Translations under genes and position numbers: made by a program | The notes under the pieces: generated by a model | Seen by the model: the letters and a program-made list of their open reading frames with translations, nothing else | Databases searched by the model: none | What the model was told of the DNA's origin: nothing | Shown: positions 1-64,000 of the stretch, one piece after another | Layout: the number at the start of each line of letters is the position of its first letter | How positions within the stretch are numbered: the first letter of the stretch is position 1 | Assembly: GCA_049304275.1 (NCBI GenBank) | Contig: JBAQNZ010000017.1 | Coordinates: 11,890 to 75,889 of the forward strand | DNA: 64,000 bases | From: Candidatus Microsaccharimonas sp. | GTDB taxonomy: Bacteria > Patescibacteriota > Saccharimonadia > Saccharimonadales > Saccharimonadaceae | Direction of reading: 5' to 3'

Positions 1-673
1 ATCGGATGATCGTCAGTACGCCAACGCCGTCCTGAATCGTGCTATAGACACTTGGATTATTGATATTTGCACGGGTCAGTGTAAAGTCTTTCGTATCGGC
101 CCCCCGTAGCACTGTCAATTTTACTGTCGTTCCGATGTCACCACGGATTTTACTAACAACTTGTTCAGTAGTTTGGTCACCGACGGCCTCGCCATTCACC
201 GCAACAATGATGTCACCCACCATAATGCCCGCTTTTTCGGCCGGATTGTCTTTGAGTAAACGGACAACAGTTAAACTCTTGTCACGCATACTTAGTTCAA
301 CCCCTATGCCACCACCAATCGTGCCGCTGAGACTGTTGTCGAACTCTTCAGACTCTTTTTGGTTCAAATAGACGGTATATTCGTCGCCTAGTGAATCCAC
401 CATCCCTTTGTTTGCACCTTCAATTAAAGTCTTATCGTCGAGCGTACCATCATAGTTAACCTTTAGTAGCTGATAGGTTGTCTGTAGTGAAGATAGGTCA
501 AGTGATCCAGCGTATGATTTCAATCCAAACATTGGCCCTATGGCAGAAAATATCTGGGTATTAAATGTTCCACCAATATACCCTAGCCCTGCTACAAATA
601 CGAACGCAACAATCCACACACCCGTAGGTATGCGGCGCACTTTGACTCCTCTTTTTCGACGATGGCTGACCAT
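1..673 (-). CDS. C-terminal processing peptidase (S41/Ctp family) with PDZ domain; N-terminal part only, because the gene runs off the window start
   Basis: My translation of the minus strand from ATG at 673 gives MVSHRRKRGVKVRRIPTGVWIVAFVFVAGLGYIGG (basic N-terminus plus TM). It is followed by a PDZ-like block VELSMRDKSLTVVRLLKDNPAEKAGIMVGDIIVAVNGEAV. It is absent from the ORF track because no stop lies in the window. Confidence 0.7.
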   Translation of the reverse strand, partial: MVSHRRKRGVKVRRIPTGVWIVAFVFVAGLGYIGGTFNTQIFSAIGPMFGLKSYAGSLDLSSLQTTYQLLKVNYDGTLDDKTLIEGANKGMVDSLGDEYTVYLNQKESEEFDNSLSGTIGGGIGVELSMRDKSLTVVRLLKDNPAEKAGIMVGDIIVAVNGEAVGDQTTEQVVSKIRGDIGTTVKLTVLRGADTKDFTLTRANINNPSVYSTIQDGVGVLTIIR

Positions 674-762
674 GATTCCCCTTTTTTATAAGCAAATAAA
701 CTACGCCCTATTATAACGCACTCTTGGTGGAGTGCGCTGATAAAAGTTATGCTTTTTTTGTC

Positions 763-1995
763 TTAAATAATTTTAACGTATTGATCAAAGACACTTTTGT
801 CGAGCCACATTTCACTGTACATACCATACTGACCATTTATCTGCCAGTTATATTGGCTGACAAGAATCTGATTGCCATTTACTGCCTCAACCCAAGCAAC
901 GTGACCTGGGTTACCCCACATAACTGCAATCGAGCCTGCCTGTGGTGAGCTTCCCAAATCTTGATAGCCTGCCGCAATGGCATTTCGAGCAAAGTCGCCA
1001 CCATTACCCCAGTTATAGTACTTACCTGTAACAGAGGCTACTTTCCAAGCTGCATAACTTGCACACTGACGGCAACCGTATCCTCGGCCATCTCCACCAT
1101 TCCCGTCTTGACCGCCGTATGAATACCATCCGCCCGGACCACCCATTTGACAGTCGTTTGGTGCCCATAGTGACGTGTATGCGCCAAGCGAGCCGCTGTT
1201 TACCAGGCTATATCCACCCGAAGAGTTCGCACGGGCCGCTAGTGCAGCTTGTGCAGCCTTTGCTGCTGCAATTTGCGTTGCACTGCTAGCAATCAAGCCT
1301 TGGTACGTTGCTTCGTCGTTACGAGTCTGGGCTAGCAAGTTTGCTTGTTCATTTTCTTTGGCGACCAATGAGTCGCGGGCCGTCTTTTGTTCGTTCAGTA
1401 CTTTCTCGACATCTACTTTTTGCTTGTCGAGTTTTGATTTCAGATCTTTGACCGTCTGGATTGTACTGCTCAGCTGGTCACGAATTGAACTACGGTAACT
1501 TTGTTTGTTAATAAAATCACTGATATTATCACTGCCCGCAAGCAACTCAATCGACGTTGTCTGTCCATCGATATATAAGTTTGCGAGTGTCGTGCCTAAT
1601 GCGTCTTGATTCGACTTAATTTTCTTTTCTGTGTCGGCAATGTCAATAACCAGCTTGTCGTATTGACTCTGGCTCAAGTCCACTTGGGCTTGGAGGGCGT
1701 TCTTTTCGTTTGTAATCTGCGCAAGCGCATTCGCGAGTGATGCCGCTTCACCATTCAAACGGTCTGACTCTGCTTGGTAACGAGCCATATCAGCCTGCAA
1801 CGCACGAATCTTGTCATCGTATTCATCAGCGGCGACAGGACTAACGAAATGAAAGCTGGTGACCGCAAAGACGGTAATAATCACCATAATAAGGGTGTTG
1901 CGGGCAATAATCGCAATGTTAGAGAGTGAAGCTGGTGTGGTGGTGCGCAGTTTCATAACTGTTCTCATAGTAGCATAAGCACAATGCTTCGTCAA
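763..1995 (-). CDS. PcsB-like peptidoglycan hydrolase: N-terminal TM/signal, long coiled coil, C-terminal CHAP amidase/peptidase domain
   Basis: The central region is heptad-like and Q/A/L/K-rich. The C-terminus, GYGCRQCASYAAWKV...GHVAWVEAV, resembles the CHAP Cys/His core. It lies directly downstream of ftsE-ftsX. The start is uncertain: TTG at 1995, or ATG at 1968 or 1956. Confidence 0.75.
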   Translation of the reverse strand: MTKHCAYATMRTVMKLRTTTPASLSNIAIIARNTLIMVIITVFAVTSFHFVSPVAADEYDDKIRALQADMARYQAESDRLNGEAASLANALAQITNEKNALQAQVDLSQSQYDKLVIDIADTEKKIKSNQDALGTTLANLYIDGQTTSIELLAGSDNISDFINKQSYRSSIRDQLSSTIQTVKDLKSKLDKQKVDVEKVLNEQKTARDSLVAKENEQANLLAQTRNDEATYQGLIASSATQIAAAKAAQAALAARANSSGGYSLVNSGSLGAYTSLWAPNDCQMGGPGGWYSYGGQDGNGGDGRGYGCRQCASYAAWKVASVTGKYYNWGNGGDFARNAIAAGYQDLGSSPQAGSIAVMWGNPGHVAWVEAVNGNQILVSQYNWQINGQYGMYSEMWLDKSVFDQYVKII

Positions 1996-1996
1996 G

Positions 1997-2980
1997 CTAC
2001 AGCTTGAGGTAGCGGCGTGTCGCCATCAGAGACGAGATGATGCCAATGATCGCACCAATAACGATCATGGCGAGCAAGATAAATCCGGAGTAAAATACCA
2101 GTACATCGAGCGTCGGCTGAACAAGGAAATAGGCACCGAGTGACGGTGCAGACAGGAACATCATGCCATAACCCAATCCAGTCGCAATAAGGGCAGCAAA
2201 GAGTCCATAGACGACAGCCTCGACGACGAAGGGACCGCGAATAAACGAACGTTCCGCACCAATCAACTTCATCATATTAATCTCTTCTTTGCGGTTAAAA
2301 ATAGCCATGCGAATTGTATTGAAGATGATTAACATCGATATCACGACAAATACGGCACTCGTTCCAATACCGATCTTTTGAGCAAAGTCGGACGCACCAG
2401 CAATGCGGTCGATAACCCCCTTCTTAGATCCGGCAAACGAAGGTGGTTGGTTTGCATCGAGCCGCTCTTGAACGAATTCATTTTTAGTAACGTATTCAGA
2501 AAGTTGCGACGTGTCGTTAATATCTGTCACCTTTATATTAATTGTCCATGGGAACTTATTTGAAGACTCCTTGATAGCTGTTAAGGAATCTGCGTCAGTC
2601 TTGTTCTGGTCGATGAATTGTTCGCGGGCTTGTTCTGGTGTAACAAGCGAGGTACCTAGGACAGATGACAGTTTTTCAATATCGTTCCTCACCTGCTGAA
2701 CGTCTTCTGAAGACGTGCTGGTATCGAGGTAGATAGACATCTGTAACGTTTCGCGAAGATTTGTTAATGTGTCGGTCAAGACGTTACGTGCCATGACGCT
2801 CGTAAAAATAACAAACAAGGTAATTGTCATAACGGCCGTTGCTGCGATCGTCAGCCAGGCATTACGGGTAAAGTTATTAACACCATAGCGGCACATACGC
2901 ATAAACGTCACCCACTGCCTTCGGTGGCGTTTTTGTTGAGCAAAGCTCTTTGAATCTAACTTTTTCTTACCCTTAGCCAT
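1997..2980 (-). CDS. ftsX: Cell division protein FtsX (permease-like)
   Basis: 327 aa with one N-terminal TM, a large extracytoplasmic loop and three C-terminal TMs. It abuts ftsE (stop and start are adjacent). Confidence 0.85.
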   Translation of the reverse strand: MAKGKKKLDSKSFAQQKRHRRQWVTFMRMCRYGVNNFTRNAWLTIAATAVMTITLFVIFTSVMARNVLTDTLTNLRETLQMSIYLDTSTSSEDVQQVRNDIEKLSSVLGTSLVTPEQAREQFIDQNKTDADSLTAIKESSNKFPWTINIKVTDINDTSQLSEYVTKNEFVQERLDANQPPSFAGSKKGVIDRIAGASDFAQKIGIGTSAVFVVISMLIIFNTIRMAIFNRKEEINMMKLIGAERSFIRGPFVVEAVVYGLFAALIATGLGYGMMFLSAPSLGAYFLVQPTLDVLVFYSGFILLAMIVIGAIIGIISSLMATRRYLKL

Positions 2981-3664
2981 TTACTGCCTATAGCTTCCTT
3001 CGGCCTGATCACCAGTAATTTTTCCGCCCTCAATCGTAATCACGCGACGTTTTAACTTATTTACGATGTCGGCATTATGGGTGGTCAGCAATACAGTTGT
3101 ACCGTACTTGTTGATCTTTTCAAGCAGTCGGACAATGTCCCAACTATGCTTGGGGTCGAGGTTACCTGTCGGCTCATCGGCGATCAGAATCTTTGGCTGT
3201 CGAACAACGGCACGAGCAATCGCAACGCGCTGACGTTCACCACCTGAGAGTTGATTTGGGAATTGCTTTTCTTTACCAGTTAACCCTACCAGGTCAATGA
3301 CTTTTGGTACGGTGTTTTTGATCTCGCGGCCGGTCATACCAGCAATTTCAAGGGCAAAGGCAATGTTCTCAAATACCGTACGTTGTGGTAGTAGTTTAAA
3401 GTCTTGAAAGACGACACCTATTTTGCGTCGGAGCATCGGGACTTGGTGATCTTTTAGGGTGTCGTAGTCGATACCACCAACAACAATTTTGCCACTGGTT
3501 GGTTTCTCTTCCCTAGTCAGAAGTTTCAAAAGTGTCGATTTACCAGCGCCACTGGCACCAACAATAATGACAAATTCACGAGGCTCAATAAAAAGGCTCA
3601 GTCGGCTGAGCGCAGGCGTGGTATCTTTACCGTACGATTTTGTAACCCTATCTAACAGAATCAT
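2981..3664 (-). CDS. ftsE: Cell division ATP-binding protein FtsE
   Basis: Walker A GASGAGKST, ABC signature LSGGERQR, Walker B ILIADEPT. 227 aa, paired with ftsX. Confidence 0.85.
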   Translation of the reverse strand: MILLDRVTKSYGKDTTPALSRLSLFIEPREFVIIVGASGAGKSTLLKLLTREEKPTSGKIVVGGIDYDTLKDHQVPMLRRKIGVVFQDFKLLPQRTVFENIAFALEIAGMTGREIKNTVPKVIDLVGLTGKEKQFPNQLSGGERQRVAIARAVVRQPKILIADEPTGNLDPKHSWDIVRLLEKINKYGTTVLLTTHNADIVNKLKRRVITIEGGKITGDQAEGSYRQ

Positions 3665-3675
3665 ATCTGTAGATA
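3664..3675. repeat. 12-bp direct repeat tatctgtagata, left copy, flanking the GC-rich cassette
   Basis: An exact second copy lies at 4284-4295. Confidence 0.7.
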
Positions 3676-3725
3676 GTATAGCATAAACGGGTTATATCGA
3701 TAGATACGAATCAAGGTGAATCATT

Positions 3726-3755
3726 GGAAGGGCGCGCTGTGGGACGCGCCCTTCC
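3726..3755 (-). terminator. GC-rich hairpin downstream of the Clp_N-domain gene
   Basis: ggaagggcgcg / cgcgcccttcc forms a perfect 11-bp stem with an 8-nt loop, 8 nt past the stop at 3763. No clear U-tract follows. Confidence 0.5.
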
Positions 3756-3762
3756 AGAAGAC

Positions 3763-4227
3763 TCAGACTTCCGATCCAGTCCGCCGTTTGAGGGCAGCCT
3801 GCACCTGCCAGTGGTTGATCCCGAGGGAATCGAACAGCTGTTCGACATCGGGATCCTGCTGGTCGATGATCGCGTGAAGCAGATGGTCCGTACGCACTTT
3901 CGCATTCGGTCCGCTCTCTTCGCGAGCGATCTTCAGGGCAAGCTGGATGCTCTCAGTGAGCGGTCGGGTATACCCGATCACCGCCAACTCACCCTTGCGG
4001 GGTTCGTACATCTTGCCAACCTCTTCCCGAGCCTTTTCGAGGTCGGGTGAGAAGTCAGCCAGTGTCTTTCCAACATAGTCGGCCTGAGGCCGCAACATGA
4101 AAGCGAGTACGACGTGCGCTGGGCCTTTCACGCGGTGAACAAGGAGTTTGACCTCCAATGCCGCCACATCCATGGCTGCCAGCGTTTGCGACGTAGCGTT
4201 CAGGGGGGTGAGGTGTTCGATGGTCAT
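3763..4227 (-). CDS. Stand-alone Clp N-terminal (Clp_N repeat) domain protein
   Basis: The C-terminal half, LTESIQLALKIAREESGPNAKVRTDHLLHAIIDQQDPDVEQLFDSLGINHWQVQAAL, matches the Clp_N repeat pattern (helix, then xxHLLlall, then lGv). The gene is much more GC-rich than its neighbours. Confidence 0.55.
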   Translation of the reverse strand: MTIEHLTPLNATSQTLAAMDVAALEVKLLVHRVKGPAHVVLAFMLRPQADYVGKTLADFSPDLEKAREEVGKMYEPRKGELAVIGYTRPLTESIQLALKIAREESGPNAKVRTDHLLHAIIDQQDPDVEQLFDSLGINHWQVQAALKRRTGSEV

Positions 4228-4283
4228 AAGATTCTCCTTGGTCGAAGGGTTAAAGACTGAGTCTTCCGAGGCATCTTACCTCG

Positions 4284-4295
4284 TATCTGTAGATA
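4284..4295. repeat. 12-bp direct repeat tatctgtagata, right copy
   Basis: Exact copy of 3664-3675. Confidence 0.7.
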
Positions 4296-4365
4296 TCGTA
4301 ATAAAGTTACCTCTTTGAATGACATATCCACCAAAGATGATATTATTATAACACACTTAAGCTAT

Positions 4366-5448
4366 TTATTCAATACCTGGCGCTTCCAAAAAGGCATCCA
4401 TGAAAGGAGTTAAGTCACCATCTAGGACGGCTTGAACATTATTGGTTTCATATTTAGTGCGTGTGTCTTTAGCGAGTGTATAGGGGTGTAGAACATAATT
4501 ACGGATTTGACTCCCCCAGTTGGCCGACTCCCCCGCCTGTAATTCGGTAATTGAACTGGCGTGCTGTTCTAGTTGTAGTTGCGCTAATTTCGAGCGAAGA
4601 ATCTTCATGGCTGTTTCTTTGTTTTGTAACTGCGAGCGCTCGTTTTGAATCGCCACAACAATGCCCGTTGGGATATGGGTTATGCGCACGGCGCTGTCGG
4701 TCGTATTGACCGATTGGCCACCATGGCCACCGGCACGGTAAACATCAATCTTTAAATCTTTTTCGTCGATCGCGACCTCATCGGGCGCATCAATTTTTGG
4801 CAACACCTCAACCAACGCAAAGCTGGTTTGACGGAGGTTGTCGCTATTAAACGGGCTCAATCGCACCAAACGATGAACCCCATGTTCACTCTTTAGTTTT
4901 CCGTAGGCAAATGGCCCAGTAATATCAATTACGCTTGATTTAATACCGGCTTCTTCACCGTTTGAATGTTCGATGATCGTCGCGCTCATGCCGGCTTTTT
5001 CGGCCCAGCGCAGATACATACGCTCAACCATTTCGGTCCAGTCCTGCGCATCGGTTCCACCAGCGCCTGCACTTAAACGAAGGATAGCGTCGTGATCATC
5101 GAATTCTCCGTCGTATAACAATACTTTTCGTAGCGCCTGATATTCACGCTCCATCGCAGTGATCTGACCTTCGAATTCTTCTTGTAGACTATCGTCGCCC
5201 ATCTCCATCAGCTCATACATATCACTCGCCTGGGCCTGTAATGTCAACCACGGATCAACCAAGTTTCGCAGGGCCGCTAGCTGTTTACTTTTTGCCTGTG
5301 CATCAGTGGGGTTATTCCAAATCTCCGACGTCGCCATCAGCTGATCCAGGTGATCAATTTCTTGTTGCTTGGCAGCAATGTTTAAACGCATCAACGCCGC
5401 ATCGATTTGCGGACGCAAGTCATTCAGACGTTTTATTAGAGGTTGCAT
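4366..5448 (-). CDS. prfB: Peptide chain release factor 2
   Basis: SPF tripeptide (LSPFNSD) and GGQ motif ([23 protein letters not shown]). 360 aa in one uninterrupted frame. Confidence 0.9.
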   Translation of the reverse strand: MQPLIKRLNDLRPQIDAALMRLNIAAKQQEIDHLDQLMATSEIWNNPTDAQAKSKQLAALRNLVDPWLTLQAQASDMYELMEMGDDSLQEEFEGQITAMEREYQALRKVLLYDGEFDDHDAILRLSAGAGGTDAQDWTEMVERMYLRWAEKAGMSATIIEHSNGEEAGIKSSVIDITGPFAYGKLKSEHGVHRLVRLSPFNSDNLRQTSFALVEVLPKIDAPDEVAIDEKDLKIDVYRAGGHGGQSVNTTDSAVRITHIPTGIVVAIQNERSQLQNKETAMKILRSKLAQLQLEQHASSITELQAGESANWGSQIRNYVLHPYTLAKDTRTKYETNNVQAVLDGDLTPFMDAFLEAPGIE

Positions 5449-5469
5449 ACCCTTAACTATACAGGAAAA

Positions 5470-5478
5470 TGGTATAGT
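5470..5478 (+). promoter_or_regulatory. Extended -10 box TGGTATAGT, 6 nt upstream of the murI ATG (leaderless-type)
   Basis: Sequence tggtatagt-aatgag-ATG. No Shine-Dalgarno sequence in the gap. Confidence 0.5.
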
Positions 5479-5484
5479 AATGAG

Positions 5485-6138
5485 ATGAAGATCGGTGTCT
5501 TTGATTCAGGAATCGGCGGAAAAGCCGTTGCAACGAGGTTGCAGGAACTTATCCCGAACGCTGAGATTATATCTGTTGATGACCACAGACATGTCCCTTA
5601 TGGGTCGCGACCAAACGCCGAGATTATTAGTCTGACCCAAACAGCTATCCAACCACTCATTGATGCCGAGTGTGATGTTATTGTGATTGCTTGTAATACT
5701 GCAACGACTGTCGCTATTAATCACCTGCGCGAAATGTTCCCTCTTGTACCATTCGTCGGTATTGAGCCAATGATTAAACCTGCAGCTGCTTTAACAATAA
5801 CGAAAAAAATTACCGTCCTCGCAACCCCAGCGACGTTAGCCAGCGCCCGCTACAAGGAGCTGAAAAAGTTATGGGCCAATAATGTACATATTGATGAACC
5901 TGACTGCAATGACTGGGCTGAATTAATTGAAGCAAATCGTTCCAAAGAAGTTCCCATTGCAGGTGTCGTTCGGAATGCTATCGATAATGGTAGCGACGTT
6001 ATCGTACTTGCCTGCACCCACTATCACTACCTAACATCGGCCGCTGTTGCTACTGCCGAAAAACGTGCGACGATCTTAGAACCATCAGATGCAATCGCTC
6101 GGCGCATTAAAACGATTCTTAGTTATTCAGGTAATTGA
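5485..6138 (+). CDS. murI: Glutamate racemase
   Basis: MKIGVFDSGIGG N-terminus, the ACNTATT catalytic Cys motif and a second Cys motif, VLACTHY. The ORF-track start at 5443 overlaps the prfB start, so the ATG at 5485 is preferred. Confidence 0.85.
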   Translation: MKIGVFDSGIGGKAVATRLQELIPNAEIISVDDHRHVPYGSRPNAEIISLTQTAIQPLIDAECDVIVIACNTATTVAINHLREMFPLVPFVGIEPMIKPAAALTITKKITVLATPATLASARYKELKKLWANNVHIDEPDCNDWAELIEANRSKEVPIAGVVRNAIDNGSDVIVLACTHYHYLTSAAVATAEKRATILEPSDAIARRIKTILSYSGN

Positions 6139-7415
6139 TTTACGGCAGAAACAAACTGCTCACCGCGATCGACGTAGTTTTTGAACAGTCCAAAACTCGC
6201 CGCCGATGGGCTAAGCAAGACCACCGAACCTGGCTCGGCTAATTCATACGCTCGCTTAGTAAATGCGGTCGCTGTGGCATTCTCGATAGTTTCATAACTA
6301 CTGAATCCAACCTCGTCCAAGGCCTTTGCAATATGTGGAGCCTCATCGCCAATCAAAATCACCTGCACATCGTGCTTTGTCAGCTCGATAGCCAGTTCAG
6401 TAAAGTCAGAGCCCTTAAACGAGCCGCCTAAAATGATGACTTTTGGTTGTGCAAATGCCCGTAACGCCGCAATTGCAGAACCAGGGGTTGTTGCAATACT
6501 ATCATCATAATAATCGACACCTCGTACGGTCTTAACATACGCTAGACGATGCGGTAACCCTTTAAAACTACGGATACCTTGTTCGATAATGGTCGCATCC
6601 TGAGTATATTGCCACACGGCATCAATGGCTGCAGTGGCGTTTGAGATGTTATGTTCACCCTTAATTTGAAGGCTATCGACTGAACAAATTTTTTGTTCAC
6701 CGTTATAAAAATCTTTTCCTTCGACATGAGTAGTTCGATTACTTGGAAAGGCCACTTTTGTCTGTTGATTATTCAGATGTGCGATGAATATCGAGAATTC
6801 GTTCTGCCCATTATAGATCAGTAAGTCCCCTGATTTCTGAAACCGAGCGATGTTGCCTTTGGCGTTCACATATTCATCCATGTCTTTATGGACATCCAGA
6901 TGTTCTTGCTCTATCATCAGCACAACTGCGGTTTTCGGTGAACTTTCAATGTCCCATAACTGGAAGCTCGACAGTTCATAGACAACAATATCTTCGGGTT
7001 TAATCTGATCAAGTATGTCAATTGCCGCTATTCCTATATTCCCCACTAGCCATACTTTTTTACCGGCCGCTTCAAGGATCGAAGTAATAAGACTTGAAGT
7101 CGTCCCCTTACCTTTAGAACCAGTAACACCGATGATGTCGGCTGGGCACTTTTCAAAGAATTCGTTTGTCGCCGACCAAATCTTACCATCGGTCTTGATC
7201 TTGTACGGCGCCAAGCCAGCTGTACGAACTACGAGGTCAAACCCATCCAGTTGTTCGAATACCCCTGGACCAAGTAGGGTTTTTGCAACTTCTGGCAAAG
7301 GGTGTTTTGGTACTAACTGCTCATCGACGATTGTAATATCATTTGATGAGTCTTTCGCCCAATAGCGGTAATTTGATTCTCCCTCTACCCCATACCCAGC
7401 AATCGCAATCTTCAT
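6123..7415 (-). CDS. murD: Mur ligase, most likely UDP-N-acetylmuramoyl-L-alanine--D-glutamate ligase
   Basis: N-terminal Rossmann-like IAIAGYGVEG and Mur ligase P-loop GVTGSKGKGTTSS. 430 aa, next to murI. Confidence 0.7.
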   Translation of the reverse strand: MKIAIAGYGVEGESNYRYWAKDSSNDITIVDEQLVPKHPLPEVAKTLLGPGVFEQLDGFDLVVRTAGLAPYKIKTDGKIWSATNEFFEKCPADIIGVTGSKGKGTTSSLITSILEAAGKKVWLVGNIGIAAIDILDQIKPEDIVVYELSSFQLWDIESSPKTAVVLMIEQEHLDVHKDMDEYVNAKGNIARFQKSGDLLIYNGQNEFSIFIAHLNNQQTKVAFPSNRTTHVEGKDFYNGEQKICSVDSLQIKGEHNISNATAAIDAVWQYTQDATIIEQGIRSFKGLPHRLAYVKTVRGVDYYDDSIATTPGSAIAALRAFAQPKVIILGGSFKGSDFTELAIELTKHDVQVILIGDEAPHIAKALDEVGFSSYETIENATATAFTKRAYELAEPGSVVLLSPSAASFGLFKNYVDRGEQFVSAVNQLPE

Positions 7416-7419
7416 GCTT

Positions 7420-8712
7420 CTATTCTAACTCGGATTTGAACAGTTCTGATACTTTATCGTTCAGTTCCAGTAGTTCATGACGCTCACCACTACTAACAGC
7501 CGCGAGAACCCACGTATTAGCGTCAATAAAGCTTTGGGCCGTGGCCATGATCTTTTCTCGTGTCACGCGGCGAATATAATCAGGTATTTTATCGTAGTCT
7601 TTGATGAAATCGTCGGCAAAATAGCGATTGGTATAAAAATCACTGATCTGTGAAACAGTCTGTGCGCCCATTTGATAACGGCCAAGGCCGAATGATTTCG
7701 CCGCATCGATTTCTTGGTCGGTTAGTTTACCGTCCAGGACAGCTTTAATTTCGGTAGCAATAATCTTAAATAGTTCAGGCGCCGTATCGTGGTTTACCTG
7801 CCCTGAAATGTCCCAGGCGCTATCATAAAAACCAGCTCCGGTATATGAGCCGACACTGTACGCTAACCCCTTTGAACGAGCCTTACCGAAAATACGTGAA
7901 TGAGTAGTACCAGTCAGAATATGGTTTAAATTATGCATCGCATCGAGCTCATCATCAGCTAGTTGCCTTGGCATACTAAGTGTCCAACCAAAGGTGAGGT
8001 TCGAGGCATCTTTACGGCGAATAATCGTCGGTGAACCACTCGATAACTCGTCACGAGGTACTTCAAAACGCTCACCCTGTGGCAAATCAAACGCTTCAAG
8101 TTGACGAAGGATGTCCGTTTTGCGGCCACGAAGTTTTCCGGCAATCACAAAGCGCATGTTTTTCGTGGTATGGGTACGACGGTGATGCTCACGAATATCT
8201 GACAGATCGACATTAGTAATCGTCGATAGTGACTGACGATAGGTCAAGACGTCCTCGCCTAGTAGTTGTTGAACTTTAGGCCACAGAATACGGTGATGAT
8301 CGTTTAGGTAGTTAGTTAACTCTCCTCGAACATTCCCTTTTTCGGCCTCTAGCTCGGTTTCGTTGAAACGTGGCTGGCAAATACTTAGTCGTTGTAGTTC
8401 CAAAATGCGATCCCATTCAAAATCGGCACAGTCAGATTCATACACCAACGACAGATCAGTCGTATAGGCATTGTGATAGGCACCATTCTTGGTAAATTCA
8501 GATTCAAAGTCATGTTCGGATTTGAATTTAGCATTGGCACCAAAGGCCATGTGCTCCATGATGTGGGCAACTTGTTCGATATCTTTATTCTTTGCGTATC
8601 GGTTTCCTGCTCGAAAGTGGAACTGCATACTCATGACGGTCGCACCCGGAACATTAATCAGCAGGCCACGAGCGCCATTTTTTAGCTTTACTTCTTCAAC
8701 GGTATGATTCAT
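7420..8712 (-). CDS. M16 (pitrilysin/insulinase) family zinc peptidase
   Basis: Inverted zinc motif HxxEH (HIMEHMAFG). 430 aa. Confidence 0.8.
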   Translation of the reverse strand: MNHTVEEVKLKNGARGLLINVPGATVMSMQFHFRAGNRYAKNKDIEQVAHIMEHMAFGANAKFKSEHDFESEFTKNGAYHNAYTTDLSLVYESDCADFEWDRILELQRLSICQPRFNETELEAEKGNVRGELTNYLNDHHRILWPKVQQLLGEDVLTYRQSLSTITNVDLSDIREHHRRTHTTKNMRFVIAGKLRGRKTDILRQLEAFDLPQGERFEVPRDELSSGSPTIIRRKDASNLTFGWTLSMPRQLADDELDAMHNLNHILTGTTHSRIFGKARSKGLAYSVGSYTGAGFYDSAWDISGQVNHDTAPELFKIIATEIKAVLDGKLTDQEIDAAKSFGLGRYQMGAQTVSQISDFYTNRYFADDFIKDYDKIPDYIRRVTREKIMATAQSFIDANTWVLAAVSSGERHELLELNDKVSELFKSELE

Positions 8713-8730
8713 GTACGGTCTCTTTCTGTA

Positions 8731-11352
8731 TTACTTACGGCCGGACTTACGGTTTTGGCGTTGGTTCTTTTTCTTCTTGCGCGCCGTGTTCTTTTTATGA
8801 TGCGCTTCACTAACGGTAGCGTCTTTTTTGACTGAAAATTCCTTATCGAGGTTCGATGCACCAGAGGTGATCTCGTTCACACCCTTTTCAACCGACGATT
8901 CGGCTAGCCGAGTCAGCTCGGTATCATAATCTTCATCAGTCCGTGCCAATGCGTCGCGAGGAGTAACGTGCATGACTGTTCGAAGCACTTCGTCGCGGAG
9001 CGTCGCCTGCAGACTATCGAATAGTTTCTGCGATTCACTACGGTATTCAACCAGTGGATCACGTTGTCCGACGCTACGCCAGTGAATACCATCACGAAGG
9101 TGCTGCATGTTCTCAAGGTGTTGCATCCAAAGGGTATCGAGAACCTGCAAATACACTTCGCGCTCGACTTTGCGCATCACGTCAGTTTCTAGTTCATCTT
9201 CTTTTTTCTTGTAGAATTTTTGGACGGCTTTTAGAGCCTGCTCAAATCGAGCCTTGTCATTCTTTTCCAGACCGATCACCTTCAGTGTCTTGTCGTCAAT
9301 TGGGAACACGCTCTCGAATTCATCGCGGAAGTTCTTGTTGTTCTTTGCTGGCAGTACGGTTAGTTCACGGACTTTTGCCTCAACCAGTCGTTCAAGTTCA
9401 CTTTTAATGTCTTCCCCGCTAAGGATCTTGCGACGAATCGTATACACCACGCGACGGTGTCGGTTAATCACATTGTCGTATTGCACCACGTTTTTACGAA
9501 TATCAAAGTTGAATCCCTCGACACGTTTCTGGGCGGCCTCAAGCGTCTTTGATACCATACGGTGCTGAATTGGTGTTTCATCGTCCAGGCCGATACGCTC
9601 CATTAGGGCCGAAATTCGCTCACCCTGGAAGATACGCATCAAGTCGTCTTCGGTCGAGACGTAGAATTGAGTTTCACCAGGGTCACCCTGACGTCCACCA
9701 CGACCACGAAGCTGGTTATCAATACGTCGTGATTCGTGACGCTCGGAACCAAGGACAACTAACCCGCCTAGTTCAGTCACGCCCTTACCAAGCTTAATAT
9801 CAGTACCACGACCAGCAATGTTAGTTGCCAGTGTCACCGCACCCTTTTCGCCGGCTTTGTCGACAATGGCCGCTTCACGCTCGTTGTTTTTAGCGTTCAA
9901 TAATTCATAGGGAATCTTTGCCTTGGTTAGCCAATCTGCAATCAATTCGTTTTTTGCAATCGAAGCAGAACCAACCAGAACCGGTCGTCCTTGTTTGTGA
10001 TATTCAGCGATAGCATCAGCGATTGCCTTTAATTTCGCTTTTTCGGTACGGAAAATCAGGTCTTGCTTGTCGATACGTGCGATGGGACGATTCGATGGTA
10101 CCTGAACAACTTCCAAGCTATAGATTTGTGAGAATTCTTCAGCTTCGGTAAAAGCTGTACCGGTCATTCCCGATAACTTTTTATACAAACGGAAATAGTT
10201 TTGGAAGGAAACAGTTGCTAGTGTCATGCTCTCTTGCAAGACAGGAACGTTTTCCTTAGCTTCGATTGCCTGGTGAAGACCTTCGTTATAGCGACGGCCC
10301 TGCATCAACCGTCCGGTAAACTCGTCGACAATAATCACTTCACCTTCCTTGGTGACAACGTAATCTTTGTCGCGGCGGAACAGCGTCTGGGCGCGAAGAG
10401 CTTGGTCCATGTGATAGACCGAACGGACGTATTCAGGGCTGTAGAGGTTTTTGACACCAAGGAGTCGCTGTACTTTATCGACACCATCATCGGTTAGGGC
10501 GACCATACGCCGTTTTTCATCGAGGACATAATCTTCTGGTGTCAACTTAGCTGCTACCTTCGCAAACTGTAGATAACTCTCTGGATTCTCGGCTGCTGGC
10601 GCACTAATAATAAGCGGTGTTCGCGCTTCATCGATCAAAATACTGTCTACTTCGTCGACGATCGCAAAATTCAGATCACGCTGACGCAGTAGTTCGACTT
10701 CGTTTACCATGTTGTCGCGCAGATAGTCGAATCCGAACTCGTTGTTCGTTCCATAAGTAATATCTGCCGCATAGGCTTCTTTACGAGTTGAAGGTCGAAG
10801 CTTCTTGATACGTGGATCATCGTGATCAGGATTGTCGAATGTTGGATCATACACAAATGAGGCTTCATTGATAATTACTCCAACACTCATGCCTAGAAAG
10901 TCGTACAGCTCGCCCATCCAGCCAGCGTCACGCTGGGCCAGATAGTCGTTGACGGTGACGACGTGGACACCTTTACCTTCGAGAGCATTCAGATATACTG
11001 GCAAGGTAGCGACGAGCGTCTTACCCTCACCTGTCTTCATTTCGGCGACATTTCCTTCGTGCAGGACCATACCACCAATCAACTGAACATCGAAGTGACG
11101 CATACCCATGACACGATCACTCGCCTCACGTACCAGTGCAAATGCATCTGGTAATAGGGTATCGAGCGACTGCCCTTTTTTAGAAAGCTGCTTTTTTAGA
11201 ATGTCGGTCTGTTTTCGAAGATCGGTCATTGATAACTTTTTATATGTATCGGTCAGTACATTAATGATATCGACTTTTTTTTGTAGTCGCTTAATGATCT
11301 TCTTTTGTGGGTCACCAAAAATCTTAGTGAGCGCGCCTTGCCTACTTATCAT
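8731..11352 (-). CDS. secA: Preprotein translocase ATPase SecA
   Basis: 873 aa with MKTGEGKTLV Walker A, DEVDSILIDEARTPLIIS, and TNIAGRGTDIKLG. The C-terminus is a Lys/Arg-rich tail without the Cys zinc finger. Confidence 0.95.
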   Translation of the reverse strand: MISRQGALTKIFGDPQKKIIKRLQKKVDIINVLTDTYKKLSMTDLRKQTDILKKQLSKKGQSLDTLLPDAFALVREASDRVMGMRHFDVQLIGGMVLHEGNVAEMKTGEGKTLVATLPVYLNALEGKGVHVVTVNDYLAQRDAGWMGELYDFLGMSVGVIINEASFVYDPTFDNPDHDDPRIKKLRPSTRKEAYAADITYGTNNEFGFDYLRDNMVNEVELLRQRDLNFAIVDEVDSILIDEARTPLIISAPAAENPESYLQFAKVAAKLTPEDYVLDEKRRMVALTDDGVDKVQRLLGVKNLYSPEYVRSVYHMDQALRAQTLFRRDKDYVVTKEGEVIIVDEFTGRLMQGRRYNEGLHQAIEAKENVPVLQESMTLATVSFQNYFRLYKKLSGMTGTAFTEAEEFSQIYSLEVVQVPSNRPIARIDKQDLIFRTEKAKLKAIADAIAEYHKQGRPVLVGSASIAKNELIADWLTKAKIPYELLNAKNNEREAAIVDKAGEKGAVTLATNIAGRGTDIKLGKGVTELGGLVVLGSERHESRRIDNQLRGRGGRQGDPGETQFYVSTEDDLMRIFQGERISALMERIGLDDETPIQHRMVSKTLEAAQKRVEGFNFDIRKNVVQYDNVINRHRRVVYTIRRKILSGEDIKSELERLVEAKVRELTVLPAKNNKNFRDEFESVFPIDDKTLKVIGLEKNDKARFEQALKAVQKFYKKKEDELETDVMRKVEREVYLQVLDTLWMQHLENMQHLRDGIHWRSVGQRDPLVEYRSESQKLFDSLQATLRDEVLRTVMHVTPRDALARTDEDYDTELTRLAESSVEKGVNEITSGASNLDKEFSVKKDATVSEAHHKKNTARKKKKNQRQNRKSGRK

Positions 11353-11437
11353 TGCACTCCGCCTTTTCTGAAAGTATCTTCGTAAACGTAACTCTTAGGT
11401 AATATTATACGGGGTACAAGGGTTTCAAACAAGCTAT

Positions 11438-11785
11438 TTAACGACCAGAAACGGTACGACGACGTCCAATATGCGCAATTGTTTCTTGCTTGTATTTGCG
11501 TAGCTGCGACAATAGTTTTGCTTCGACAATATCTACGGCCGCCAGCATGTTAACGGTTGAATCCTTGGCAGTCATTCGTTTATCAGGGACGTTCAAGATA
11601 ACTTCAGCCTCGTATTTGTTACCGTGATCCCTGTTCACTTGTTTTAGTTTCACGTCAACCGTAGCACTTTTTCGAGCGTGCTTTGGTAAAAAGCGGTCCA
11701 GGCGTCCTATTTTGCGCAATACGTATTTCTTCGTCGTCTCATCGATCGTGTACTTTACGCCTGACATGTCAATTGCTGCGATCAT
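11438..11785 (-). CDS. hpf: Ribosome hibernation promoting factor / RaiA family protein (short form)
   Basis: The KYVLRKIGRLDRFLP...EAEVILNVP...TAKDSTVNMLAAVDIVEAKLLSQLRKYK pattern. The ATG at 11785 is preceded by GGAGGA (plus-strand tcctcc at 11791-11796). Confidence 0.75.
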   Translation of the reverse strand: MIAAIDMSGVKYTIDETTKKYVLRKIGRLDRFLPKHARKSATVDVKLKQVNRDHGNKYEAEVILNVPDKRMTAKDSTVNMLAAVDIVEAKLLSQLRKYKQETIAHIGRRRTVSGR

Positions 11786-11864
11786 AGTATTCCTCCGCTT
11801 TTTAGTGCTTGGTACTCTTAGTATACTCCATTTGTCGCTAGTTGTCATTTGCTGGGTTATGTTA

Positions 11865-11870
11865 TATAGT
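11865..11870 (+). promoter_or_regulatory. -10 box TATAGT, 6 nt upstream of the ATG at 11877 (leaderless-type)
   Basis: Sequence tatagt-actcaa-ATG. Confidence 0.4.
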
Positions 11871-11876
11871 ACTCAA

Positions 11877-13265
11877 ATGGCATTTCCAGAGGTCGAAATT
11901 ATCGGTCCACCCACCGAGCAAGAACTTGCAGAAGCAAAACGAGCTCGCGGGTCAGTGGCTTCTTTGTATATCGAAGGGCTAGATGATACTGAACGTCAAA
12001 TGACTCTTAATCGCGCCGACGAACTATTCAAACAAGGCGGCTTCTTGCCTCGAATGGTCGCGATTACTCCTATTGCTGCGCATCAAGAACAACCGCCAAC
12101 CATCCTACAAGCACTTAGCCAATACGCTCGCCAAAAAGATGCTGGCGATTTTTCGATCATTCTTGGCCTGAATTATCCTCCCGAGGAAATGGGCAGCCCA
12201 CAAATTGCTCGTAACTATGATGCTATTTCAAAGGCTAAGAAGCGTTATCCTCGTCTCGATATTCGTGTGCTCGAAGAATGCTATGGTGACTTTACAATGG
12301 GTACGGTGCGTCGAGACTTATGGAACGCGGCGCTCGCTCTCTCTGACCGCCGAACGGCCGAAGTCGGGTTCCAAGAAACACTTGGTATGACCCATGATAT
12401 CGATTTAGTAACAATGAGCCCTCACTTTCTGTATGCAGCCCGAGGCTTTCATACCTCGACGCAACGATATGACTTCTTAGATATGACAGCGTATGCCGAA
12501 GGTCGTGCACGCCCTTTCCGTAGTCGCTCTAAACACGCTTACGATCCTCGCTTTCCAAATATTGGGCGCGCGACAGTCTGGAGTGATGCGATTAGCCTCC
12601 GTTCAGGTGGTGCGTTTGAAGCGGGGACGTTCTTCCCTTTTACCTATTATGCGAAACAAGGTGGGTATGATCCCGAACTGATCATTGCTGAAACACACGA
12701 ATTATATGACCGATCGGGTACACAGTACAGTCCAGAATTTATCGCCTACTCTGGCTTTGATAATGCGTTTACTGAAACCAGTAACCGTCGATACATTCAA
12801 GAGTTACAAACACATGGTCTGGACGGAGTATGGACCGAGGATAATTTTACAAATCGTGACGAATACCGTAGTTCTGTTGATGGATTTACCGACATATCAA
12901 AAGATGCGCTTCGTACAATCGTAAAAGGAAATATCATCGGTAGCGTCGAAAAATTGATGACGAGAAGCACATCAAATGTACTAAATGGTCGATTATCACC
13001 CGATAGCCCTGACCGTGCCGCGCTTCTTGTAAAGCAAGAACTATTATTCGTCGAACGTTTAGTCGGAGAAACACTCGACCTAAGGGAACTCACTTATTTT
13101 ATTCGTAGTGTCTTTAGTGAGCGTATCAAAGGCGCCCGCGATTATCACCTCGATCGCCTCGCAAAACTCGAAGAAGCTCGGCCGTTCGTAGAAAAATTAG
13201 TTCAAGGCGTCCTAGATGACGCTGCGACCGCCCATGAAGGGGCGAAGGACATCAGGAACACGTAG
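11877..13265 (+). CDS. Hypothetical 462-aa protein with a GT-A-like (glycosyltransferase-like) core; paralog of the C-terminal domain of the 1350-aa protein
   Basis: The long ORF's upstream part (11712-11876) is antisense to hpf, so the ATG at 11877 is preferred. The block MVAITPIAAHQEQPPTILQALSQY...FSIILGLNY...THDIDL...GGYDPELIIAETHELYDR parallels MVVIPVSAVGEPENIYKTLSMY...KILLHVNW...RNDADA...GAGSDDLTIGGR in 56030-60082. Confidence 0.5.
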   Translation: MAFPEVEIIGPPTEQELAEAKRARGSVASLYIEGLDDTERQMTLNRADELFKQGGFLPRMVAITPIAAHQEQPPTILQALSQYARQKDAGDFSIILGLNYPPEEMGSPQIARNYDAISKAKKRYPRLDIRVLEECYGDFTMGTVRRDLWNAALALSDRRTAEVGFQETLGMTHDIDLVTMSPHFLYAARGFHTSTQRYDFLDMTAYAEGRARPFRSRSKHAYDPRFPNIGRATVWSDAISLRSGGAFEAGTFFPFTYYAKQGGYDPELIIAETHELYDRSGTQYSPEFIAYSGFDNAFTETSNRRYIQELQTHGLDGVWTEDNFTNRDEYRSSVDGFTDISKDALRTIVKGNIIGSVEKLMTRSTSNVLNGRLSPDSPDRAALLVKQELLFVERLVGETLDLRELTYFIRSVFSERIKGARDYHLDRLAKLEEARPFVEKLVQGVLDDAATAHEGAKDIRNT

Positions 13266-14453
13266 CGTTCCGTCGGGGTTTTGATAGTGCTCTATAACCG
13301 CCACTAGTGAACGTGCTAGCGACACTGCGGTGCCGTTTAATGTATGGAGAATGCGAACGTTTCCATCTTCACCCCTGACGCGAATATTCAAATTGCGGGC
13401 CTGGAAGTCAGTACAGTTCGAAGCACTGGTCAATTCACGGAAGATACCGTCAACTGGTGACCAGTATTCCAGGTCGTATTTTTTACTGGCTGGTGCACCC
13501 AGATCGCCCGCGGCGATATTAATAATGTGATAAGGAATACCAAGGGCTTGCCAAATCTCTTCTTCAATCGCCAGGATTTTTTCGTGCATGTCGATACTCT
13601 GTTCAGGGGTGGTAAAAGCGTACATTTCGAGTTTATTAAATTGGTGAACCCGGAAAAGGCCACGAGCATGTTTGCCGTACGTTCCTGCTTCTTTCCTAAA
13701 TGAAGGGCTCAGGCCAACATATAGTTTCGGCAGATCTTTTTCGTCAATAATTTCATCAGCATGAAAACCTGTAATAGGGATTTCTGCGGTCGCAATCAAG
13801 GTCAGGTCTTCACCCTCGATAAAATATTCGTCGTTCTGGTCGCTGCTGCGAGGCGCAAAGCCAGTACCAGTAGCGGTTCGGCTGTTTACCATAATAGGAA
13901 CGGTCAGGAAAGTAAAACCTTTTTTGGTTACGAGTTCGAGAGCAAATTGGGTAATCGCATTTTCCAGCAAAGCTAGGTCGCCCTTCAGATAATAGAACTT
14001 TGCACCAGCTACCTTTGCACCGCGTTCAAAGTCTACCCAATCACGAGCGGTCGCAAAGTCGAGGTGATCGGTCGCACCTGTCTTGAATTCTCCCCACGTT
14101 TTAATTTCAACACTGTCCTCTTCCCCACCGATAGGAACATCTGCTTGGAGCGTATTTGGAATTGAATTCAATAGATCTTGATACGTAGTGTCGATTTCAG
14201 CAATGCGTGGTTCAATCTCGGCCAGTTGGTCTTTGATTCCTCGTACCTCATCGATGACAGTCTGCTCGGGCTGGCCCTTTAGCTGTGAAGACAATTCGTT
14301 ACGTCGTTCACGCAGGGTATCAGCCTGCTGTTGCAGCCCGCGACGCTCTTCATCGACAGCAAGAAGTTTGTCGATATCGACAGTGTAGCCCTTTTTCTGG
14401 GCATGGTCAGAGACGAGGTCCTTGTTCTCCCGAATAAAACGTATGTCTAACAT
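13212..14453 (-). CDS. serS: Seryl-tRNA synthetase
   Basis: N-terminal coiled-coil arm MLDIRFIRENKD and class II motifs (FRKEAG, RVHQFNKLE, GTAVSLARSLVA). 413 aa. Confidence 0.95.
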   Translation of the reverse strand: MLDIRFIRENKDLVSDHAQKKGYTVDIDKLLAVDEERRGLQQQADTLRERRNELSSQLKGQPEQTVIDEVRGIKDQLAEIEPRIAEIDTTYQDLLNSIPNTLQADVPIGGEEDSVEIKTWGEFKTGATDHLDFATARDWVDFERGAKVAGAKFYYLKGDLALLENAITQFALELVTKKGFTFLTVPIMVNSRTATGTGFAPRSSDQNDEYFIEGEDLTLIATAEIPITGFHADEIIDEKDLPKLYVGLSPSFRKEAGTYGKHARGLFRVHQFNKLEMYAFTTPEQSIDMHEKILAIEEEIWQALGIPYHIINIAAGDLGAPASKKYDLEYWSPVDGIFRELTSASNCTDFQARNLNIRVRGEDGNVRILHTLNGTAVSLARSLVAVIEHYQNPDGTLRVPDVLRPFMGGRSVI

Positions 14454-14493
14454 CGGTTATATTGTATCAAGCTTTGTCATTTTTGAGTATGTT

Positions 14494-15849
14494 CTATTCA
14501 GTCCGCAGCGCTTCAATTGGGTCGAGCTTGGCTGCTTTTCGGGCTGGGAAGAAACCGGCCAACATAGCAATCGCCATCAAGACAATCACCAGTAGCACAA
14601 CGGCAACCGGCTGGAAAATGAGAAGATAGTTGCCCTCACCTAGGGTAAGGATCTCGGTAATCCAAGGATTTAATAGTGTTCCTGCAATCACCGCAAAGAC
14701 CGATCCAATAACACCGCCCAAGAATCCGATCCAAGCCGCTTCGAACAAGAACAGCAAACTGACGTGGAAGCCACGCATACCAAGGGCTTTCATCAAGCCA
14801 ATTTCACGGGTTCGTTCAAGCACTGAAATGTACTGAGTATTGATAATTCCAAAGATACTAGTGATCAGCGCCAGAATACCAAACCCAATCACGATCCCCT
14901 GAAGAATATTGATAATGGTAAACAGTAGTCCCTGAAGGTCTTTTGCTGTCTGAACACCGTAGCCTTCGGCTACCAATGCTTCCTTTACTTTAGCTGGGTC
15001 GACACCCTCTTTGACACTGGCGATGGCAATGGCATATTTTTGGTAACCTGACGTACCAAGGGTACTAAAGTCAGAGAGCTCTTTCGCAAGAGTATTACTC
15101 ACCTGCAAGCTCGTTGTTGCCGTCAGTGACGTTGCTGACTTACCCACTACCGCAACAACTTTAAACGTGACATCTTTCAGTTCAGGCTTGCTGAGGGCTT
15201 CAACAGCGACGGGGCCCTCTGCGACAGCCTTTTGGATTTGCTCTTGGGTTAATGTTGGTGTACGTGATAAATGAAGTGTAACGTTTTGACCGACAGCCGA
15301 GGCGGCGTCTTTGAATCCAAGTAAACTAACGTACACATCTGGCAAGGCAATTTCGTCGTCCTTAATAGAAGTTCGGAGTGCCGGTAACGTTCCGGCGGTG
15401 ACTGTCTGTGTCACGCCCGCATCGTACTGCGATACCGTTGCCGTATATTTCTTATCATTCGCACCAGTAATGTATTTCACGCTAATGACGTACTGCGGAT
15501 ATACCGAGACAATGTCATCACGAGCAGCGATTGTATCGATGTCTGACTGACCCAGCTGTTTAACTGACACACCGGTTGGACGGGTCAGCAAGTTATCGCC
15601 TTCTTTGTATTCTTGGGGACCAGACTGACCACCCTGAAAGAAACTAGGATCTTTGGCAATTGCCAAAATTTGCGGATCAATGTTACTGGTCAGTAGTGTA
15701 TCGGCATATTCGCGTGCGCCCTGTCCCGCTGCGAGTGCGAGGGTCAAAGTAAACGCACCAACGCCGATCGCAAGGCTCGTTAAGATAGTTCGGGCTTTGG
15801 CATTTTTGAGACTACGACCAGCACGTCGGACAATATCAATAATTTTCAT
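14494..15849 (-). CDS. ABC transporter permease, MacB/FtsX-like, with a large periplasmic-type loop
   Basis: N-terminal TM, a roughly 270-aa loop, then three C-terminal TMs ending in PARKAAKLDPIEALRTE, which is typical of the FtsX/MacB family. Overlaps the ATPase gene by 4 nt. Confidence 0.8.
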   Translation of the reverse strand: MKIIDIVRRAGRSLKNAKARTILTSLAIGVGAFTLTLALAAGQGAREYADTLLTSNIDPQILAIAKDPSFFQGGQSGPQEYKEGDNLLTRPTGVSVKQLGQSDIDTIAARDDIVSVYPQYVISVKYITGANDKKYTATVSQYDAGVTQTVTAGTLPALRTSIKDDEIALPDVYVSLLGFKDAASAVGQNVTLHLSRTPTLTQEQIQKAVAEGPVAVEALSKPELKDVTFKVVAVVGKSATSLTATTSLQVSNTLAKELSDFSTLGTSGYQKYAIAIASVKEGVDPAKVKEALVAEGYGVQTAKDLQGLLFTIINILQGIVIGFGILALITSIFGIINTQYISVLERTREIGLMKALGMRGFHVSLLFLFEAAWIGFLGGVIGSVFAVIAGTLLNPWITEILTLGEGNYLLIFQPVAVVLLVIVLMAIAMLAGFFPARKAAKLDPIEALRTE

Positions 15850-16532
15850 TTCTTTTTTCCTCCGACAATACGGTCAATTTTGCCATCCTTCACATAAATC
15901 TTCATGTCACATTTTTTGGCCAAGTCCTCGTCATGTGTCACAATCACCAAGGTACTTCCCCCCTGTTTATTCAAACTGAATAATAGTTTTTCGATCGTCG
16001 CACCCGTTTGCGTATCAAGGTTACCGGTTGGCTCGTCGGCAAAAATAATACGTGGCGTATTGACAATTGCCCGCGCAATTGCCAAGCGTTGTTTCTGACC
16101 ACCCGATAAATTTCCGGCTTTTTGCTTTTCTTTTTCACTCAGTTCAACGACGCGTAGCGCCTCACGAACTCGGCTTCTGCGTGACATCAAAGAGACATTG
16201 GCGATCTCGAGAGGAACCGCCACGTTTTCATAGACCGTTTCGTTGGCTTGGATAAAAAAGGCTTGGAAAATGAACCCTATTTTTTCAGAACGAAACCGGT
16301 CAACGGCTTTTGATTTTAGTTTTAGGATATCGACGCCATCAATCAGCACCTGACCAACCTCAGGGTGGTCAAGGCCACTCATGACGTGCATTAAGGTTGA
16401 TTTTCCTGAACCGGATTTTCCAACAATAGCAACACTGGCGCCATCAGGAATCGTAAAGTTAACATCATCAAGTGCTTTGAACAAACTCTGCTTCTTGCCG
16501 TACGTCTTAGTAAGGTGTTTAATTTCAATCAT
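15846..16532 (-). CDS. ABC transporter ATP-binding protein (MacB/LolD-like)
   Basis: Walker A GKSGSGKST, signature LSGGQKQR, Walker B IIFADEPT. Confidence 0.9.
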   Translation of the reverse strand: MIEIKHLTKTYGKKQSLFKALDDVNFTIPDGASVAIVGKSGSGKSTLMHVMSGLDHPEVGQVLIDGVDILKLKSKAVDRFRSEKIGFIFQAFFIQANETVYENVAVPLEIANVSLMSRRSRVREALRVVELSEKEKQKAGNLSGGQKQRLAIARAIVNTPRIIFADEPTGNLDTQTGATIEKLLFSLNKQGGSTLVIVTHDEDLAKKCDMKIYVKDGKIDRIVGGKKK

Positions 16533-16545
16533 CTGTATCTACTAT

Positions 16546-16585
16546 AAAGTAAAGCCACAAGCTTTAATAGCTGTGGCTTTACTTT
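16546..16585 (-). terminator. Hairpin terminator after the FMN reductase gene
   Basis: aaagtaaagccaca / tgtggctttacttt forms a perfect 14-bp stem with a 12-nt loop. On the minus strand it ends in UUU. Confidence 0.6.
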
Positions 16586-16598
16586 ATGAAAATGTTTA

Positions 16599-17144
16599 TT
16601 ATTTTTTAAAAAATGCGACGTGAGCTTCGAGTTTAGCGACGAAGTCGGTTAAATGCTCTTTCATGTGGTCTTCAATGACGCCCTCAGCGTTGTGTACAGG
16701 GTTAAACGCACCAATATAAAGTTCTGGCTGACCCATAACGTGCATATTTAGATAGAGTAATGTCGCCCGTAGCTGGCCTTGTGATGCAACGGTTCCCCAT
16801 GGTGATCCTGTCGAACCGGTAACAGCAGCTGGTTTATACTCCCACGAGTTCTGCCCGTATGGACGTGAAGCCCAGTCAATTGCGTTCTTCATGACCCCTG
16901 GAATTGCACGATTATACTCTGGCGCAATAAATAGCACACCATCTGCAGATTCGATATCAGCCTTTAATTTTTTCACGCTCGCAGGGACATCAGTTTCCAT
17001 ATCTTGATCAAAAATTGGTACTTCCGATATGTCCAAGTGAACAAATTCGACATCTTCCGAGCTAAACTCCTCAATTGTATCTGCTAATTTTCTATTCATT
17101 GAGTCAGCGCGAAGGCTACCTACAAGTACGGCGATTTTGGTCAT
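16599..17144 (-). CDS. NAD(P)H-dependent FMN reductase family protein
   Basis: MTKIAVLVGSLRADSMNRKLA N-terminus and the DGVLFIAPEYNRAIPGVMKNAIDWASR motif. Confidence 0.75.
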   Translation of the reverse strand: MTKIAVLVGSLRADSMNRKLADTIEEFSSEDVEFVHLDISEVPIFDQDMETDVPASVKKLKADIESADGVLFIAPEYNRAIPGVMKNAIDWASRPYGQNSWEYKPAAVTGSTGSPWGTVASQGQLRATLLYLNMHVMGQPELYIGAFNPVHNAEGVIEDHMKEHLTDFVAKLEAHVAFFKK

Positions 17145-17221
17145 TGTTTCCCCTTTTGTTTTAATACTATATTTAGGATAGCATTACTACATAAAGAATA
17201 GTGTTGTGGGTTAAACAATAT

Positions 17222-18745
17222 TTAGTCGAAGTGAACGTCGGGGTAAATACTTTTGGTTACTTCGTCGTATTCATGACGAAGCTGAGGGAATGGTACACCT
17301 TCGCGCGCAGTCACTCCTTCAAATATCCAGAATAATCGTTCGCTATAGCTAAAGCCACAGGTTGGAGGAATACCGTATTCCAACATTTCCACAAAGTCAA
17401 TATCCAGCATCATTGCTTCGTCGTCCCCTGCTTTTCGCATCTGCTCTTGTTCAAGGAAACGTTCTAGTTGGTCGATCGGGTCGTTTAATTCTGAAAAGTT
17501 ATTACCCAGTTCCGAACCGGCAATCACTGGCTGGAAACGTTGGGTGGTACGGGGATCGTCCAGATTTGTTTTTGCTAGCGGACTAACAAATAGTGGTGTA
17601 TTAATCAGCCAGACCGGACCAGTAACGTCCTTGCGGATATTTTTCCAAAGCTTGTCGATACCACGCGCCTTGTTATCTGCTTGTTCGACTTCGAGTTTAT
17701 TGTCTTTCAACGCTTTTTGAACCTCTTCTAGGCTCGCTTCATAGATATCTAGGTTATACCGCTTCTTGATCGTTTCAGCATAGTCCCAGTGTTCCCATTT
17801 CTGATCAAGGTCAATGTCGAATTTACCCAGCTTGAATTGCAAGGTACCGAACGTTTCTTTCAACACGTATTTCATCATGTCTTCTTGGAACTTGATTCCC
17901 TCTTTCCAACTGGCATAGGCCCAGTAATATTCCAGTGCGACATGTTCAGGTAAGTGTTCGTCGCTGTAGTTTTCGTTTCTGAAACGAGGCCCCAGATCAT
18001 AGACTTTTTCGAACCCAGCACCAATGAGACGTTTCAATGGAAGTTCATGGCTAATACGCAGGTAGAAATCTTCGTCGAGCGCATCCATATGCGTCACAAA
18101 TGGGTTGGCGTCTGCCCCACCGGTAGTGTGTTCAAGGACGGGGATATTTACTTCGATAAAGCCATGATCGTCGAGGTATTTTCGGGTTGCTTTCCAGAAT
18201 TTAGAGCGACGAACAAAGCGGTCACGAACATCTGGGTTCACGTTCATATCGACGTAACGGCGACGCATGCGCTCTTCAATATTCGTAAAGCCCTCGATTG
18301 CGTTTGGCATTGGACGAAGTGACTTGGTGAGGAGATTCAGTTGGGTGGTAAAAATAGAAATTTCACCACTCTGACTCTTATCGATTGTTCCAGTCGCTTC
18401 GATAAAGTCGCCCGTATCAAGCAACGGAAGGTCTTCAATACCCAGTTGGTTGTTGGCGATATCGCGCGGCTGAACCCCAGCCTCGTTCAAATACAGTTGA
18501 ATCGAGCCACTAAAATCCTTGACAACAATGAATGCGAGCTTTCCAAATTTTCGAATCGCGGTAATACGACCAGCAACCGTCGCAGTCTGGCCAGATAATT
18601 TCTCAAAATCTTTAACAATATCACCAGCATTGTGCGTGCGATGACTATCAGCCGGATACGGGTTAAACCCCAGTTCCTTGAGTCGTTCTAGTTTTCGAAG
18701 TCGCTCGTCACGAAAGTCTTTTAATGTCGCCATAACAGATGTCAT
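17222..18745 (-). CDS. lysS: Lysyl-tRNA synthetase, class II
   Basis: OB-fold N-domain followed by a class II core (FRNE, GGADANPF, and EMLEYGIPPTCGFSYSERL). Confidence 0.9.
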   Translation of the reverse strand: MTSVMATLKDFRDERLRKLERLKELGFNPYPADSHRTHNAGDIVKDFEKLSGQTATVAGRITAIRKFGKLAFIVVKDFSGSIQLYLNEAGVQPRDIANNQLGIEDLPLLDTGDFIEATGTIDKSQSGEISIFTTQLNLLTKSLRPMPNAIEGFTNIEERMRRRYVDMNVNPDVRDRFVRRSKFWKATRKYLDDHGFIEVNIPVLEHTTGGADANPFVTHMDALDEDFYLRISHELPLKRLIGAGFEKVYDLGPRFRNENYSDEHLPEHVALEYYWAYASWKEGIKFQEDMMKYVLKETFGTLQFKLGKFDIDLDQKWEHWDYAETIKKRYNLDIYEASLEEVQKALKDNKLEVEQADNKARGIDKLWKNIRKDVTGPVWLINTPLFVSPLAKTNLDDPRTTQRFQPVIAGSELGNNFSELNDPIDQLERFLEQEQMRKAGDDEAMMLDIDFVEMLEYGIPPTCGFSYSERLFWIFEGVTAREGVPFPQLRHEYDEVTKSIYPDVHFD

Positions 18746-18798
18746 TATATCACAATCGACACCATGTCTAAGGGTGAATTAATCGAATTGTTACCAGA

Positions 18799-19254
18799 TT
18801 AATTGACTTGAGAAACTTTGTAGATCACGTCACCTTTTGATGTCGAGATAGTGGCACTGTCGCCAACTTTTTTTCCATAGAGTGCCATACCAATTGGTGA
18901 TTCGTTGCTAATTTTCCCTTCAAGAGGGTTTGCTTCGACAGGACCAACGATAATGTATGACACCGATTTGTTGCCAGTCTTTAGTTCGACCTTGCTTCCG
19001 AGGTCAATTGTTTTCTTGCGCGTGCTTTTGATAATGTCTGCGTTGTTAAGGATGTCTTCGATCTCGGCAATACGAGTTTCAAGTAGTCCCTGCTCTTCGC
19101 GAGCAGCATCATATTCAGCGTTTTCGCTGAGGTCGCCGAAATCGCGAGCCTCGGCAATTTTATCAGCAACTTCACCACGGCGCGCTTTAAGAGTCACGAG
19201 CTCTTTTTCAAGCTCTTTCTTTCCGTCGCTGGTGATTTGATAGTGTTTCTTCAT
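18799..19254 (-). CDS. greA: Transcription elongation factor GreA
   Basis: 151 aa. Coiled-coil N-domain with the DLSENAEYDAAREEQ acidic tip, then a C-terminal FKBP-like domain. Confidence 0.9.
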   Translation of the reverse strand: MKKHYQITSDGKKELEKELVTLKARRGEVADKIAEARDFGDLSENAEYDAAREEQGLLETRIAEIEDILNNADIIKSTRKKTIDLGSKVELKTGNKSVSYIIVGPVEANPLEGKISNESPIGMALYGKKVGDSATISTSKGDVIYKVSQVN

Positions 19255-19302
19255 AATACATTTCCTTATCGTGTGTTTTCAGCAAAACTTTGAGTTTTAA
19301 TG

Positions 19303-19332
19303 ACGTCCTACGCTATATATAGCGTAGGACGT
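19303..19332. repeat. Perfect 30-bp palindrome between proS and greA
   Basis: acgtcctacgctata|tatagcgtaggacgt. No flanking U-tract on either strand. Confidence 0.7.
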
Positions 19333-19345
19333 GCCAAAAACATCT

Positions 19346-20593
19346 CTATTTACCTGCTAGTTTAGCAAGCAGCTCTTCAGGTGTCAATAGGTCTGTATGA
19401 CCATCCTGGCGGCTGGTTAATTCAAATGCTCCGCCTTCTAATAACCGTTCACTGACGGTTACGCGATACGGGATCCCCAGTAGCTCTGCGTCGGCGAATT
19501 TTGTGCCTGGACGCTCATCGCGGTCATCATACAGCACTTCGATACCTGCGTCGATAAATTGCTGGTAAAGTTCGTTGGCTTTGGCGGTAGCGCCGTCACC
19601 AATGCTCACGAGGTAGACCTTCATTGGTGCAATTGCTTCTGGCCATACCAAGCCCTTGTCATCAGCAAAGTGCTCGGCAATCAGTCCCATGAGACGACTT
19701 GGACCGATGCCGTAACTCCCCATGAATACTGGTTGGCTGACACCTTCTTCGTTAGTAAAGTTTAGTTCAAGCGGTTCACTAAAACGGGTACCAAGAGTAA
19801 AGATATTCCCTACTTCAACCGCTGTCTTTTCAACCAGTTCATCTTTCGAAATACCAAGGTCTGCCAATACTTCATCGCTATACACCTCTTTATTGACGGC
19901 GATTCGCTTGCCTTCGTGAACATAAATAGTGTCCTCGCCAACAGGGCTAAGGGTCTGAAACTCGTGACTAAACTTGGCAAAGCTTCCCCCGCTTGCAAAC
20001 GTTTTGTAGGTTAATTCACCTAAACCAAGACGTTCAAAGACACGAGTATAGGCATCGCTGATTACTTCGTAGAAAGCATCATGCTCTTCTTGGTTGCGAG
20101 AAAAACTATATAAATCTTTCATCCAGAATTCGCGACCACGCATCAACCCACTCTTAGATCGTAGTTCGTTGCGAAATTTGATCTGAAATTGGTACGGATA
20201 GGCAGGTAGGTCTTTGTAACTCTGAATGTAGTTTTTCATCAGTCGCGTTAGTGGCTCTTCATGAGTTGGCGCCAGTCCGATTTCCCTGCCATCGGCTAGC
20301 TTGGTTTTAAACCAAACGTCGATCACCTCATCGCTCCAGCGACCACTTGCTTGCCATACGTCAGGAGACTGCAAAGCCGTCAGGCTAATTTCATTACCAC
20401 CAATACCGTTCATCTCTTCACGGATGATTTGGGTGATGTTTTCAAGAACTCTCTTCCCAAGTGGCAAATACGTATACACTCCGGCCATTTCTTTATGTAT
20501 GTAGCCAGAACGAATCAATAACTGCGCGTTCTTTGCTACCTCGTCGCTTGGTGCGTCTTTGGTCGTTTTAGTGAATAACTGGGATACTTTCAT
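19346..20593 (-). CDS. proS: Prolyl-tRNA synthetase, bacterial type with the INS editing domain deleted
   Basis: The N-terminus is collinear with E. coli ProRS (LPLGKRVLENI, GLAPTHEEPLT, FRNELRSKSGLMRGREFWMKD). It is only 415 aa, and about 25-45 aa connect motif 2 to motif 3 where the INS domain would sit. Confidence 0.9.
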   Translation of the reverse strand: MKVSQLFTKTTKDAPSDEVAKNAQLLIRSGYIHKEMAGVYTYLPLGKRVLENITQIIREEMNGIGGNEISLTALQSPDVWQASGRWSDEVIDVWFKTKLADGREIGLAPTHEEPLTRLMKNYIQSYKDLPAYPYQFQIKFRNELRSKSGLMRGREFWMKDLYSFSRNQEEHDAFYEVISDAYTRVFERLGLGELTYKTFASGGSFAKFSHEFQTLSPVGEDTIYVHEGKRIAVNKEVYSDEVLADLGISKDELVEKTAVEVGNIFTLGTRFSEPLELNFTNEEGVSQPVFMGSYGIGPSRLMGLIAEHFADDKGLVWPEAIAPMKVYLVSIGDGATAKANELYQQFIDAGIEVLYDDRDERPGTKFADAELLGIPYRVTVSERLLEGGAFELTSRQDGHTDLLTPEELLAKLAGK

Positions 20594-20596
20594 AAA

Positions 20597-21358
20597 TTAC
20601 CCTCCTAGTGTAGTCAAAAGTGTCGGATTAATAAAGAGAAGGTAGAACGCAATTGAGTTTTTCAGCATATGAAGTAATATCGATGGCCAGATTGTTCCTG
20701 AAACCAGTCGCAGTAGACAAAGAACAATGCTGAGCGCAAACACGTCGATGCCAATATTCACAGCGCCGTGAACAAAGGCAAACAGCAAACTGGTAATCAG
20801 AATTGCTGCCCAAATTGGCACGTACTTTCGTAACTTACCAAGCAGAAAACCCCGAAACAGGACTTCTTCGGCTACTGGTGCGATGACTACTAGCATCATA
20901 AATGCGACCAGATACTCGTAACCCTGCCCTAATTGACTAAAGCCCGTGTCTTGCACCTGATCGAGGTTGATGAATGACAGTTGTGAGGCAATTAGGATAA
21001 AAATAGCTGAAACGATCAAGTAAATAATAAACCCAACCGGTGCTAAAAGAATATCGAGCCAACTAGGTAGTCGAGAAAGGCCAATGTCTTCACGTGATGT
21101 TTTGTATTTTTTAATCAGCCATGGCAGTCCAATCACCATCGCAATCGTCAGCACGTAGACAATCGCACCAAATACCGCATTTAATACATTCTCATTCGCG
21201 CTCTGAAACGAGACTCCGACTGCATGAAGGCCTAGTGTTACCAAATACAATACGACTTGTACCAAAACAAAACTCGCCAGTACCCAAAGTGGCAAAACGA
21301 TTGCCATCCAGTATTTTTTCTCTATGAACTTACGAGAAAAGTTTTGCCACATCACCAA
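20597..21358 (-). CDS. CPBP family intramembrane glutamic endopeptidase (CAAX protease-like)
   Basis: Polytopic, with EEVLFRGFL and FAFVHG motifs. The start is uncertain; the ATG at 21307 avoids the 29-nt overlap with rseP. Confidence 0.75.
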   Translation of the reverse strand: MVMWQNFSRKFIEKKYWMAIVLPLWVLASFVLVQVVLYLVTLGLHAVGVSFQSANENVLNAVFGAIVYVLTIAMVIGLPWLIKKYKTSREDIGLSRLPSWLDILLAPVGFIIYLIVSAIFILIASQLSFINLDQVQDTGFSQLGQGYEYLVAFMMLVVIAPVAEEVLFRGFLLGKLRKYVPIWAAILITSLLFAFVHGAVNIGIDVFALSIVLCLLRLVSGTIWPSILLHMLKNSIAFYLLFINPTLLTTLGG

Positions 21359-22469
21359 ACGTTACCAATACGACTAATGCCATCAAGATGAGAAAGCCTG
21401 TACCTTTAATTTTTTCTTCCAGTTCTTTAGTGAGTGGCTTTTTGATCAAACGGAATATCGCCATCAGGTACCAACTACCCCCATCGAGTGCTGGAATCGG
21501 TAAGACATTCATCACGGCAAGTGTCAGTGAAATAATCGCCGTCAGGAACAGAACCGTTTCAAAGCCTGCCTGGCCGGCGGCTGGGAATATCGTCCCTAAG
21601 ATACCGATAGGACCAGCGACGCTATTTTTTGCATCATCCAGATTAACACTCCCCTGCTCTCGGACCGCTTGATCAGTACTGAGTTGCATAGCCAGTCCAC
21701 CAAAGAAGTTCGCAACCAAGTGACCCAACCCCTGCAAGGTAGCCCAAGTATACTGTGCAGTTGTTACCACGCCGACAATCGGTGCCGACCAGGTTGCCCG
21801 AATCTTTTCAGTTTGACCCAAGGTAGCACCGAACACGGCACTGTCTGCATCACGAAGCGTGACCGGTACCGTGGTCTGCTTGCCATCACGCTCATAAACA
21901 ACGCTGACGGTCTTGCCACGGTTCGCTTTCGTAACATTGATTAATTCCCCAGAGGATTCAATCGGCTCACCGGCAATACTCATGACTGCGTCGCCTGTTT
22001 TTAGACCAGCATTTGCGGCTGGATAATCTTTTACCACTGTCCCTACTTGGACCGCTTCACTAATAAGTACCGTATCACTCGGAATCGAAAATTGATTATC
22101 AATAATTTTTGGTAGGCCGACAAATGCCAGTCCCGTCAGAATCACGACGGCAATGAGCCAGTTAACCACTACTCCGGCTAACAAGATCTTGGTTTTTTGC
22201 CAGAATGTTGCCGCCCCATAATCACCTTTTTTCCTGGCTGAATCGTTTTCGCCTTGTAGCTTTACAAAACCGCCAATAGGTAGCGCGTTAAAGCTAAATA
22301 AGGTACCGTTCTTTAGCTTTTTACTCCAAAAACGTGGCGGAAAGCCAATACCAAACTCTTCTACTACCACTCCACTACGACGGGCTACGATGGCATGTCC
22401 TAGTTCATGCAGAACAACCAGAACGACAAGTACAATAATCCCAATAATGATCCCAAAAACTAACTGCAT
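21330..22469 (-). CDS. rseP: RIP metalloprotease RseP (M50 site-2 protease) with PDZ domain
   Basis: HELGHAIVAR HExxH in TM1, an internal PDZ (AANAGLKTGDAVMSIAG) and a C-terminal NVLPIPALDGG motif. Confidence 0.85.
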   Translation of the reverse strand: MQLVFGIIIGIIVLVVLVVLHELGHAIVARRSGVVVEEFGIGFPPRFWSKKLKNGTLFSFNALPIGGFVKLQGENDSARKKGDYGAATFWQKTKILLAGVVVNWLIAVVILTGLAFVGLPKIIDNQFSIPSDTVLISEAVQVGTVVKDYPAANAGLKTGDAVMSIAGEPIESSGELINVTKANRGKTVSVVYERDGKQTTVPVTLRDADSAVFGATLGQTEKIRATWSAPIVGVVTTAQYTWATLQGLGHLVANFFGGLAMQLSTDQAVREQGSVNLDDAKNSVAGPIGILGTIFPAAGQAGFETVLFLTAIISLTLAVMNVLPIPALDGGSWYLMAIFRLIKKPLTKELEEKIKGTGFLILMALVVLVTFGDVAKLFS

Positions 22470-23168
22470 TTACCCTCCAAAGCGTCGATGTCGACGTGAA
22501 TATTCCTTTATTATAGCGGTCACATCGTCTTTTGTCATATCGGGCCACATCTTGTCCATAAAGATCAGTTCGCTGTAGGCTGAACGCCACAACATAAAGT
22601 TACTCAGACGCTTTTCACCACTGGTACGGACAATCACATCAACCGGTGGTACTTCCGACCCATACAGGTTTTCGGCGATCAATGTTTCGTCGATCTTATC
22701 CGCATCAATACCCGATTGAACAATTTTTTTAACCGCATCAACGATTTCGCGTTGGCCACCATAATTCAAACAGACGGCAAGTGTTCCGGCAGTATTGTTT
22801 TTGGTACGTTCTTCCAGCTTGTCGATAGCCTTAACAATCTTCGTATCCAGCCCTTCGCGCATTCCTAATACCTTCAGCTTGATATTATTCTCGTCAAACA
22901 TCTTTGAATCAGTCGTGAACAAGCGTAGCACCAACGACATCAATGCTTTAACCTCTTCTTGGCTCCGCTTCCAGTTCTCACTCGAGAATACATAGACGCT
23001 CATAAACGAAACACCCTGTTCAAGGGTCGCAAACGCAACTTCTTTTACTGCGTTATAGCCCGCCAGGTGACCTTCATAGGTCGGCAAGCCATGTTTTTTA
23101 GCCCAACGACGGTTACCATCAATGATGTACCCAACGTGACGAGGAATCTCGGAAACAGATTCAGCCAT
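22470..23168 (-). CDS. uppS: Undecaprenyl diphosphate synthase (cis-prenyltransferase)
   Basis: HVGYIIDGNRRWAKKHGL and RTSGEKRLSNFMLWRSAYSEL motifs. Confidence 0.9.
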   Translation of the reverse strand: MAESVSEIPRHVGYIIDGNRRWAKKHGLPTYEGHLAGYNAVKEVAFATLEQGVSFMSVYVFSSENWKRSQEEVKALMSLVLRLFTTDSKMFDENNIKLKVLGMREGLDTKIVKAIDKLEERTKNNTAGTLAVCLNYGGQREIVDAVKKIVQSGIDADKIDETLIAENLYGSEVPPVDVIVRTSGEKRLSNFMLWRSAYSELIFMDKMWPDMTKDDVTAIIKEYSRRHRRFGG

Positions 23169-23722
23169 TAGAGTGTCAGAATGTCTTTCTCTTTGTTTTT
23201 GAACGTCGCTTCGATATCACTATTAAATCGGGCCATCAATTCATCAATAGTTTTTTCGGTTCGTTTTTCATCGTCTTCAGATAATTCTTTGGCTTCTTTC
23301 TTACGCTTCACTTCTTTCAATGCATCCTGTCGGATGTTTCGAAGGGCAATGCGCGCCTCCTCGACTTTTTCAGAGGTTTGTTTGACCAACTGTTTGCGTC
23401 GCTCTTCAGTCAGTGGTGGGATCGGGACACGGACCAAGCGTCCGTCGTCGCTAGGATTCAACCCCAGTGATTGGTCTTGACGAATCGCCGCCGAGATTGC
23501 CTGAATAGTACTAGGGTCAAACGGAGTGACCGTTAATAATTGCGGTTCTGGTGCAGTCACATTCGCCACTTGGTTTAGGGGCATCTTTTGGCCGTAAGCC
23601 TCGGTCATTATGCCGTCCAGCATGTTCGGATGCGCTCGGCCGGTCGTCACTTTTTTCAATTCATCTTCAAAGTAGCTGGTAGCAGCCGCAAAACGATCTT
23701 CGTATGGTTTAGTATCAAACAT
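23168..23722 (-). CDS. frr: Ribosome recycling factor
   Basis: 184 aa with the LDGIMTEAYGQKMPLNQVANVT...IPPLTEERRKQLVK pattern. Confidence 0.95.
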   Translation of the reverse strand: MFDTKPYEDRFAAATSYFEDELKKVTTGRAHPNMLDGIMTEAYGQKMPLNQVANVTAPEPQLLTVTPFDPSTIQAISAAIRQDQSLGLNPSDDGRLVRVPIPPLTEERRKQLVKQTSEKVEEARIALRNIRQDALKEVKRKKEAKELSEDDEKRTEKTIDELMARFNSDIEATFKNKEKDILTL

Positions 23723-23746
23723 ATTCCTCTTTCTAGTACGTGATTT

Positions 23747-23755
23747 ATTATACCA
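23747..23755 (-). promoter_or_regulatory. Extended -10 box TGGTATAAT upstream of frr
   Basis: The minus strand reads tggtataat-aaatcacgtactagaAAGAGGAat-ATG. This gene does have a Shine-Dalgarno sequence. Confidence 0.5.
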
Positions 23756-23784
23756 GAGAAATACCTTATACCAGGATGTGCTAA

Positions 23785-24381
23785 CTAGTCGTTAACACCC
23801 AGTTCGATTCGCTTGAATCGACGGATGATAATGTTCTCACCCATTTTACCGATGTTCTCTTTTAAGAATGTTTCAACAGTTTGTGAATCATCCATAATGT
23901 AGTCTTGGCTAAGCAGTACTTTTTCTGCAAAGTGCTTCTTTACCTGACCATCGATAATTTTGTCGGCCATGTCGGCTGGCTTGCCTTCGGCAACCAAACG
24001 TTCTTTTGCTTCGGCGCGGAAACGTTCGATTTCTTCAGCTGGGATATCGGCTTCTGAAACGTATTCAGGTGACATCGAGGCAACCTGCAACGCAATCGCG
24101 TGAGCAAATTCCTTAAATCCGTCGGTACGCGCAACAAAGTCAGTCTCGCAGTTTACTTCTACCAGAACGCCGATACGGCCTCCGTGAACATAACTTTCGA
24201 TGATGCCTTCGCGGGCTTCACGATCGGCCTTCTTTTCAGCCTTGGTCAAACCTTTTTTACGCATTGCTTCAAGTGCCTTGTCAAAGTCACCTTCTGCTTC
24301 AACCAAAGCTACCTTCGCGTCAGTCAAACCAACGCCGGTCAGTTCTTTGAGTTTACGAATGTCTTCAATTGATACTGCCAT
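23785..24381 (-). CDS. tsf: Elongation factor Ts (short form)
   Basis: UBA-like N-terminus IRKLKELTGVGLTDAKVALVEAEGDFDKALEAMRKKG. 198 aa. Confidence 0.9.
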   Translation of the reverse strand: MAVSIEDIRKLKELTGVGLTDAKVALVEAEGDFDKALEAMRKKGLTKAEKKADREAREGIIESYVHGGRIGVLVEVNCETDFVARTDGFKEFAHAIALQVASMSPEYVSEADIPAEEIERFRAEAKERLVAEGKPADMADKIIDGQVKKHFAEKVLLSQDYIMDDSQTVETFLKENIGKMGENIIIRRFKRIELGVND

Positions 24382-25116
24382 TTATTTGTCCTCACCTTTT
24401 TCTTCATTCTTTTCTACAACTGGTTTTGCTTTGCCCTGACCCTCTTCGATCGCTTGGCGAACGTAGTCAAGTAACAATGAAATACCTTTGATCGCATCGT
24501 CATTACCAGGAATAACATAGTCAACCAATGTTGGGTCAGCGTTAGTGTCAACGACGGCAACCACAGGAATGCCCAGGTTCTTTGCTTCGTTAATTGCGTT
24601 TGCGTCACCGATAACGTCAGTAAGGAACAGCGCGCCTGGTTTGCCGCTTAATTCTTTAATACCACTGTATTTCAAGTTCAGCGCATCGATGTCTTCTTGG
24701 AAACGTTGGACTTCTAGCTTGTTGTAACGCTTTTCAAGGTCACCAGCTGCCATTCGCTTTTCAAGGTCACGAAGCTTTTTGATTTGTTGCGTGACGGTCG
24801 CGACGTTTGTCAGGGTTCCACCCATCCAACGTTCGGTCATGTATGGCTGCTTTAGCTGTTCAGCCATTGCCTTCACCGCTGCTTTGGTTTGCTTTTTCGT
24901 CGCAACGAACAGAATCGGCTTGCCAGCAGCGACAACTGAGGTCAGGAAAGGCAATGCCTTTTCTAAACCTTCAACAGTTTTCGTTAGGTCAATAATATGA
25001 GCGTCTTGACGCTTTGAGTGGATGTATGGCGCCATTTTCGGGTGCCAACGGCTCGTTTTGTGTCCAAAGTGAACACCGGCTTCGAGCAACGCCTTAATAT
25101 CGACAGTAACTGCCAT
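24382..25116 (-). CDS. rpsB: 30S ribosomal protein S2
   Basis: LLEAGVHFGHKTSRWHPKM N-terminus. 244 aa with an acidic/Lys tail. Confidence 0.95.
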   Translation of the reverse strand: MAVTVDIKALLEAGVHFGHKTSRWHPKMAPYIHSKRQDAHIIDLTKTVEGLEKALPFLTSVVAAGKPILFVATKKQTKAAVKAMAEQLKQPYMTERWMGGTLTNVATVTQQIKKLRDLEKRMAAGDLEKRYNKLEVQRFQEDIDALNLKYSGIKELSGKPGALFLTDVIGDANAINEAKNLGIPVVAVVDTNADPTLVDYVIPGNDDAIKGISLLLDYVRQAIEEGQGKAKPVVEKNEEKGEDK

Positions 25117-25230
25117 GATTTTTACTCCTTGTTCCTCACCCGCTGCCCTGAATATCAGGAGTGTGCTGCGGGTTGTGTCGTTAAAATATTGTTACCCTGT
25201 TATTCTACCTCTTTTCGGAGCTATTTTCAA

Positions 25231-25329
25231 GGGGTAAGGTTAGCTTGTTTCCTTTCTATTATTTAGAGAAACTAAAAAGAGCCCGTTTCGATAAATAATA
25301 GAAAGGAAACGAGGCGATGATGTTACCCC
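25231..25329. repeat. Long hairpin / inverted repeat between the divergent rpsB and rpmE promoters
   Basis: A 19-bp perfect inverted repeat, gtttcctttctattattta (25247-25265) with taaataatagaaaggaaac (25292-25310), extended by ggggtaa (25231-25237) pairing with ttacccc (25323-25329). Confidence 0.6.
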
Positions 25330-25352
25330 TAGACAAAACCTCCAAAAACAGA

Positions 25353-25358
25353 TACAAT
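25353..25358 (+). promoter_or_regulatory. -10 box TACAAT, 10 nt upstream of the rpmE ATG at 25369 (leaderless-type)
   Basis: Sequence tacaat-gtatcagatt-ATG. Confidence 0.4.
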
Positions 25359-25368
25359 GTATCAGATT

Positions 25369-25695
25369 ATGAAGACAACCCTACATCCAACTGACTACCG
25401 CCCTGTCGTATTTATCGACGAGGTTGCTGGTTTTAGCTTTTTGACCCAGTCAACAGCGCAAACCAACGAAACTATCACCTGGGAAGATGGCAACGAGTAC
25501 CCCCTGGTAAAGGTACATATCTCAAGTGCCTCTCACCCCTTCTTTACCGGCGAAGAAAAGATCATCGACACCGAAGGTCGTGTCGACCGATTCAAGAACC
25601 GTGCAGCTGCCGCTGATGCACGTAAAATCGAACTTGCGAACAAAGCAAAAAAGACCGCTGCTAGCAAAGCCAAGAAAACACCTAGCGAAAACTAG
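25369..25695 (+). CDS. rpmE: 50S ribosomal protein L31, type B (no CxxC zinc motif), with a Lys/Ala-rich C-terminal extension
   Basis: [15 protein letters not shown]...[23 protein letters not shown]. The ATG at 25357 overlaps the -10 box, so 25369 is preferred. Confidence 0.85.
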
Positions 25696-25771
25696 CGCAC
25701 CACAAAAGAGTTTACTGATTGGTAAGCTCTTTTTTGTTACAATAAAATCATAACCAAAGGAGAACAAGCGT

Positions 25772-26041
25772 ATGGCAATGGCAAAACGAACCAAAGGTGC
25801 ATTATGGCTCCTGATCGCTCCGACCGCACTTATCGTCCTGACTTTCATCGTATTCGCGATCGCGAACTGGATATTCAGTGCTGTCGCCCCCTCTCCAGCT
25901 GAGGGCGAACTATTTGCCGAACCTTCAATCGGTACCGCCATCATTAACATCATCCTCTTCATTGTGGGTGCACTCGCATCTGCTGCGTGGCTCCCTGGAC
26001 TCATTGTGGGGATCGTCCTGCTCGCTTCACCAAAGAAATAA
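25772..26041 (+). CDS. Small membrane protein (89 aa, 2-3 TM), function unknown
   Basis: Strong Shine-Dalgarno site aaaggag 8 nt upstream. Hydrophobic segments are present. The stop abuts the prfA ATG (taatATG). Confidence 0.55.
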
Positions 26042-26042
26042 T

Positions 26043-27110
26043 ATGCCAAAAATTAGTCTAAATATCACTGAACTGACTGCCGAACTTGCAAAGCTCGATG
26101 CTTTTCTTGCACGGCCCGATGCTTACAGTGATCCAGACTTTACTAGCAGCAACAAACGCTTCGTCGAGCTACAGACGATTCTCGAGAAAGCAAACCTCCA
26201 AGCATCACTCGAATCTCAACTGGAAGAAGCTAAAGAGTTGGCTAGTGGCACCGACGAATTAGCTGAACTGGCCAAAAGCGAAGTTGAAGAAACAACAAAA
26301 AAACTTGAAGACCTCGAAAATGAGCTATTTGCCATGCTAGCGCCAAAAGATCCAAACGACGCAAAGAACGTCATTATGGAAATCCGTGCTGGTGCGGGCG
26401 GTGACGAAGCCAGCCTGTTTGCGGCTGAGCTGTACCGCATGTACCTCCGTTACTGCGAATCTCATAACCTCAAAACCGAACTGCTTAGTGAAAATATGAA
26501 CGATACGGGCGGATACAAGGAAGTTATTTTCTCGGTTAAGGGCGACTCACCCTACTCTCAATTGAAATTTGAATCGGGTGTCCACCGAGTCCAGCGTGTG
26601 CCTGCAACTGAATCGCAAGGTCGTATTCACACCAGCACTGTGACCGTCGCAGTGCTGCCCGAAGCCGAAGAAACCGATATCGAAATTAACCCAAGTGACC
26701 TCCGTATCGACATCTACCGGGCGAGTGGTCATGGCGGCCAATCAGTTAACACCACCGACAGTGCCGTTCGTATCACTCACATTCCATCAGGTATGGTCGT
26801 CACAAACCAGGACGAAAAGTCTCAACTAAAGAACAAGGACAAGGCGATGAGTGTCCTGCGAAGTCGTTTATTGCAACAAAAGCTTGACACTGAAAACGCC
26901 CGTGCCACAGCCGAGCGTCGCAGCCTGATCGGCTCGGGTGATCGTTCTGAAAAAATCCGTACCTACAACTTCCCCCAAGACCGCATTACCGACCACCGCA
27001 TCAGTTACAGCCGAAGTAATATTCCCTCTGCGCTTAGTGGCCAAATCGAAGATGTAATCGAGAACTTGCAAGCATATGAACGAGAACTTGCCGCTAGCTC
27101 TGTCAATTAA
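26043..27110 (+). CDS. prfA: Peptide chain release factor 1
   Basis: PxT tripeptide ([14 protein letters not shown]) and GGQ ([23 protein letters not shown]). The true start is the ATG at 26043; the track's longer ORF overlaps the upstream gene. Confidence 0.95.
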
Positions 27111-27933
27111 AGATTGGCTGGATGACGCCACCCGTCAGCTTGTCTTTGCCAATATTTCAAGTGCTCGCCTAGATAGCGAACTGATTTTGGCACACACGTT
27201 ACGTCAACCACGCAGTTACCTGCATGCGCACAACGAGCACCTTCTGACCGATCGAGAACAAGAGATTGCCGGTGCACGCCTTGCCCTCCGCCTCGACCAT
27301 GTTCCGGTTGCCTATATCATCGGGCACAAAGAATTTTATGGCCGACGGTTTCGCGTTACAACAGCGACCCTTATTCCCCGCCCTGAATCTGAAATGCTGG
27401 TTGAGTTATTACACCTAGCCATCCCAAAGAATGCAACCCTTCTCGCAGAAAAACCATTGCGTCTGGTCGATGTCGGAACGGGTAGCGGCATTTTAGGTAT
27501 CACTGCCAAACTCGCTTTTCCGGAACTTCTCGTTACGCTCGTCGATATAAGCCGGCATAGCCTGGGTGTTGCCGAACAAAATGCCAAACAACACGACGCC
27601 GAAGTAGAGATTCTTCGTAGTGACCTGTTGACACAATATCCATATATCGCCGACATTGTCATCGCTAACCTTCCCTACGTCGACCCTGATTGGGAACGCT
27701 CGAAAGAGACTAACCACGAGCCAGCAGAGGCACTGTTTGCGAGTGATGGTGGCAAAGCCCTGATTAATCGACTTATTACTCAGACAAAAGACCGCCTGGC
27801 GAATAGTGGCTATCTCATTCTTGAAGCCGACCCAACCCAACATAAGGACATTATTAAGTTTGCCTCATCACATGGGTTGCTACTGGCTGAACAAAAAGAC
27901 TACGGGTTGTTGTTCCAAAAAGTGACTAAATAG
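27076..27933 (+). CDS. prmC: Release factor glutamine N5-methyltransferase PrmC/HemK
   Basis: SAM motif [11 protein letters not shown] and an NPPY-type motif, IANLPYV. Lies directly after prfA with a 35-nt overlap. Confidence 0.85.
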
Positions 27934-28726
27934 TCGTTCCGATTCGGTTGAATACGAATACCAAGACGATAATAATACTTAGGGTAAATAACAGTGGTAA
28001 TATGAAATCATTCACTTTGATTTTACCGTTATGATAGAACGAATCGTATGATTTAAAGGCAACGAAGCTCACCAGTAACGCAATGATGGCGACTTGTGGA
28101 ACCAAAAGGCTGGTAATAAATGGCAGACTGTAGGCAATCGTCCAGTGATACGCCACCCAGCCAAGTTCTGAAATAAACAGACCCCAAGCTAAACTAATAA
28201 ACAATGCATGCGTTTCATCGTCGTACGTACTTAATATGTGCCGAGCGGCAGCATACCCAATCATCCACATACCCAAGACAACAACCGATACAGGCCAAGC
28301 ATAAGACACCATATACAGTGCAGAAGTTCCTAATAGAACGGCAATACCAGCTTGGGCGGCAACCAGTGAACGTCGTGAGCGAGGTTTCAAGAACAGCAAC
28401 CAGGCAATATACAAAACCGTCAGGATGCCCAGAAGGATCAGTTTGCGGTCGTCATCGATTAACGCAGCGTTAATACTCGCCATGTGAAGAACGACACTGA
28501 TACTCACGATGAAATCTATCAGGTTCGAACGGAGATTTGCCAGCCAGTAACGCGGACGAACGGCCAGTACACGCCATTTGCTAATGACAACCAGTAGGAT
28601 AGCGAGAGGGATGGATTCGGTATAACGAATCACGACCAGTAGCGCAATCGCTAGGCCAATATTTAGTACCATGTAGACTGCTTCGCTCAAGAATGAACGC
28701 CGTCGAACCAGTTTTAAAAACTCCAT
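27926..28726 (-). CDS. Polytopic membrane protein, function unknown
   Basis: About 8 hydrophobic helices. The ATG at 28726 lies 10 nt downstream of TGGTATAAT. The track start (TTG at 28753) lies inside the promoter repeat. Confidence 0.6.
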   Translation of the reverse strand: MEFLKLVRRRSFLSEAVYMVLNIGLAIALLVVIRYTESIPLAILLVVISKWRVLAVRPRYWLANLRSNLIDFIVSISVVLHMASINAALIDDDRKLILLGILTVLYIAWLLFLKPRSRRSLVAAQAGIAVLLGTSALYMVSYAWPVSVVVLGMWMIGYAAARHILSTYDDETHALFISLAWGLFISELGWVAYHWTIAYSLPFITSLLVPQVAIIALLVSFVAFKSYDSFYHNGKIKVNDFILPLLFTLSIIIVLVFVFNRIGTTI

Positions 28727-28736
28727 AACTAGGATT

Positions 28737-28745
28737 ATTATACCA
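28737..28745 (-). promoter_or_regulatory. Extended -10 box TGGTATAAT, 10 nt upstream of the ATG at 28726 (leaderless-type)
   Basis: The minus strand reads tggtataat-aatcctagtt-ATG. Confidence 0.55.
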
Positions 28746-28837
28746 CGAGTCAACGAGCGTACTTCGAAAGCTTGCTTTCAGAAGTACCGAGTGACGATGT
28801 GGTATATCGAAGATATACCACGAGTCAACGAGCGTAC
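28739..28837 (-). repeat. Promoter-duplication module: a 24-nt perfect direct repeat (28739-28762 and 28814-28837) with two hairpins between the copies
   Basis: The repeat unit on the minus strand is GTACGCTCGTTGACTCGTGGTATA. Hairpins are at 28799-28821 (10-bp perfect stem, 3-nt loop) and 28759-28787 (13-bp stem with one bulge). Confidence 0.8.
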
Positions 28838-28842
28838 CGAGA

Positions 28843-30519
28843 CTACTGGCTGATCGAGCCGTCGCCGATAATAATCACGAAGTCAGTTTCGCCTACCACG
28901 CTGACTGGTGGCTCGGTCATCTTGATAGTGACGCCGTACAGTTGCTTTAGCTTGGCTACACTCGCCGTCTTATCCGATGTAATCTGATAGATTTCAACCT
29001 TTTCGTAGGTACCATCTGGTGCATTATCAACCGAATCGACGATAAATCCTTTTTCGGCCAGCATGTCAGCTTCCGCTTGTGCCACCCCAACCGTCGAACT
29101 ACCGTTTAATACGGTGATGTGTGGTTCTTCTTTAATAACAGGCCCATTGAGGAGATAGTTCTGAATATATGCTCGCAAAGAGTCGTACATGAACTGTCCT
29201 TCGGACGGCAACACCACACTCCCCGCCCCTGCGATTGTACGTGTCGTAAACTGTGCCTCACCTGTCTTGAACAGGTCAATTGATTGGATATTTTCAGATT
29301 TAATGTCTCGTGCTAGATCCATTAACGTTCGTATTTCCTTTGTTTGAATATTGGTGCGGAGATTTTTACCCAACGCATCAATTAAACCGGTGACCGAACC
29401 GACGTTCGTCAGGGTTCCTGCGCTCATTGCTTTGTCGCGGATCGCGACTAAGATTTTCTGCTGATTGCGTTCACGGTCAAAGTTTGACTGTTCAAACCCA
29501 TAGGTTGGTGCTGCGTCACCGCGCGCCTGCGCGAGGTATAGTGCGTGCTCGGCATCGAGCGTTACTTTGCCATTTGGATAGTCGATAAAGTGACCGTTCG
29601 GTGGACAATTCTTGATGCGCACACTGTAGGTGGCGCCACATTTCCAGTCAAAGTTACTATCCATCTGTCCATTAGGGTCACGGCTCTCGATAGTCACCTC
29701 AATACTGCCCCCGATAGCGTTGACGACGTCGCGCATCACCGTGTAGTTAACGTGCACCCCGTATTGGATATCTATCCCCATAATGTCGCCGATGAATGCC
29801 TGGGTCTTTGTGAGGCGGTCTTGTTCAGCCGCATCGTCTTCACCCTCGTTTACGCAGCTAAAGAAACTGTTGATCTTGCCCGAGTACCCTGGCAAACAAG
29901 GCATATCGTACTGAACATACAGGTCACGTGGAACACTAATCATGTAGGCATTTTTAGCCGTCTGATCAACGCTGACAATCATAATTGAATCAGTCAGGTA
30001 TGCGGCGTCGTGCCCAGGATCATCTTCGGATGTTCCAACAATCAGGAAGTTACTACGCCCATTAGCATCTTGTTTTAGTGGATCACTTTTGACGATATCA
30101 AAGATGTTTCCCTTAAAGATACCGTTACTGGCCAGTACTGTACGCAGAACAACGTACGCACCCACCAATGCACCCAACACCAGCGCAACAATGATCACCC
30201 ATTTAATAATCTTGAGGACTTTATGACGAGGATGTTTCGCTTTGACGTTGCGTTCACGCTTTCGAGGACGTTTTACTCGTTTGTGTCTTGGTTCGTCCTG
30301 ATCGATCTCGCGAAGCGATTCATCTATGTCACCACGCCCTATCGTTCGGCCACTGCGGGCAACCCCAACAGATTCGGCACTATAGTTATCACCAGTGTGA
30401 AGCGACCGATCAATCGGTGCAACAGCAGCATCAGGATCCTTTACAGAATGTAAATCGCCCAACTGGCTATTGGGGCGACGAGGGATAAACCCATCAATGG
30501 AAGGTCGGTTGTTCTTCAT
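28843..30519 (-). CDS. LytR-CpsA-Psr (LCP) family cell-envelope phosphotransferase with C-terminal LytR_C-like domain
   Basis: Basic cytoplasmic N-terminus, one TM, then an LCP core, NFLIVGTSEDDPGHDAAYLTDSIMIVSVDQ...YMISVPRDLYV. Confidence 0.85.
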   Translation of the reverse strand: MKNNRPSIDGFIPRRPNSQLGDLHSVKDPDAAVAPIDRSLHTGDNYSAESVGVARSGRTIGRGDIDESLREIDQDEPRHKRVKRPRKRERNVKAKHPRHKVLKIIKWVIIVALVLGALVGAYVVLRTVLASNGIFKGNIFDIVKSDPLKQDANGRSNFLIVGTSEDDPGHDAAYLTDSIMIVSVDQTAKNAYMISVPRDLYVQYDMPCLPGYSGKINSFFSCVNEGEDDAAEQDRLTKTQAFIGDIMGIDIQYGVHVNYTVMRDVVNAIGGSIEVTIESRDPNGQMDSNFDWKCGATYSVRIKNCPPNGHFIDYPNGKVTLDAEHALYLAQARGDAAPTYGFEQSNFDRERNQQKILVAIRDKAMSAGTLTNVGSVTGLIDALGKNLRTNIQTKEIRTLMDLARDIKSENIQSIDLFKTGEAQFTTRTIAGAGSVVLPSEGQFMYDSLRAYIQNYLLNGPVIKEEPHITVLNGSSTVGVAQAEADMLAEKGFIVDSVDNAPDGTYEKVEIYQITSDKTASVAKLKQLYGVTIKMTEPPVSVVGETDFVIIIGDGSISQ

Positions 30520-30593
30520 AAATACTCATACTACTATACCTAACTTGAGCGATGATTTGAAGCATAACTATAACCATATTGATGTGCCTAGGG

Positions 30594-30599
30594 TATAAT
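30594..30599 (+). promoter_or_regulatory. -10 box TATAAT, 10 nt upstream of the lepB ATG (leaderless-type), embedded in a near-palindrome
   Basis: Sequence cctagggtataatacctag-agta-ATG. Confidence 0.5.
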
Positions 30600-30609
30600 A
30601 CCTAGAGTA

Positions 30610-31209
30610 ATGGAAGCATCGTTTTTTACCCGCCACCCCTTCCTGAAAGATGCTTTCGGCATTTTTATCTTTATTATCGCTGTCCTTATTGGCACCGTTC
30701 TTATCAATGGATTCGTCTTTCGTAGCTATCATGTCGTTGGACCAAGCATGGAAAAAACCCTCTTTACCGGTGACCGTCTGATCGTCGACCGACTACCCGT
30801 CACTTGGGCACATATATTAAATAAAGAGTACCAACCCGACCGTGGTTCGATTATTGTATTCAAGAACCCTCACTTTAGCCAAGGCATCGAAGACGAGTAC
30901 ATCGTCAAGCGCGTGATTGGTTTTCCTGGCGAGCGTGTCGTCCTGAAAGACGGGGTATACACGGTATATAACGATACCTCTCCTAATGGCTTTAATCCCG
31001 ATGAACAGAATCACGGCGAACCTGGCGCACCGACAAATGGTGAAGTTGATATGATTGTTCCAAAAGGCCAAATCTTTGTATCGGGTGATCACCGCGAAGG
31101 AAGTTATTCATATGATTCACGAAATGGTCTGGGTACTATTCCACTCTACGACGTCATAGGTCCTGTTAGTTTCCGGATTTTCCCGTTCAACAAGATTCGC
31201 AGTTTTTAG
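30610..31209 (+). CDS. lepB: Signal peptidase I
   Basis: Catalytic Ser box GPSMEKTL, the VKRVIGFPGERV box and the GDHREGSYSYDSR box. Confidence 0.9.
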   Translation: MEASFFTRHPFLKDAFGIFIFIIAVLIGTVLINGFVFRSYHVVGPSMEKTLFTGDRLIVDRLPVTWAHILNKEYQPDRGSIIVFKNPHFSQGIEDEYIVKRVIGFPGERVVLKDGVYTVYNDTSPNGFNPDEQNHGEPGAPTNGEVDMIVPKGQIFVSGDHREGSYSYDSRNGLGTIPLYDVIGPVSFRIFPFNKIRSF

Positions 31210-32097
31210 TTAATCGTCGCTCAATAATTTTTGGAGTCGTTCAAGGTCGTCATTACTCTTGAACTTGATGATGATGCGCCCAGCACCATGGCCGTTAACA
31301 CGAATATCGACATCTGTCTTTAGGCGATCGCGTAGTGAGGTAACGCTGGCTTCGTGACGAGATTCAGCCGCCGGGTCGCTGAACTCACCCGTCGTCTTGC
31401 GCATGGTTTTAATGTTCACCATATACTGCTCAACTTTGCGTGAACTCCATTCTTCGGCAATAATACGAGGAAGAATTTCCAGGACGAACGTCTCGTCTTG
31501 GCCAGCTAGTGGACGAGCCTGACCCTCGGTCAGAATTCCTTCGGCGATTGCTTGGCGTGCCTCTTTTGGAAGACGGAGCAAGCGCATCGTGTTCGTGACG
31601 GCACTCGGTGATTTATTCACACGTTTGGCAATTTCTTCCTGAGATAAGTTAAATTGATCACGCAATTTCAAATAAGCCGTTGCTGTTTCAATGGCGTTCA
31701 AGTCGCGACGTTGGATATTTTCAATAAGAGATAGTTCGAGCTTGTGTTGGTCACTAAGGTCACGGATAATCGCAGGAATAGTGTCCAGGCCTGCTGCCGT
31801 CGCTGCGCGGTAGCGACGCTCACCCGCAACAATCTGATAGCCATTCATGTCTGGCGTCACAATAATTGGCTGCAACACACCGTATTCTTTGATTGAGTCT
31901 GACAACTCTTGTAGGGCATCGCTATCAAAGCTCCGCCGTGGTTGATCAGGGTTGGTGTGAATCTTGGAAATCGGCAAGTTTTTTAGTTCACTCACCTGTT
32001 CGTCCTGCGAAGCGGTTGGATCAAAACTATCATCCAGCAAATCAATAGGAATCAGTGATTCAAAGCCTCGGCCCAAGCCTTTTTTTGGACTAGGCAT
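31210..32097 (-). CDS. parB: Chromosome partitioning protein ParB (Spo0J)
   Basis: KGLGRGFESLIP N-terminus, GERRYRAA ParB box and an HTH region. Confidence 0.9.
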   Translation of the reverse strand: MPSPKKGLGRGFESLIPIDLLDDSFDPTASQDEQVSELKNLPISKIHTNPDQPRRSFDSDALQELSDSIKEYGVLQPIIVTPDMNGYQIVAGERRYRAATAAGLDTIPAIIRDLSDQHKLELSLIENIQRRDLNAIETATAYLKLRDQFNLSQEEIAKRVNKSPSAVTNTMRLLRLPKEARQAIAEGILTEGQARPLAGQDETFVLEILPRIIAEEWSSRKVEQYMVNIKTMRKTTGEFSDPAAESRHEASVTSLRDRLKTDVDIRVNGHGAGRIIIKFKSNDDLERLQKLLSDD

Positions 32098-32866
32098 GGA
32101 CAGCCTCCGTCCTGGTCATCACTTCTTTTGCCAGCGCTTTATAGGCACGAGCACCCTTTGAAAACTTATCATACACGCCAATAGGCAATCCGTGGCTCGG
32201 CGCTTCGGCGAGGCGAATATTACGAGGAATCGTCACTTCGAACACTTTGCCCGGGAAATGACGTTTAATTTCATCATACACCTGCGTACTAAGCGTTGTC
32301 CGACTATCGAGCATAGTCGGTAACACCCCAAGTAACTCAAGGCTCGGGTTCATACCCTTTCGAACGAGTTTCATCGTCTCGAGGAGTTGTCCTAAGCCTT
32401 CCAGTGCATAGAATTCCGCCTGAACAGGCAGAAGAACGTATTTCGCCGCAATCAGCCCGTTTACGGTCAATAGACTAAGGCTAGGAGGGCTGTCAATCAG
32501 AATATAGTCATACTGGTCGCCACTCGCTTCGATAGCAGACTTGAGGCGTGAAAAACGCTTGTCTGCTTGGGCAAGTTCAACTTCAGTGTTTGCAAGTACC
32601 GACGTCGTCGGAGCAATCCAGAGGTTCTTGTGCTCTGTCTCTTTCACGACCGCATTGAGTGGTGTCGAACCAATAACAACATCGGTCATTGTCAGCGTCA
32701 AGGCTTGCTTATCGACACCCAACCCACTGCTGGCGTTACCCTGCGGGTCAAAGTCAATTAGAAGTGTCCGTTTACCCGCTTTGGCGAGAAAAAAGGCTAA
32801 ATTAATAGCGGTTGTTGTTTTACCAACGCCCCCCTTCTGATTCGTGACAGCAATCACCGTCGTCAC
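32090..32866 (-). CDS. parA: Chromosome partitioning ATPase ParA (Soj)
   Basis: Deviant Walker A NQKGGVGKTT. The proposed GTG start at 32866 gives MTTVIAVTNQKGG and has AGAGGG 8 nt upstream. The track's longer N-terminus translates the promoter repeat. Confidence 0.85.
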   Translation of the reverse strand: MTTVIAVTNQKGGVGKTTTAINLAFFLAKAGKRTLLIDFDPQGNASSGLGVDKQALTLTMTDVVIGSTPLNAVVKETEHKNLWIAPTTSVLANTEVELAQADKRFSRLKSAIEASGDQYDYILIDSPPSLSLLTVNGLIAAKYVLLPVQAEFYALEGLGQLLETMKLVRKGMNPSLELLGVLPTMLDSRTTLSTQVYDEIKRHFPGKVFEVTIPRNIRLAEAPSHGLPIGVYDKFSKGARAYKALAKEVMTRTEAVHA

Positions 32867-32893
32867 CGTGTATACCCTCTGTTCATTTGCTTC

Positions 32894-32902
32894 ATTATAG
32901 CA
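32894..32902 (-). promoter_or_regulatory. Extended -10 box TGCTATAAT upstream of parA
   Basis: The minus strand reads catgctataat-gaagcaaatgaacAGAGGGtatacac-GTG. Confidence 0.5.
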
Positions 32903-32994
32903 TGAGTAAGCGAGTGAAATATAAGCTTGCTTATATTTCCGAGTGGCGAAATGCTCTATCTCGATATAGCATGAGTAAGCGAGTGAAATATAAG
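32896..32994 (-). repeat. Promoter-duplication module: a 30-nt perfect direct repeat (32896-32925 and 32965-32994) with two hairpins between the copies
   Basis: The repeat unit on the minus strand is CTTATATTTCACTCGCTTACTCATGCTATA. A palindrome, gaaatataagc-tt-gcttatatttc, lies at 32916-32939, and a hairpin lies at 32951-32972. Confidence 0.8.
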
Positions 32995-33002
32995 TGCGTA
33001 AC

Positions 33003-33027
33003 AAAAAAGACCCCGCGAGGCGAAGTC
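33003..33027 (-). terminator. Intrinsic terminator after rplU
   Basis: The minus-strand RNA is GACUUCG-CCUCG-CGGGGUC, a 7-bp stem that includes two G-U pairs valid only in this orientation. It is followed by UUUUUUGU. Confidence 0.65.
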
Positions 33028-33035
33028 TTTTCTTG

Positions 33036-33344
33036 CTACTTGATCGAAGTAATTTCGATCTTTGAGTATTTTTGGCGATGTCCGTTTTCTTTATGAACGC
33101 GCTTCTTTGCTTTGTAGCGAATCACACGGATCTTGTCACCCTTTACCAAGTCATCGATGACCTTGGCGGTTACTTTCACATCTTTGACGGTTGGCGTACC
33201 GATAGTAACGTTGTCACCATCAATAACCAACAGTGCGTCGAGAGTGAGCTCTTTAGTTCCTTCCTGGAGGAGGTCCACCAGTAGGGTCTCTTTTTCGGCG
33301 ACAATAAATTGTTTGCCACCGATCTTAACGACTGCTTTTGTCAT
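33036..33344 (-). CDS. rplU: 50S ribosomal protein L21
   Basis: 102 aa, MTKAVVKIGGKQFIVAEKETLLVD...KIRVIRYKAKKRVHKENGHRQKYSKIEI. Confidence 0.95.
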   Translation of the reverse strand: MTKAVVKIGGKQFIVAEKETLLVDLLQEGTKELTLDALLVIDGDNVTIGTPTVKDVKVTAKVIDDLVKGDKIRVIRYKAKKRVHKENGHRQKYSKIEITSIK

Positions 33345-33407
33345 ATAGTTCCTTTAATATTTAGCGATCAGTTACTTATTTTAACAGAGATGAGCATCTA
33401 TGTAAAG

Positions 33408-34313
33408 TTAGATCTGCCCGCCACCCGTTGCCAGTACAACAATGATACCCAGGCCAATGACACCAATAAGTGTGTACATACCATGATGAAGTCGCCAGGT
33501 TTTACGCCATGCGGCAGGAAGTTTCTTTCGATAGTGATGAGCGGCGATTGCGACGAATCCCACAACTGCAAACAACGCCAGTGCACCCAGTGTTGCCGGA
33601 CTAAGTGATTGCAAGGCGCTTCCGAAATACGTCAGTGGATTCCCCACTCCATTCGAGATAGGCGCAGCATACACAACTTTGTCAGATTCGCTTCCCTGCA
33701 CCGCTGCTGATACCGGCGCCCCATAGTACGCAACCACCAGTGTTGTACTGCGACCATCCAGCATACCGTCAACAACAGCAAAACCAACGTCCTGATATTT
33801 GTCGTTGAGAATATTCGCACGGTGGGTCTGTGACGCCATCCAGGCATCGACCGTTGCACGTGCCGTTGGATAATTCTTAGCTAAATTTTCACCAGCTACA
33901 TCGTAGTTATATCCGACATCAGCCAACCACTTCCAAGGGGTGATTCCGCTAGGCGACGTATGTGCCCAATAGTTATTAGCAAGCATATCCTTCGCCTTCA
34001 TAAACGCAGCCTGACTCAATTCCTCATTGATTTTTAGCTCGCCCAGTGACGACGTCGCACGCTGTTCGTTCGTATCAGTCAGCAGTTCGCTGGCAGTAAT
34101 ATTCGACACTCGTCCCAATACTTCCAAACGACCAGCTGTAACATAGCCGTAGACCAGTTGCATCAACAGTGCAAGTACCAGCACGGCGGTGATGCCATGG
34201 AGTCGGACCAGATGAGGACGATACTGATTACCTTTATGCGGCACAAAAGTATGTCGCACATGACGACTAAAAGCTGAACCGTTCTTGTTTTTTTGTTTTT
34301 GTTTCGTGTTCAC
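33408..34313 (-). CDS. CAP/SCP (YkwD-like) domain protein with N-terminal TM and C-terminal TM segments
   Basis: The core NEQRATSSLGELKINEELSQAAFMKAKDMLANNYWAHTSP...GENLAKNY...WMASQTHRANIL is a CAP-domain signature. The GTG start at 34313 lies 10 nt after TGGTATAAT. Confidence 0.75.
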   Translation of the reverse strand: MNTKQKQKNKNGSAFSRHVRHTFVPHKGNQYRPHLVRLHGITAVLVLALLMQLVYGYVTAGRLEVLGRVSNITASELLTDTNEQRATSSLGELKINEELSQAAFMKAKDMLANNYWAHTSPSGITPWKWLADVGYNYDVAGENLAKNYPTARATVDAWMASQTHRANILNDKYQDVGFAVVDGMLDGRSTTLVVAYYGAPVSAAVQGSESDKVVYAAPISNGVGNPLTYFGSALQSLSPATLGALALFAVVGFVAIAAHHYRKKLPAAWRKTWRLHHGMYTLIGVIGLGIIVVLATGGGQI

Positions 34314-34323
34314 GGTTGGCTAC

Positions 34324-34332
34324 ATTATACCA
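34324..34332 (-). promoter_or_regulatory. Extended -10 box TGGTATAAT, 10 nt upstream of the GTG at 34313 (leaderless-type)
   Basis: The minus strand reads tggtataat-gtagccaacc-GTG. Confidence 0.5.
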
Positions 34333-34341
34333 CTTATGCAT

Positions 34342-34366
34342 AAGAAAAGCCCCTTTTTCAAGGGGC
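34342..34366 (-). terminator. Intrinsic terminator after the 854-aa surface protein gene
   Basis: The minus strand reads GCCCCTT-gaaa-AAGGGGC followed by TTTTCTT. Confidence 0.7.
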
Positions 34367-34390
34367 CTTTGCTTTGTTTGTATGATGTGT

Positions 34391-36955
34391 TTATTCTTCG
34401 TTGTTGCGACGGCGAATGGCTGCGATAATGAACCAGATCAGGCCAGTTGCACCAAGAAGGACCAGAATCCACCAGTACCATGCCAGGCCAAAGATGGCGT
34501 CGCTTGGTTTAGTGTCAGCTGCAGCAGTCTTGTTGTCGGTAGCACCTTCGACATCACTCTCGCCATTGTTAGTTGCTGCACCAGTATTGTCGGTCTCGGC
34601 ACCGAGAACCGCTGCTGGGCCAACAATCAGAGGTGTAATCGTCGCTGTCGTAACAGGTATCGTTGGTGTTGAAGTCGATTCGGTAGTGGTTGTTGGAACA
34701 GCCGTTGCAATAACTAGGCTGGCACTTGCAACATCGGTGTTACCTACGACATCTGTAGCGGTCACTTCGATCGTGTAAGTTCCATCACTAAGTGGAGTTG
34801 TAAAGGTGTAACTCCAGGTACCATCACCATTGTTAGTAGCTGTGAGTGGCGTCCCACCGTCAACAGTAAGGGTGATAACCGCAGTTGAGTCGTCGATTGT
34901 ACCAGTAACGGTTGGGGTCGAGGTGTTAGCTGTCGATGCGTTCACTTCAACATCTGGATCTGTCGCATCGACGGTCACTGTTCCGATTGATTCGATACCA
35001 GTGTTTCCGGCGTTATCAAGTGCACGAACGTACAATTCATAGTCACCGTCTGCCGGTACGACAGTAGTGACCGATGTATTGGTCGTAAACGTCCAGCTCG
35101 CAGGGGTGTCACCTGCTGCTACCAAGGCATATTCATAACCCTTGATACCTGATGCTTCTTCAGCACCTGGGTCGGTTGCTGCGGTCCATGTCCAGTCAAG
35201 GCTTAGAGTCGTCGAAGGATCGGTTGTGCTTGGAGTTCCCGTTGCGCTTGGATCGACTAACGGAGATGAGTAAGCTGTTGTTGGGTTTGGAGTCACTAAA
35301 TTATCCGCAAGATCGTGGATATTCTGGAGTCCCCATTGTTGTTCAGCTGAGATATACCAAGCAGAACTTGTAAAGGTAACTGTTGCAACATGGGTAGCAG
35401 GATTGTAAGAAACCGTTGCATCACCCGTTAGGTCCCCTGATCCACCTGCACCAGGCCAGTTGTTCAAGAAGTAATTGGCTGGGTCTGCCGCTTCGGTAGG
35501 ATTAACTGCTTCGTTGAATTGAACGGTAAAGCCGTTTGCTGAAGGGCCGAATCCAGGGAAGATGAAGTTAGCTGTTGGTGCCTGTTGGTCGATGATGACA
35601 GACCAGATATCGCTCCATAGGCTGTAGTTACCTGCAGCATCTTTAGCGCGAACTTGGTAGAACCAAGCGCCATCAGGTGCCCCACTTGAGTGGATCATTG
35701 ACGTCGGCAACACACCAGACTGCCAAATATTACTTCCGTTCAAGATGTCGTTAGAATCCCGTGAAGGGTCTTGAGAAGCTTGAAACTCATACGTTAATGG
35801 TGATACGTCAGTCGAGTCATTCCAGTCAAAATCAAACTCATTCGTAGGAAGATACGAACCATTTGATGGCAGTGCTAGTACGGGTTTTGTTGGAGCTGTC
35901 AAATCAACAGTTACTTTATTGATAACACTCCAGTCGCTCCAGTGACCGTCATTATCACCAGCACGGACTTGCCAGAAATAGTCATTGGCGGGCGTCCCGT
36001 TGTTGTGACGAGTGATAGTTGATAGGCCAAGATCATAGTTACTCGCCGTATCACTTGCGTCACTATAGATAATCGGTCCGAGAGTGGTTGAGTCAACCTT
36101 ACTATTCGCCGTTCTATACTCGTATTTTGAGGCACCAGCGACCGTATCCCAAGTCATTGAGAAAGCGTGATCATTGGTATAACTGTTATCAGCCGGCGTA
36201 AGGTTGACCGGTGCGCTTAACTGGTGATTACCCTCACTAAAATTACGCCATTGAACACTGTAGTTGTCAGCACTGTTGAGAGTTGCTGAGTTGAAGTTAT
36301 TAAAGATAACTGCTTGGAACTTATTATAAACATCTGAGCCCCAGTTGGCGTCTTTTGAAACTAACAAGACATCATTAACATAGTAATCGTATTTATTTGT
36401 ACCCCCATTATAAGAGATTTCGAGAGTATACCATTGATCAGTCGCTGGCGTCGTGAGGTTTGTCCAACCTCCGAGCATCGTGTCGAAAACGCGCCAGCCA
36501 GTGAATCCACCTTCCCCTATGGTTGTGTATTCAATAATTGGCCAGGCCACGTCAGACGCCGTATCGCTTCCAGCAACACCCCAAAGACCAGCCCGAACTG
36601 GATGAGCCGTCCAACTTGGATCAACATACAGCTCAGCCTTGATAGTTTGACTCGTTGTTATAGGAGCTTGGAGACCTTCGGTTTGATAAAAAGTTGCCGA
36701 AGTATTAGCGTTGTTGTTATCAACATTGAGCGTAAGGGCGTTGCCAACAGGTGTATAGCCGCCTGATGGTGCTGATCGGTCTGGTGAGAATACGAGCGAA
36801 TCGAGAGCTGTCGCTACATAGGTCGTTCCAGGTGCCGCGTTGGCACTGTCAGAAAAAATAAACGGCACATTGGCCACGATAGCACTGATAACAAGCATTA
36901 AAGCTAGTGCAAAGTTAGTACCTCGTTGATATAGGTTTGTCGTTATAGCTCGCAT
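34391..36955 (-). CDS. Large secreted surface protein: signal peptide, lectin/LamG-like module, Fn3-like and bacterial Ig-like repeats, Thr-rich stalk, C-terminal TM anchor
   Basis: Signal peptide ...FSDSANA|AP. Repeated W..V.GA..YEY and YFWQVRA.D..G..S.WS Fn3-like patterns. An Ig-like block, TVTGTIDDSTAVITLTVDGG...GTYTIEVTATDVVGNT. The C-terminus is FGLAWYWWILVLLGATGLIWFIIAAIRRRNNEE. Confidence 0.7.
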   Translation of the reverse strand: MRAITTNLYQRGTNFALALMLVISAIVANVPFIFSDSANAAPGTTYVATALDSLVFSPDRSAPSGGYTPVGNALTLNVDNNNANTSATFYQTEGLQAPITTSQTIKAELYVDPSWTAHPVRAGLWGVAGSDTASDVAWPIIEYTTIGEGGFTGWRVFDTMLGGWTNLTTPATDQWYTLEISYNGGTNKYDYYVNDVLLVSKDANWGSDVYNKFQAVIFNNFNSATLNSADNYSVQWRNFSEGNHQLSAPVNLTPADNSYTNDHAFSMTWDTVAGASKYEYRTANSKVDSTTLGPIIYSDASDTASNYDLGLSTITRHNNGTPANDYFWQVRAGDNDGHWSDWSVINKVTVDLTAPTKPVLALPSNGSYLPTNEFDFDWNDSTDVSPLTYEFQASQDPSRDSNDILNGSNIWQSGVLPTSMIHSSGAPDGAWFYQVRAKDAAGNYSLWSDIWSVIIDQQAPTANFIFPGFGPSANGFTVQFNEAVNPTEAADPANYFLNNWPGAGGSGDLTGDATVSYNPATHVATVTFTSSAWYISAEQQWGLQNIHDLADNLVTPNPTTAYSSPLVDPSATGTPSTTDPSTTLSLDWTWTAATDPGAEEASGIKGYEYALVAAGDTPASWTFTTNTSVTTVVPADGDYELYVRALDNAGNTGIESIGTVTVDATDPDVEVNASTANTSTPTVTGTIDDSTAVITLTVDGGTPLTATNNGDGTWSYTFTTPLSDGTYTIEVTATDVVGNTDVASASLVIATAVPTTTTESTSTPTIPVTTATITPLIVGPAAVLGAETDNTGAATNNGESDVEGATDNKTAAADTKPSDAIFGLAWYWWILVLLGATGLIWFIIAAIRRRNNEE

Positions 36956-37055
36956 GTTCTTGGCTCCTACCTCTTATTAAAAGATCGCCCACACTCGATC
37001 AATTTAGATTAATACAATGTTCGCAACTTTTGTATTTTTCTTAACTCTACCACCT

Positions 37056-37622
37056 CTAAGGCGTTTTGGCAACGCCCAAGAGAGATTTATTTATGATGAA
37101 CTTTATCAAGTAATATAGTCCTACTATCCCTCCGATCGTTACCACCCACCAATACCACGCCACACCGATAATTTTCCAACCTTCGGCACTCGCCTGAAAC
37201 GGCCTCGCATGTGCATCCTTGACGGTACTGACTACGCCATACCTGCGATTCACCCCCAATACATACGTCGAGTAATCAAACAACGACTGATCAGTCGATC
37301 TATGTGCCGCGTCTACCTCAGGAATCGAAGGTAGATCGCTAAGCAATGTTTGACTCACCTCGAGTGGTGGCGTAGGTTCACCTGTCGGCGATGACGATTG
37401 CGAATTGGCAGGCTCGCTATTACCCGTCGATATTGGGGGGTTCGTAGGATCAGGATCGGGATTGGGATTACGCTGAGGTGACTCAACAGGAAGAATAGTA
37501 TTACATTCACGGCTCAACAAGCTCACGACCAGACAACTGGCGTTATATAAAAGACTCTCGGCCTGTGTTGGCCGAGAGCTTTGGATCGAAATAAGGGAAG
37601 ACGCGGTAGAGACAGCTAGCAA
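37056..37622 (-). CDS. Pro/Ser-rich secreted protein with the same C-terminal AWYWW TM anchor; the true start is probably upstream of the annotated TTG
   Basis: Low-complexity NPNPDPDPTNPP...SSSPTGEPTPP. The C-terminus is IIGVAWYWWVVTIGGIVGLYYLIKFIINKS. The in-frame upstream codons encode KWRLNLRGAKIIIF, a signal-peptide n-region. Confidence 0.55.
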   Translation of the reverse strand: MLAVSTASSLISIQSSRPTQAESLLYNASCLVVSLLSRECNTILPVESPQRNPNPDPDPTNPPISTGNSEPANSQSSSPTGEPTPPLEVSQTLLSDLPSIPEVDAAHRSTDQSLFDYSTYVLGVNRRYGVVSTVKDAHARPFQASAEGWKIIGVAWYWWVVTIGGIVGLYYLIKFIINKSLLGVAKTP

Positions 37623-37720
37623 AAATATGATAATTTTTGCCCCTCGCAGGTTCAGTCGCCACTTATGAATACTTATAGCGTGTTCTCCCCCTTTACACTC
37701 TATACAGCGGTAACATATTT

Positions 37721-37729
37721 ATTATACCA
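37721..37729 (-). promoter_or_regulatory. Extended -10 box TGGTATAAT upstream of the 188-aa protein gene
   Basis: The minus strand reads ctcgtggtataataaatatg, immediately after the stop of the zincin-like gene. Confidence 0.45.
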
Positions 37730-37742
37730 CGAGCAGTTTGAT

Positions 37743-38132
37743 CTACAAATTTCCAGGGGTGGGACGTTCCAGTTCGTGTATACGATCGTGGTCCAGCCCA
37801 TAATAATGAGCGATCTCGTGCCACAATGTTCGCTTTATTTGTTCAAACAATTCTTGTTCAGTACGAACGATCATCAAAATAGGCAGTTTAAATAACGTAA
37901 TTTTATCTGGTAACACAAAAGTATACCCCGCTCCGCGCTTGGTTAAAGGGATGCCTTCGTACAGCCCAAGTAGCAGATTTCCCTCATGAAGTCCGGCCTT
38001 TTTCGCTTGATGTTCATCAGGCCAATCGGCATAGACAATCGCAACGTTATCAAGCCCCTTTATGTACTGTTGTGGCAGTTCGTCCATCGCACTGCTAATA
38101 AGTCGATTAAATGCTTGGTCAGAGAGTTCCAT
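37743..38132 (-). CDS. Small zincin-like metallopeptidase family protein (minimal HExxH protein)
   Basis: 129 aa. N-terminus FNRLISSAMDELPQQYIKGLDNVAIVYADWP and C-terminal HEIAHYYGLDHDRIHELE (HExxH plus a downstream acidic residue). Confidence 0.65.
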   Translation of the reverse strand: MELSDQAFNRLISSAMDELPQQYIKGLDNVAIVYADWPDEHQAKKAGLHEGNLLLGLYEGIPLTKRGAGYTFVLPDKITLFKLPILMIVRTEQELFEQIKRTLWHEIAHYYGLDHDRIHELERPTPGNL

Positions 38133-38150
38133 TACTATAACAAGTGTAGC

Positions 38151-38351
38151 CTAATTGTCTGTATCAGAAAAGTTGAGTGGATCTTTTTCAAGATCTTTAA
38201 TCACTCTGTCCCATGAATCATTCAAGGTCTGTTCGTCGATATCTGTTTGTAAATCAAGGGTTTCGTCCTGGGCGAACTCGTCCAACGGACTAACTGTCCC
38301 ATCATCTTGGGGGTCAACTGGCTGTAGCTGAAGGTAGTTATAAATTGACAT
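38151..38351 (-). CDS. Small acidic hypothetical protein
   Basis: ORF of 66-74 aa, very D/E/Q-rich, co-directional and tightly packed between ileS and the zincin-like gene. No recognisable motif. Confidence 0.35.
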   Translation of the reverse strand: MSIYNYLQLQPVDPQDDGTVSPLDEFAQDETLDLQTDIDEQTLNDSWDRVIKDLEKDPLNFSDTDN

Positions 38352-38420
38352 GTTTGTTTTCTTAATACGTAACAATACTATTTAAGCATGAACGAGTTAA
38401 AAAGTCAATCCTTGAGTATC

Positions 38421-41348
38421 CTACGCTTTTTGTAGTTTGAGGGTAATTTCCATCTTATCAACGGTAACCGTGTTTTCGTAACTATAGTCATCACCAGAGG
38501 TAAGCTCACTTGCAAGTGTCTCGGTTTTGATCAAATCAGCGTATTCAGTGTAGGCGGCTACCAGTTCATCCTGATCGGTCATAAAGCTAAGAACGATTCG
38601 ATCATCCACGTTCAGGCCAGCGTCTTTACGTGCCGCCTGAACATAACGAATGAGTTCGCGTGACAACCCCTCACGGTAGAGCTCTGGGGTAATGGTTTTA
38701 TCCAGCCCCACAGTGACACCGACTATCATATGCTTTATATCTTCCATCTTACGATTCTCGACATATTTTACATTTACTTCTTCAGCAATAATTGATTCGT
38801 AGTATTCATCGAGTTTTTCGCCACTATAAATCAGCGTCTGAAGGGGCTGCCTTACTTTAATCTGGACTTCGTCATCGCTTTTGCGCATACGGTTCGCCAG
38901 TCCTTGCTCGATAATCTCACGAGTGAGCGACATGTGCTTCAGCGCCAGTTCGTTGACATGCCCAACGGCAGGCCAATCAGTTAAGTGAACACTCTCTCCA
39001 CCCGTCAGCTTTTGGTACAGCTCCTCGGCGAGGAATGGGACGAACGGTGCAATTGCTTGAGACAAGCGAACAAGCACGTAATGCAGTGTTGCGTAAGCAT
39101 TATTCTTATCCTCATCGTCTTCACTCTTCCAAAAACGGCGGCGCGAGCGGCGGACGAACCAGTTACTGGCATCGTCAATAAATGGCAGAATTGGCTTGGT
39201 AGCGCTGACCAGGTCATAACCATCCATGTGCGTGCCGATTTCTTCAATCAATTGGTGGAGGCGGCTAACAATCCACTGATCGAGCGGATTCTTGAGTTTA
39301 TCTGATGGATCACAGATCTCACCGTCGAATTCCCACCCATCGACTTCGGCATACATTGTAAAGAAATCGTACATGTTCCAGATCATCGTTAGTTTGCGGG
39401 CAATGTCAGCTACTTCCTTGTCTTGCAGTGCAAAATCTTCCCCCGACAGTAGAGGACTAGAAATCAAGAGGAAGCGCAGGCTATCCGCGCTGTATTGATC
39501 CATCAAAACGTTCGGGTCGGTGTAGTTACCGTAAGATTTACTCATTTTGCGACCGTCATTACCAGCGACGTTACCAGTCACGATCACATTCTTGAACGAG
39601 TTTTCGCCAAATAAGGCGACACTCATAGCGTGCATATAATAGAACCAGGCACGGACTTGGCCGATGTATTCAACGATGAAGTCGCCAGGGAAATTAGCTT
39701 CGAATTTCTCTTTGTTTTCAAACGGATAATGGAACTGTGCGAATGGCATACTCCCGGCTTCGAACCAGCTGTCCATCACCTTATCAATACGGGTATATTC
39801 TTCGCCGTCGATAGTGAACTTCACATCGTCGATCCATGGACGGTGGTAATCCTCGAGCTCTACCCCGCTAAGTTCTTTGAGTTCGGCGTAGCTACCAACA
39901 ACTTTTACTTTGCCAGATTCTGTTTTCCAGACCGGCATGGCTGTTGCCCAAAAGCGGTCGCGAGAGATATTCCAATCCGGCGCCGTCTCGACAGTCTTTG
40001 CAAAGCGTCCGTTTTTGACGTGTGGAGGGAACCAATTGATGTCGCCGTTTTGTTCCAGCATTTGCTGGCGCTGGCTGTCGATATCCATGAACCAACTCGG
40101 GTGAGCACGATACATCAGGCGGGTGCCGCAGCGGTGACAGTGCGGGTAAGGGTGGCGGATGTAATCTATCTTCCAGACGACACCGCGTTCATGCAGAGCC
40201 TTGGCGATAGTCTTATTAATTTCCCAGACGTTCTCACCTATCCATTCGGTTTCGGTGTACTCACCGTTCTCGTCAAGGACATGAATGACCGGAATATTCT
40301 TTTCGCGGGCGAGAGCAAAGTCTTCTTCACCATAGGCTGGAGCAATGTGAACAATGCCGGTACCAGATTCGGTGGTAACATAATCTGCGGCGTAAACTTT
40401 ATGAGCGTTTTCACCGCGGTTTTCGAAGAGCGGTTCGTAGGTCTTCCCTACTAGCTTCGATCCCTTAAACTCATGGAGGATGTCGTATTCAATTGGCTGG
40501 TGTTTTTCATCGGTAAATACTGTCGATGCGAGCTCTTTGGCAAGAATAAAAATCTCACTTCCAAATTTCACTTCAATATATTCTATATCCTTATTGACGG
40601 CTAGTGCCGTGTTAGCCGGCAACGTCCAAGGAGTTGTTGTCCATGCTAGGAAGTAGACAGGCAAGTTAAGCTCTTTTGTTGATTCACCCACAGACTCGGG
40701 TGTCAATTTAAACTTCGTGTACACACTCGGGTCCGTCACGTCTTGGTAAGCACCAGCGTCCATCGTCACCTCAGCCTTCGAGAGTGGTGTCGCGTCGAGC
40801 GTACAGTACATCAGTACCTTTTCACCTTCGTAGATCTTACCCTTTTCGTAAAGCGTTTTGAAAGCCCACCAAATACTCTCCATGTAATCTTTGTCCATGG
40901 TTTTATAGGCACCCTTGAAATCTACCCAACGTCCAATTCGATCAATCGTGTCTTCCCATGCACTACTGGTTTCGAGCATATTGGCGCGCGTAGCAGTAAT
41001 ATACTTTTCTATGCCATATTCGAGGACTTCTTGGCGGGAATTAATGCCCAGTTTCTTTTCGGTGTAGCGTTCAGCTGGCAGTCCGTGAGCATCCCAGCCC
41101 CAGACTCGTTCGACTCGCTTACCTTTCATCGTTTGATAGCGAGGCACAGCATCTTTGACGATCGAACTAAGAAGTGTTCCGTGGTGAGGGACACCAGAAA
41201 TAAAAGGAGGGCCATCGTAAAAGACGTACGAATTCTCTTTTGGTCGCATCTCGATCGATTTCTCGAATGTTTTGTTCGTTTTCCAATATGAAACGAGGTC
41301 TTTTTCGTATTCTAGTGCACGGCGGCGGGTATTAGCTTTGAATTTCAT
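38421..41348 (-). CDS. ileS: Isoleucyl-tRNA synthetase, type 2 (eukaryote-like)
   Basis: 975 aa. FYDGPPFISGVPHHGTLL (HIGH region), a CP1 editing insert and KMSKSYGN. No C-terminal zinc-finger tail of the type 1 enzyme. Confidence 0.9.
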   Translation of the reverse strand: MKFKANTRRRALEYEKDLVSYWKTNKTFEKSIEMRPKENSYVFYDGPPFISGVPHHGTLLSSIVKDAVPRYQTMKGKRVERVWGWDAHGLPAERYTEKKLGINSRQEVLEYGIEKYITATRANMLETSSAWEDTIDRIGRWVDFKGAYKTMDKDYMESIWWAFKTLYEKGKIYEGEKVLMYCTLDATPLSKAEVTMDAGAYQDVTDPSVYTKFKLTPESVGESTKELNLPVYFLAWTTTPWTLPANTALAVNKDIEYIEVKFGSEIFILAKELASTVFTDEKHQPIEYDILHEFKGSKLVGKTYEPLFENRGENAHKVYAADYVTTESGTGIVHIAPAYGEEDFALAREKNIPVIHVLDENGEYTETEWIGENVWEINKTIAKALHERGVVWKIDYIRHPYPHCHRCGTRLMYRAHPSWFMDIDSQRQQMLEQNGDINWFPPHVKNGRFAKTVETAPDWNISRDRFWATAMPVWKTESGKVKVVGSYAELKELSGVELEDYHRPWIDDVKFTIDGEEYTRIDKVMDSWFEAGSMPFAQFHYPFENKEKFEANFPGDFIVEYIGQVRAWFYYMHAMSVALFGENSFKNVIVTGNVAGNDGRKMSKSYGNYTDPNVLMDQYSADSLRFLLISSPLLSGEDFALQDKEVADIARKLTMIWNMYDFFTMYAEVDGWEFDGEICDPSDKLKNPLDQWIVSRLHQLIEEIGTHMDGYDLVSATKPILPFIDDASNWFVRRSRRRFWKSEDDEDKNNAYATLHYVLVRLSQAIAPFVPFLAEELYQKLTGGESVHLTDWPAVGHVNELALKHMSLTREIIEQGLANRMRKSDDEVQIKVRQPLQTLIYSGEKLDEYYESIIAEEVNVKYVENRKMEDIKHMIVGVTVGLDKTITPELYREGLSRELIRYVQAARKDAGLNVDDRIVLSFMTDQDELVAAYTEYADLIKTETLASELTSGDDYSYENTVTVDKMEITLKLQKA

Positions 41349-41357
41349 ACTATTTCC

Positions 41358-41885
41358 TTATCCAATTACCGGAATAAATCCGTACTTTTCTAGTTGTGGT
41401 TGAATATCTGCCAGTGATTTTCCAGCTAGATACCCCGCCGCGATTGTTTCATCTTGGGTCACGTCAGCAAGTGCGATGTCTGGTGTTGCGAAACTGCGCA
41501 TGCGCACTTCGTCATCGAATTCAAAATCGATCACGACCAGTCCAGCAAGTTTGTTTAGATAGACGTCCAGCTCGGCCTGGCGACCATCAATCTCGACGGT
41601 ATAGCGTCGTTTCTTAATCTCTTTTGAAGGAGCTCTCGCCAATGCTTCAAATTCTTCTTTTTCAAGTTCGATAGTGTGTTCAAATTGCTTTGAACTGTCA
41701 GTTCCGTCGGTTGGAACTTTTTTGGTTATTTCGTAGTGATCACCTCTGTGGCGCAGGCGAAGATGAGGATGAAATGCCTCGGCCGGAACATAGATATCAT
41801 GAATAATTTCAGAAGGAAACGTATCAAGGTTGTCGGGCAGAGCCTTCACTAGGTATGTTCGTTCGAGTTCGATTTCCGTCGCCAT
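41358..41885 (-). CDS. CYTH domain protein (CyaB/ThTPase-like triphosphate tunnel metalloenzyme)
   Basis: N-terminal ExExK-type motif (MATEIELERTYL) and alternating acidic/basic beta-strand pattern. The ATG at 41885 is preferred over the track start at 42011. Confidence 0.65.
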   Translation of the reverse strand: MATEIELERTYLVKALPDNLDTFPSEIIHDIYVPAEAFHPHLRLRHRGDHYEITKKVPTDGTDSSKQFEHTIELEKEEFEALARAPSKEIKKRRYTVEIDGRQAELDVYLNKLAGLVVIDFEFDDEVRMRSFATPDIALADVTQDETIAAGYLAGKSLADIQPQLEKYGFIPVIG

Positions 41886-42118
41886 GTTCCTGTTCCTTTG
41901 GTTTAAAAATAATAAAAATCCCTCATCCATCGGAACCCGGGTAAGGGTGGTGCCATCCGATTTCTGAAAGATTATTTCAGCGCTTGATTGTCGCTTTGAC
42001 GTAGCGTACACGTTCGGTTCTACTCTCGCTAGCGATTTCTTCCGAAAACTCGTGGCTGATAACCACTCAAACGTTATGCTACCTATAGTAGCAGTTTAAA
42101 AATGCGCAGGCAAGTTAA

Positions 42119-42562
42119 TTACGGGCGTTCAAATGCTTGACGACCTGGCACAACGTATCCGGAAACGCGTACCTCGGCGTCGCCTGACTTGTCCAGCGTC
42201 AATCGACTAAGATCTTCGCCAATCGTCAGGGCAAACCCTGTACCAAAATCAGTTGGCTCACCGACAGGAATCACACTGAAGTGCTGGCCATCGGTCATGA
42301 ACGTAAACGGTTGTCCGGTGCGTTTTTCACCCCTGAAAATACCAAATAGTGATCCATCTTTTTCGAGGTCCCCGACTTCGATATCGGCAACCATTTCACC
42401 AGTAAACTTATCGGTTCGTATTTCGGCTTTTTCGCCATATTTTTCGACGAGGTCACGATTCATATCGATAACGACGCGACTATCAACGCGCAGAGATTCT
42501 TCTAATCTTGGTTTTAAAGCTCGCAGGCCCTCGGGATTCGGTGTTTGTGTGTTTTTTGCCAT
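42119..42562 (-). CDS. Hypothetical protein (147 aa)
   Basis: Clean ORF co-directional with its neighbours. No motif recognised. Confidence 0.45.
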   Translation of the reverse strand: MAKNTQTPNPEGLRALKPRLEESLRVDSRVVIDMNRDLVEKYGEKAEIRTDKFTGEMVADIEVGDLEKDGSLFGIFRGEKRTGQPFTFMTDGQHFSVIPVGEPTDFGTGFALTIGEDLSRLTLDKSGDAEVRVSGYVVPGRQAFERP

Positions 42563-42612
42563 TTACACTATTATAGCAAAAATAAGCATAAACGTCAAGC
42601 TGGCTTCACTGC

Positions 42613-43242
42613 CTAGGCGAACAATGCTTCACCGAACTTCAAAATCACCAAGGCAATCATAAGGGCGATCCATGCCAGTACAATCACCTGATGGTAGTTA
42701 CCCTTTAAGAAGCGTTGAATACGATCATTCAGTGGCTTCTTGAAGCCATATGTATTCATTTTTAAATTGTAGTGAAGGAAACTAGAGAAGATAAGTGTCG
42801 TCGAAGCAGTCACAATCAGACACCACAGACAGAGTACTTCAATAGCATAGACACTTTGGAAGAAAAGCCAATATGAGAATACGAGACCGAGGAAGATACC
42901 GATAGTTGCCTTTATCTGCCACCAACGTGGAAACTTCACTCCTACCAGACCCGCCAAGGCTATAGTAACCAGTACCGAATACGCTATCAATCCAATGACC
43001 ATATTTGGAAAGCCAAAGACCTGCGACTGCCAGGTTTGCATAACTGTACTACAGTCAAGGACGATATTGATACTGCACGACAAAACGGCATTCGGGTCTT
43101 CATAAAGATGAAACTTCTCTAAGGTAAGGGTAAATGCGGCACCGAGCGCAGCCAAGCTACCAGCCAGCATAATACTTAATGTTATAACACGCATACGGCG
43201 CTCGTCTTTATATGTAAAGATTTCTTTGAGCTTATTGAACAT
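42613..43242 (-). CDS. Vitamin K epoxide reductase (VKOR) family membrane protein
   Basis: Loop cysteine pair LSCSINIVLDCSTV, SQVFGFPN, and an active-site CXXC in a TM helix (LCLWCLIV). Confidence 0.75.
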   Translation of the reverse strand: MFNKLKEIFTYKDERRMRVITLSIMLAGSLAALGAAFTLTLEKFHLYEDPNAVLSCSINIVLDCSTVMQTWQSQVFGFPNMVIGLIAYSVLVTIALAGLVGVKFPRWWQIKATIGIFLGLVFSYWLFFQSVYAIEVLCLWCLIVTASTTLIFSSFLHYNLKMNTYGFKKPLNDRIQRFLKGNYHQVIVLAWIALMIALVILKFGEALFA

Positions 43243-43495
43243 AATAACTCACCTCGCTTATAGTTGGTAATGGCAACCCGGACCACGTATTCTGCATCAC
43301 CCCATCATTACTGATAGCTACCATCGAAGGAAATTCCATCAAATCATAGGTCCTGCAAAAACTAATACCATCTGGTGAGTCTGGATCCATTGTTTCAAGG
43401 TCATGTCCGGTCTGTATCTTAAAATCACGCAAATAATCGGTCACTTGGCGTGTGTAGTCCCGTTCGTCTTTAAATACCACCACCACTCTCATCAC
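43232..43495 (-). CDS. Small thioredoxin-fold-like protein lacking a CXXC motif (hypothetical)
   Basis: 87 aa. A beta-alpha-beta pattern, RVVVVFKD...RQVTDYLRDFK...FPSMVAISNDG, resembles a Trx fold. There is a single Cys only. It overlaps the VKOR start by 11 nt. Confidence 0.4.
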   Translation of the reverse strand: MMRVVVVFKDERDYTRQVTDYLRDFKIQTGHDLETMDPDSPDGISFCRTYDLMEFPSMVAISNDGVMQNTWSGLPLPTISEVSYYVQ

Positions 43496-43947
43496 TAAAT
43501 GTCCTTTTGTTGCCTTCTCTGTTCAAGGATTTGGACAAAGTCATCAAGAGATTTAAATTCCTGGTACACGCTAGCGAAACGGACATAGGCAACTTCGTTA
43601 CGGCGGGCTAACTCATCAAGCACGTTGTCGCCAATTTGCTTTGAGGTTACCTCTGTCTCGCCGAGAGCGTAGACACTGTCTTCGATATCATCAATCATTT
43701 CTTCGACTTCGACCTCTGAAGTAAAGAATTTACCAACCGAACGACGAATCGCTGTCGCAAGTTTTTCGCGATCAAATAATTCACGAGCGCCGTTCTTTTT
43801 AATCACGGCGAGGTTTGGTTTTTCGATACGTTCATAGGTGGTAAAACGTTTACCATCTGGTGTTTCACGACGGCGGCGAATCGTGACACCGTCACTAACT
43901 TCGCGCGATTCTACCACTCGACTATCACCAATATTAATTCGTGTCAT
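43495..43947 (-). CDS. nrdR: NrdR-family transcriptional regulator (ATP-cone) lacking the zinc-ribbon cysteines
   Basis: Collinear with E. coli NrdR: DSRVVESR, IRRRR, RFTTYE, and the ATP-cone ending VAYVRFASVYQEF. The positions of both CxxC pairs are non-Cys. Confidence 0.75.
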   Translation of the reverse strand: MTRINIGDSRVVESREVSDGVTIRRRRETPDGKRFTTYERIEKPNLAVIKKNGARELFDREKLATAIRRSVGKFFTSEVEVEEMIDDIEDSVYALGETEVTSKQIGDNVLDELARRNEVAYVRFASVYQEFKSLDDFVQILEQRRQQKDI

Positions 43948-43950
43948 GAT

Positions 43951-45135
43951 CTACTCCTCTGTCTTTTTGTGCTTTTTGCGGCGACGTAGAAAAGCTGGTG
44001 TATCGGATTCATCATCTTTTTCGACCGAGTGATTCCACATATTTTCGCCGTTCTCTTCGGCAAAAATCTCGGCAGATCCACTTTGATCAAGGCTGAGGTC
44101 GACACTATCGACTGCTTCATCAGTCAAACGGGTTTCGGTTTGAGTTTCTTCGGGTCCATTGTCGGTTTCTTGGAAGTAGGCTGAATCGAATCCAGTTGCA
44201 ATCACCGTGATGATTAACTCGTCTTCGATTTCAGGTTTCAAGGTCGCTCCGAAGATGATGTTCGCATCAGGCGAAACAGCACTGGTGATGATCTCGGCTG
44301 CTTCCTGGATTTCGCTCATACTCATGTCGTAACCACCGGTCACGTTGAATAAAACACCCTTAGCACCATCAATTGATACTTCGATTAGTGGTGATTCAAT
44401 GGCCTGCTGTGCAGCCTGGGCGGCACGATTGTCGCCGCTAGCACGTCCAATACCCATCAGGGCTGAACCGGCATTACTCATAATCGCCTTTACGTCGGCA
44501 AAGTCGAGGTTGATCAGTCCGTGTTCAGTGATCAGTTCAGAGATGCCTTGAACACCCTGACGAAGGACGTCATCGGCAATTTTGAAGGTCTCTAATAGTG
44601 GCGTACGTCGGTCGATCGTCTGTAGTAAACGATCGTTAGGAATGGTGATGAGTGTATCGACGTGACGGCGAAGTTGGTTAATCGCCCAATCGGCGTTCGT
44701 ACGACGTTTTTGACCCTCAAAGCTGAACGGCTTTGTCGCAACGCCGACCACCAAGATACCCATTTCTCGGGCGACTTCAGCGACGACGTATCCTGCACCA
44801 CTTCCGGTTCCACCACCAGCACCAATCGTGACAAATACCATGTCAGCACCGGTCAATGCATCACGGATTTCATCGCGTGATTCGTTTGCGGCCGCTTCAC
44901 CAACCGAAGGATCAGCACCCGCACCCAGTCCACCCGTCGTGCTGTGGCCAAGATGAATTTTTATGTCTGCTTTTGAGTTATGGAGGGCTTGGGCGTCAGT
45001 GTTCATTGCAATGAACTGTACACCGGCAAGTCCGGCATCTTTCATGCGGTTGACGGCTGAACCGCCGGCACCACCAACACCAACCACCTTAATGCTGGCA
45101 AAGGTTTGGATGTCACTTGGTTTCACTTCAGGCAT
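43951..45135 (-). CDS. ftsZ: Cell division GTPase FtsZ
   Basis: GGGTGSGAG tubulin signature and NTDAQAL. The C-terminal tail is [11 protein letters not shown]. Confidence 0.95.
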
Positions 45136-45204
45136 ACGTCTGTTATCTCCCCGATATACTCTTATACTGCCCTTAGTATAACACTTTGCGAAGAAACGAA
45201 AATA

Positions 45205-46434
45205 CTAGGCGCGGAAACGAGCAAATAATTTAGACACGAATCCGCCAGCAGACTTGATGTTCATCGTACTTTTTTTGTTCGGTGTTCGTCCCGCTAGGCG
45301 TTCGGCATCTATTAACATCAGTCCGATTGCCGTTGCAAAAGATGGTTTCTCGATATTATCTGCAACTCCACCATAGCCGGTTGGCTTGCCAATTCGTGCT
45401 GCCAGACCTAAATACTCTTTAGCATATTCATCGATATGTTTCAGTTGGGCGGTGCCTCCCGTCAGTACGACACCACTTGGCAACTTGCCGGCACGGCCAG
45501 CTTTTTTCAGTTCATGTTGAACAGCTTCAAAAATTTCTTCTAAGCGAGCTTCGACGATTTCATCAATATCCTTTGTTTCAAAACTGTGAATGTCACCTTC
45601 GTGTTTCAAACTGATACCTGCGTTATCTTTTCGAGCAACGGCCGAGGCATGTTCTAATTTAATTTTTTCAGCGATTTCAGGATCAGTTTTGAGGCCAATC
45701 GCTAAGTCGTTGGTAATATTGACTCCTCCGACAGGGACAACCGCAGTGTACTGCAAATCCCCTTCTTCATACACGGCAATACTTGTCGTTGCTCCACCGA
45801 TATCGATGATGGCAACACCATTCTCGATTTGCTGTTCACCTAACACCGCTCGAGCTGCCGCGACAGCCGTCACTACCACTGAATGTGGTTCGACTTTTGC
45901 GGTTTCAGCTGCCTTTTGAACGTTCACTAGATATGGGGTCAGCCCAGAAATAACATGCGCGTCGATTTCAAGGCGCGTACCAGTCATACCGATCGGGTCT
46001 TTGATATTATCTTGGCCGTCTAATTTATAGGCATGCGGGATAATATCTAAAATTTCACGGTTTGCAGGCACTTTACCCAGTGTCGCCACCTCTTCAATAC
46101 GTGCCAAGTCGTCGCGAGTAATCTCGTGATCGGGCGTACCAACAGCAACCATCCCATCGGCGTGCGTACTAAGAATATGCGCACCGTTTACGCTAATCGT
46201 TGCCCCGTCAACTTGATAACCGCTCATTCGCTCGGCTTCACCCAAAGCATCATCAATCGCCTGTGCAGGACCATTTAAATTAACGACCACGCCTTTGCGC
46301 ATGCCGCTGTTATGAGCCTGACCGACACCAACAATCGTCGGAACACCGGTTGTACCGTCGATGTGTGCGACGACTGTTCTGACAGTTGTCGTGCCTATGT
46401 CGATACCGACGGCGTAGGAAGAACCTTCTTGCAT
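45205..46434 (-). CDS. ftsA: Cell division protein FtsA
   Basis: Actin-fold motifs (VGIDIGTTTVR, IIDIGGATTSIAV, VLTGGTAQL) and a C-terminal amphipathic tail. Lies upstream of ftsZ. Confidence 0.9.
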   Translation of the reverse strand: MQEGSSYAVGIDIGTTTVRTVVAHIDGTTGVPTIVGVGQAHNSGMRKGVVVNLNGPAQAIDDALGEAERMSGYQVDGATISVNGAHILSTHADGMVAVGTPDHEITRDDLARIEEVATLGKVPANREILDIIPHAYKLDGQDNIKDPIGMTGTRLEIDAHVISGLTPYLVNVQKAAETAKVEPHSVVVTAVAAARAVLGEQQIENGVAIIDIGGATTSIAVYEEGDLQYTAVVPVGGVNITNDLAIGLKTDPEIAEKIKLEHASAVARKDNAGISLKHEGDIHSFETKDIDEIVEARLEEIFEAVQHELKKAGRAGKLPSGVVLTGGTAQLKHIDEYAKEYLGLAARIGKPTGYGGVADNIEKPSFATAIGLMLIDAERLAGRTPNKKSTMNIKSAGGFVSKLFARFRA

Positions 46435-46494
46435 GTCCCTAAGTATACCGCTTACGTCTGGTGTTGCAAAGTTTTAATAGCTAAAAAGCCAGAA

Positions 46495-46745
46495 GCTAAT
46501 CGCCAAACACTCCTACATCTCGGAGGCCGCTCTATGGGGAACTTTGTTCGCCCATGGCGCTCGGCTCGCCCTTACGGGGACATCCTCCTCTTTGCAGGAG
46601 TGTTCGGCGATTAGCCACATATATTAGCCCATTCTTTATCAGCGTTTTCTTGAGGAGGATGTCCCCTCCAGGGCGAGCCGAGCGCCACAGGCTGACGAAG
46701 TCACCTGTAGAGCGGCCTCCGAGAGAGAATGATGATAAAGAATGG
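46495..46745. repeat. Nested inverted-repeat element (A-B-A'-C-B'-C'); candidate structured ncRNA or MITE/REP-like element
   Basis: A 46495-46514 pairs with A' 46596-46615 (one mismatch). B 46519-46590 pairs with B' 46652-46723. C 46629-46641 pairs with C' 46733-46745. Details are in the findings. Confidence 0.8.
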
Positions 46746-46748
46746 AAC

Positions 46749-47504
46749 TTATAGTCTTGTGAGAATTTCAACACCGTCTTCGGTGACAAGAACGGTGTGC
46801 TCAAAATGTGCTGCCATACTGCCATCACGTGTCGAAATTGTCCACTTGTCGTCGTCTACACGGATCTTCTCACCACCAAGAGTCGCCATCGGCTCGATTG
46901 CGATCGTATCACCAGGTGTCAGTAATTTACCAGTTCCCCTGCGGCCATAGTTCGGAACTTCGGGGGCTTCGTGCATTTCGTGACCAACTCCGTGTCCTAC
47001 CAACTCGCGAATAATACCTAGTTTTGCCTCGTTCAAGACTTTTTCAACAGCAGCACCAATATCTCCGATGCGGACGGGGCCCTTAATTGCATCAATGCCA
47101 GCGTATAAGCTTCGTTCGGTGGCATTAATGAGGTGCTTTTGCACTCCGTTCGGCTCATTGCCGACCACCATCGTAAAGGCACTGTCAGTTTTCATTCCCT
47201 TGTACGTAATAACGAGGTCAAAGCTAACAATGTCACCTTTTTGTAGAACGTATTCAGTTGGAATACCGTGAACAATTTGATCGTTTGTCGAAATACACAC
47301 GACGTTCGGGAAATTAACTTCGGATGTTTTATAGGTAGCGATGGCGCCCAGTCGTGCGATTTCTTTTTCCACCCAGCTATCGAGTTCTAGTTCGCTAACG
47401 CCTGGTTCTACCTGTGCTCGCAGTCCCTCGAAAATAGTAGCTAAGATCTTGCCACCTTCGCGCATTGCCTGAATTTCAGCCTCGGTTTTTTGTTTCTGCA
47501 CCAC
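46749..47504 (-). CDS. map: Methionine aminopeptidase, type I
   Basis: Metal ligands in the expected pattern (DIVSFD, FTMVVG, GHGVGHEMHE, IEPM, FEHT). 251 aa. Confidence 0.95.
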   Translation of the reverse strand: MVQKQKTEAEIQAMREGGKILATIFEGLRAQVEPGVSELELDSWVEKEIARLGAIATYKTSEVNFPNVVCISTNDQIVHGIPTEYVLQKGDIVSFDLVITYKGMKTDSAFTMVVGNEPNGVQKHLINATERSLYAGIDAIKGPVRIGDIGAAVEKVLNEAKLGIIRELVGHGVGHEMHEAPEVPNYGRRGTGKLLTPGDTIAIEPMATLGGEKIRVDDDKWTISTRDGSMAAHFEHTVLVTEDGVEILTRL

Positions 47505-48049
47505 TAGGCTAGCCCTCGACTTGTCAGCTCCTGCGCAATGCGATCATGCACCTGTCCCACCGAACCGATACCGTCAACGTGAACGACAGGAATATTCTGT
47601 TCAGTAAAGTACGCAAGAATTGGATACATTTCCTGACGATAAATATTCAATCTTTCATCGATAGCTTCAGAAGTGTCATCAGCACGACCACGAATATGGA
47701 GGCGGTTCAGCAGCTCTTCGTACGGTACTTCCAAAACGATCACGATACCGACTGAACGAGCATGTTCAGGCTGGCTGTCAATCAGCCATGTAGCTTGTTC
47801 GAGTTTACGAGGAAAGCCATCAAGGATAACGCGATCAACGTCGTGCGCACGCTTCAATGCCTCGCCCATAATACGAATGATCATGTCGTGCGAGACTAAC
47901 TGACCGGTCTGTAATCCTTCGATAATTTCAGGATCGTGAGTGTCACGCAGTAGTTGCCCAGCACTTAACCAACGCCACCCCATTCGAGCAGCCAACATCT
48001 GTCCCTGTACACTTTTACCCGAGCCCGCTGGGCCAAAAAATACAATCAT
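47504..48049 (-). CDS. adk: Adenylate kinase (short-lid form)
   Basis: P-loop GPAGSGKSVQG, ILDGFPRKLEQA and GRADD. It lies upstream of map, as in the canonical secY-adk-map order. Confidence 0.8.
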   Translation of the reverse strand: MIVFFGPAGSGKSVQGQMLAARMGWRWLSAGQLLRDTHDPEIIEGLQTGQLVSHDMIIRIMGEALKRAHDVDRVILDGFPRKLEQATWLIDSQPEHARSVGIVIVLEVPYEELLNRLHIRGRADDTSEAIDERLNIYRQEMYPILAYFTEQNIPVVHVDGIGSVGQVHDRIAQELTSRGLA

Positions 48050-48076
48050 GTCTCTATGATATACGGACGATAAGGG

Positions 48077-48529
48077 TTATGACAATGCTTCTTTAACAAG
48101 TCGAGCGATGGTTCCCCCGTCAGCTGCATTACCAAGCTTGCCTTTGACGACACCGATAACTTGGCCCATAGCTGCAGGACCACTGACGCCAAGAGTGGCA
48201 ATAGCCTCTGTAATAGCTGTCTGGATATCAGCTTCTGATAATTGTTCAGGTAAGTATGCTTCAAGTACTTTTGATTCGGCTTTTTCAGCTTCGACTAGTT
48301 CTGGTCGGCCAGCCGCTTCGTACTGGGTGGCACTGTCTTGGCGTTTTTTGACTTCACGAGCGATCAGTTTTTCAATCGTCTCGTCGTCGAGCCCTTCATC
48401 GCGTCTACCCTGAGCAACTTCTTCATTAAGAATGACTGCTTTTAGTCCACGCAGGACTTCGGCAACAAAACGATCACCGCCCAAAAGGGCGGCTTTTAAA
48501 TCGTTATCGAGTTGGGCTTTGAGGGCCAC
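48077..48529 (-). CDS. GatB/YqeY domain-containing protein
   Basis: LKAQLDNDLKAALLGGD...RQDSATQYEAAGRPELVEAEKAE...MGQVIGVVKGK, a typical YqeY pattern. Follows rpsU, as in many Gram-positives. Confidence 0.8.
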   Translation of the reverse strand: MALKAQLDNDLKAALLGGDRFVAEVLRGLKAVILNEEVAQGRRDEGLDDETIEKLIAREVKKRQDSATQYEAAGRPELVEAEKAESKVLEAYLPEQLSEADIQTAITEAIATLGVSGPAAMGQVIGVVKGKLGNAADGGTIARLVKEALS

Positions 48530-48531
48530 TG

Positions 48532-48747
48532 TTATTTGAGTCCTAAACGAGCCTTATTCAGCTTGTCGCTCTTACGTTCTTTGCGAATGATTGCTTTGAT
48601 ACGACGCTCGGGTTTACTAATTGGCTTGGCAAATCGCATTGAAGCTTTAGCTTCAGCTAATACACCACTTTGCAGCACTTTGCGGTTGAAACGACGAATA
48701 ATATTTTCGTTCGCTTCGCGTTCATCTTTACGGGTTACTTGTACCAT
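48532..48747 (-). CDS. rpsU: 30S ribosomal protein S21
   Basis: 71 aa, basic, with ENIIRRFNRKVLQSGVLAEAKASMRFAKPSE-like pattern. Confidence 0.9.
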   Translation of the reverse strand: MVQVTRKDEREANENIIRRFNRKVLQSGVLAEAKASMRFAKPISKPERRIKAIIRKERKSDKLNKARLGLK

Positions 48748-48792
48748 ATTGTAAGTATTGTAACAGATTGAGATCAGTTCGACAAGAGTAAA

Positions 48793-49092
48793 CTAGTCCC
48801 AACCGAGATATGTTTGTTTAACCGGTTTTAAAGGTAGACTTACTTCGGGATCGATATCCCACATGCGACGAGGGTTGGGACTGTAGGTCAAGGCATCTTG
48901 ATTAAAGGTGAAAGGAACGGTCGCAGCACTAATGATACGCCGACCAGTCGCTTCTTGGACAGCCAAGGCAACTTCCGTAATAACAATCGGTTGAACAGTG
49001 AAGTCACGATCCTTATCGCCGTCCAAAGCGAAGCAGGGCAGGCTCTCTCTTCGTTCGGCATTCTGCGTATCGGTGTCGGTCGGGTTCGTCAT
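48793..49092 (-). CDS. Hypothetical protein (99 aa)
   Basis: ORF co-directional with its neighbours. No motif recognised. Confidence 0.35.
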   Translation of the reverse strand: MTNPTDTDTQNAERRESLPCFALDGDKDRDFTVQPIVITEVALAVQEATGRRIISAATVPFTFNQDALTYSPNPRRMWDIDPEVSLPLKPVKQTYLGWD

Positions 49093-49148
49093 GTTCTCTC
49101 CTAATTCTTCATCGTAATACGCTGGCGATTTTTACAGACAAAGCATAA

Positions 49149-50774
49149 TCACTTTAATTCAAGATGAAGCAACTGACCTTCAACGCTTCGTCGCCCCTGC
49201 CATTCGTTGACATCTGCCGTATACCACACAGATACTTTTTCACCTGGTTCAACAAAGAGATATGCTTGGGCGCTAAACGCAATCATATCGATCGTCTCGC
49301 CGGTTTCGCTTTTGAGTGTCAGTTTGACGTGCTGATTGTCAGCACCCATGCGACGCTGATTCACCACAATCAGTTCATGAGATTTCAAGATTGGCTGCGG
49401 ATTGCCATGACCAAATGGCTCAAGTTTCTTAATATCCTCAACCAGTTCTTCGGTTACTTCTGCTAGTAATGCGTCGACATCGGCCTGCGGAAGCAAAAGG
49501 GCTGCTTGGTTTTCAAGCTTTTGCCGAGCGTAAAAATCATTAACACGCATTCGAAATGCAGGGATGTTAGCAGTCGGTAATGTTACCCCGGCAGCCAATT
49601 TGTGGCCACCGCCCTTTGTGATGAGATCATCGGCACTCCGAATCGCATCGACAGCGCTAAAATCACCATAACTACGGGCCGAACCTTTTGCCTCGCTCCC
49701 CATTTCCTCGAGGACAAAGGTTGGTTTCTTGTACTTTTCAAGAAGTTTCGCAGCGACGATTCCCACAATGCCGTGATTCCAGCCAGCGCTACTCACCACC
49801 AATACAGGATCACTCGGTAATTTGTCGGCCTGAACTATGGCTTCTTTTAAAATCTTGTCCTGTTCCGTGCGCCGCGCCTTATTCATGTCATCCAGCTGAC
49901 GGGCAATCGTCAGCGCCGCCATCGGATCTTCGCTCGTGAGAAGATTCAGGGCATACTCGGCAGTCTCGAGGCGCCCTGCAGCGTTCATACGTGGCCCCAA
50001 GCCAAAGCCAAGGCTACGCGCATTCACACTGCGTGGCTCAATACCTGCAACGGCCATTAAAGCTTTCAATCCTGGACGACGCGTCTGCGCCAAAACCTTT
50101 AGTCCCCAATAGACATTGGTTCGGTTCTCGTCTACCAGCGTCACGACGTCGCAGACAGTTCCTAGCGCCACCAAATCAAGCAACCATTTCTCTTGGCCCT
50201 TCTCTAAACCAGTCAGTACGGTCTGTAATGCCTGAACTAGTTTAAATGCCACGCCAACACCCGCGAGATCGATGAACGGATAGCTGTGGTCGGTTCGCTT
50301 TGGATTGATCGTCGCAATAGCCGGTGGTGGCGTATCAGCAACGTTATGGTGATCGGTCACAATCACGTCGACACCCAATTCGTTCGCGCGGGTGATTTCT
50401 TTGTGACTCAAACTGCCACAGTCGACCGTAATGATCAGCTGTGCTTTGTCGGCCACAATTCGTTCGATTGCATCAACCGTTAATCCGTAACCTTCGACGA
50501 AACGATTTGGAATAAAGGCTTTAACATGTTCAAACCCAAATGATTTCAAAGCATCAATCAGCAGTGTTGTCGCTGTCAGGCCATCGATGTCGTAGTCGCC
50601 GTAAATGGTAATTCGTTCCTGTTTTTCCCGAGCGATCTTTAGTCGATCGACCGCCGCCTGCATGTCGGGTAACAAAAATGGGTCATGTTTCGTTTCATAA
50701 TCCGGCGATAAAAAAACCGCCCGTTTCTCGGGCGTCATTCCTCGTGCGACTAAGATTGCATCGAGAAGGCTCAT
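49149..50774 (-). CDS. recJ: Single-stranded-DNA-specific exonuclease RecJ
   Basis: DHH family motifs: IYGDYDIDGLT, VDCGS, TDHHN, followed by a DHHA1 domain (GGHKLAAG). Confidence 0.9.
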   Translation of the reverse strand: MSLLDAILVARGMTPEKRAVFLSPDYETKHDPFLLPDMQAAVDRLKIAREKQERITIYGDYDIDGLTATTLLIDALKSFGFEHVKAFIPNRFVEGYGLTVDAIERIVADKAQLIITVDCGSLSHKEITRANELGVDVIVTDHHNVADTPPPAIATINPKRTDHSYPFIDLAGVGVAFKLVQALQTVLTGLEKGQEKWLLDLVALGTVCDVVTLVDENRTNVYWGLKVLAQTRRPGLKALMAVAGIEPRSVNARSLGFGLGPRMNAAGRLETAEYALNLLTSEDPMAALTIARQLDDMNKARRTEQDKILKEAIVQADKLPSDPVLVVSSAGWNHGIVGIVAAKLLEKYKKPTFVLEEMGSEAKGSARSYGDFSAVDAIRSADDLITKGGGHKLAAGVTLPTANIPAFRMRVNDFYARQKLENQAALLLPQADVDALLAEVTEELVEDIKKLEPFGHGNPQPILKSHELIVVNQRRMGADNQHVKLTLKSETGETIDMIAFSAQAYLFVEPGEKVSVWYTADVNEWQGRRSVEGQLLHLELK

Positions 50775-51076
50775 CAGGCAACTTCAGAAGACGAACGTTT
50801 CGGCCGTGCGGCCTGTTGTTGTGACTTGATCACAATGCTCTGCAACTCTTTAAAAATCGGGAATTGCTTGTTCGTTGCGTAGATTTTAGTGTTTCCTTGG
50901 CGTTCGCTGGTAAGAAATCCGACCTTCTCAAGGCGTTTCAGCTCACGCTGAATGTTCCCTGGATCTTCCTTGATAAGCTTGGCGAGGCCACGAACGTGTG
51001 TACGAAAATCAGGATACTTGGCATAGACAACAACAATCTTGCGCCGCACCCGAGATGTAATAAAAACGTCTAACAT
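50774..51076 (-). CDS. Winged-helix (ArsR/PadR-like) transcriptional regulator
   Basis: 100 aa. GLAKLIKEDPGNIQRELKRLEKVGFLTSERQGNTKIY is an HTH plus wing pattern. Confidence 0.55.
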   Translation of the reverse strand: MLDVFITSRVRRKIVVVYAKYPDFRTHVRGLAKLIKEDPGNIQRELKRLEKVGFLTSERQGNTKIYATNKQFPIFKELQSIVIKSQQQAARPKRSSSEVA

Positions 51077-51146
51077 AGCTCCCCTTGGTTAATACACACA
51101 CGCCTCATACGTTGATTTTTATTCTACACTTTTTCACTATCGACGG

Positions 51147-51803
51147 TCAACGCCAATTCAGGACAATTTTATTAATTTTCGCAACAGTTTCCTCATGAGA
51201 CGGGATGGTATTCTGGTTATAATAGTGGTCCGTACCAAGGTAATTTTCTTTTACATCCAGGACGTGCAACTCGTCAGCTAACATGTGAAGTTTATCGACT
51301 GCCTGAACCGACGCAACTGGTGTGGCGATCACCAAGCGGTTAATGCGGATAGGCTTTAAAAAGTCGACGGCGACATCGATCGATGCCCCATTGTCTAGGC
51401 CGTCGGCAATCAAAATAACGGTATGGTCGCGCAACATTTCGCTATCGATCAGTCCGCCGTCACCTAGTAGACGATTCATTTTCTGAAAGGCCTCGCGCTT
51501 TTGTTCTTCCAGGTAGCCGTGAAATTCACTGGTGTACTCTTCGATTTCACCGGCCGAGAACATGCCATTGTAAGTAAAGCCTCCGTTTTCTGAAACACCA
51601 CCGAAACTAGCATTCTCACCAGGAATCTCAATATTCTCTATCAAAAGCATCGTCAGAATACAGTGCAGGGCCGTGGCGACCTGTTCACCAACAATCACTC
51701 CGCCATCACTGAGGGCGACGACTGCACAGTTCTCATAACGATAGCGTTCGAATAAGGCTGCCGCGAGTTTTTGACCGGCTTCTTCACGACTCTCAAAATA
51801 CAT
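51147..51803 (-). CDS. Phosphoribosyltransferase-fold protein
   Basis: PRPP-binding-loop-like segment VILIADGLDNGAS preceded by hydrophobic strands. 218 aa. Confidence 0.6.
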   Translation of the reverse strand: MYFESREEAGQKLAAALFERYRYENCAVVALSDGGVIVGEQVATALHCILTMLLIENIEIPGENASFGGVSENGGFTYNGMFSAGEIEEYTSEFHGYLEEQKREAFQKMNRLLGDGGLIDSEMLRDHTVILIADGLDNGASIDVAVDFLKPIRINRLVIATPVASVQAVDKLHMLADELHVLDVKENYLGTDHYYNQNTIPSHEETVAKINKIVLNWR

Positions 51804-51830
51804 ATGCTTATTTTAGCATGGCCGGCGCAG

Positions 51831-51836
51831 TATACT
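51831..51836 (+). promoter_or_regulatory. -10 box TATACT, 9 nt upstream of the priA ATG at 51846 (leaderless-type)
   Basis: Sequence tatact-ggatacagt-ATG. Confidence 0.4.
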
Positions 51837-51845
51837 GGATACAGT

Positions 51846-53783
51846 ATGCAGTACTACGAGGTCGCCCCTATTCGCATTATCCGCGCTGGCAGCGCTACCT
51901 TTACGTATAGTGCCGAGCAACCCATTCCTATTGGGACAATAGTCACCATTGAAATCGGGAAAAAACAACTGATTGGGGTGGTAATGAGCGAAGCATCACA
52001 GCCAATCTACGCCACAAAACCTATTACATCGATCATCGAAGACACACCCCTTCCAACAAATTTAATTCATTTAGCAACTTGGCTGGCCGAGTACTATCGC
52101 ACTCCCCTCGCGACTGTTTTTCAGACGATTCTTCCCCGTGGTATCGATAAAAAACGCCGTGAGCGACATATCACCAGCCACGAGTCAGTTCGAGATCGAA
52201 CACATATTGTGTTCAATAAAGAGCAGGCCAAAGCTATCAAAGAAATCATGGAAAGCAAGGGAACCAGCATCCTTCAGGGCGTCACCGGATCAGGCAAGAC
52301 CGAAGTATACAAGGAAGTCACCCGTCGAACCATAGCTACTGGTCAATCAGTGATTATCTTGGTTCCCGAGATCAGCTTAACCAGTCAAATTATTAGCGAA
52401 TTCTCGCACGACTTCCCCGACCTGATAGTAACCCACTCTCATATGACCGAGGCGCAGCGACATGCTGTTTGGAAACAAGCGTTGGAATCATCAACACCTA
52501 CGGTCGTGATTGGTCCGCGTTCAGCACTGTTCATGCCGGTGCCCCGATTGGGTGCCATTCTGATCGACGAAGCTCATGAACCAAGCTACAAGCAAGAGCA
52601 AGCCCCTCGCTACTCGGCGCTGCGTGCGGCGAGTGTACTGGGTAAATTCGCGGGTGCCAAGGTCGTATTCGGCAGCGCTACCCCTTCGATCGGTGACCGT
52701 TACTTAGCCGAAATAACCAAAAGTCCTATCATCCGTCTGGATTCGTCGGCACGTTCAAAGGCCCAAGCCGCGGTGGTAACCCTCGTCGATATGACCAAGC
52801 GCGAAAACTTCTCACATCATCGATTCATTTCGAACCAGTTATATGAAACTATCGCGAAAAACTTGGCAGCTGAAAAACAAACCCTTATTTTCCACAATCG
52901 CCGTGGAAGCGCCAGTACAACCTTGTGCGAACACTGTGGCTGGACCGCACTCTGTCCAAACTGTTTCGTCCCACTGATTCTTCATAGCGATTCGTATGAC
53001 CTGTCGTGTCATATTTGTGGCCACCACGAAAAAGTACCGACCGCCTGTCCGATATGCGCGTCGACCGACATTATTCATAAAGGGATCGGGACGAAATTAA
53101 TTGAAAGTGAGCTTCGAAAACTGTTTCCAAAAGCTAGAATCGCCCGGTTTGATTCTGACAACAAGGCCGACGAGACGGTAAATAGCCTGTACGAAGACTT
53201 ATATAAAGGCACTATCGACATTGCGATTGGCACGCAGGTCGTCGCCAAAGGCCTGGACTTACCAAAACTCCGCAGTGTTGGAGTGATTCAAGCCGACAGT
53301 GGCCTGTCACTTCCCGATTACGCCGCCAGCGAACGGACTTTCCAGTTACTTGCCCAAGTCGTCGGACGAGTCGGACGCGATGAACACGCCAGCGAAGTAA
53401 TTGTTCAATCATATCAACCAACCCACCCAATTATCACGTTCGGACTTAAACAAGATTACGAAGGGCTGTATACCTATTTGATTGAAGAACGTAAAAAAGC
53501 CTACTTCCCTCCCTTTACCTATTTATTAAAACTCACGACAATATATAAAACCGAACAAGCTGCGATTCGATCAGCCCAAGCGATGGCAAAAACACTCCGT
53601 GTCCAGATTCATCCCGATGTTCACCTGCTTGGCCCGACACCCGCCTTTTACGAACGAGTCCGAGATAGCTACCGCTGGCAGCTGGTATTAAAAAGTCCGA
53701 AGCGTGAGTATTTGATCGATGCATTGTTACATCTGCCCCCGACTCACTGGCAAAGTGAGCTTGATCCGGCTAGCCTCCTCTAA
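51846..53783 (+). CDS. priA: Primosomal protein N' (replication restart helicase PriA)
   Basis: Walker A GVTGSGKTEVY and DEAH-like IDEAHE. Cys-rich insert CEHCGWTALCPNC...CHICGH...CPICAS. The track start at 51771 is antisense to the neighbouring gene. Confidence 0.9.
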   Translation: MQYYEVAPIRIIRAGSATFTYSAEQPIPIGTIVTIEIGKKQLIGVVMSEASQPIYATKPITSIIEDTPLPTNLIHLATWLAEYYRTPLATVFQTILPRGIDKKRRERHITSHESVRDRTHIVFNKEQAKAIKEIMESKGTSILQGVTGSGKTEVYKEVTRRTIATGQSVIILVPEISLTSQIISEFSHDFPDLIVTHSHMTEAQRHAVWKQALESSTPTVVIGPRSALFMPVPRLGAILIDEAHEPSYKQEQAPRYSALRAASVLGKFAGAKVVFGSATPSIGDRYLAEITKSPIIRLDSSARSKAQAAVVTLVDMTKRENFSHHRFISNQLYETIAKNLAAEKQTLIFHNRRGSASTTLCEHCGWTALCPNCFVPLILHSDSYDLSCHICGHHEKVPTACPICASTDIIHKGIGTKLIESELRKLFPKARIARFDSDNKADETVNSLYEDLYKGTIDIAIGTQVVAKGLDLPKLRSVGVIQADSGLSLPDYAASERTFQLLAQVVGRVGRDEHASEVIVQSYQPTHPIITFGLKQDYEGLYTYLIEERKKAYFPPFTYLLKLTTIYKTEQAAIRSAQAMAKTLRVQIHPDVHLLGPTPAFYERVRDSYRWQLVLKSPKREYLIDALLHLPPTHWQSELDPASLL

Positions 53784-53790
53784 CGACCTC

Positions 53791-53799
53791 TGATATAAT
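53791..53799 (+). promoter_or_regulatory. Extended -10 box TGATATAAT, 7 nt upstream of the def ATG at 53807 (leaderless-type)
   Basis: Sequence tgatataat-ggcggaa-ATG. The ATG at 53798 overlaps the box itself. Confidence 0.5.
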
Positions 53800-53806
53800 G
53801 GCGGAA

Positions 53807-54382
53807 ATGACCAAAGACGACATTATCACCCTACCAAACCCCCACCTGCGCGAAACTTCGGCGAAAATTCGCGAGGTGACTGATGCTGTACGCAAGTTGA
53901 TCGACCAGATGACCGCAGCCGCCCTCGACTGGGAAGCTTCACGACCTCATGAAATTAGTGCTGCACTCGCGGCTATTCAATTGGATCACCTGGCACGTGT
54001 CGTTATTGTCCGAAGCGACTTTGATGAAAAAGAATCACGCGAATTCACTGCCCTCATTAACCCTGAAATTGTAAAATACGAAGGGACGATCATTGCTGAT
54101 TACGAGGGGTGCCTAAGCGTGAAAGATGTCTACGGTAAAGTGCCTCGGCACAGCAAAATCCGTGTCAAAGCTATGAATATCGACGGTCAAGAAGTCCGTT
54201 TCAAAGCCGAAGGTTTTCTTGCCCGAGTGATTCAGCATGAAATTGATCACACTAACGGCATTGTCTTTATTGACCATATCAAAGATAAGACCGATAGTTT
54301 CTATACACTAGACAAGGAAGGCGAGCTTCAACCCCTCGATTACGACAAACATGTCAAAAACAATCCTATTCTTTGGGACTGA
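53807..54382 (+). CDS. def: Peptide deformylase
   Basis: EGCLSV and QHEIDHTNG metal-binding motifs. Confidence 0.9.
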   Translation: MTKDDIITLPNPHLRETSAKIREVTDAVRKLIDQMTAAALDWEASRPHEISAALAAIQLDHLARVVIVRSDFDEKESREFTALINPEIVKYEGTIIADYEGCLSVKDVYGKVPRHSKIRVKAMNIDGQEVRFKAEGFLARVIQHEIDHTNGIVFIDHIKDKTDSFYTLDKEGELQPLDYDKHVKNNPILWD

Positions 54383-55235
54383 TGAATTCAGTGTTCCTGC
54401 CCTGCAAGCTTTAGTCGATGCTGATTATTCGATCGCCGCGGTTATTACCAAACCTGATAGTAAGCAAGGCCGAGGCCAACAACTCACCCAACCACTAGTA
54501 AAACAAATCGCCCTTGAGCGAGGTATCACTGTTTGGCAACCAACCAAACTGACCGACATCGCAGATGACATCAAGGCACTCGGCCCTATCGCTGGTGTGT
54601 TATCCAGTTATGGCAAAATCGTGCCGCAATCAATCATCGACCTCTTTACGCCGGGGATTATTAATATTCACCCGTCCCTCTTGCCAAAATACCGCGGACC
54701 GTCACCGGTAGAAACCGCTATTTTAAACGGCGACAGCGAAACAGGCGTGTCGATCATGAAATTATCGGCCGCAATGGATGCTGGACCCGTCTATACCCAA
54801 GAAAAATACCCTCTAAATGGTCGCGAGACTGCCCCAGAGCTTCGCAAGGCGCTATCACGAATGGGAAGTCGGCTGTTAATCGACGTGCTTCCAGCGATCT
54901 TAGACGGGTCCTCAGAGGGTATGTTACAAGACGAAAACAGCGCTTCCTACTGCCGTTTGCTGACAAAAGAAGATGCTTTTTTGGATCCTTCAAGTATGGG
55001 CGCCGCAGAAGCCGAACGTCAGGTTCGCGCCTATCTCAGCTTTCCGCGAACAAAAATGACACTTCTCGGTCAAAGTGTCATTGTGACAAAAACTCATGTG
55101 TCAGAGGTGCCAACCTCCCAACTGGATCAGCGAGCTAAAGACGGCAATTTCCTCATCATCGATGAGTTGATCGGGCCATCAGGCCGTCAGATGGATGCTG
55201 CAAGTTTCCTGAACGGTTACGCAGCTGGGGCTTGA
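54351..55235 (+). CDS. fmt: Methionyl-tRNA formyltransferase
   Basis: ILFFGTDEFSVPAL N-terminus and the INIHPSLLPKYRGPSP motif. Follows def. Confidence 0.9.
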   Translation: MSKTILFFGTDEFSVPALQALVDADYSIAAVITKPDSKQGRGQQLTQPLVKQIALERGITVWQPTKLTDIADDIKALGPIAGVLSSYGKIVPQSIIDLFTPGIINIHPSLLPKYRGPSPVETAILNGDSETGVSIMKLSAAMDAGPVYTQEKYPLNGRETAPELRKALSRMGSRLLIDVLPAILDGSSEGMLQDENSASYCRLLTKEDAFLDPSSMGAAEAERQVRAYLSFPRTKMTLLGQSVIVTKTHVSEVPTSQLDQRAKDGNFLIIDELIGPSGRQMDAASFLNGYAAGA

Positions 55236-55660
55236 GGGGCTGGACCACCCAAAATCGCGTCTTTATTCGCCATGATTTCTTTTTTAATTTCTTCAAGGGT
55301 CCGCGCTACGACGTCACGGTAATCTGGTCGATTCACTTCTAGCCATTTCGTTGCCGCGTATTCAGCCCGTAGGCCTGGATCGTCAACGGCCATACCACTG
55401 GCCTGTTGCAAGCGCTGAAAAATTTGCTCTTCCCTATAATTAGGGGCGTGGGTCGCTAACCAAGGGGTGATAATCTCGTCCTTGCGGTCAATAATGCCTT
55501 CAAATTCATCAAGCTGGGCTTCGGTCATCCCCTCGCTCAATCGAACACCGACTGTCTCTTCCAATCGGGTATACGTATACTGTAAAAATGGTTTACGTTG
55601 GTCTTCGGGCATTTCCCCCAAGCCGACGTCGATAAGAAATTGATCGTCTAATTGAAACAT
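55217..55660 (-). CDS. Helical hypothetical protein (147 aa); paralog of 60088-60408
   Basis: It starts MFQLDDQF and contains MTEAQLDEFEGII. Compare MDQLDAF and LTDEQLDEFNEHM in the other copy. Confidence 0.5.
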   Translation of the reverse strand: MFQLDDQFLIDVGLGEMPEDQRKPFLQYTYTRLEETVGVRLSEGMTEAQLDEFEGIIDRKDEIITPWLATHAPNYREEQIFQRLQQASGMAVDDPGLRAEYAATKWLEVNRPDYRDVVARTLEEIKKEIMANKDAILGGPAPQAPAA

Positions 55661-55696
55661 GCTGTTCTCCTAGACCTATTCTATCAGATGAAGAGG

Positions 55697-55975
55697 CTAA
55701 TTTGAATTCGACTGATCGTCTTGTTGTTCTTGAGGCTGATCGAGTTCGATTTCAATCTCATCAAGCAGTGACATCATCGCTTCGAGGCGTTCGCCTGAAT
55801 CCTCGATTGCGGTAGCGCTATCATAGGCTTTTTGATACATTGCTTGGTCAGCGTTTCCTGACTGGATTAAACGAAGAATAAGGGAGAATTTATCAGAACC
55901 AGTATCGGCTCCATCAATAATAAGGGGAACGACGTCGCCCAATATTTTCTGGCGCAGTGCCTCTAACTCTTCCAT
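55697..55975 (-). CDS. Small acidic hypothetical protein (92 aa)
   Basis: ORF directly downstream of the 1350-aa gene. Helical and acidic, with a Q/D-rich tail. Confidence 0.45.
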   Translation of the reverse strand: MEELEALRQKILGDVVPLIIDGADTGSDKFSLILRLIQSGNADQAMYQKAYDSATAIEDSGERLEAMMSLLDEIEIELDQPQEQQDDQSNSN

Positions 55976-56029
55976 GATCTATACCCTCCCGTTTTAACTT
56001 TCATTATTGTATCATATTGCTCGCGGTTA

Positions 56030-59000
56030 TTATTGAACGAACCGTGGTTGAGTCGATACAGCCTGACGCTTCTCGGTGTTCTCACTGTAAAGTTGGCGCC
56101 TTACACGAGAACCGATGTGATCAAATTGACCATTATTACCACGTCGCAAGCGATTCGCAACCCATTCGGCACCCTTCGGACTAAACGTGAACGTTGCTTG
56201 GCCACCAGCCCTACTCATTCGATAGGTCGGTTCACCATCAATTTCAATTGGCAACATCATGGCAAGTGCACTACGGACCAAGGCTGAGTCAATCGAGTTA
56301 CCGTGCCAACGACGGAGCATTGAACTAATATTTTTTTCAATTCGTTCGATAACAACACCCTTGTCATCGTTATGGAGACTTTCATTGTGCACACCGACAC
56401 CTGCAAGACCAGACGCCCTGTCGCTGTAGCCACCCGCATCAAAACGCGACCATGTATCGCCAATGTCGTCGTTAAGGTAAGCAGCTTCAAGGCGATCACC
56501 CTTACTATCAATACCCGCACCAGAAACGAGGCGATGGAATTTATGAGGAGTCGATGAGTCACCTGCTGACGTGTAACTCGTCCTTCTTTGGCGACGACGT
56601 GCATAACGACGACTAGTGCCGTAACTTCCACGGCGAGCGTCTCCTACCCTTCCACCAATTGTTAGGTCGTCAGAACCTGCACCAGTGTCTCGCGGATCAT
56701 GACCAGCACCACCCACAGCAGCAAAGGCGGCCATTTTCACGGCGGCATTAATACCTACCGTTTGTGGTGCACCTTCTGAACCGCTTCGGTGAGAAGCAAT
56801 TTGAATGACTTCCTTAAAATTAGCAACGAAGGCAAAGCCGGGGAGATCTTTATGACGGTCGGTATCCCAACGAATCGCACCAGTAAAGACATCATTTTCA
56901 GGATGTTCTTCAGCGGTTTGAATCATACGCTGCAGGTAACGACGGTCCATACCTTGCGCATCAGCATCATTACGAATCATCAAGACATCTCGATCGCTTG
57001 GAATAATACCCCGACGCATTTGATCTTGAACACTCAACATCGCTGTGTCATACAGTTTACGCGTGACATGACCAATTAATCCGTTTCCGTAACCACCACT
57101 ATCAAGCCGCGTCTGGCTCCAAACCGTTTGAATTGTAGCAATGCTCAGACCAGGGAAGTCAGCTTGGGCACGAGCAATCTCGGCCCGAGTCCTTGCAATT
57201 GCCGCTGACTTCACAGGATCAGATTCAGCACTATCTACCCAGTTAACATGAAGGAGTATCTTTGTTTGACTCTGCGTATCAGGATCTTGTTGACCATACA
57301 TTGAAAGAGTCTTGTATATGTTCTCTGGCTCTCCTACCGCACTTACCGGTATAACCACCATGGCCTTTAGTTCAGGATTAGGAGCTTGGAGTTCAGGACT
57401 CGAAGCGATAGCTTCATTAATCTCATTAACATATTCTCGACCAGCAACATCAGCAAGTTTGCCACGATACCAATCGAGTTCTTGTTTCGGATTCAAACGA
57501 GCTTCAGGATCATCCAGAAGTCGAGGCGACGTTTCGCGACGACGTTGTTCAATTTCACGCGGCGTAAGGTATTCTGACTCTCCATAGTAGTATCCTCTTC
57601 GACGGCTACGGACTGATTCAAGTGATCGACGTGAATCAATCGGAATGACTGGTGCAGCTTCAGTGAAGTTTTCAACCGTGGTGTTATAGCCATCAGTTGT
57701 GACGGTATACATCGCATGGTGTTCAGTAACCGTTGTCGTCACCGTATCGGTGATCGGCCCTGCTTCACCATCGCCTACCATTGTCGCCAGTGGGCGTATA
57801 TGAACGGTTCCGTCAGTATCGACGCTAGTGGTCTGAACCACTTCACCGTATTGGCCATGGAAGACAACTTCGTTATTTTCATTCGAGAAGAAGTGCCCAG
57901 CTGGACTATCTTCGGGAATATTAATCGCCCCATCAGGTCCGATAGGAATCATAAAGACATGTTCTTGGGTATCGACTGTTGCAGATACAGCGAAGAATAA
58001 ATTGCCACTAGCTGCGGCTTGGTTCCAGTCAACTTGTTCACCACCCTGCCATGAGCCATCAGGATGCATACCAGCCGTCGTATATTGGAAGCCACCAGGA
58101 ATGATACCAGGAGCCTCGGCCGCACCACCACGATAGACGCGAAGCTCGTTTTGGTCATAGACCCCAGGGGTATCGTTACCGTACCACAGGTCACGTTGGA
58201 CCGTCGTTGCCTCGGCCATGTGATTTTCGACGAATCCATGCGCATCCACCACTTCTGTCGTCGTCACGGTGACGTCTTGATCAAACGAGTGATCCTCAAC
58301 TGCCATACCGACAGCTTCAAGTTGATCAATCGAAGTATCAGGGAAACTCCCGTCTTCATTGATAGCTAAGTTTTCAACCGTCGCGTGACCGTTACCATCA
58401 ACAAAGTTAACGGTACCATCACCATTCTCAATTAACTCGTGATCATTCGAGAGTAAGATCTGGCCATTGCCACTTTCGGCAGTCGTGTATGAATCAAACG
58501 TATTTGATGCATCAGTGTGAATAATACGATCATCGCCTTCAACGAATCCCTCGAGTAAGGTTTGGTGCTGTAGACCATCGGCAGAAATTTCATTGTGTGC
58601 GCCCCAAGCTTGTTCAAACAAACCAGCCCGAGCCGGATCAAGCGCAGCTATTCCCTCTTGGACTATCAGTCCACCAGCAAGTCCGGTTGCAACACCAACA
58701 GCCGCAGCTTTGGCAACGCGACGGGCTTTGAGGATCTTGAACGCTTTATCTTTGGCAGATATGTCTTCGTTCAATAGTTCAAGATAAGTAGTGGATTGTT
58801 CATCTACTAATTCTGCCACGGACGCATCCGGATCAAGTCCAAGTTCACGCCGAGCATCCTCATTCAAGCGAGATTCAAGGGCAACGCGCACTTCAGCCCG
58901 AGCAAGGTCCAGCCCCATACGCTCATCACCGATTGCCGCAGCATTTGAATAACTAATGAGGTCAATGTTTTCACGGTTCGAGAGGTCAATACGTGATTGA

Positions 59001-60082
59001 ACTTGGGCAAGTGCATCAAGTGCAGCGCGTACGGCGTCGTTGCCCTGATCCATCGTTTCAGGGTTACCAGCTGCACGAATAAAGTCAGTGAGATCTTGAG
59101 CGCTTCGTGATTCGTAGCGTGTTTGTTCCATCTGTTCACGACGAGCATCACCTGGACGAAATTCTTTGCCTTGGGCCATTTCGCGCGAGTGCTGACCTCG
59201 TTCGTCTTTAACCCGTTTGTTCTCGCGGATACCTGCCCATACACCAGCACCAACACCAGGTGCAACTGTTTTTAGTACCGCACCCGTCACTGACCGGCTT
59301 CCCCATCCAGCAACGGTCGCCGCGGTCGTCGCGATCGCTGTAACTGCTTCCGGCCCAAGTAGTGAGCCAAGGCGAGTTTTAGAAATCTTATCGATCGCCT
59401 TGTCTACCATGTTGTAGCGAGCTTCGGTACGTGCATTATTGCGCGCCTCACCGGTCACTACTTGCATGTTCGCCAGCACATGATCAAGGCTCTCGCCGTG
59501 TTCAACCGCCCCGCGTACCGCTTGGGCAACTTGCATCATATTGGAGGTCGTAACCAGTCCTTCACCAAAGGCATCTTCACCATGGGTTTCGCGGTAGGCC
59601 TGCATAAAGCGAGTCTGCTCTTCACGGAGGGTGACATCATTCAGTTCACCCGAGGCATATCGTCGCAGTAATTGCTTGAATCCAGTACTAACTTCAGTAT
59701 CTTGTTCGTGAACCTCGCGACGCTCACCAGCATCCTCATGAATTACCTCGTCGTATTCAGAACTAAACCGTTCAAACGTCGATTCCATGGCACGGGTTCG
59801 TTCGGCCTGTGTCAGGCCTTGCTCATGCATTAATACGTTTTGCGATTCTTCGATCGATTCGCGCGCTTGCCTGGTATAACTTTGACGATAAAACTCTCTG
59901 GCAATGTTACCCTTCCAGATACCATTAACAAAACGTTTGAAACGTCCGCCCTGCTCAAGTTCTTCACTTAGTCGCGTATCAGCGCGATCACGAGCAGCAT
60001 CATGCGCATCTCGAGATTGGTCGACAAGAACCAGCTTTAGTGGCTCGGTTGTTTCGGTCGACGGAGGAGCTGCCTCTGACAT
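56030..60082 (-). CDS. Giant (1350 aa) multidomain protein: charged helical N-region, Gly/Ala-rich hydrophobic segments, Thr/Asp/Gly-rich beta-like middle, C-terminal GT-A-like domain
   Basis: Uninterrupted 4053-nt ORF. Hydrophobic segments AVTAIATTAATVAGWG...GAVLKTVAPGVGAGVWAGI and AAAVGVATGLAGGLIV. The C-terminal block MVVIPVSAVGEPENIYKTLSMY...RNDADA...GAGSDDLTIGGR is GT2-like (beta1, DxD-like, ED-like). Confidence 0.7.
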   Translation of the reverse strand: MSEAAPPSTETTEPLKLVLVDQSRDAHDAARDRADTRLSEELEQGGRFKRFVNGIWKGNIAREFYRQSYTRQARESIEESQNVLMHEQGLTQAERTRAMESTFERFSSEYDEVIHEDAGERREVHEQDTEVSTGFKQLLRRYASGELNDVTLREEQTRFMQAYRETHGEDAFGEGLVTTSNMMQVAQAVRGAVEHGESLDHVLANMQVVTGEARNNARTEARYNMVDKAIDKISKTRLGSLLGPEAVTAIATTAATVAGWGSRSVTGAVLKTVAPGVGAGVWAGIRENKRVKDERGQHSREMAQGKEFRPGDARREQMEQTRYESRSAQDLTDFIRAAGNPETMDQGNDAVRAALDALAQVQSRIDLSNRENIDLISYSNAAAIGDERMGLDLARAEVRVALESRLNEDARRELGLDPDASVAELVDEQSTTYLELLNEDISAKDKAFKILKARRVAKAAAVGVATGLAGGLIVQEGIAALDPARAGLFEQAWGAHNEISADGLQHQTLLEGFVEGDDRIIHTDASNTFDSYTTAESGNGQILLSNDHELIENGDGTVNFVDGNGHATVENLAINEDGSFPDTSIDQLEAVGMAVEDHSFDQDVTVTTTEVVDAHGFVENHMAEATTVQRDLWYGNDTPGVYDQNELRVYRGGAAEAPGIIPGGFQYTTAGMHPDGSWQGGEQVDWNQAAASGNLFFAVSATVDTQEHVFMIPIGPDGAINIPEDSPAGHFFSNENNEVVFHGQYGEVVQTTSVDTDGTVHIRPLATMVGDGEAGPITDTVTTTVTEHHAMYTVTTDGYNTTVENFTEAAPVIPIDSRRSLESVRSRRRGYYYGESEYLTPREIEQRRRETSPRLLDDPEARLNPKQELDWYRGKLADVAGREYVNEINEAIASSPELQAPNPELKAMVVIPVSAVGEPENIYKTLSMYGQQDPDTQSQTKILLHVNWVDSAESDPVKSAAIARTRAEIARAQADFPGLSIATIQTVWSQTRLDSGGYGNGLIGHVTRKLYDTAMLSVQDQMRRGIIPSDRDVLMIRNDADAQGMDRRYLQRMIQTAEEHPENDVFTGAIRWDTDRHKDLPGFAFVANFKEVIQIASHRSGSEGAPQTVGINAAVKMAAFAAVGGAGHDPRDTGAGSDDLTIGGRVGDARRGSYGTSRRYARRRQRRTSYTSAGDSSTPHKFHRLVSGAGIDSKGDRLEAAYLNDDIGDTWSRFDAGGYSDRASGLAGVGVHNESLHNDDKGVVIERIEKNISSMLRRWHGNSIDSALVRSALAMMLPIEIDGEPTYRMSRAGGQATFTFSPKGAEWVANRLRRGNNGQFDHIGSRVRRQLYSENTEKRQAVSTQPRFVQ

Positions 60083-60087
60083 CGTAT

Positions 60088-60408
60088 TTAGGCCTCTTCA
60101 CGCTCCTGCGCGGGTTGCAGATACAAGTCACGGAATTTCAACATCGCTTTGGCAGTTACCCGTTCGATATCGACACCATGTTCAACCAGAAACTTTTCTG
60201 GGGCGTCGTCAGGTAAGTCAGGCTGGTCCATATGCTCATTGAACTCGTCGAGTTGCTCATCGGTAAGTTCTTCAAGGAGAGCTCGGTCGACTTGATCGAG
60301 TAACTGCTTGCGCAAGTCCTCAAGAAGACTGGCTTTGACTTCGTCGTTGATGCCAGACAGTTGTTTTGCATCGATAATCTCGGTGATAAAGGCGTCGAGC
60401 TGATCCAT
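60088..60408 (-). CDS. Helical hypothetical protein (106 aa); paralog of 55217-55660; translationally coupled to the giant gene
   Basis: The ATG at 60408 has AGGA 9 nt upstream. Its TAA stop lies 5 nt before the ATG of the 1350-aa gene. Confidence 0.5.
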   Translation of the reverse strand: MDQLDAFITEIIDAKQLSGINDEVKASLLEDLRKQLLDQVDRALLEELTDEQLDEFNEHMDQPDLPDDAPEKFLVEHGVDIERVTAKAMLKFRDLYLQPAQEREEA

Positions 60409-60493
60409 ATGTTTTATCCTGCTTTTGTTTATTTCATATAATGCTGGTGTCATTATAGTATTGCTTAAAAACAATTACAACGTTTTTTTAAGA

Positions 60494-62266
60494 TTACGAG
60501 AGGGTACGTACGACGACTTCACGAGTGAAGCACGACAGTATGTCACCCTCTTCCAATAAAAGTTTCTTGTGAGTTTTCAGATTCACTCCACACATATCGC
60601 CTTCAAAGACTTCCTTGGCCTCAATTTTCTCACGTTGGACACTGGTCAGTTCGGCTTCACCAATAACTTCATCGCCGCGTTTTACTCGAACTAATAGCCC
60701 GCTTGTCAATTTACCACTCTTGACTTCGCCACCAGCAATAACTTGGTCTTTTAAGGTTCGGAAAATACCCTTAATTTGCAGGGTCCCAATTTCAGTTTCA
60801 ACCACTTCAGGGGCAAGTAGTTTTTCCATTGAGTTCTTTGCGTCATCAAGAAGTTCGTAAATGACTCGATATAAACGGACTTCAGCCCGTTCGCGGGTCG
60901 CCAGGCGCTTTACCGCAGGGGGAAGATCAACGTTAAATCCGTAAATAACGGTTTTACCATCTGCCGCCAAGCGGACATCGTTTTCGGTGATATTTCCAAC
61001 ACCACTACTAAGGATGTGGAGTGCTACTTCACCACCCGTTTCAATCAATTTCAAGCTATCTAGGACAGAGGTCAGTGAACCTTGAACGTCGGCTTTGACG
61101 ATCACATTAAAGTCTTCACTCTCGTGTTGTTGGGTCATCAGTTTGAGAAGGTCAGCACTGGTCGTATTACTACTGGCGACGTTTCGTTCGTTTTCGATAC
61201 GAGCCGTAGCCACACGAGCTCGGGCTTCCTTTTCAGTCGGAACCATTTCAAAATAATCACCAAACTGTGGCAATTCTTTAAATCCAGTAATTGTTACAGG
61301 AGTTGATGGACCGGCTTGTTTGATTGGCTTGCCAGTGAAATCAAGCATGGTGCGAACTTTTGCGTAGGCGGTTCCCGCAACGAGGAATGAACTTGGCTTT
61401 AAGGTGCCTTGTTCAACCAAAAGTCCCACAACAGCCCCACGACCAACTTCCATGTGCGACTCAATCACCAACCCTTCGGCCGGGATCGCTTCGTCTGCTT
61501 TTAGTTCCTCAAGGTCAGCGACCAGTAGGACCATGTCCAGCAGTGTGTCGATACCCTGTCCGGTCTTAGCACTAACTTCCACCATGACGGTGTCGCCACC
61601 CCATTCTTCTGGATTCAAATTGTGTTCAGTTGCCAGTTGAGTTTTAACCAGTTGAGCATTGGCGGTTTCTTTATCAATTTTGTTAATAGCCACGACGATT
61701 TTGGCGTTAGCCGAACGAGCAAAGCGAATCGCTTCGATCGTTTGTGGCTTGACGCCGTCGTCAGCGGCAACAACAATAATGACAACGTCGGTCAGCGCGG
61801 CACCGTGTTGGCGGAGGGCAGCAAATGCCTCGTGACCAGGAGTGTCCAGTAATGTAATCGAACGACCCTTGCGAACCGTCTGATACGCGCTAATGTGCTG
61901 GGTAATACCGCCGGCTTCACCGTCGACCACTTTTTGTTCCAAAATAGCATCCAGCAAGCTGGTTTTACCGTGGTCGACGTGACCCATGACCGCCACGATT
62001 GGTGCGCGGTCAACGGCTTTGTCTGATAGTTCATGAACGCGTCGTTCGCTGACTTCCGAACCATTTTCCTTTTTCTGTAACTCAACGTCCAGGCCAAGTT
62101 CTTCAACGATAATCGTCGCGGTCTCAAAGTCGATACGCTGATTAATCGTTGCGGCAATACCGTTCTTAAATAGCTCTCCGACAAGTGTTGTGACGGAAAG
62201 ATTTAGCGCTTCGGCTAGTTCACCCACAGTGATCGAGTCAGCAATGGTCAGTACTTTTTCAGCCAT
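60494..62266 (-). CDS. infB: Translation initiation factor IF-2 (short N-terminal region)
   Basis: G-domain [24 protein letters not shown] and NKID. 590 aa. Confidence 0.95.
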
Positions 62267-62313
62267 AATGAAGCGCTCCTTTCTTTCCTTACATAGGATT
62301 ATGTACGGGTTGG

Positions 62314-63399
62314 TTATTTAGATTTTTTGCTGCTGCCAGGCAGGCCAAGTGAGATCTTGCGGCTGTCTTTTTCAACGTCCAAAACGACAAAGCTTTTGCG
62401 TTCGTTGAGAGTAAAGACTTTTTCAGGATCGCTGGCGTCACCTTCACCAAGTTCACTGACATGAACCAGAGCTTCAACCGCTGGGCTGATTTGAACGAAT
62501 GCTCCGAATGGCGTAATACGCGTCACGGTTCCTTCAACTTCTGCACCAGGTTTGAATTGGTCAACTTCGCTCATCCAAGGATCCTCGGTCAGTTGTTTCA
62601 TGCTAAGGCTGAGGCGGTCTTTGTCGATAGCGATAATTTTCGCATCAATCGTTTGGCCGACCTTTACGTAGTCACTTGGGTTGTTGACGCGTTCCCAGCT
62701 AATTTCGCTAATGTGAACCAGACCTTCGATACCTTCGACGTTAACGAAGACACCATAGTCAACTACACCAGTAGCGACACCCTTCACGCCGTCACCGATC
62801 GCAAGTTTTTCAAATCGAGCAGCAAGGCCTTCTTTGACCGCTTCCTTCTCAGAGAAGATCAGCTTGTTTGCTTTACGGTCAGCATCAAGAATACGAACCT
62901 TAAGGTTTTGGTTAATCAGTGAGTTCAGACGTTGCAGAATTTCTTCCTTGTCGCTTGAACCAACACGCGGGTAGTGTTCAGCTGATAGTTGTGACACTGG
63001 CAGGAATCCACGAACGCCGTCGTATTCAACCAACAGGCCGCCACGGTTTGCGTCGTATGGAGACACTTCGATAATTTCGCCGCTTTCCATCTTGAGCGCA
63101 AGCTCGTCCCAGCCTTTATCTTTGGCTGCTTTACGAAGGCTCAAAAGAACCTGTCCGTTTTCTAGTTCTGGATCAACGATACTAGCGGTGACTTCGTCAC
63201 CTTCGGCGAGGGCACGTGAGAATCCAACTTCCCGACGCGGAACCAGTCCGATTCCGTGTGGGCCTAGATCGATCAGGATTTCGTGCTTGGCAATCGTGAG
63301 AACACGACCATCAATCACCTCTCCTTGGGTTAGTTGTTTGATACTGCTGTCTTCGCTGGCAAGCAGTTCATCCATTGTTATTGCGGCTTTTGTTGCCAT
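62314..63399 (-). CDS. rpsA: 30S ribosomal protein S1 (four S1 domains)
   Basis: Four repeats of the S1 OB pattern (G.V..G.V..I...G..V.L......GL.H.SE). Confidence 0.9.
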   Translation of the reverse strand: MATKAAITMDELLASEDSSIKQLTQGEVIDGRVLTIAKHEILIDLGPHGIGLVPRREVGFSRALAEGDEVTASIVDPELENGQVLLSLRKAAKDKGWDELALKMESGEIIEVSPYDANRGGLLVEYDGVRGFLPVSQLSAEHYPRVGSSDKEEILQRLNSLINQNLKVRILDADRKANKLIFSEKEAVKEGLAARFEKLAIGDGVKGVATGVVDYGVFVNVEGIEGLVHISEISWERVNNPSDYVKVGQTIDAKIIAIDKDRLSLSMKQLTEDPWMSEVDQFKPGAEVEGTVTRITPFGAFVQISPAVEALVHVSELGEGDASDPEKVFTLNERKSFVVLDVEKDSRKISLGLPGSSKKSK

Positions 63400-63503
63400 A
63401 AGTCTGTTAAAGACTCCTTCCTAAAATTGTATTTCGGGGGCACACTAAAGGGTAGCGGACCTCCTCGATTAGGGTCTATTGTACCCCAGTTTAAGAGATA
63501 AGT

Positions 63504-63893
63504 CTAGAGTTCACGGACCATGCGACGAGACGCAATGTACAGCGAGATGCTCAACGAAAGAACAGTCACGGTAACAATGCTGGTAGCGTCGGTACCAGTA
63601 GCCGGAAGTTCAACTGTACTGGTGACGGCAGTGGTCGGCGTCGTATCGGTGTGCGTACCGTTCGATGATGACGATTCACTTGAACCTTCATCGACCTTTG
63701 TTGGCTGGGTAGCGGTTTTTGACTGTTCGGTCAGGTTCTGTTCAGCGATCTTCACCGCTTCAGCGCGACGAGCCTGTTCACCCCGTTGCTGGACGTACCA
63801 AACGGCACCAAACACCAGTGCTGCCAAGACGACGACACCGATAATGAACACTGTTCCTGTTCGCGTAATTCTCCAACCTGTCCAAACAGCCAT
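63504..63893 (-). CDS. Small LPXTG-anchored surface protein
   Basis: N-terminal TM/signal, a Ser/Thr-rich middle, then a C-terminal LPATG followed by a hydrophobic stretch and SRRMVREL, which is a classical sortase sorting signal. Confidence 0.7.
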   Translation of the reverse strand: MAVWTGWRITRTGTVFIIGVVVLAALVFGAVWYVQQRGEQARRAEAVKIAEQNLTEQSKTATQPTKVDEGSSESSSSNGTHTDTTPTTAVTSTVELPATGTDATSIVTVTVLSLSISLYIASRRMVREL

Positions 63894-63977
63894 ACACTTC
63901 TCCCTTTATTACCTCTATTGTAGAAGGTTCTGAAGCGTATGCAAGCGCAAGCGGGATGATCATACGATTCTTTAACG

Positions 63978-64000
63978 CTCGGGTCACTTTATGGGGAACT
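63978..64000. repeat. Start of another copy of the arm-type repeat seen at 46519-46543 (truncated by the window end)
   Basis: ctcgg-N7-tatggggaact here, versus ctcgg-N9-tatggggaact at 46519-46543. Confidence 0.45.

Follow-up and report, generated by a model that had tools for sequence, protein, structure and literature searches.

The minus strand of the window, by which we mean the whole 64-kb stretch of Candidatus Microsaccharimonas DNA that was analyzed, carries recJ, a small gene, yqeY, adk, map, ftsA, ftsZ, nrdR and a VKOR gene in this order, with a 314-nt spacer separating the end of the map stop codon (46749) from the ftsA start codon (ATG, 46434). Saccharibacteria and CPR genomes are of about 1 Mb and contain very little intergenic DNA, and to our knowledge almost nothing is known about the non-coding or structural elements of Saccharibacteria and other CPR bacteria. 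A preliminary description had singled out this spacer for its base composition and its length. Its local GC richness is borne out (0.54-0.60, versus approximately 0.47 for the window); it is probably not the longest spacer in the window, as a crude ORF model yields gaps of 391 and 359 nt elsewhere and places it among the three longest. An origin or terminus site was ruled out, since the window contains no GC-skew switch. The spacer holds two related units, beta and alpha, each built of four helices (P1 to P4). We refer to the folded strand of each unit (minus for beta, plus for alpha in the window) as Y and to its reverse complement as X. The features of the locus are as follows:

43951-45135, minus strand: ftsZ, the next gene after ftsA
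45205-46434, minus strand: ftsA, with its ATG at 46434
46442-46470, minus strand: ftsA promoter, TTGCAA-N16/17-TATACT, identified by promoter prediction and conservation in relatives
46492-46618, folded (Y) strand minus, in map/ftsA sense: unit beta, ftsA-proximal, covariance-model score 136.5 bits
46522-46588, minus strand: conserved core of beta (P2, three-way junction, P3 and P4)
46593-46613 paired with 46497-46517, minus strand: P1 of beta
46584-46588 paired with 46522-46526, minus strand: P2 of beta; GA/GA internal loop in beta
46566-46580, minus strand: P3 hairpin of beta, loop GUAA
46528-46559, minus strand: P4 hairpin of beta, with a bulged C
46616-46628, no strand: AT-rich 13-nt spacer between alpha and beta
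46624-46750, folded (Y) strand plus, antisense to map: unit alpha, map-proximal, covariance-model score 132.5 bits
46654-46720, plus strand: conserved core of alpha
46629-46649 paired with 46725-46745, plus strand: P1 of alpha
46654-46658 paired with 46716-46720, plus strand: P2 of alpha
46662-46676, plus strand: P3 of alpha
46683-46714, plus strand: P4 of alpha
46749-47504, minus strand: map, type I methionine aminopeptidase (Pfam PF00557, E = 8e-46)
47504-48049, minus strand: adk

Both direct reading of the sequence and a repeat finder reproduce the nested layout first proposed for the spacer, in which arms A/A' and C/C' each enclose one of two inverted copies, B and B'. Three inverted repeats are involved: I1 (46518-46590 versus 46652-46724, 73 nt, 84% complementary), I2 (arms 46495-46526 and 46584-46615, 81% complementary) and I3 (arms 46629-46658 and 46716-46745, 80% complementary). 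Arms A and C are present as described, but their limits had been drawn too narrowly, for they extend further inward via a conserved linker helix. Units alpha and beta are inverted paralogous copies of one ~125-nt Y-shaped hairpin module, and their Y strands point outward from the spacer. Each unit is far more stable than shuffled sequence (z -4.4 to -9.9), with a minimum free energy (MFE) of -69.9 kcal/mol for beta (z = -9.9), and of -56 kcal/mol for alpha on the plus strand versus -48.4 on the minus strand. Alpha begins 3-4 nt past the map stop codon, and the inner 8 bp of its P1 form an alpha-specific linker helix, CGUUUUCU/AGAGAAUG, that includes G-U pairs.

In the consensus fold, P1 is a helix of 21 bp, extendable to ~25 bp (RNAalifold on 11 units and a model-based alignment of 15 distinct units), followed by a symmetric NGA/GAN internal loop with invariant 5'-GA / 5'-GA that could form tandem G-A pairs. 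The essentially invariant GGAGG/CCUCC helix of P2 leads to a three-way junction whose Y strands (AUG, GCCGAG and G) are likewise essentially invariant. Two hairpins emerge from this junction, each with a bulged C: P3 has 5 bp and ends in an NNNA loop (GUAA, GAAA, GUCA, UCCA and UGCA, among others), while P4 has 13 bp and a loop of 3-4 nt. The beta core is nearly invariant in sequence between lineages, except in the P3 loop and distal P4, and these are also the only differences between the alpha and beta cores of the window: the P3 loop reads UCCA in alpha and GUAA in beta, and the distal P4 stems (CAGGCUGAC..GUCACCUG in alpha, UGGGCGAAC..GUUCCCCA in beta) are fully compensated. The two divergent 21-nt blocks had been read as hairpins of the same shape altered on both sides of the stem; variants from relatives confirm and extend this pattern.

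The two units belong to a small, low-copy family without a match among described families. A scan for exact matches to two sequence blocks in 241 M metagenome records recovered the map-ftsA locus, one degenerate copy between rnj and ftsK, one chance match and nothing else. With filters off, a covariance model detected just the two units of this one locus in the 64-kb window, and no further copy was detected in ~290 kb of related loci. Among the matches listed for the 17-mer GGCGCTCGGCTCGCCCT against genome contigs, only L099, whose sequence equals that of L002, is real, and the others are chance matches in high-GC genomes. Rfam searches of the whole window at the gathering score returned nothing, and ARAGORN predicted no tRNA or tmRNA. 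At E<=10 over 46400-46800, Rfam returned only a plant miRNA-precursor model, far below threshold, on the long rod formed by pairing alpha with beta, and at E<=5 over five related loci, neither 6S RNA nor any other family was returned beyond the same type of sub-threshold plant model. There was no match in viral contigs (IMG/VR), nor by blastn to phages and plasmids, and we found no description of the element in the literature on repeats, non-coding RNA or inverted repeats of Saccharibacteria and Patescibacteria.

Other palindromic sequences are present in the window. Between the divergent genes rpsB (24382-25116, minus) and rpmE (approximately 25357-25695, plus) lies an AT-rich hairpin at 25238-25320 (arms 25244-25272 and 25285-25313) that resembles the base of a unit, with a ~20-bp stem, a UAGA/GAUA loop containing GA/GA and a 5-bp GAAAC/GUUUC helix. 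Its pyrimidine-rich 5' arm resembles the alpha arms, a 12-nt loop replaces the three-way junction, and its covariance-model score is 31.5 bits; it could be a core-less relative of the units or an S2/L31 leader structure. The gene for a class II aminoacyl-tRNA synthetase is separated from greA by a 48-nt near-perfect loopless palindrome (19294-19341, GTTTTAATGACGTCCTACGCTATA/TATAGCGTAGGACGTGCCAAAAAC) that takes up the whole gap, and at 16544-16587 a 16-bp stem without mismatches encloses a 12-nt loop (ATAAAGTAAAGCCACA...TGTGGCTTTACTTTAT).

The distribution of the units was traced through loci encoding Map proteins of decreasing identity to that of the window, together with the metagenome pattern scan. 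The arrangement of the window, with two units, recurs in L142-L144 (Map 94%). L002 and L010 (Map 96%) carry a single unit in opposite orientations inside the same flanks, the beta unit of L010 being inverted in situ relative to L002 without visible change to its core. In L141 (Map 95%; 3761-3896) a TGG microhomology marks the point at which the 5' half of alpha passes into the 3' half of beta, a fusion that resembles the product of slippage deletion between inverted copies. The spacer is empty and spans only 46-54 nt in L004 (Map 92%), L007 (87%), L145 (86%) and L154 (85%). Spacer lengths thus include 314 nt in the window, 334 nt in L142, 178-181 nt and 46-54 nt. The clade with 78% Map identity has the same two units with accessory genes in between, and only a remnant of the map-proximal unit persists in L151. 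The second locus, between rnj (RNase J) and ftsK, holds the degenerate copy and is represented by L133/L134. The element is thus dispensable, being absent in at least four intermediate lineages (those with an empty spacer), half-deleted in L141, a remnant in L151 and degenerate in L134. In L151 the ftsZ call at 8829-10018 is split into two ORFs, one of 216 aa that lacks a Pfam match and one of 180 aa with FtsZ_C; a frameshift or an assembly error may be responsible.

The positions of the two types are constant. Alpha-type units always adjoin map, with their Y strand antisense to map and with the linker helix GUUUUCU/AGAGAAU. Beta-type units always adjoin the ftsA promoter; their Y strand has the same sense as map and ftsA, the inverted L010 copy being the one exception. 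The order map, alpha, 0-0.8 kb of variable genes, beta and ftsA promoter is kept down to 78% Map identity, and both the alpha arms (CCATYCUUU...) and the beta arms (CAAC..CC..CCAG) are alignable between clades, with compensated differences. Alignable arms, together with a conserved order and type-specific linkers, indicate that the pair is old and has been vertically inherited with repeated loss rather than recently inserted. The same alignability led us to reject hypervariable arms created at insertion. Within the clade of 94-100% Map identity, the beta arms of the window, L142 and L002 differ more than expected, which may reflect two beta paralogues and their differential loss. Gene conversion between inverted copies is the better reading of two further patterns: both units of L142 carry one and the same G-to-A change, and alpha and beta of L136/L139 have a P4 type in common. 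The preliminary description had allowed for a random local palindrome should orthologues prove not to be conserved; orthologous conservation is in fact strong, and the module has long resided in the map-ftsA spacer of Candidatus Microsaccharimonas, although it can be dispensed with.

This history bears on the initial suggestion of a MITE or REP-type mobile repeat, in which non-autonomous elements would have inserted downstream of map. Presence and absence do vary among close relatives, both orientations occur and a second, degenerate copy exists between rnj and ftsK, all of which a mobile repeat would explain. The termini of the units, however, are their least conserved part, the conserved part being internal, and comparison of the filled L002/L010 sites with the empty L004 site (TATAG/.../TTTTT) reveals no target-site duplication. 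No transposase is encoded within +/-10 kb in the relatives, only two loci were found in the 241 M metagenome records, and no other copy lies in the window. Moreover, the alpha and beta types hold their positions across deep lineages, pointing to ancestral presence followed by repeated loss. Variable termini and confinement to essentially one locus, with neither a target-site duplication nor a transposase, largely refute a repeat of this type, which we regard as highly improbable.

Covariation was assessed on the 15 distinct units recovered in all, and column conservation on an alignment of 11 units (A2, 129 columns), in which 57 of all 129 columns are invariant, including most of those in the core (invariant at columns 29-43, 47-56 and 58-63). 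Across the 15 units, 96.6% of cells pair, compared with 75% in shuffles and 41-45% with slid partners. Double-sided changes occur in 26 of 44 pairs, and the covariation score is 0.598, against 0.177 in shuffles and 0.09-0.15 with slid partners. None of 500 shuffles reached the observed value of any measure, and the RNAalifold covariation term is -11 kcal/mol. All 21 pairs of P1 vary, 20 of them by changes on both sides and the remaining one only through one unpaired cell, so that the sequence of P1 is free yet its pairing is kept. Distal P4 also covaries, with at least seven sequence variants that all keep the stem and the bulged C. P2, P3 and proximal P4 are invariant, and covariation therefore neither supports nor contradicts these helices. 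Selection on structure, originally proposed from the inner hairpin, can thus be extended to the whole outer stem, as compensatory change affects both in the 15 units.

The covariation also distinguishes between the single units and the ~205-nt, 6S-like rod that the preliminary description had envisaged. The rod is indeed the thermodynamic minimum of the window sequence, being the MFE fold of the 271-nt region on both strands (approximately -151 kcal/mol, z -12.6 to -14.7), and the G-to-A change shared by the L142 units keeps alpha and beta complementary. P1 and P4 are nonetheless unpaired in the rod, and it is exactly these helices that covary; all covariation is within units, and other differences between alpha and beta are uncompensated (column 89 is changed from G to A only in the beta unit of L142, and the P3 loops differ). 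L002 and L010 also have just one unit each, those of L136 and L139 are separated by 0.8 kb, and no 6S match emerges from Rfam even at E = 10. The rod thus stands as a computed minimum and fails as the conserved form, and a 6S-like RNA formed by alpha:beta pairing is extremely unlikely. The comparison of units shows that selection maintains the fold rather than the stem sequence, and that its unit is the single hairpin, not the alpha:beta rod.

Selection also discriminates between strands. On the Y strand, G-U cells outnumber A-C cells by 39 to 11, with the opposite on the reverse complement, and Y is more stable than X in 6 of 9 units. Two G-U pairs are present in the alpha linker helix GUUUUCU/AGAGAAU in 7 of 8 alpha-type units, including the degenerate L134 copy, and in L147 both wobbles are replaced by Watson-Crick pairs. 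The excess of G-U over A-C cells on Y shows that selection has acted on the single-stranded fold of this strand, which speaks against a site functioning purely as double-stranded DNA. When retention of the bulges and of the GA loop is added, mere palindrome homogenization is disfavored as well. Part of the arm covariation could nevertheless be free of selection, through template-switching correction of palindromes. The extreme form of this argument holds that the element has no function and is a decaying palindrome cluster kept by palindrome correction at the DNA level and by gene conversion, a reading in keeping with its frequent loss, truncation or inversion and with plausible conversion in L142 and in the L136/L139 units of shared P4 type. 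The core is nonetheless invariant across lineages with 78% Map identity, the bulges and GA/GA loop have been retained instead of being corrected to perfect palindromes, and wobbles follow the 39:11 strand bias; we therefore hold an absence of function to be very unlikely.

Predicted transcription signals in the spacer are confined to ftsA. The -10 box of its promoter (TATACT) stops 7 nt short of the ATG at 46434, and the -35 box (TTGCAA) is its own reverse complement. All relatives have retained the promoter whether or not they carry units (including L002, L004, L007, L010, L136, L142 and L151), and it is the only promoter-like site between 46200 and 47000, an interval in which no intrinsic terminator is predicted either. 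A U6 tract directly follows P1 only in L002, canonical terminators show no enrichment in this genome region, and lineages share no conserved sequence upstream of the folded strands. Because the units lie upstream of the ftsA promoter, they are not part of an ftsA leader transcribed from it. A riboswitch or leader of ftsA was rejected on the grounds that the units precede the conserved promoter, which is 7 nt away from the ATG, and that P1 and P2 form a constitutively stable duplex of ~30 bp. A -10 box is similarly close to the ATG in the accessory genes of L135 and L136, and probably in rpmE; ftsA and those genes appear to be leaderless or nearly so.

The short ORFs within the repeat, previously taken for products of its symmetry, are indeed artefacts and lack conservation; alpha-type units, for instance, have no ATG, and the beta unit of L136 has a stop only 3 codons in. 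A small protein was rejected as an explanation, since the 26-aa ORF with GGAGG-N7-ATG in beta is not conserved. A concatenated six-frame peptide query across the element gave no match at E<=0.01, a result without bearing on this question. Public annotations of L146 (1586-1981) and L148 (727-1122) call a 131-aa "protein" antisense to the map 3' end and the whole of alpha, which is almost certainly a spurious ORF arising from the GC-rich, stop-free core.

The scarcity of signals weighs on the possibility of two independent small RNA genes, each with its own promoter and producing a ~125-nt trans-acting RNA with its ends paired as P1. Paired termini, an invariant apical domain and a patchy distribution do resemble stand-alone non-coding RNAs, and the covariation and strand bias would be accounted for as well as by any structured RNA. 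In the window, however, neither unit is preceded by a sigma-70-like promoter on its folded strand. The upstream flanks are unconserved between lineages, the L002 unit begins ~4 nt past the map stop codon and leaves no room for an intergenic promoter, and L002 alone has a U-tract after P1. Taken together, these observations make independent genes quite improbable.

The element is most likely a structured RNA, and neither a 6S RNA nor a jumping element. Given units without a promoter or terminator of their own, such an RNA would come within longer transcripts, and it is probably processed from read-through transcription. Reasoning from sequence and predicted structure, we give about an even chance to a fuller model in which the folded molecule is RNA within longer transcripts, P1 acts as a processing or exonuclease-blocking duplex and the junction provides a binding surface. 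The beta RNA would derive from read-through of map or of accessory genes, and the alpha RNA from leftward transcripts of accessory genes. The two-turn P1 duplex would direct processing, block 3' exonucleases or both, as intercistronic RNase III hairpins do, and the invariant three-way junction may offer a specific surface to a conserved partner, either protein or RNA. Three observations count against a structured RNA: inversion in situ, as in L010, is odd for a cis element that depends on sense; relatives dispense with the element; and no promoter is predicted in the window for the folded strand of alpha, which is antisense to map.

The content of the spacer in relatives introduces a different perspective. 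The position of the 13-nt inter-unit spacer of the window is taken by 33 nt in L142 and by whole accessory genes in L136, L139 and L151. These include a 200-aa membrane protein gene in L132/L136 (L136, 1615-2217), a reverse-oriented DUF5677 gene in L139/L140 (L139, 4627-5301), with a product weakly similar to ABC-3C middle component 4, and, in L146-L148 (L146, approximately 1900-2091) and L151/L152 (L151, 6768-7304), small genes in reverse orientation. Alpha and beta are 0.8 kb apart in L136 and L139. Unrelated small genes fill the map-ftsA spacer even where Map proteins are 98% identical; in Microsaccharimonas, this spacer is a hot spot for the turnover of accessory genes.

Such a configuration would suit a strand-specific single-stranded DNA element, with T/Y hairpins, similar in shape to parvoviral ITRs, integron attC sites or the ssi priming signals of plasmids, serving as recombination, priming or mobilization sites that bracket an accessory-gene slot. 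The inverted pair, with its folded strands outward, surrounds unrelated cargo in L136, L139, L146 and L151. The cores of L002 and L010 are inverted in a flip/flop-like manner, the G-to-A change common to both L142 units suggests exchange of DNA, and a deletion derivative exists in L141. G-T pairs, GNA/GNNA loops and tandem G-A pairs also stabilize single-stranded DNA, and strand asymmetry alone thus cannot separate RNA from it. The units have loops of the GAA/GCA and GNNA kinds and tandem G-A pairs, which are stable in DNA hairpins, and both strands also fold under DNA energy parameters. Against this, no integrase, HUH or Rep gene, or transposase is found within +/-10 kb in any relative, and site-specific recombination between inverted units would invert the cargo, not insert or excise it. 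The stem bases are unconserved and lack core sites resembling an R box, the family is practically restricted to one locus and looks vertically inherited, and fixed-position G-U pairs exchanged with Watson-Crick pairs are more typical of RNA. On balance we consider a DNA element unlikely, though it is the main rival of a structured RNA.

A more speculative view, to which we assign a rather small likelihood, is that the hairpins may be the boundaries of a new CPR gene-slot system, or that the invariant three-way junction may be a new catalytic or protein-recruiting class of RNA that trims transcripts as they leave the slot. Under the former, Y-shaped strand-specific hairpins of single-stranded DNA or RNA would face outward while the accessory genes between them are swapped and the cores flip in place. 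The covarying and well-supported ~125-nt fold, with its invariant junction and no Rfam match, adjoins the cell-division operon and brackets a hot spot of gene turnover; it offers RNA biologists a new motif in which to study a binding partner, processing and possible catalysis. For genome biologists the fold also serves as a marker of a variable slot in otherwise streamlined genomes. Should it be only a decaying palindrome cluster, it would still document how inverted duplicates evolve in a minimal genome by compensation, conversion, flipping and microhomology deletion.

Comparison with known systems yields several partial likenesses. When together, two units can form a long rod with a central bubble, as in 6S RNA (RF00013); here, however, no model matches, the conserved structure is another than the rod, close relatives lack the element and at least two partial copies exist. 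A ~120-nt length, a helix closing the ends and two arms on a three-way junction recall 5S rRNA, phi29 pRNA and type III hammerheads, but consistent loop-loop complementarity of the pRNA kind is missing, and the hammerhead core (CUGANGA / GAA / H) is matched by the junction strands of neither Y (AUG / GCCGAG / G) nor X (C / CUCGGC / CAU). The T/Y-shaped terminal hairpins of parvoviruses (AAV ITRs) and integron attC sites offer a likeness in architecture, as a ~125-nt hairpin carries two small arms on a three-way junction and an inverted pair flanks variable genes. The presence of the core in both orientations within the same stem (L002 versus L010) recalls AAV flip/flop, and conservation of structure over stem sequence, together with strand-specific folding, recalls attC. 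The module, in contrast, resides in a bacterial chromosome and has neither a Rep/HUH gene nor an integrase in its vicinity. Its pattern of conservation is the reverse of that of attC, in which the stem base (R''/R') is kept and the apex varies, and whereas attC sites of one array share an orientation, these units are inverted relative to each other. By eye, the attC core sites RYYYAAC / GTTRRRY fit only L002/L010 (GTCTAAC / GTTAGAC), and neither of the stem bases in the window (GCTAATC, CCATTC) conforms to them; no integrase occurs in the neighborhoods.

Enterobacterial ERIC/IRU and REP/BIME elements share the context: they are imperfect palindromes of ~120 nt in transcribed intergenic spacers right after stop codons, with alternating orientation of neighbors, variable presence and a plausible role as mRNA 3'-end barriers. 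Members of those families are dispersed in tens to hundreds of copies and conserved along their entire length, whereas effectively one or two loci are seen here, with stem ends that are free in sequence, an invariant three-way-junction apex and neither a GTAG-type REP head nor a RAYT gene. REP, BIME and REPIN sequences are short (20-40 nt), high in copy and associated with RAYT, while the module is ~125 nt long, branched and low in copy, and no RAYT/Y1 transposase occurs in the neighborhoods of the relatives examined. RNase III hairpins, such as the R sites of phage T7 and those in the rnc and pnp leaders, match the module in their duplex of about two turns, internal loop and intercistronic location, and neither they nor the units have a promoter or terminator of their own; the likeness is one of predicted form, and RNase III sites lack a conserved branched apical domain. 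ERIC/BIME-type palindromes and intercistronic RNase III hairpins are the closest analogues of the module; neither group combines a conserved branched apex with free stems or occurs at so low a copy number.

Follow-up and report, generated by a model that had tools for sequence, protein, structure and literature searches.

A conserved gene module of Patescibacteria that pairs DUF5663 proteins with a large multidomain protein and looks like a core cellular machine

Directly downstream of infB in a genome of Candidatus Microsaccharimonas (Saccharibacteria), four genes form a module that behaves as a core gene with respect to synteny, copy number, dN/dS and GC content, and the core of its large protein has no relatives on viral contigs. 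If it is not confined to Patescibacteria, the module is at least typical of them, and it looks like a core cellular machine, not a secreted toxin. Our tentative preference, to which we give somewhat less than an even chance, is a cell-autonomous, vertically inherited, membrane-proximal platform that works with DUF5663 partners and is no secreted toxin; an envelope-related role is possible. To our knowledge, the module has never been studied.

Organization of the locus

The features of the locus are compiled in Table 1; the window is the whole 64,000-nucleotide stretch of DNA that was analyzed. The operon originally predicted, in which a giant protein and an acidic protein lie between two small paralogs, was borne out. 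All four ORFs of the window's ORF list are on the minus strand, and their coordinates and the spacing of 5 nt between the TAA stop of the upstream small protein (small A) and the ATG of the giant were reproduced. The NCBI annotation contains the identical 106-aa model of small A, named as a DUF5663 protein. The candidate promoter was found by a consensus scan alone and its function is only putative; it falls inside an alternative TTG-extended ORF, which favors translation of small A from the ATG at 60408.

Table 1. Features of the locus and their positions in the window.
Feature	Coordinates	Strand	Description
infB	60494-62266		Directly upstream of small A
Candidate sigma-70-like promoter	60452-60480	-	TTGTAA-17-TATAAT, 10/12; between infB stop and small A start
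Small A	60088-60408	-	106 aa, acidic, helical, DUF5663, pI 4.16; ORF
Giant protein	56030-60082	-	1350 aa; ~830-aa core (N, M and B domains) plus GT2-like head; ORF
Domain N	59348-60082	-	Residues 1-245; charged, mostly helical; AF2, alignment and HMM mapping
Domain M	58583-59347	-	Residues 246-500; most conserved part
Hydrophobic segments 1 and 2	59228-59353	-	Residues 244-285, PEAVTAIATTAATVAGWGSRSVTGAVLKTVAPGVGAGVWAGI; translation
Hydrophobic segment 3	58640-58717	-	Residues 456-481, glycine-zipper-like; translation
Domain B	57593-58582	-	Residues 501-830; acidic, pI 4.2, beta-rich; AF2 strands at 505-808
Junction motif	57617-57652	-	PVIPIDSRRSLE; family consensus PPVIPxxGRRPLE; end of core, before variable head; translation
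Head	56033-57565	-	Residues 840-1350; helical linker plus predicted GT-A/GT2-like glycosyltransferase domain
DxD motif	56960-56968	-	D1039-A-D1041, DAD by translation; the NDADA of the giant
Acidic protein	55697-55975	-	92 aa, helical, pI 4.05; ORF
Small B	55217-55660	-	147 aa, DUF5663 paralog, pI 4.48; ORF
Stand-alone paralog of the GT2-like head	11877-13265	+	462 aa; DxD is D-I-D; ORF 11712-13265

Comparison with a congener (L007) yielded dN/dS values of 0.013 for small A, 0.023 for small B, 0.065 for the giant and 0.062 for the acidic protein, and the value for the glycosyltransferase head between congeners was 0.084. This range of 0.01-0.08 across the module genes reflects strong purifying selection and marks the four ORFs as real genes. 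Between congeners, the small proteins share 97-98% identity. With 39-42% identity against 55-86% for its neighbors, the giant diverges more quickly than they do. One copy of the locus is present per genome, in a conserved position between infB and fmt-def-priA even where genomes are only 36-42% identical, and its GC content is that of its surroundings. The fmt-def-priA genes are convergent to the module and not co-transcribed with it. The genes recurring nearby serve translation and protein maturation (infB, rbfA, fmt, def, map-adk and ClpB), gene contexts vary outside Saccharibacteria, and across the loci compared no envelope-synthesis gene was consistently near the module. Synteny within Saccharibacteria is high in general.

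The DUF5663 proteins and the acidic protein

By BLASTP alone the similarity of small A to small B is weak (E 0.002), but the proposed paralogy was settled by profiles: an HMM built from upstream-type orthologs alone matches all 11 downstream-type proteins (E 5e-8 to 4e-5), and hhalign aligns the two families with a probability of 95.9% (E 5e-9). Of 31 orthologs, 28 are matched by Pfam DUF5663. This model recognizes small B (E 9.5e-18), and small A scores 20.1 bits, under the cut-off of 23.7, with family profiles giving it E 1e-37. By these profile comparisons, small A, which carries the motif LTDEQLDEF, and small B, which has an insertion of ~35 aa relative to it in the alignment, are classified as true paralogs and members of DUF5663.

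As a partner of the core gene, small A is universal. In 28 of 29 distinct loci its ortholog stops between -11 and +40 nt of the start of the core gene (median ~5 nt), the pair persists when the rest of the neighborhood changes, and the upstream small gene is kept next to core orthologs well beyond Saccharibacteria. The small B type lies downstream in 11 distinct saccharibacterial loci and is absent from the loci examined outside this group. The idea that the giant is bracketed by two copies of one family holds for part of Saccharibacteria only; of the two copies, it is the upstream one that is universal. The acidic protein is a family of its own, unrelated to DUF5663 by hhalign (0.3%); its profile matches in 17 loci and in L042, and it occurs beside GT2-like heads only.

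The core of the giant protein

The AF2 model of the core (pLDDT 82.6) has a helical N-terminal half and a beta-rich region at residues 505-808, in agreement with the charged helical N-region and beta-looking region first described. In domain N, W56, R105 and E120 are invariant across phyla in the alignment. Domain M contains a Gly/Ala-rich helical pair, the motif RENKRxK[DE]ERxQHxRE, a helical bundle and a 60-residue helix, and its residues E287, K292, R295, Q297, H298, R300 and E301 are invariant in 16 multi-phylum sequences. Domain B carries the motifs WYxNDTP...NEL and LATxxG (alignment), and its fold has no match in PDB or BFVD. The junction motif that ends the core is kept in 15 of 16 diverse cores.

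Membrane hairpins had been suggested for two Gly/Ala-rich stretches. The position of the Gly/Ala-rich segments is indeed conserved, and in segment 3 Q475 and E476 are near-invariant, but the hydrophobicity is only marginal: crude Hessa sums of the Gly/Ala-rich segments are +2.5 to +7.5 kcal/mol, compared with -3 to +2.5 in control transmembrane helices, with crude insertion energies of +6.8 and +7.5 for segments 1 and 2 (AF2 pLDDT 56-67) and a sum of +3.9 for segment 3. The segments are at most candidate hairpins, and any membrane association of the giant would depend on them.

The first impression that no known system has this composition also stands. Searches of Pfam, NCBIfam, PADLOC, PHROGs, PDB sequences, PDB folds and BFVD folds gave the core no match, DUF5663 being the one exception in Pfam, and the window proteins match no defense or phage family. 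Neither a signal peptide at the N-terminus nor a recognizable secretion domain was found in the giant, and no core relatives were found on viral contigs.

The glycosyltransferase head and its paralog

The C-terminal domain was expected to be GT-A-like, and the model agrees. The head (~510 aa; pLDDT 91.5, pTM 0.92) matched GT-A/GT2 enzymes alone in a Foldseek search of the PDB (E down to 5.5e-6), with hyaluronan, chitin and cellulose synthases, PcManGT, GlfT2 and TarP at the top. Within Saccharibacteria both aspartates of the DxD motif, D1039 and D1041, are invariant; across phyla this is true of D1041 and almost true of D1039. The other putative catalytic residues, D1138, N1112, R1150 and R1197, are likewise invariant or almost invariant across phyla. 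The domain is modeled as a divergent, DxD-bearing GT-A/GT2-like glycosyltransferase. With GT2 enzymes of the GT-A type (TarP, PcManGT, GlfT2; PF00535/PF13641) it shares the predicted fold, the DxD and a G-x-D acidic motif ~100 residues after it, and some members of the family score high enough for Pfam GT2, such as P0188, whose equivalent region scores 24.4 bits against Glycos_transf_2 (cut-off 23.3). It differs in that the window protein and most relatives fall under every Pfam and NCBIfam glycosyltransferase model, the first nucleotide-binding acidic position is Asn (N947), a helical N-terminal linker of ~60 aa and a C-terminal extension of ~200 aa are added, and the whole is fused to an 830-aa core that has no known relatives.

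The recurrence of the domain in a separate protein of the window was confirmed over the Rossmann half only (head HMM E 7.8e-10, HMM positions 68-211; BLASTP 26% identity over 207 aa, E 0.003). This stand-alone paralog has no Pfam match.

Distribution of the core and its heads

The first 830 residues of the giant match 1023 representative clusters (50% identity) at E<=1e-3, and the core is conserved throughout the ultrasmall Patescibacteria. None of 111 full-length saccharibacterial homologs of the giant has a Pfam domain. The GT2-like head type is present in 199 of 237 mapped relatives and missing from 32. Replacement heads are GT9 in some members (PF01075, E 1e-9 to 8e-15) and a J-domain in one cluster; a kinase or calpain domain is added in some, and a weak HopA1-like match was also seen. 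A core without any head occurs in P0212 (889 aa), and possibly in SEML1_0161. Separate adjacent genes in L042 encode a core of 889 aa and a glycosyltransferase of 426 aa (head HMM E 4e-41), in the vicinity of small A, a small-B type gene and a homolog of the acidic protein. These split genes support the view that core and head work together.

The syntenic genes of Southlakia are essential or growth-defective in Tn-seq (Table S1, PMC10633639): SEML1_0161, assigned to the core by position, is scored GD/ES/ES, and the DUF5663 genes SEML1_0162 and SEML1_0163 are scored GD/ES/ES and NE/GD/GD. SEML1_0161 is only 767 aa long (PMC10633639). Because the core is the conserved part, 32 of 237 relatives lack a GT2-like head and the Southlakia gene is this short, glycosylation cannot be the primary conserved function of the module.

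Proposed function and alternatives

We propose that small A, an acidic DUF5663 protein, would be translationally coupled to the ~830-aa platform as an obligatory pair. The platform would comprise the helical N domain, the M domain with its three glycine-rich hydrophobic helices and the beta-rich B domain, and would bear a C-terminal enzyme, in Saccharibacteria the divergent GT2-like glycosyltransferase. The glycine-rich helices may keep it at the cytoplasmic membrane face, as monotopic or re-entrant anchors or by oligomerization, and would not pass the C-terminal half across the membrane. The head would draw on a cytoplasmic nucleotide sugar and glycosylate a membrane-proximal acceptor, perhaps a lipid carrier or glycolipid or else an envelope protein, and the DUF5663 proteins, joined in Saccharibacteria by the acidic protein, would serve as stoichiometric chaperone or adaptor subunits.

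Weak fold hints suggest the chaperone role. SEML1_0163 has structural matches to the LTXXQ family and the trigger-factor C-domain (Wang et al. 2023, Table S2, PMC10633639), and a PDB profile search with DUF5663 gave a weak trigger-factor match that is not significant (E 0.35). Like the Spy/CpxP (LTXXQ) and trigger-factor C-domain chaperones, DUF5663 proteins are small and helical with an L/M-T-x-x-Q motif; unlike the periplasmic Spy/CpxP they lack a signal peptide, and none of those tested matches Pfam LTXXQ.

The original prediction likened the giant to secreted effectors, toxins or envelope-remodeling machines and saw in it a candidate for host interaction. In a host-directed effector, a reading that we consider unlikely, the core would serve for delivery or membrane insertion as in a polymorphic toxin, and the C-terminal enzyme would act in the cytoplasm of the host bacterium. 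Secretion would be assisted by the DUF5663 proteins as chaperones, and the acidic protein would inhibit, or confer immunity to, the glycosyltransferase head, beside which alone it occurs. A conserved N-terminus with swappable enzymes, head types that recall effector repertoires (glycosyltransferases, kinase, cysteine protease, J-domain and the weak HopA1-like match), small acidic helical partners encoded just upstream that recall effector chaperones such as the Lap proteins, and the faster divergence of the giant fit such a role, and essentiality in co-culture Tn-seq is equally compatible with host interaction. Were all three glycine-zipper-like segments to span the membrane, the C-terminal half would come to lie on the outside by the positive-inside rule. 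However, every identifiable head (GT2-like, GT9, J-domain, Ser/Thr kinase, calpain) is of a cytoplasmic type; with the missing signal peptide, the alternative heads indicate that the C-terminus is probably cytoplasmic, and these features, along with the single-copy, syntenic locus and its slow evolution at dN/dS 0.04-0.08, count against either a toxin or an effector. The constancy of the head in most relatives, the low dN/dS of the head and near-identity of the small proteins in congeners, which show no arms-race pattern, the headless core and the want of relatives on viral contigs count in the same direction. LXG polymorphic toxins with small helical Lap partners belong to type VIIb secretion in Firmicutes. 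Both systems encode small acidic helical proteins immediately upstream of a large protein that is helical at its N-terminus and ends in an exchangeable enzyme, and a small gene downstream, but the giant has no LXG or WXG domain, its heads are stable over long evolutionary distances, and strong purifying selection acts on its single-copy, syntenic locus.

We rank behind the effector reading, as improbable, a soluble cytoplasmic platform for protein biogenesis or quality control, with DUF5663 proteins as trigger-factor-like or Spy-like holdases and the heads (protein glycosyltransferase, J-domain, kinase, protease) acting on protein clients. The translation and protein-maturation neighbors, the J-domain head, the LTXXQ-like motif with the published fold matches (PMC10633639) and the poor scores of the hydrophobic segments as transmembrane helices speak for it; against it, saccharibacterial synteny is generally high, the convergent fmt-def-priA genes are not co-transcribed, contexts elsewhere vary, the trigger-factor similarity is not significant and the J-domain head is a single cluster.

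Least likely is a synthase-type machine modeled on hyaluronan, chitin and cellulose synthases, in which the head would polymerize a glycan exported through a channel that oligomerized glycine-zipper helices of the very same protein would form: the head's best Foldseek matches are processive membrane synthases (8smn, 7wjo, 5ej1) and three GxxxG-rich helices are conserved, with the Q475-E476 pair, but TM-scores of only 0.3-0.36 and rmsd >12 Å point to generic GT-A similarity, no QxxRW motif is conserved in the head alignment, the helices lie 360-600 residues before the glycosyltransferase with domain B between, no hydrophobic segment follows residue 481, and in some relatives a GT-B (GT9) enzyme or a J-domain takes the place of the head, or the head is missing.

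The cell-autonomous platform that we prefer can also be compared with the bacterial autotransporter heptosyltransferases (Aah/TibC), GT9-related protein glycosyltransferases that stand alone and act on a neighboring adhesin. In the core family the glycosyltransferase is fused to the platform and no adhesin partner is evident; the GT9 heads of some members are in keeping with glycosylation in the cytoplasm, be the acceptor a protein or a lipid.

Gene organization and selective constraint

The original prediction of four co-directional genes 3′ of infB is borne out, as all four open reading frames are present on the minus strand at the proposed positions, directly after infB (see the table). The 1350-aa giant protein, which is 100% identical to the database hypothetical protein WA030_01615 of a Candidatus Microsaccharimonas sp. 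MAG (Saccharimonadaceae, Saccharimonadia), is preceded by a small protein (small A), whose TAA stop codon lies 5 nt ahead of the ATG of the giant gene, and is followed by an acidic protein (Ac) and a second small protein (small B). Small B shares 19 nt at its 3′ end with the 3′ end of fmt, which is transcribed convergently. Small A, Ac and small B are all acidic (pI 4.05-4.48), and the GC content of the locus is unremarkable and does not depart from that found elsewhere in the window.

A promoter-like element (TTGTAA-17-TATAAT, 10/12), which is a consensus match only, was found between the infB stop codon and the small A ATG, where it falls within an alternative, TTG-extended small A reading frame. 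This position, the ~100-aa length of the orthologs and the NCBI annotation, in which small A is likewise 106 aa long and assigned to DUF5663, support the 106-aa gene model. The sole strong minus-strand terminator-like hairpin (11 pairs) is located inside the fmt coding sequence. Comparison with the congener locus L007, whose giant protein is 86% identical, gives dN/dS values of 0.013 (small A), 0.065 (giant protein), 0.062 (Ac) and 0.023 (small B), indicating that the four genes are real and constrained. In the whole 64-kb window, ARAGORN detected no tRNA gene and no match to Rfam reached the gathering threshold.

Features of the locus, of the putative second glycosyltransferase region and of relatives discussed in the text
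Feature	Position	Strand	Remarks
infB	60494-62266		
Small A	60088-60408	-	106 aa, DUF5663
Giant protein	56030-60082	-	1350 aa
Core-end motif	57617-57652		residues 811-822 of the giant protein
Ac	55697-55975	-	92 aa
Small B	55217-55660	-	147 aa, DUF5663
Overlap of small B and fmt	55217-55235		19 nt
Terminator-like hairpin	55055-55082	-	
Stand-alone GT paralog	11712-13265 or ATG at 11877	+	ORF; TTG start, 517 aa
Gene for 136-aa protein	11438-11848	-	
secA	8731-11352		
serS	13212-14453		
D-H-H head members, Moraniibacteriota type	L035:1868-3763; L040:6366-8087; L041:7323-8957		
Split core and GT genes	L042:4195-9333		groundwater contig
Extra DUF5663 genes	L003:4148-5590; L001:4257-5464		other Saccharibacteria

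The DUF5663 proteins

Small B is a member of DUF5663 (Pfam PF18908; 65 bits, E 9.5e-18, cut-off 23.7 bits). Small A scores 20.1 bits against the Pfam model, below its cut-off, and is matched by family profiles at E 1e-37; the Pfam model matches 28 of the 31 orthologs. Direct BLASTP comparison of small A with small B is marginal (E 0.002). Upstream-type and downstream-type orthologs were aligned separately, avoiding circularity. The HMM built from the upstream type matches 11/11 downstream-type proteins (E 5e-8 to 4e-5), and hhalign of the two types yields a probability of 95.9% (E 5e-9) over 71 columns. These results confirm that the two small proteins are paralogs, as had been proposed, and that both belong to DUF5663. 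The shared motif on which that proposal drew, [ML]T[ED]xQLDEF, is LTXXQ-like and is kept in both groups. Small B carries an insertion of ~35 aa.

The LTXXQ chaperones of the Spy/CpxP type share just this short motif with the DUF5663 proteins. Spy and CpxP are periplasmic and have a signal peptide, whereas small A and small B start with MDQLD and MFQLD and have no hydrophobic leader; neither these proteins nor their orthologs have an LTXXQ or Metal_resist Pfam match. A search of PDB sequences with the DUF5663 profile returned nothing significant. The family comprises at least 4311 clusters. Ac was considered as a third DUF5663 paralog and rejected (hhalign 0.3%); it represents a separate family.

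Structure of the core

The giant protein consists of a core (residues ~1-830; N, M and B domains) and a C-terminal head (residues 840-1350). The AF2 model of residues 1-840 has a pLDDT of 82.6. Residues 1-481 are helical and include a 60-residue helix that ends in the third hydrophobic segment, and residues 505-808 are beta-rich. A Foldseek search with the N-terminal 840 aa revealed no significant fold match (best E 0.35 in the PDB and 0.056 in BFVD); the rows for Mgm1 and BAR-domain proteins were weak and not significant, and were set aside. Searches with the giant protein and with a profile of the core found nothing significant among PDB sequences, and Pfam, NCBIfam, PADLOC and PHROGs searches of five proteins gave DUF5663 as the only match. 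By these sequence comparisons, the DUF5663-core pair appears to match no described system.

Three Gly/Ala-rich segments with GxxxG patterns occupy conserved positions across 16 sequences that represent several candidate phyla, and Q475-E476 is near-invariant in the same set. The original prediction saw possible membrane hairpins in two such stretches. Their Kyte-Doolittle maxima are 1.2 and 1.76, and crude Hessa sums over 16 homologs range from +2.5 to +7.5 kcal/mol, compared with -3 to +2.5 for control TM helices, so that at these marginal insertion energies the segments are at most candidate membrane spans. The most conserved motif of the giant protein, RENKRxK[DE]ERxQHxRE, follows the second Gly/Ala-rich segment. 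The end of the core is marked by PPVIPxxGRRPLE (PVIPIDSRRSLE in the window), which is found in nearly all lineages just before an Arg/Tyr-rich linker and the variable head, and which could act as a hinge, docking or processing site.

The GT2-like head

The head was modeled by AF2 from 75 homologs with a pLDDT of 91.5 and a pTM of 0.92. The top 26 Foldseek matches in the PDB (E<=1e-3) are all GT-A enzymes, mostly of family GT2, and include hyaluronan, chitin and cellulose synthases, PcManGT, GlfT2 and TarP, with E-values down to 5.5e-6; TM-scores of ~0.3 imply that the resemblance is one of generic fold. The DxD motif is D1039-A-D1041, as verified in the translation. Two Saccharibacteria sets, of 35 and 76 sequences, show no variation at either aspartate; in the comparison across phyla, this holds for D1041, with D1039 almost invariant. 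The acidic residue of a downstream GxGxD motif (D1138), N1112, R1150 and R1197 are likewise invariant or nearly so. The giant protein of the window has no match to the Pfam and NCBIfam glycosyltransferase models, including PF00535 and PF13641, and the head profile finds nothing significant among PDB sequences. The homologous region of one relative (P0188) scores 24.4 bits against the Pfam Glycos_transf_2 cut-off of 23.3. Judged from its sequence and predicted fold, the head belongs, as a divergent representative, to a known enzyme superfamily and is a predicted glycosyltransferase.

Exchange of the head

The combination of N, M and B domains with a GT2-like head is found in 199 of 237 mapped relatives, and a further 32 combine the three domains with other tails. 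In several clusters and loci, the head is GT9 (PF01075) instead; a DnaJ J-domain also occurs as an alternative head. Some long members have domains added after the GT2-like head, namely a Ser/Thr protein kinase, a calpain-type cysteine protease or DUF362; such additions are located at residues 1479-1727 of P0215, 1438-1536 of P0223, 1351-1553 of P0198 and 1403-1510 of P0188, one of them being a weak, sub-threshold HopA1-like match. Moraniibacteriota-type members possess a head of ~500 aa with an invariant D-H-H and many other invariant residues, without a Pfam or PDB sequence match, which from this conservation pattern is a putative further uncharacterised enzyme-like domain. Seven other tails have no Pfam match.

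On the groundwater contig L042, two adjacent genes separately encode the core (889 aa) and the glycosyltransferase (426 aa; head HMM E 4e-41, weak precomputed GT2 matches). Small A is kept, a small-B type DUF5663 gene lies upstream and an Ac homolog downstream, both on the opposite strand, so that all five components are present in a rearranged order. This gene fission is an argument for the core and the head acting together.

Distribution and genomic neighborhood

A word-indexed search found 111 full-length relatives of the giant protein, all named Saccharibacteria and none with a Pfam domain, and a second such search with a multi-phylum core alignment recovered the same Saccharibacteria set only. 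The breadth of the family was revealed by an exhaustive search of representatives: phmmer with residues 1-830 detected 1023 clusters (at 50% identity) with E<=1e-3, and 595 with E<=1e-30. A scan of GTDB species genomes located loci in contigs labelled Saccharibacteria, Moraniibacteriota, Doudnabacteria, Nomurabacteria and Parcubacteria. The small A/core pair is also present on two contigs with other labels, L019 ('uncultured Gammaproteobacteria') and L037 ('uncultured Bdellovibrionales'), and these bins are probably contaminated or mislabelled; all other loci are labelled Saccharibacteria, another Patescibacteria lineage or uncultured bacterium.

The order infB, small A, giant gene, Ac, small B and convergent fmt-def-priA is kept in S. 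aalborgensis and others at 36-42% identity. Among the 29 distinct loci at which the core gene is complete, 28 have a small A whose end lies -11 to +40 nt from the start of the core gene (median gap ~5 nt). The pair persists in different surroundings, including two-component system, adk-map, ClpB, YceG and SPFH genes, and no consistent neighbor genes were found at the loci examined outside Saccharibacteria. Ac was found only beside GT2-like heads, and small B only in part of Saccharibacteria.

The small DUF5663 family expands locally in Saccharibacteria. Extra members lie between infB and small A in some of them, one being a 480-aa protein with the DUF5663 domain at its C-terminus. In S. aalborgensis, a third DUF5663 gene (103 aa) is found on the opposite strand, adjoining a gene for a 278-aa protein without a Pfam domain. 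A phage or mobile-element origin of the module was rejected, given the absence of core relatives from IMG/VR viral contigs and the unremarkable GC composition.

The syntenic locus of Southlakia comprises infB, SEML1_0161 (a 767-aa hypothetical protein), SEML1_0162 and SEML1_0163 (both DUF5663) and fmt (PMC10633639). Tn-seq classified SEML1_0161 and SEML1_0162 as GD/ES/ES and SEML1_0163 as NE/GD/GD; the two DUF5663 genes were flagged as Patescibacteria-enriched core families, and structure-based annotation of SEML1_0163 gave LTXXQ-family and trigger-factor C-domain-like matches (PMC10633639). By synteny, SEML1_0161 is a candidate core homolog, and the module is apparently essential in the one genetically tractable Saccharibacterium. 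DUF5663/PF18908, SEML1_0161-0163 and L336_0706-0709 are not mentioned in the text of the literature searched.

Functional interpretation

The conserved function of the module lies in the core. The module may well be a membrane-proximal platform that bears a GT2-like head and has DUF5663 proteins as partner subunits, a reading that we hold at slightly under even chances, and as a whole we rate it among the enzyme-bearing glycosyltransferase complexes. Nucleotide sugars, ATP or DnaK are required by the heads, and the simplest location of the C-terminal half is therefore the cytoplasm. The glycine-rich helices would consequently not cross the membrane three times but serve as monotopic, re-entrant or oligomerisation elements.

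More tentatively, we propose that DUF5663 and the ~830-aa core may constitute an undescribed, Patescibacteria-defining and essential platform with new folds, whose own activity, rather than glycosylation, is conserved, and to which lineages add different enzymes (GT2-like, GT9, J-domain, kinase or protease). Such a platform could be, for example, a membrane-remodelling, lipid-scavenging or cell-surface assembly device of the epibiotic, ultrasmall-cell lifestyle. Patescibacteria account for a large share of bacterial diversity, and no function is known for the majority of the essential genes specific to their lineage. The module is widespread (1023 core clusters, more than 4300 DUF5663 clusters), tightly organised and under strong purifying selection. 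The recognition of DUF5663 and the core as the conserved unit, with the glycosyltransferase as an exchangeable accessory, turns hypothetical proteins into a defined target; should the head act on the envelope or on scavenged lipids, it would be relevant to the way in which these cells form a surface without lipid synthesis of their own.

The original prediction likened the giant protein to secreted effectors, toxins or envelope-remodelling machines and took it as a prime candidate for host interaction; a role as a host-directed effector or toxin is unlikely. The locus is single-copy and syntenic, purifying selection is strong also in the head (dN/dS 0.084), one head type is maintained through 199 of the 237 relatives, every identifiable head is a cytoplasm-type enzyme, and no signal peptide is present; viral contigs carry no core relatives, and PADLOC and PHROGs gave no defence or phage family match among the proteins of the window. 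These properties argue for a cell-autonomous core function. Polymorphic toxins have an N-terminal secretion or trafficking domain, which the giant protein lacks in Pfam, NCBIfam, PADLOC, PHROGs and the PDB and BFVD folds. They also display a C-terminal domain and a downstream gene that differ among close relatives, diversifying selection and multiple or mobile copies, none of which is shown by the module.

A soluble platform for protein biogenesis, as opposed to a membrane-proximal one, appears rather improbable to us. A synthase-type exporter is the least probable reading, given that the processive GT2 synthases (hyaluronan, chitin, cellulose) have a QxxRW motif and TM helices that flank the glycosyltransferase and make up the translocation channel, whereas the head alignment has no conserved QxxRW (the sole RW of the giant protein, MLRRW at ~residue 1258, is not conserved) and no hydrophobic segment follows residue 481.

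A putative second glycosyltransferase gene in the window

A separate copy of the head domain had also been proposed elsewhere in the window. The head profile matches this reading frame (E 7.8e-10) across the DxD-bearing Rossmann half, and the proposal is upheld for that half only. The gene lies near secA and adjoins serS. With the TTG start, its reading frame overlaps the gene for a 136-aa protein on the minus strand by 137 nt, an overlap that is avoided by the ATG start.
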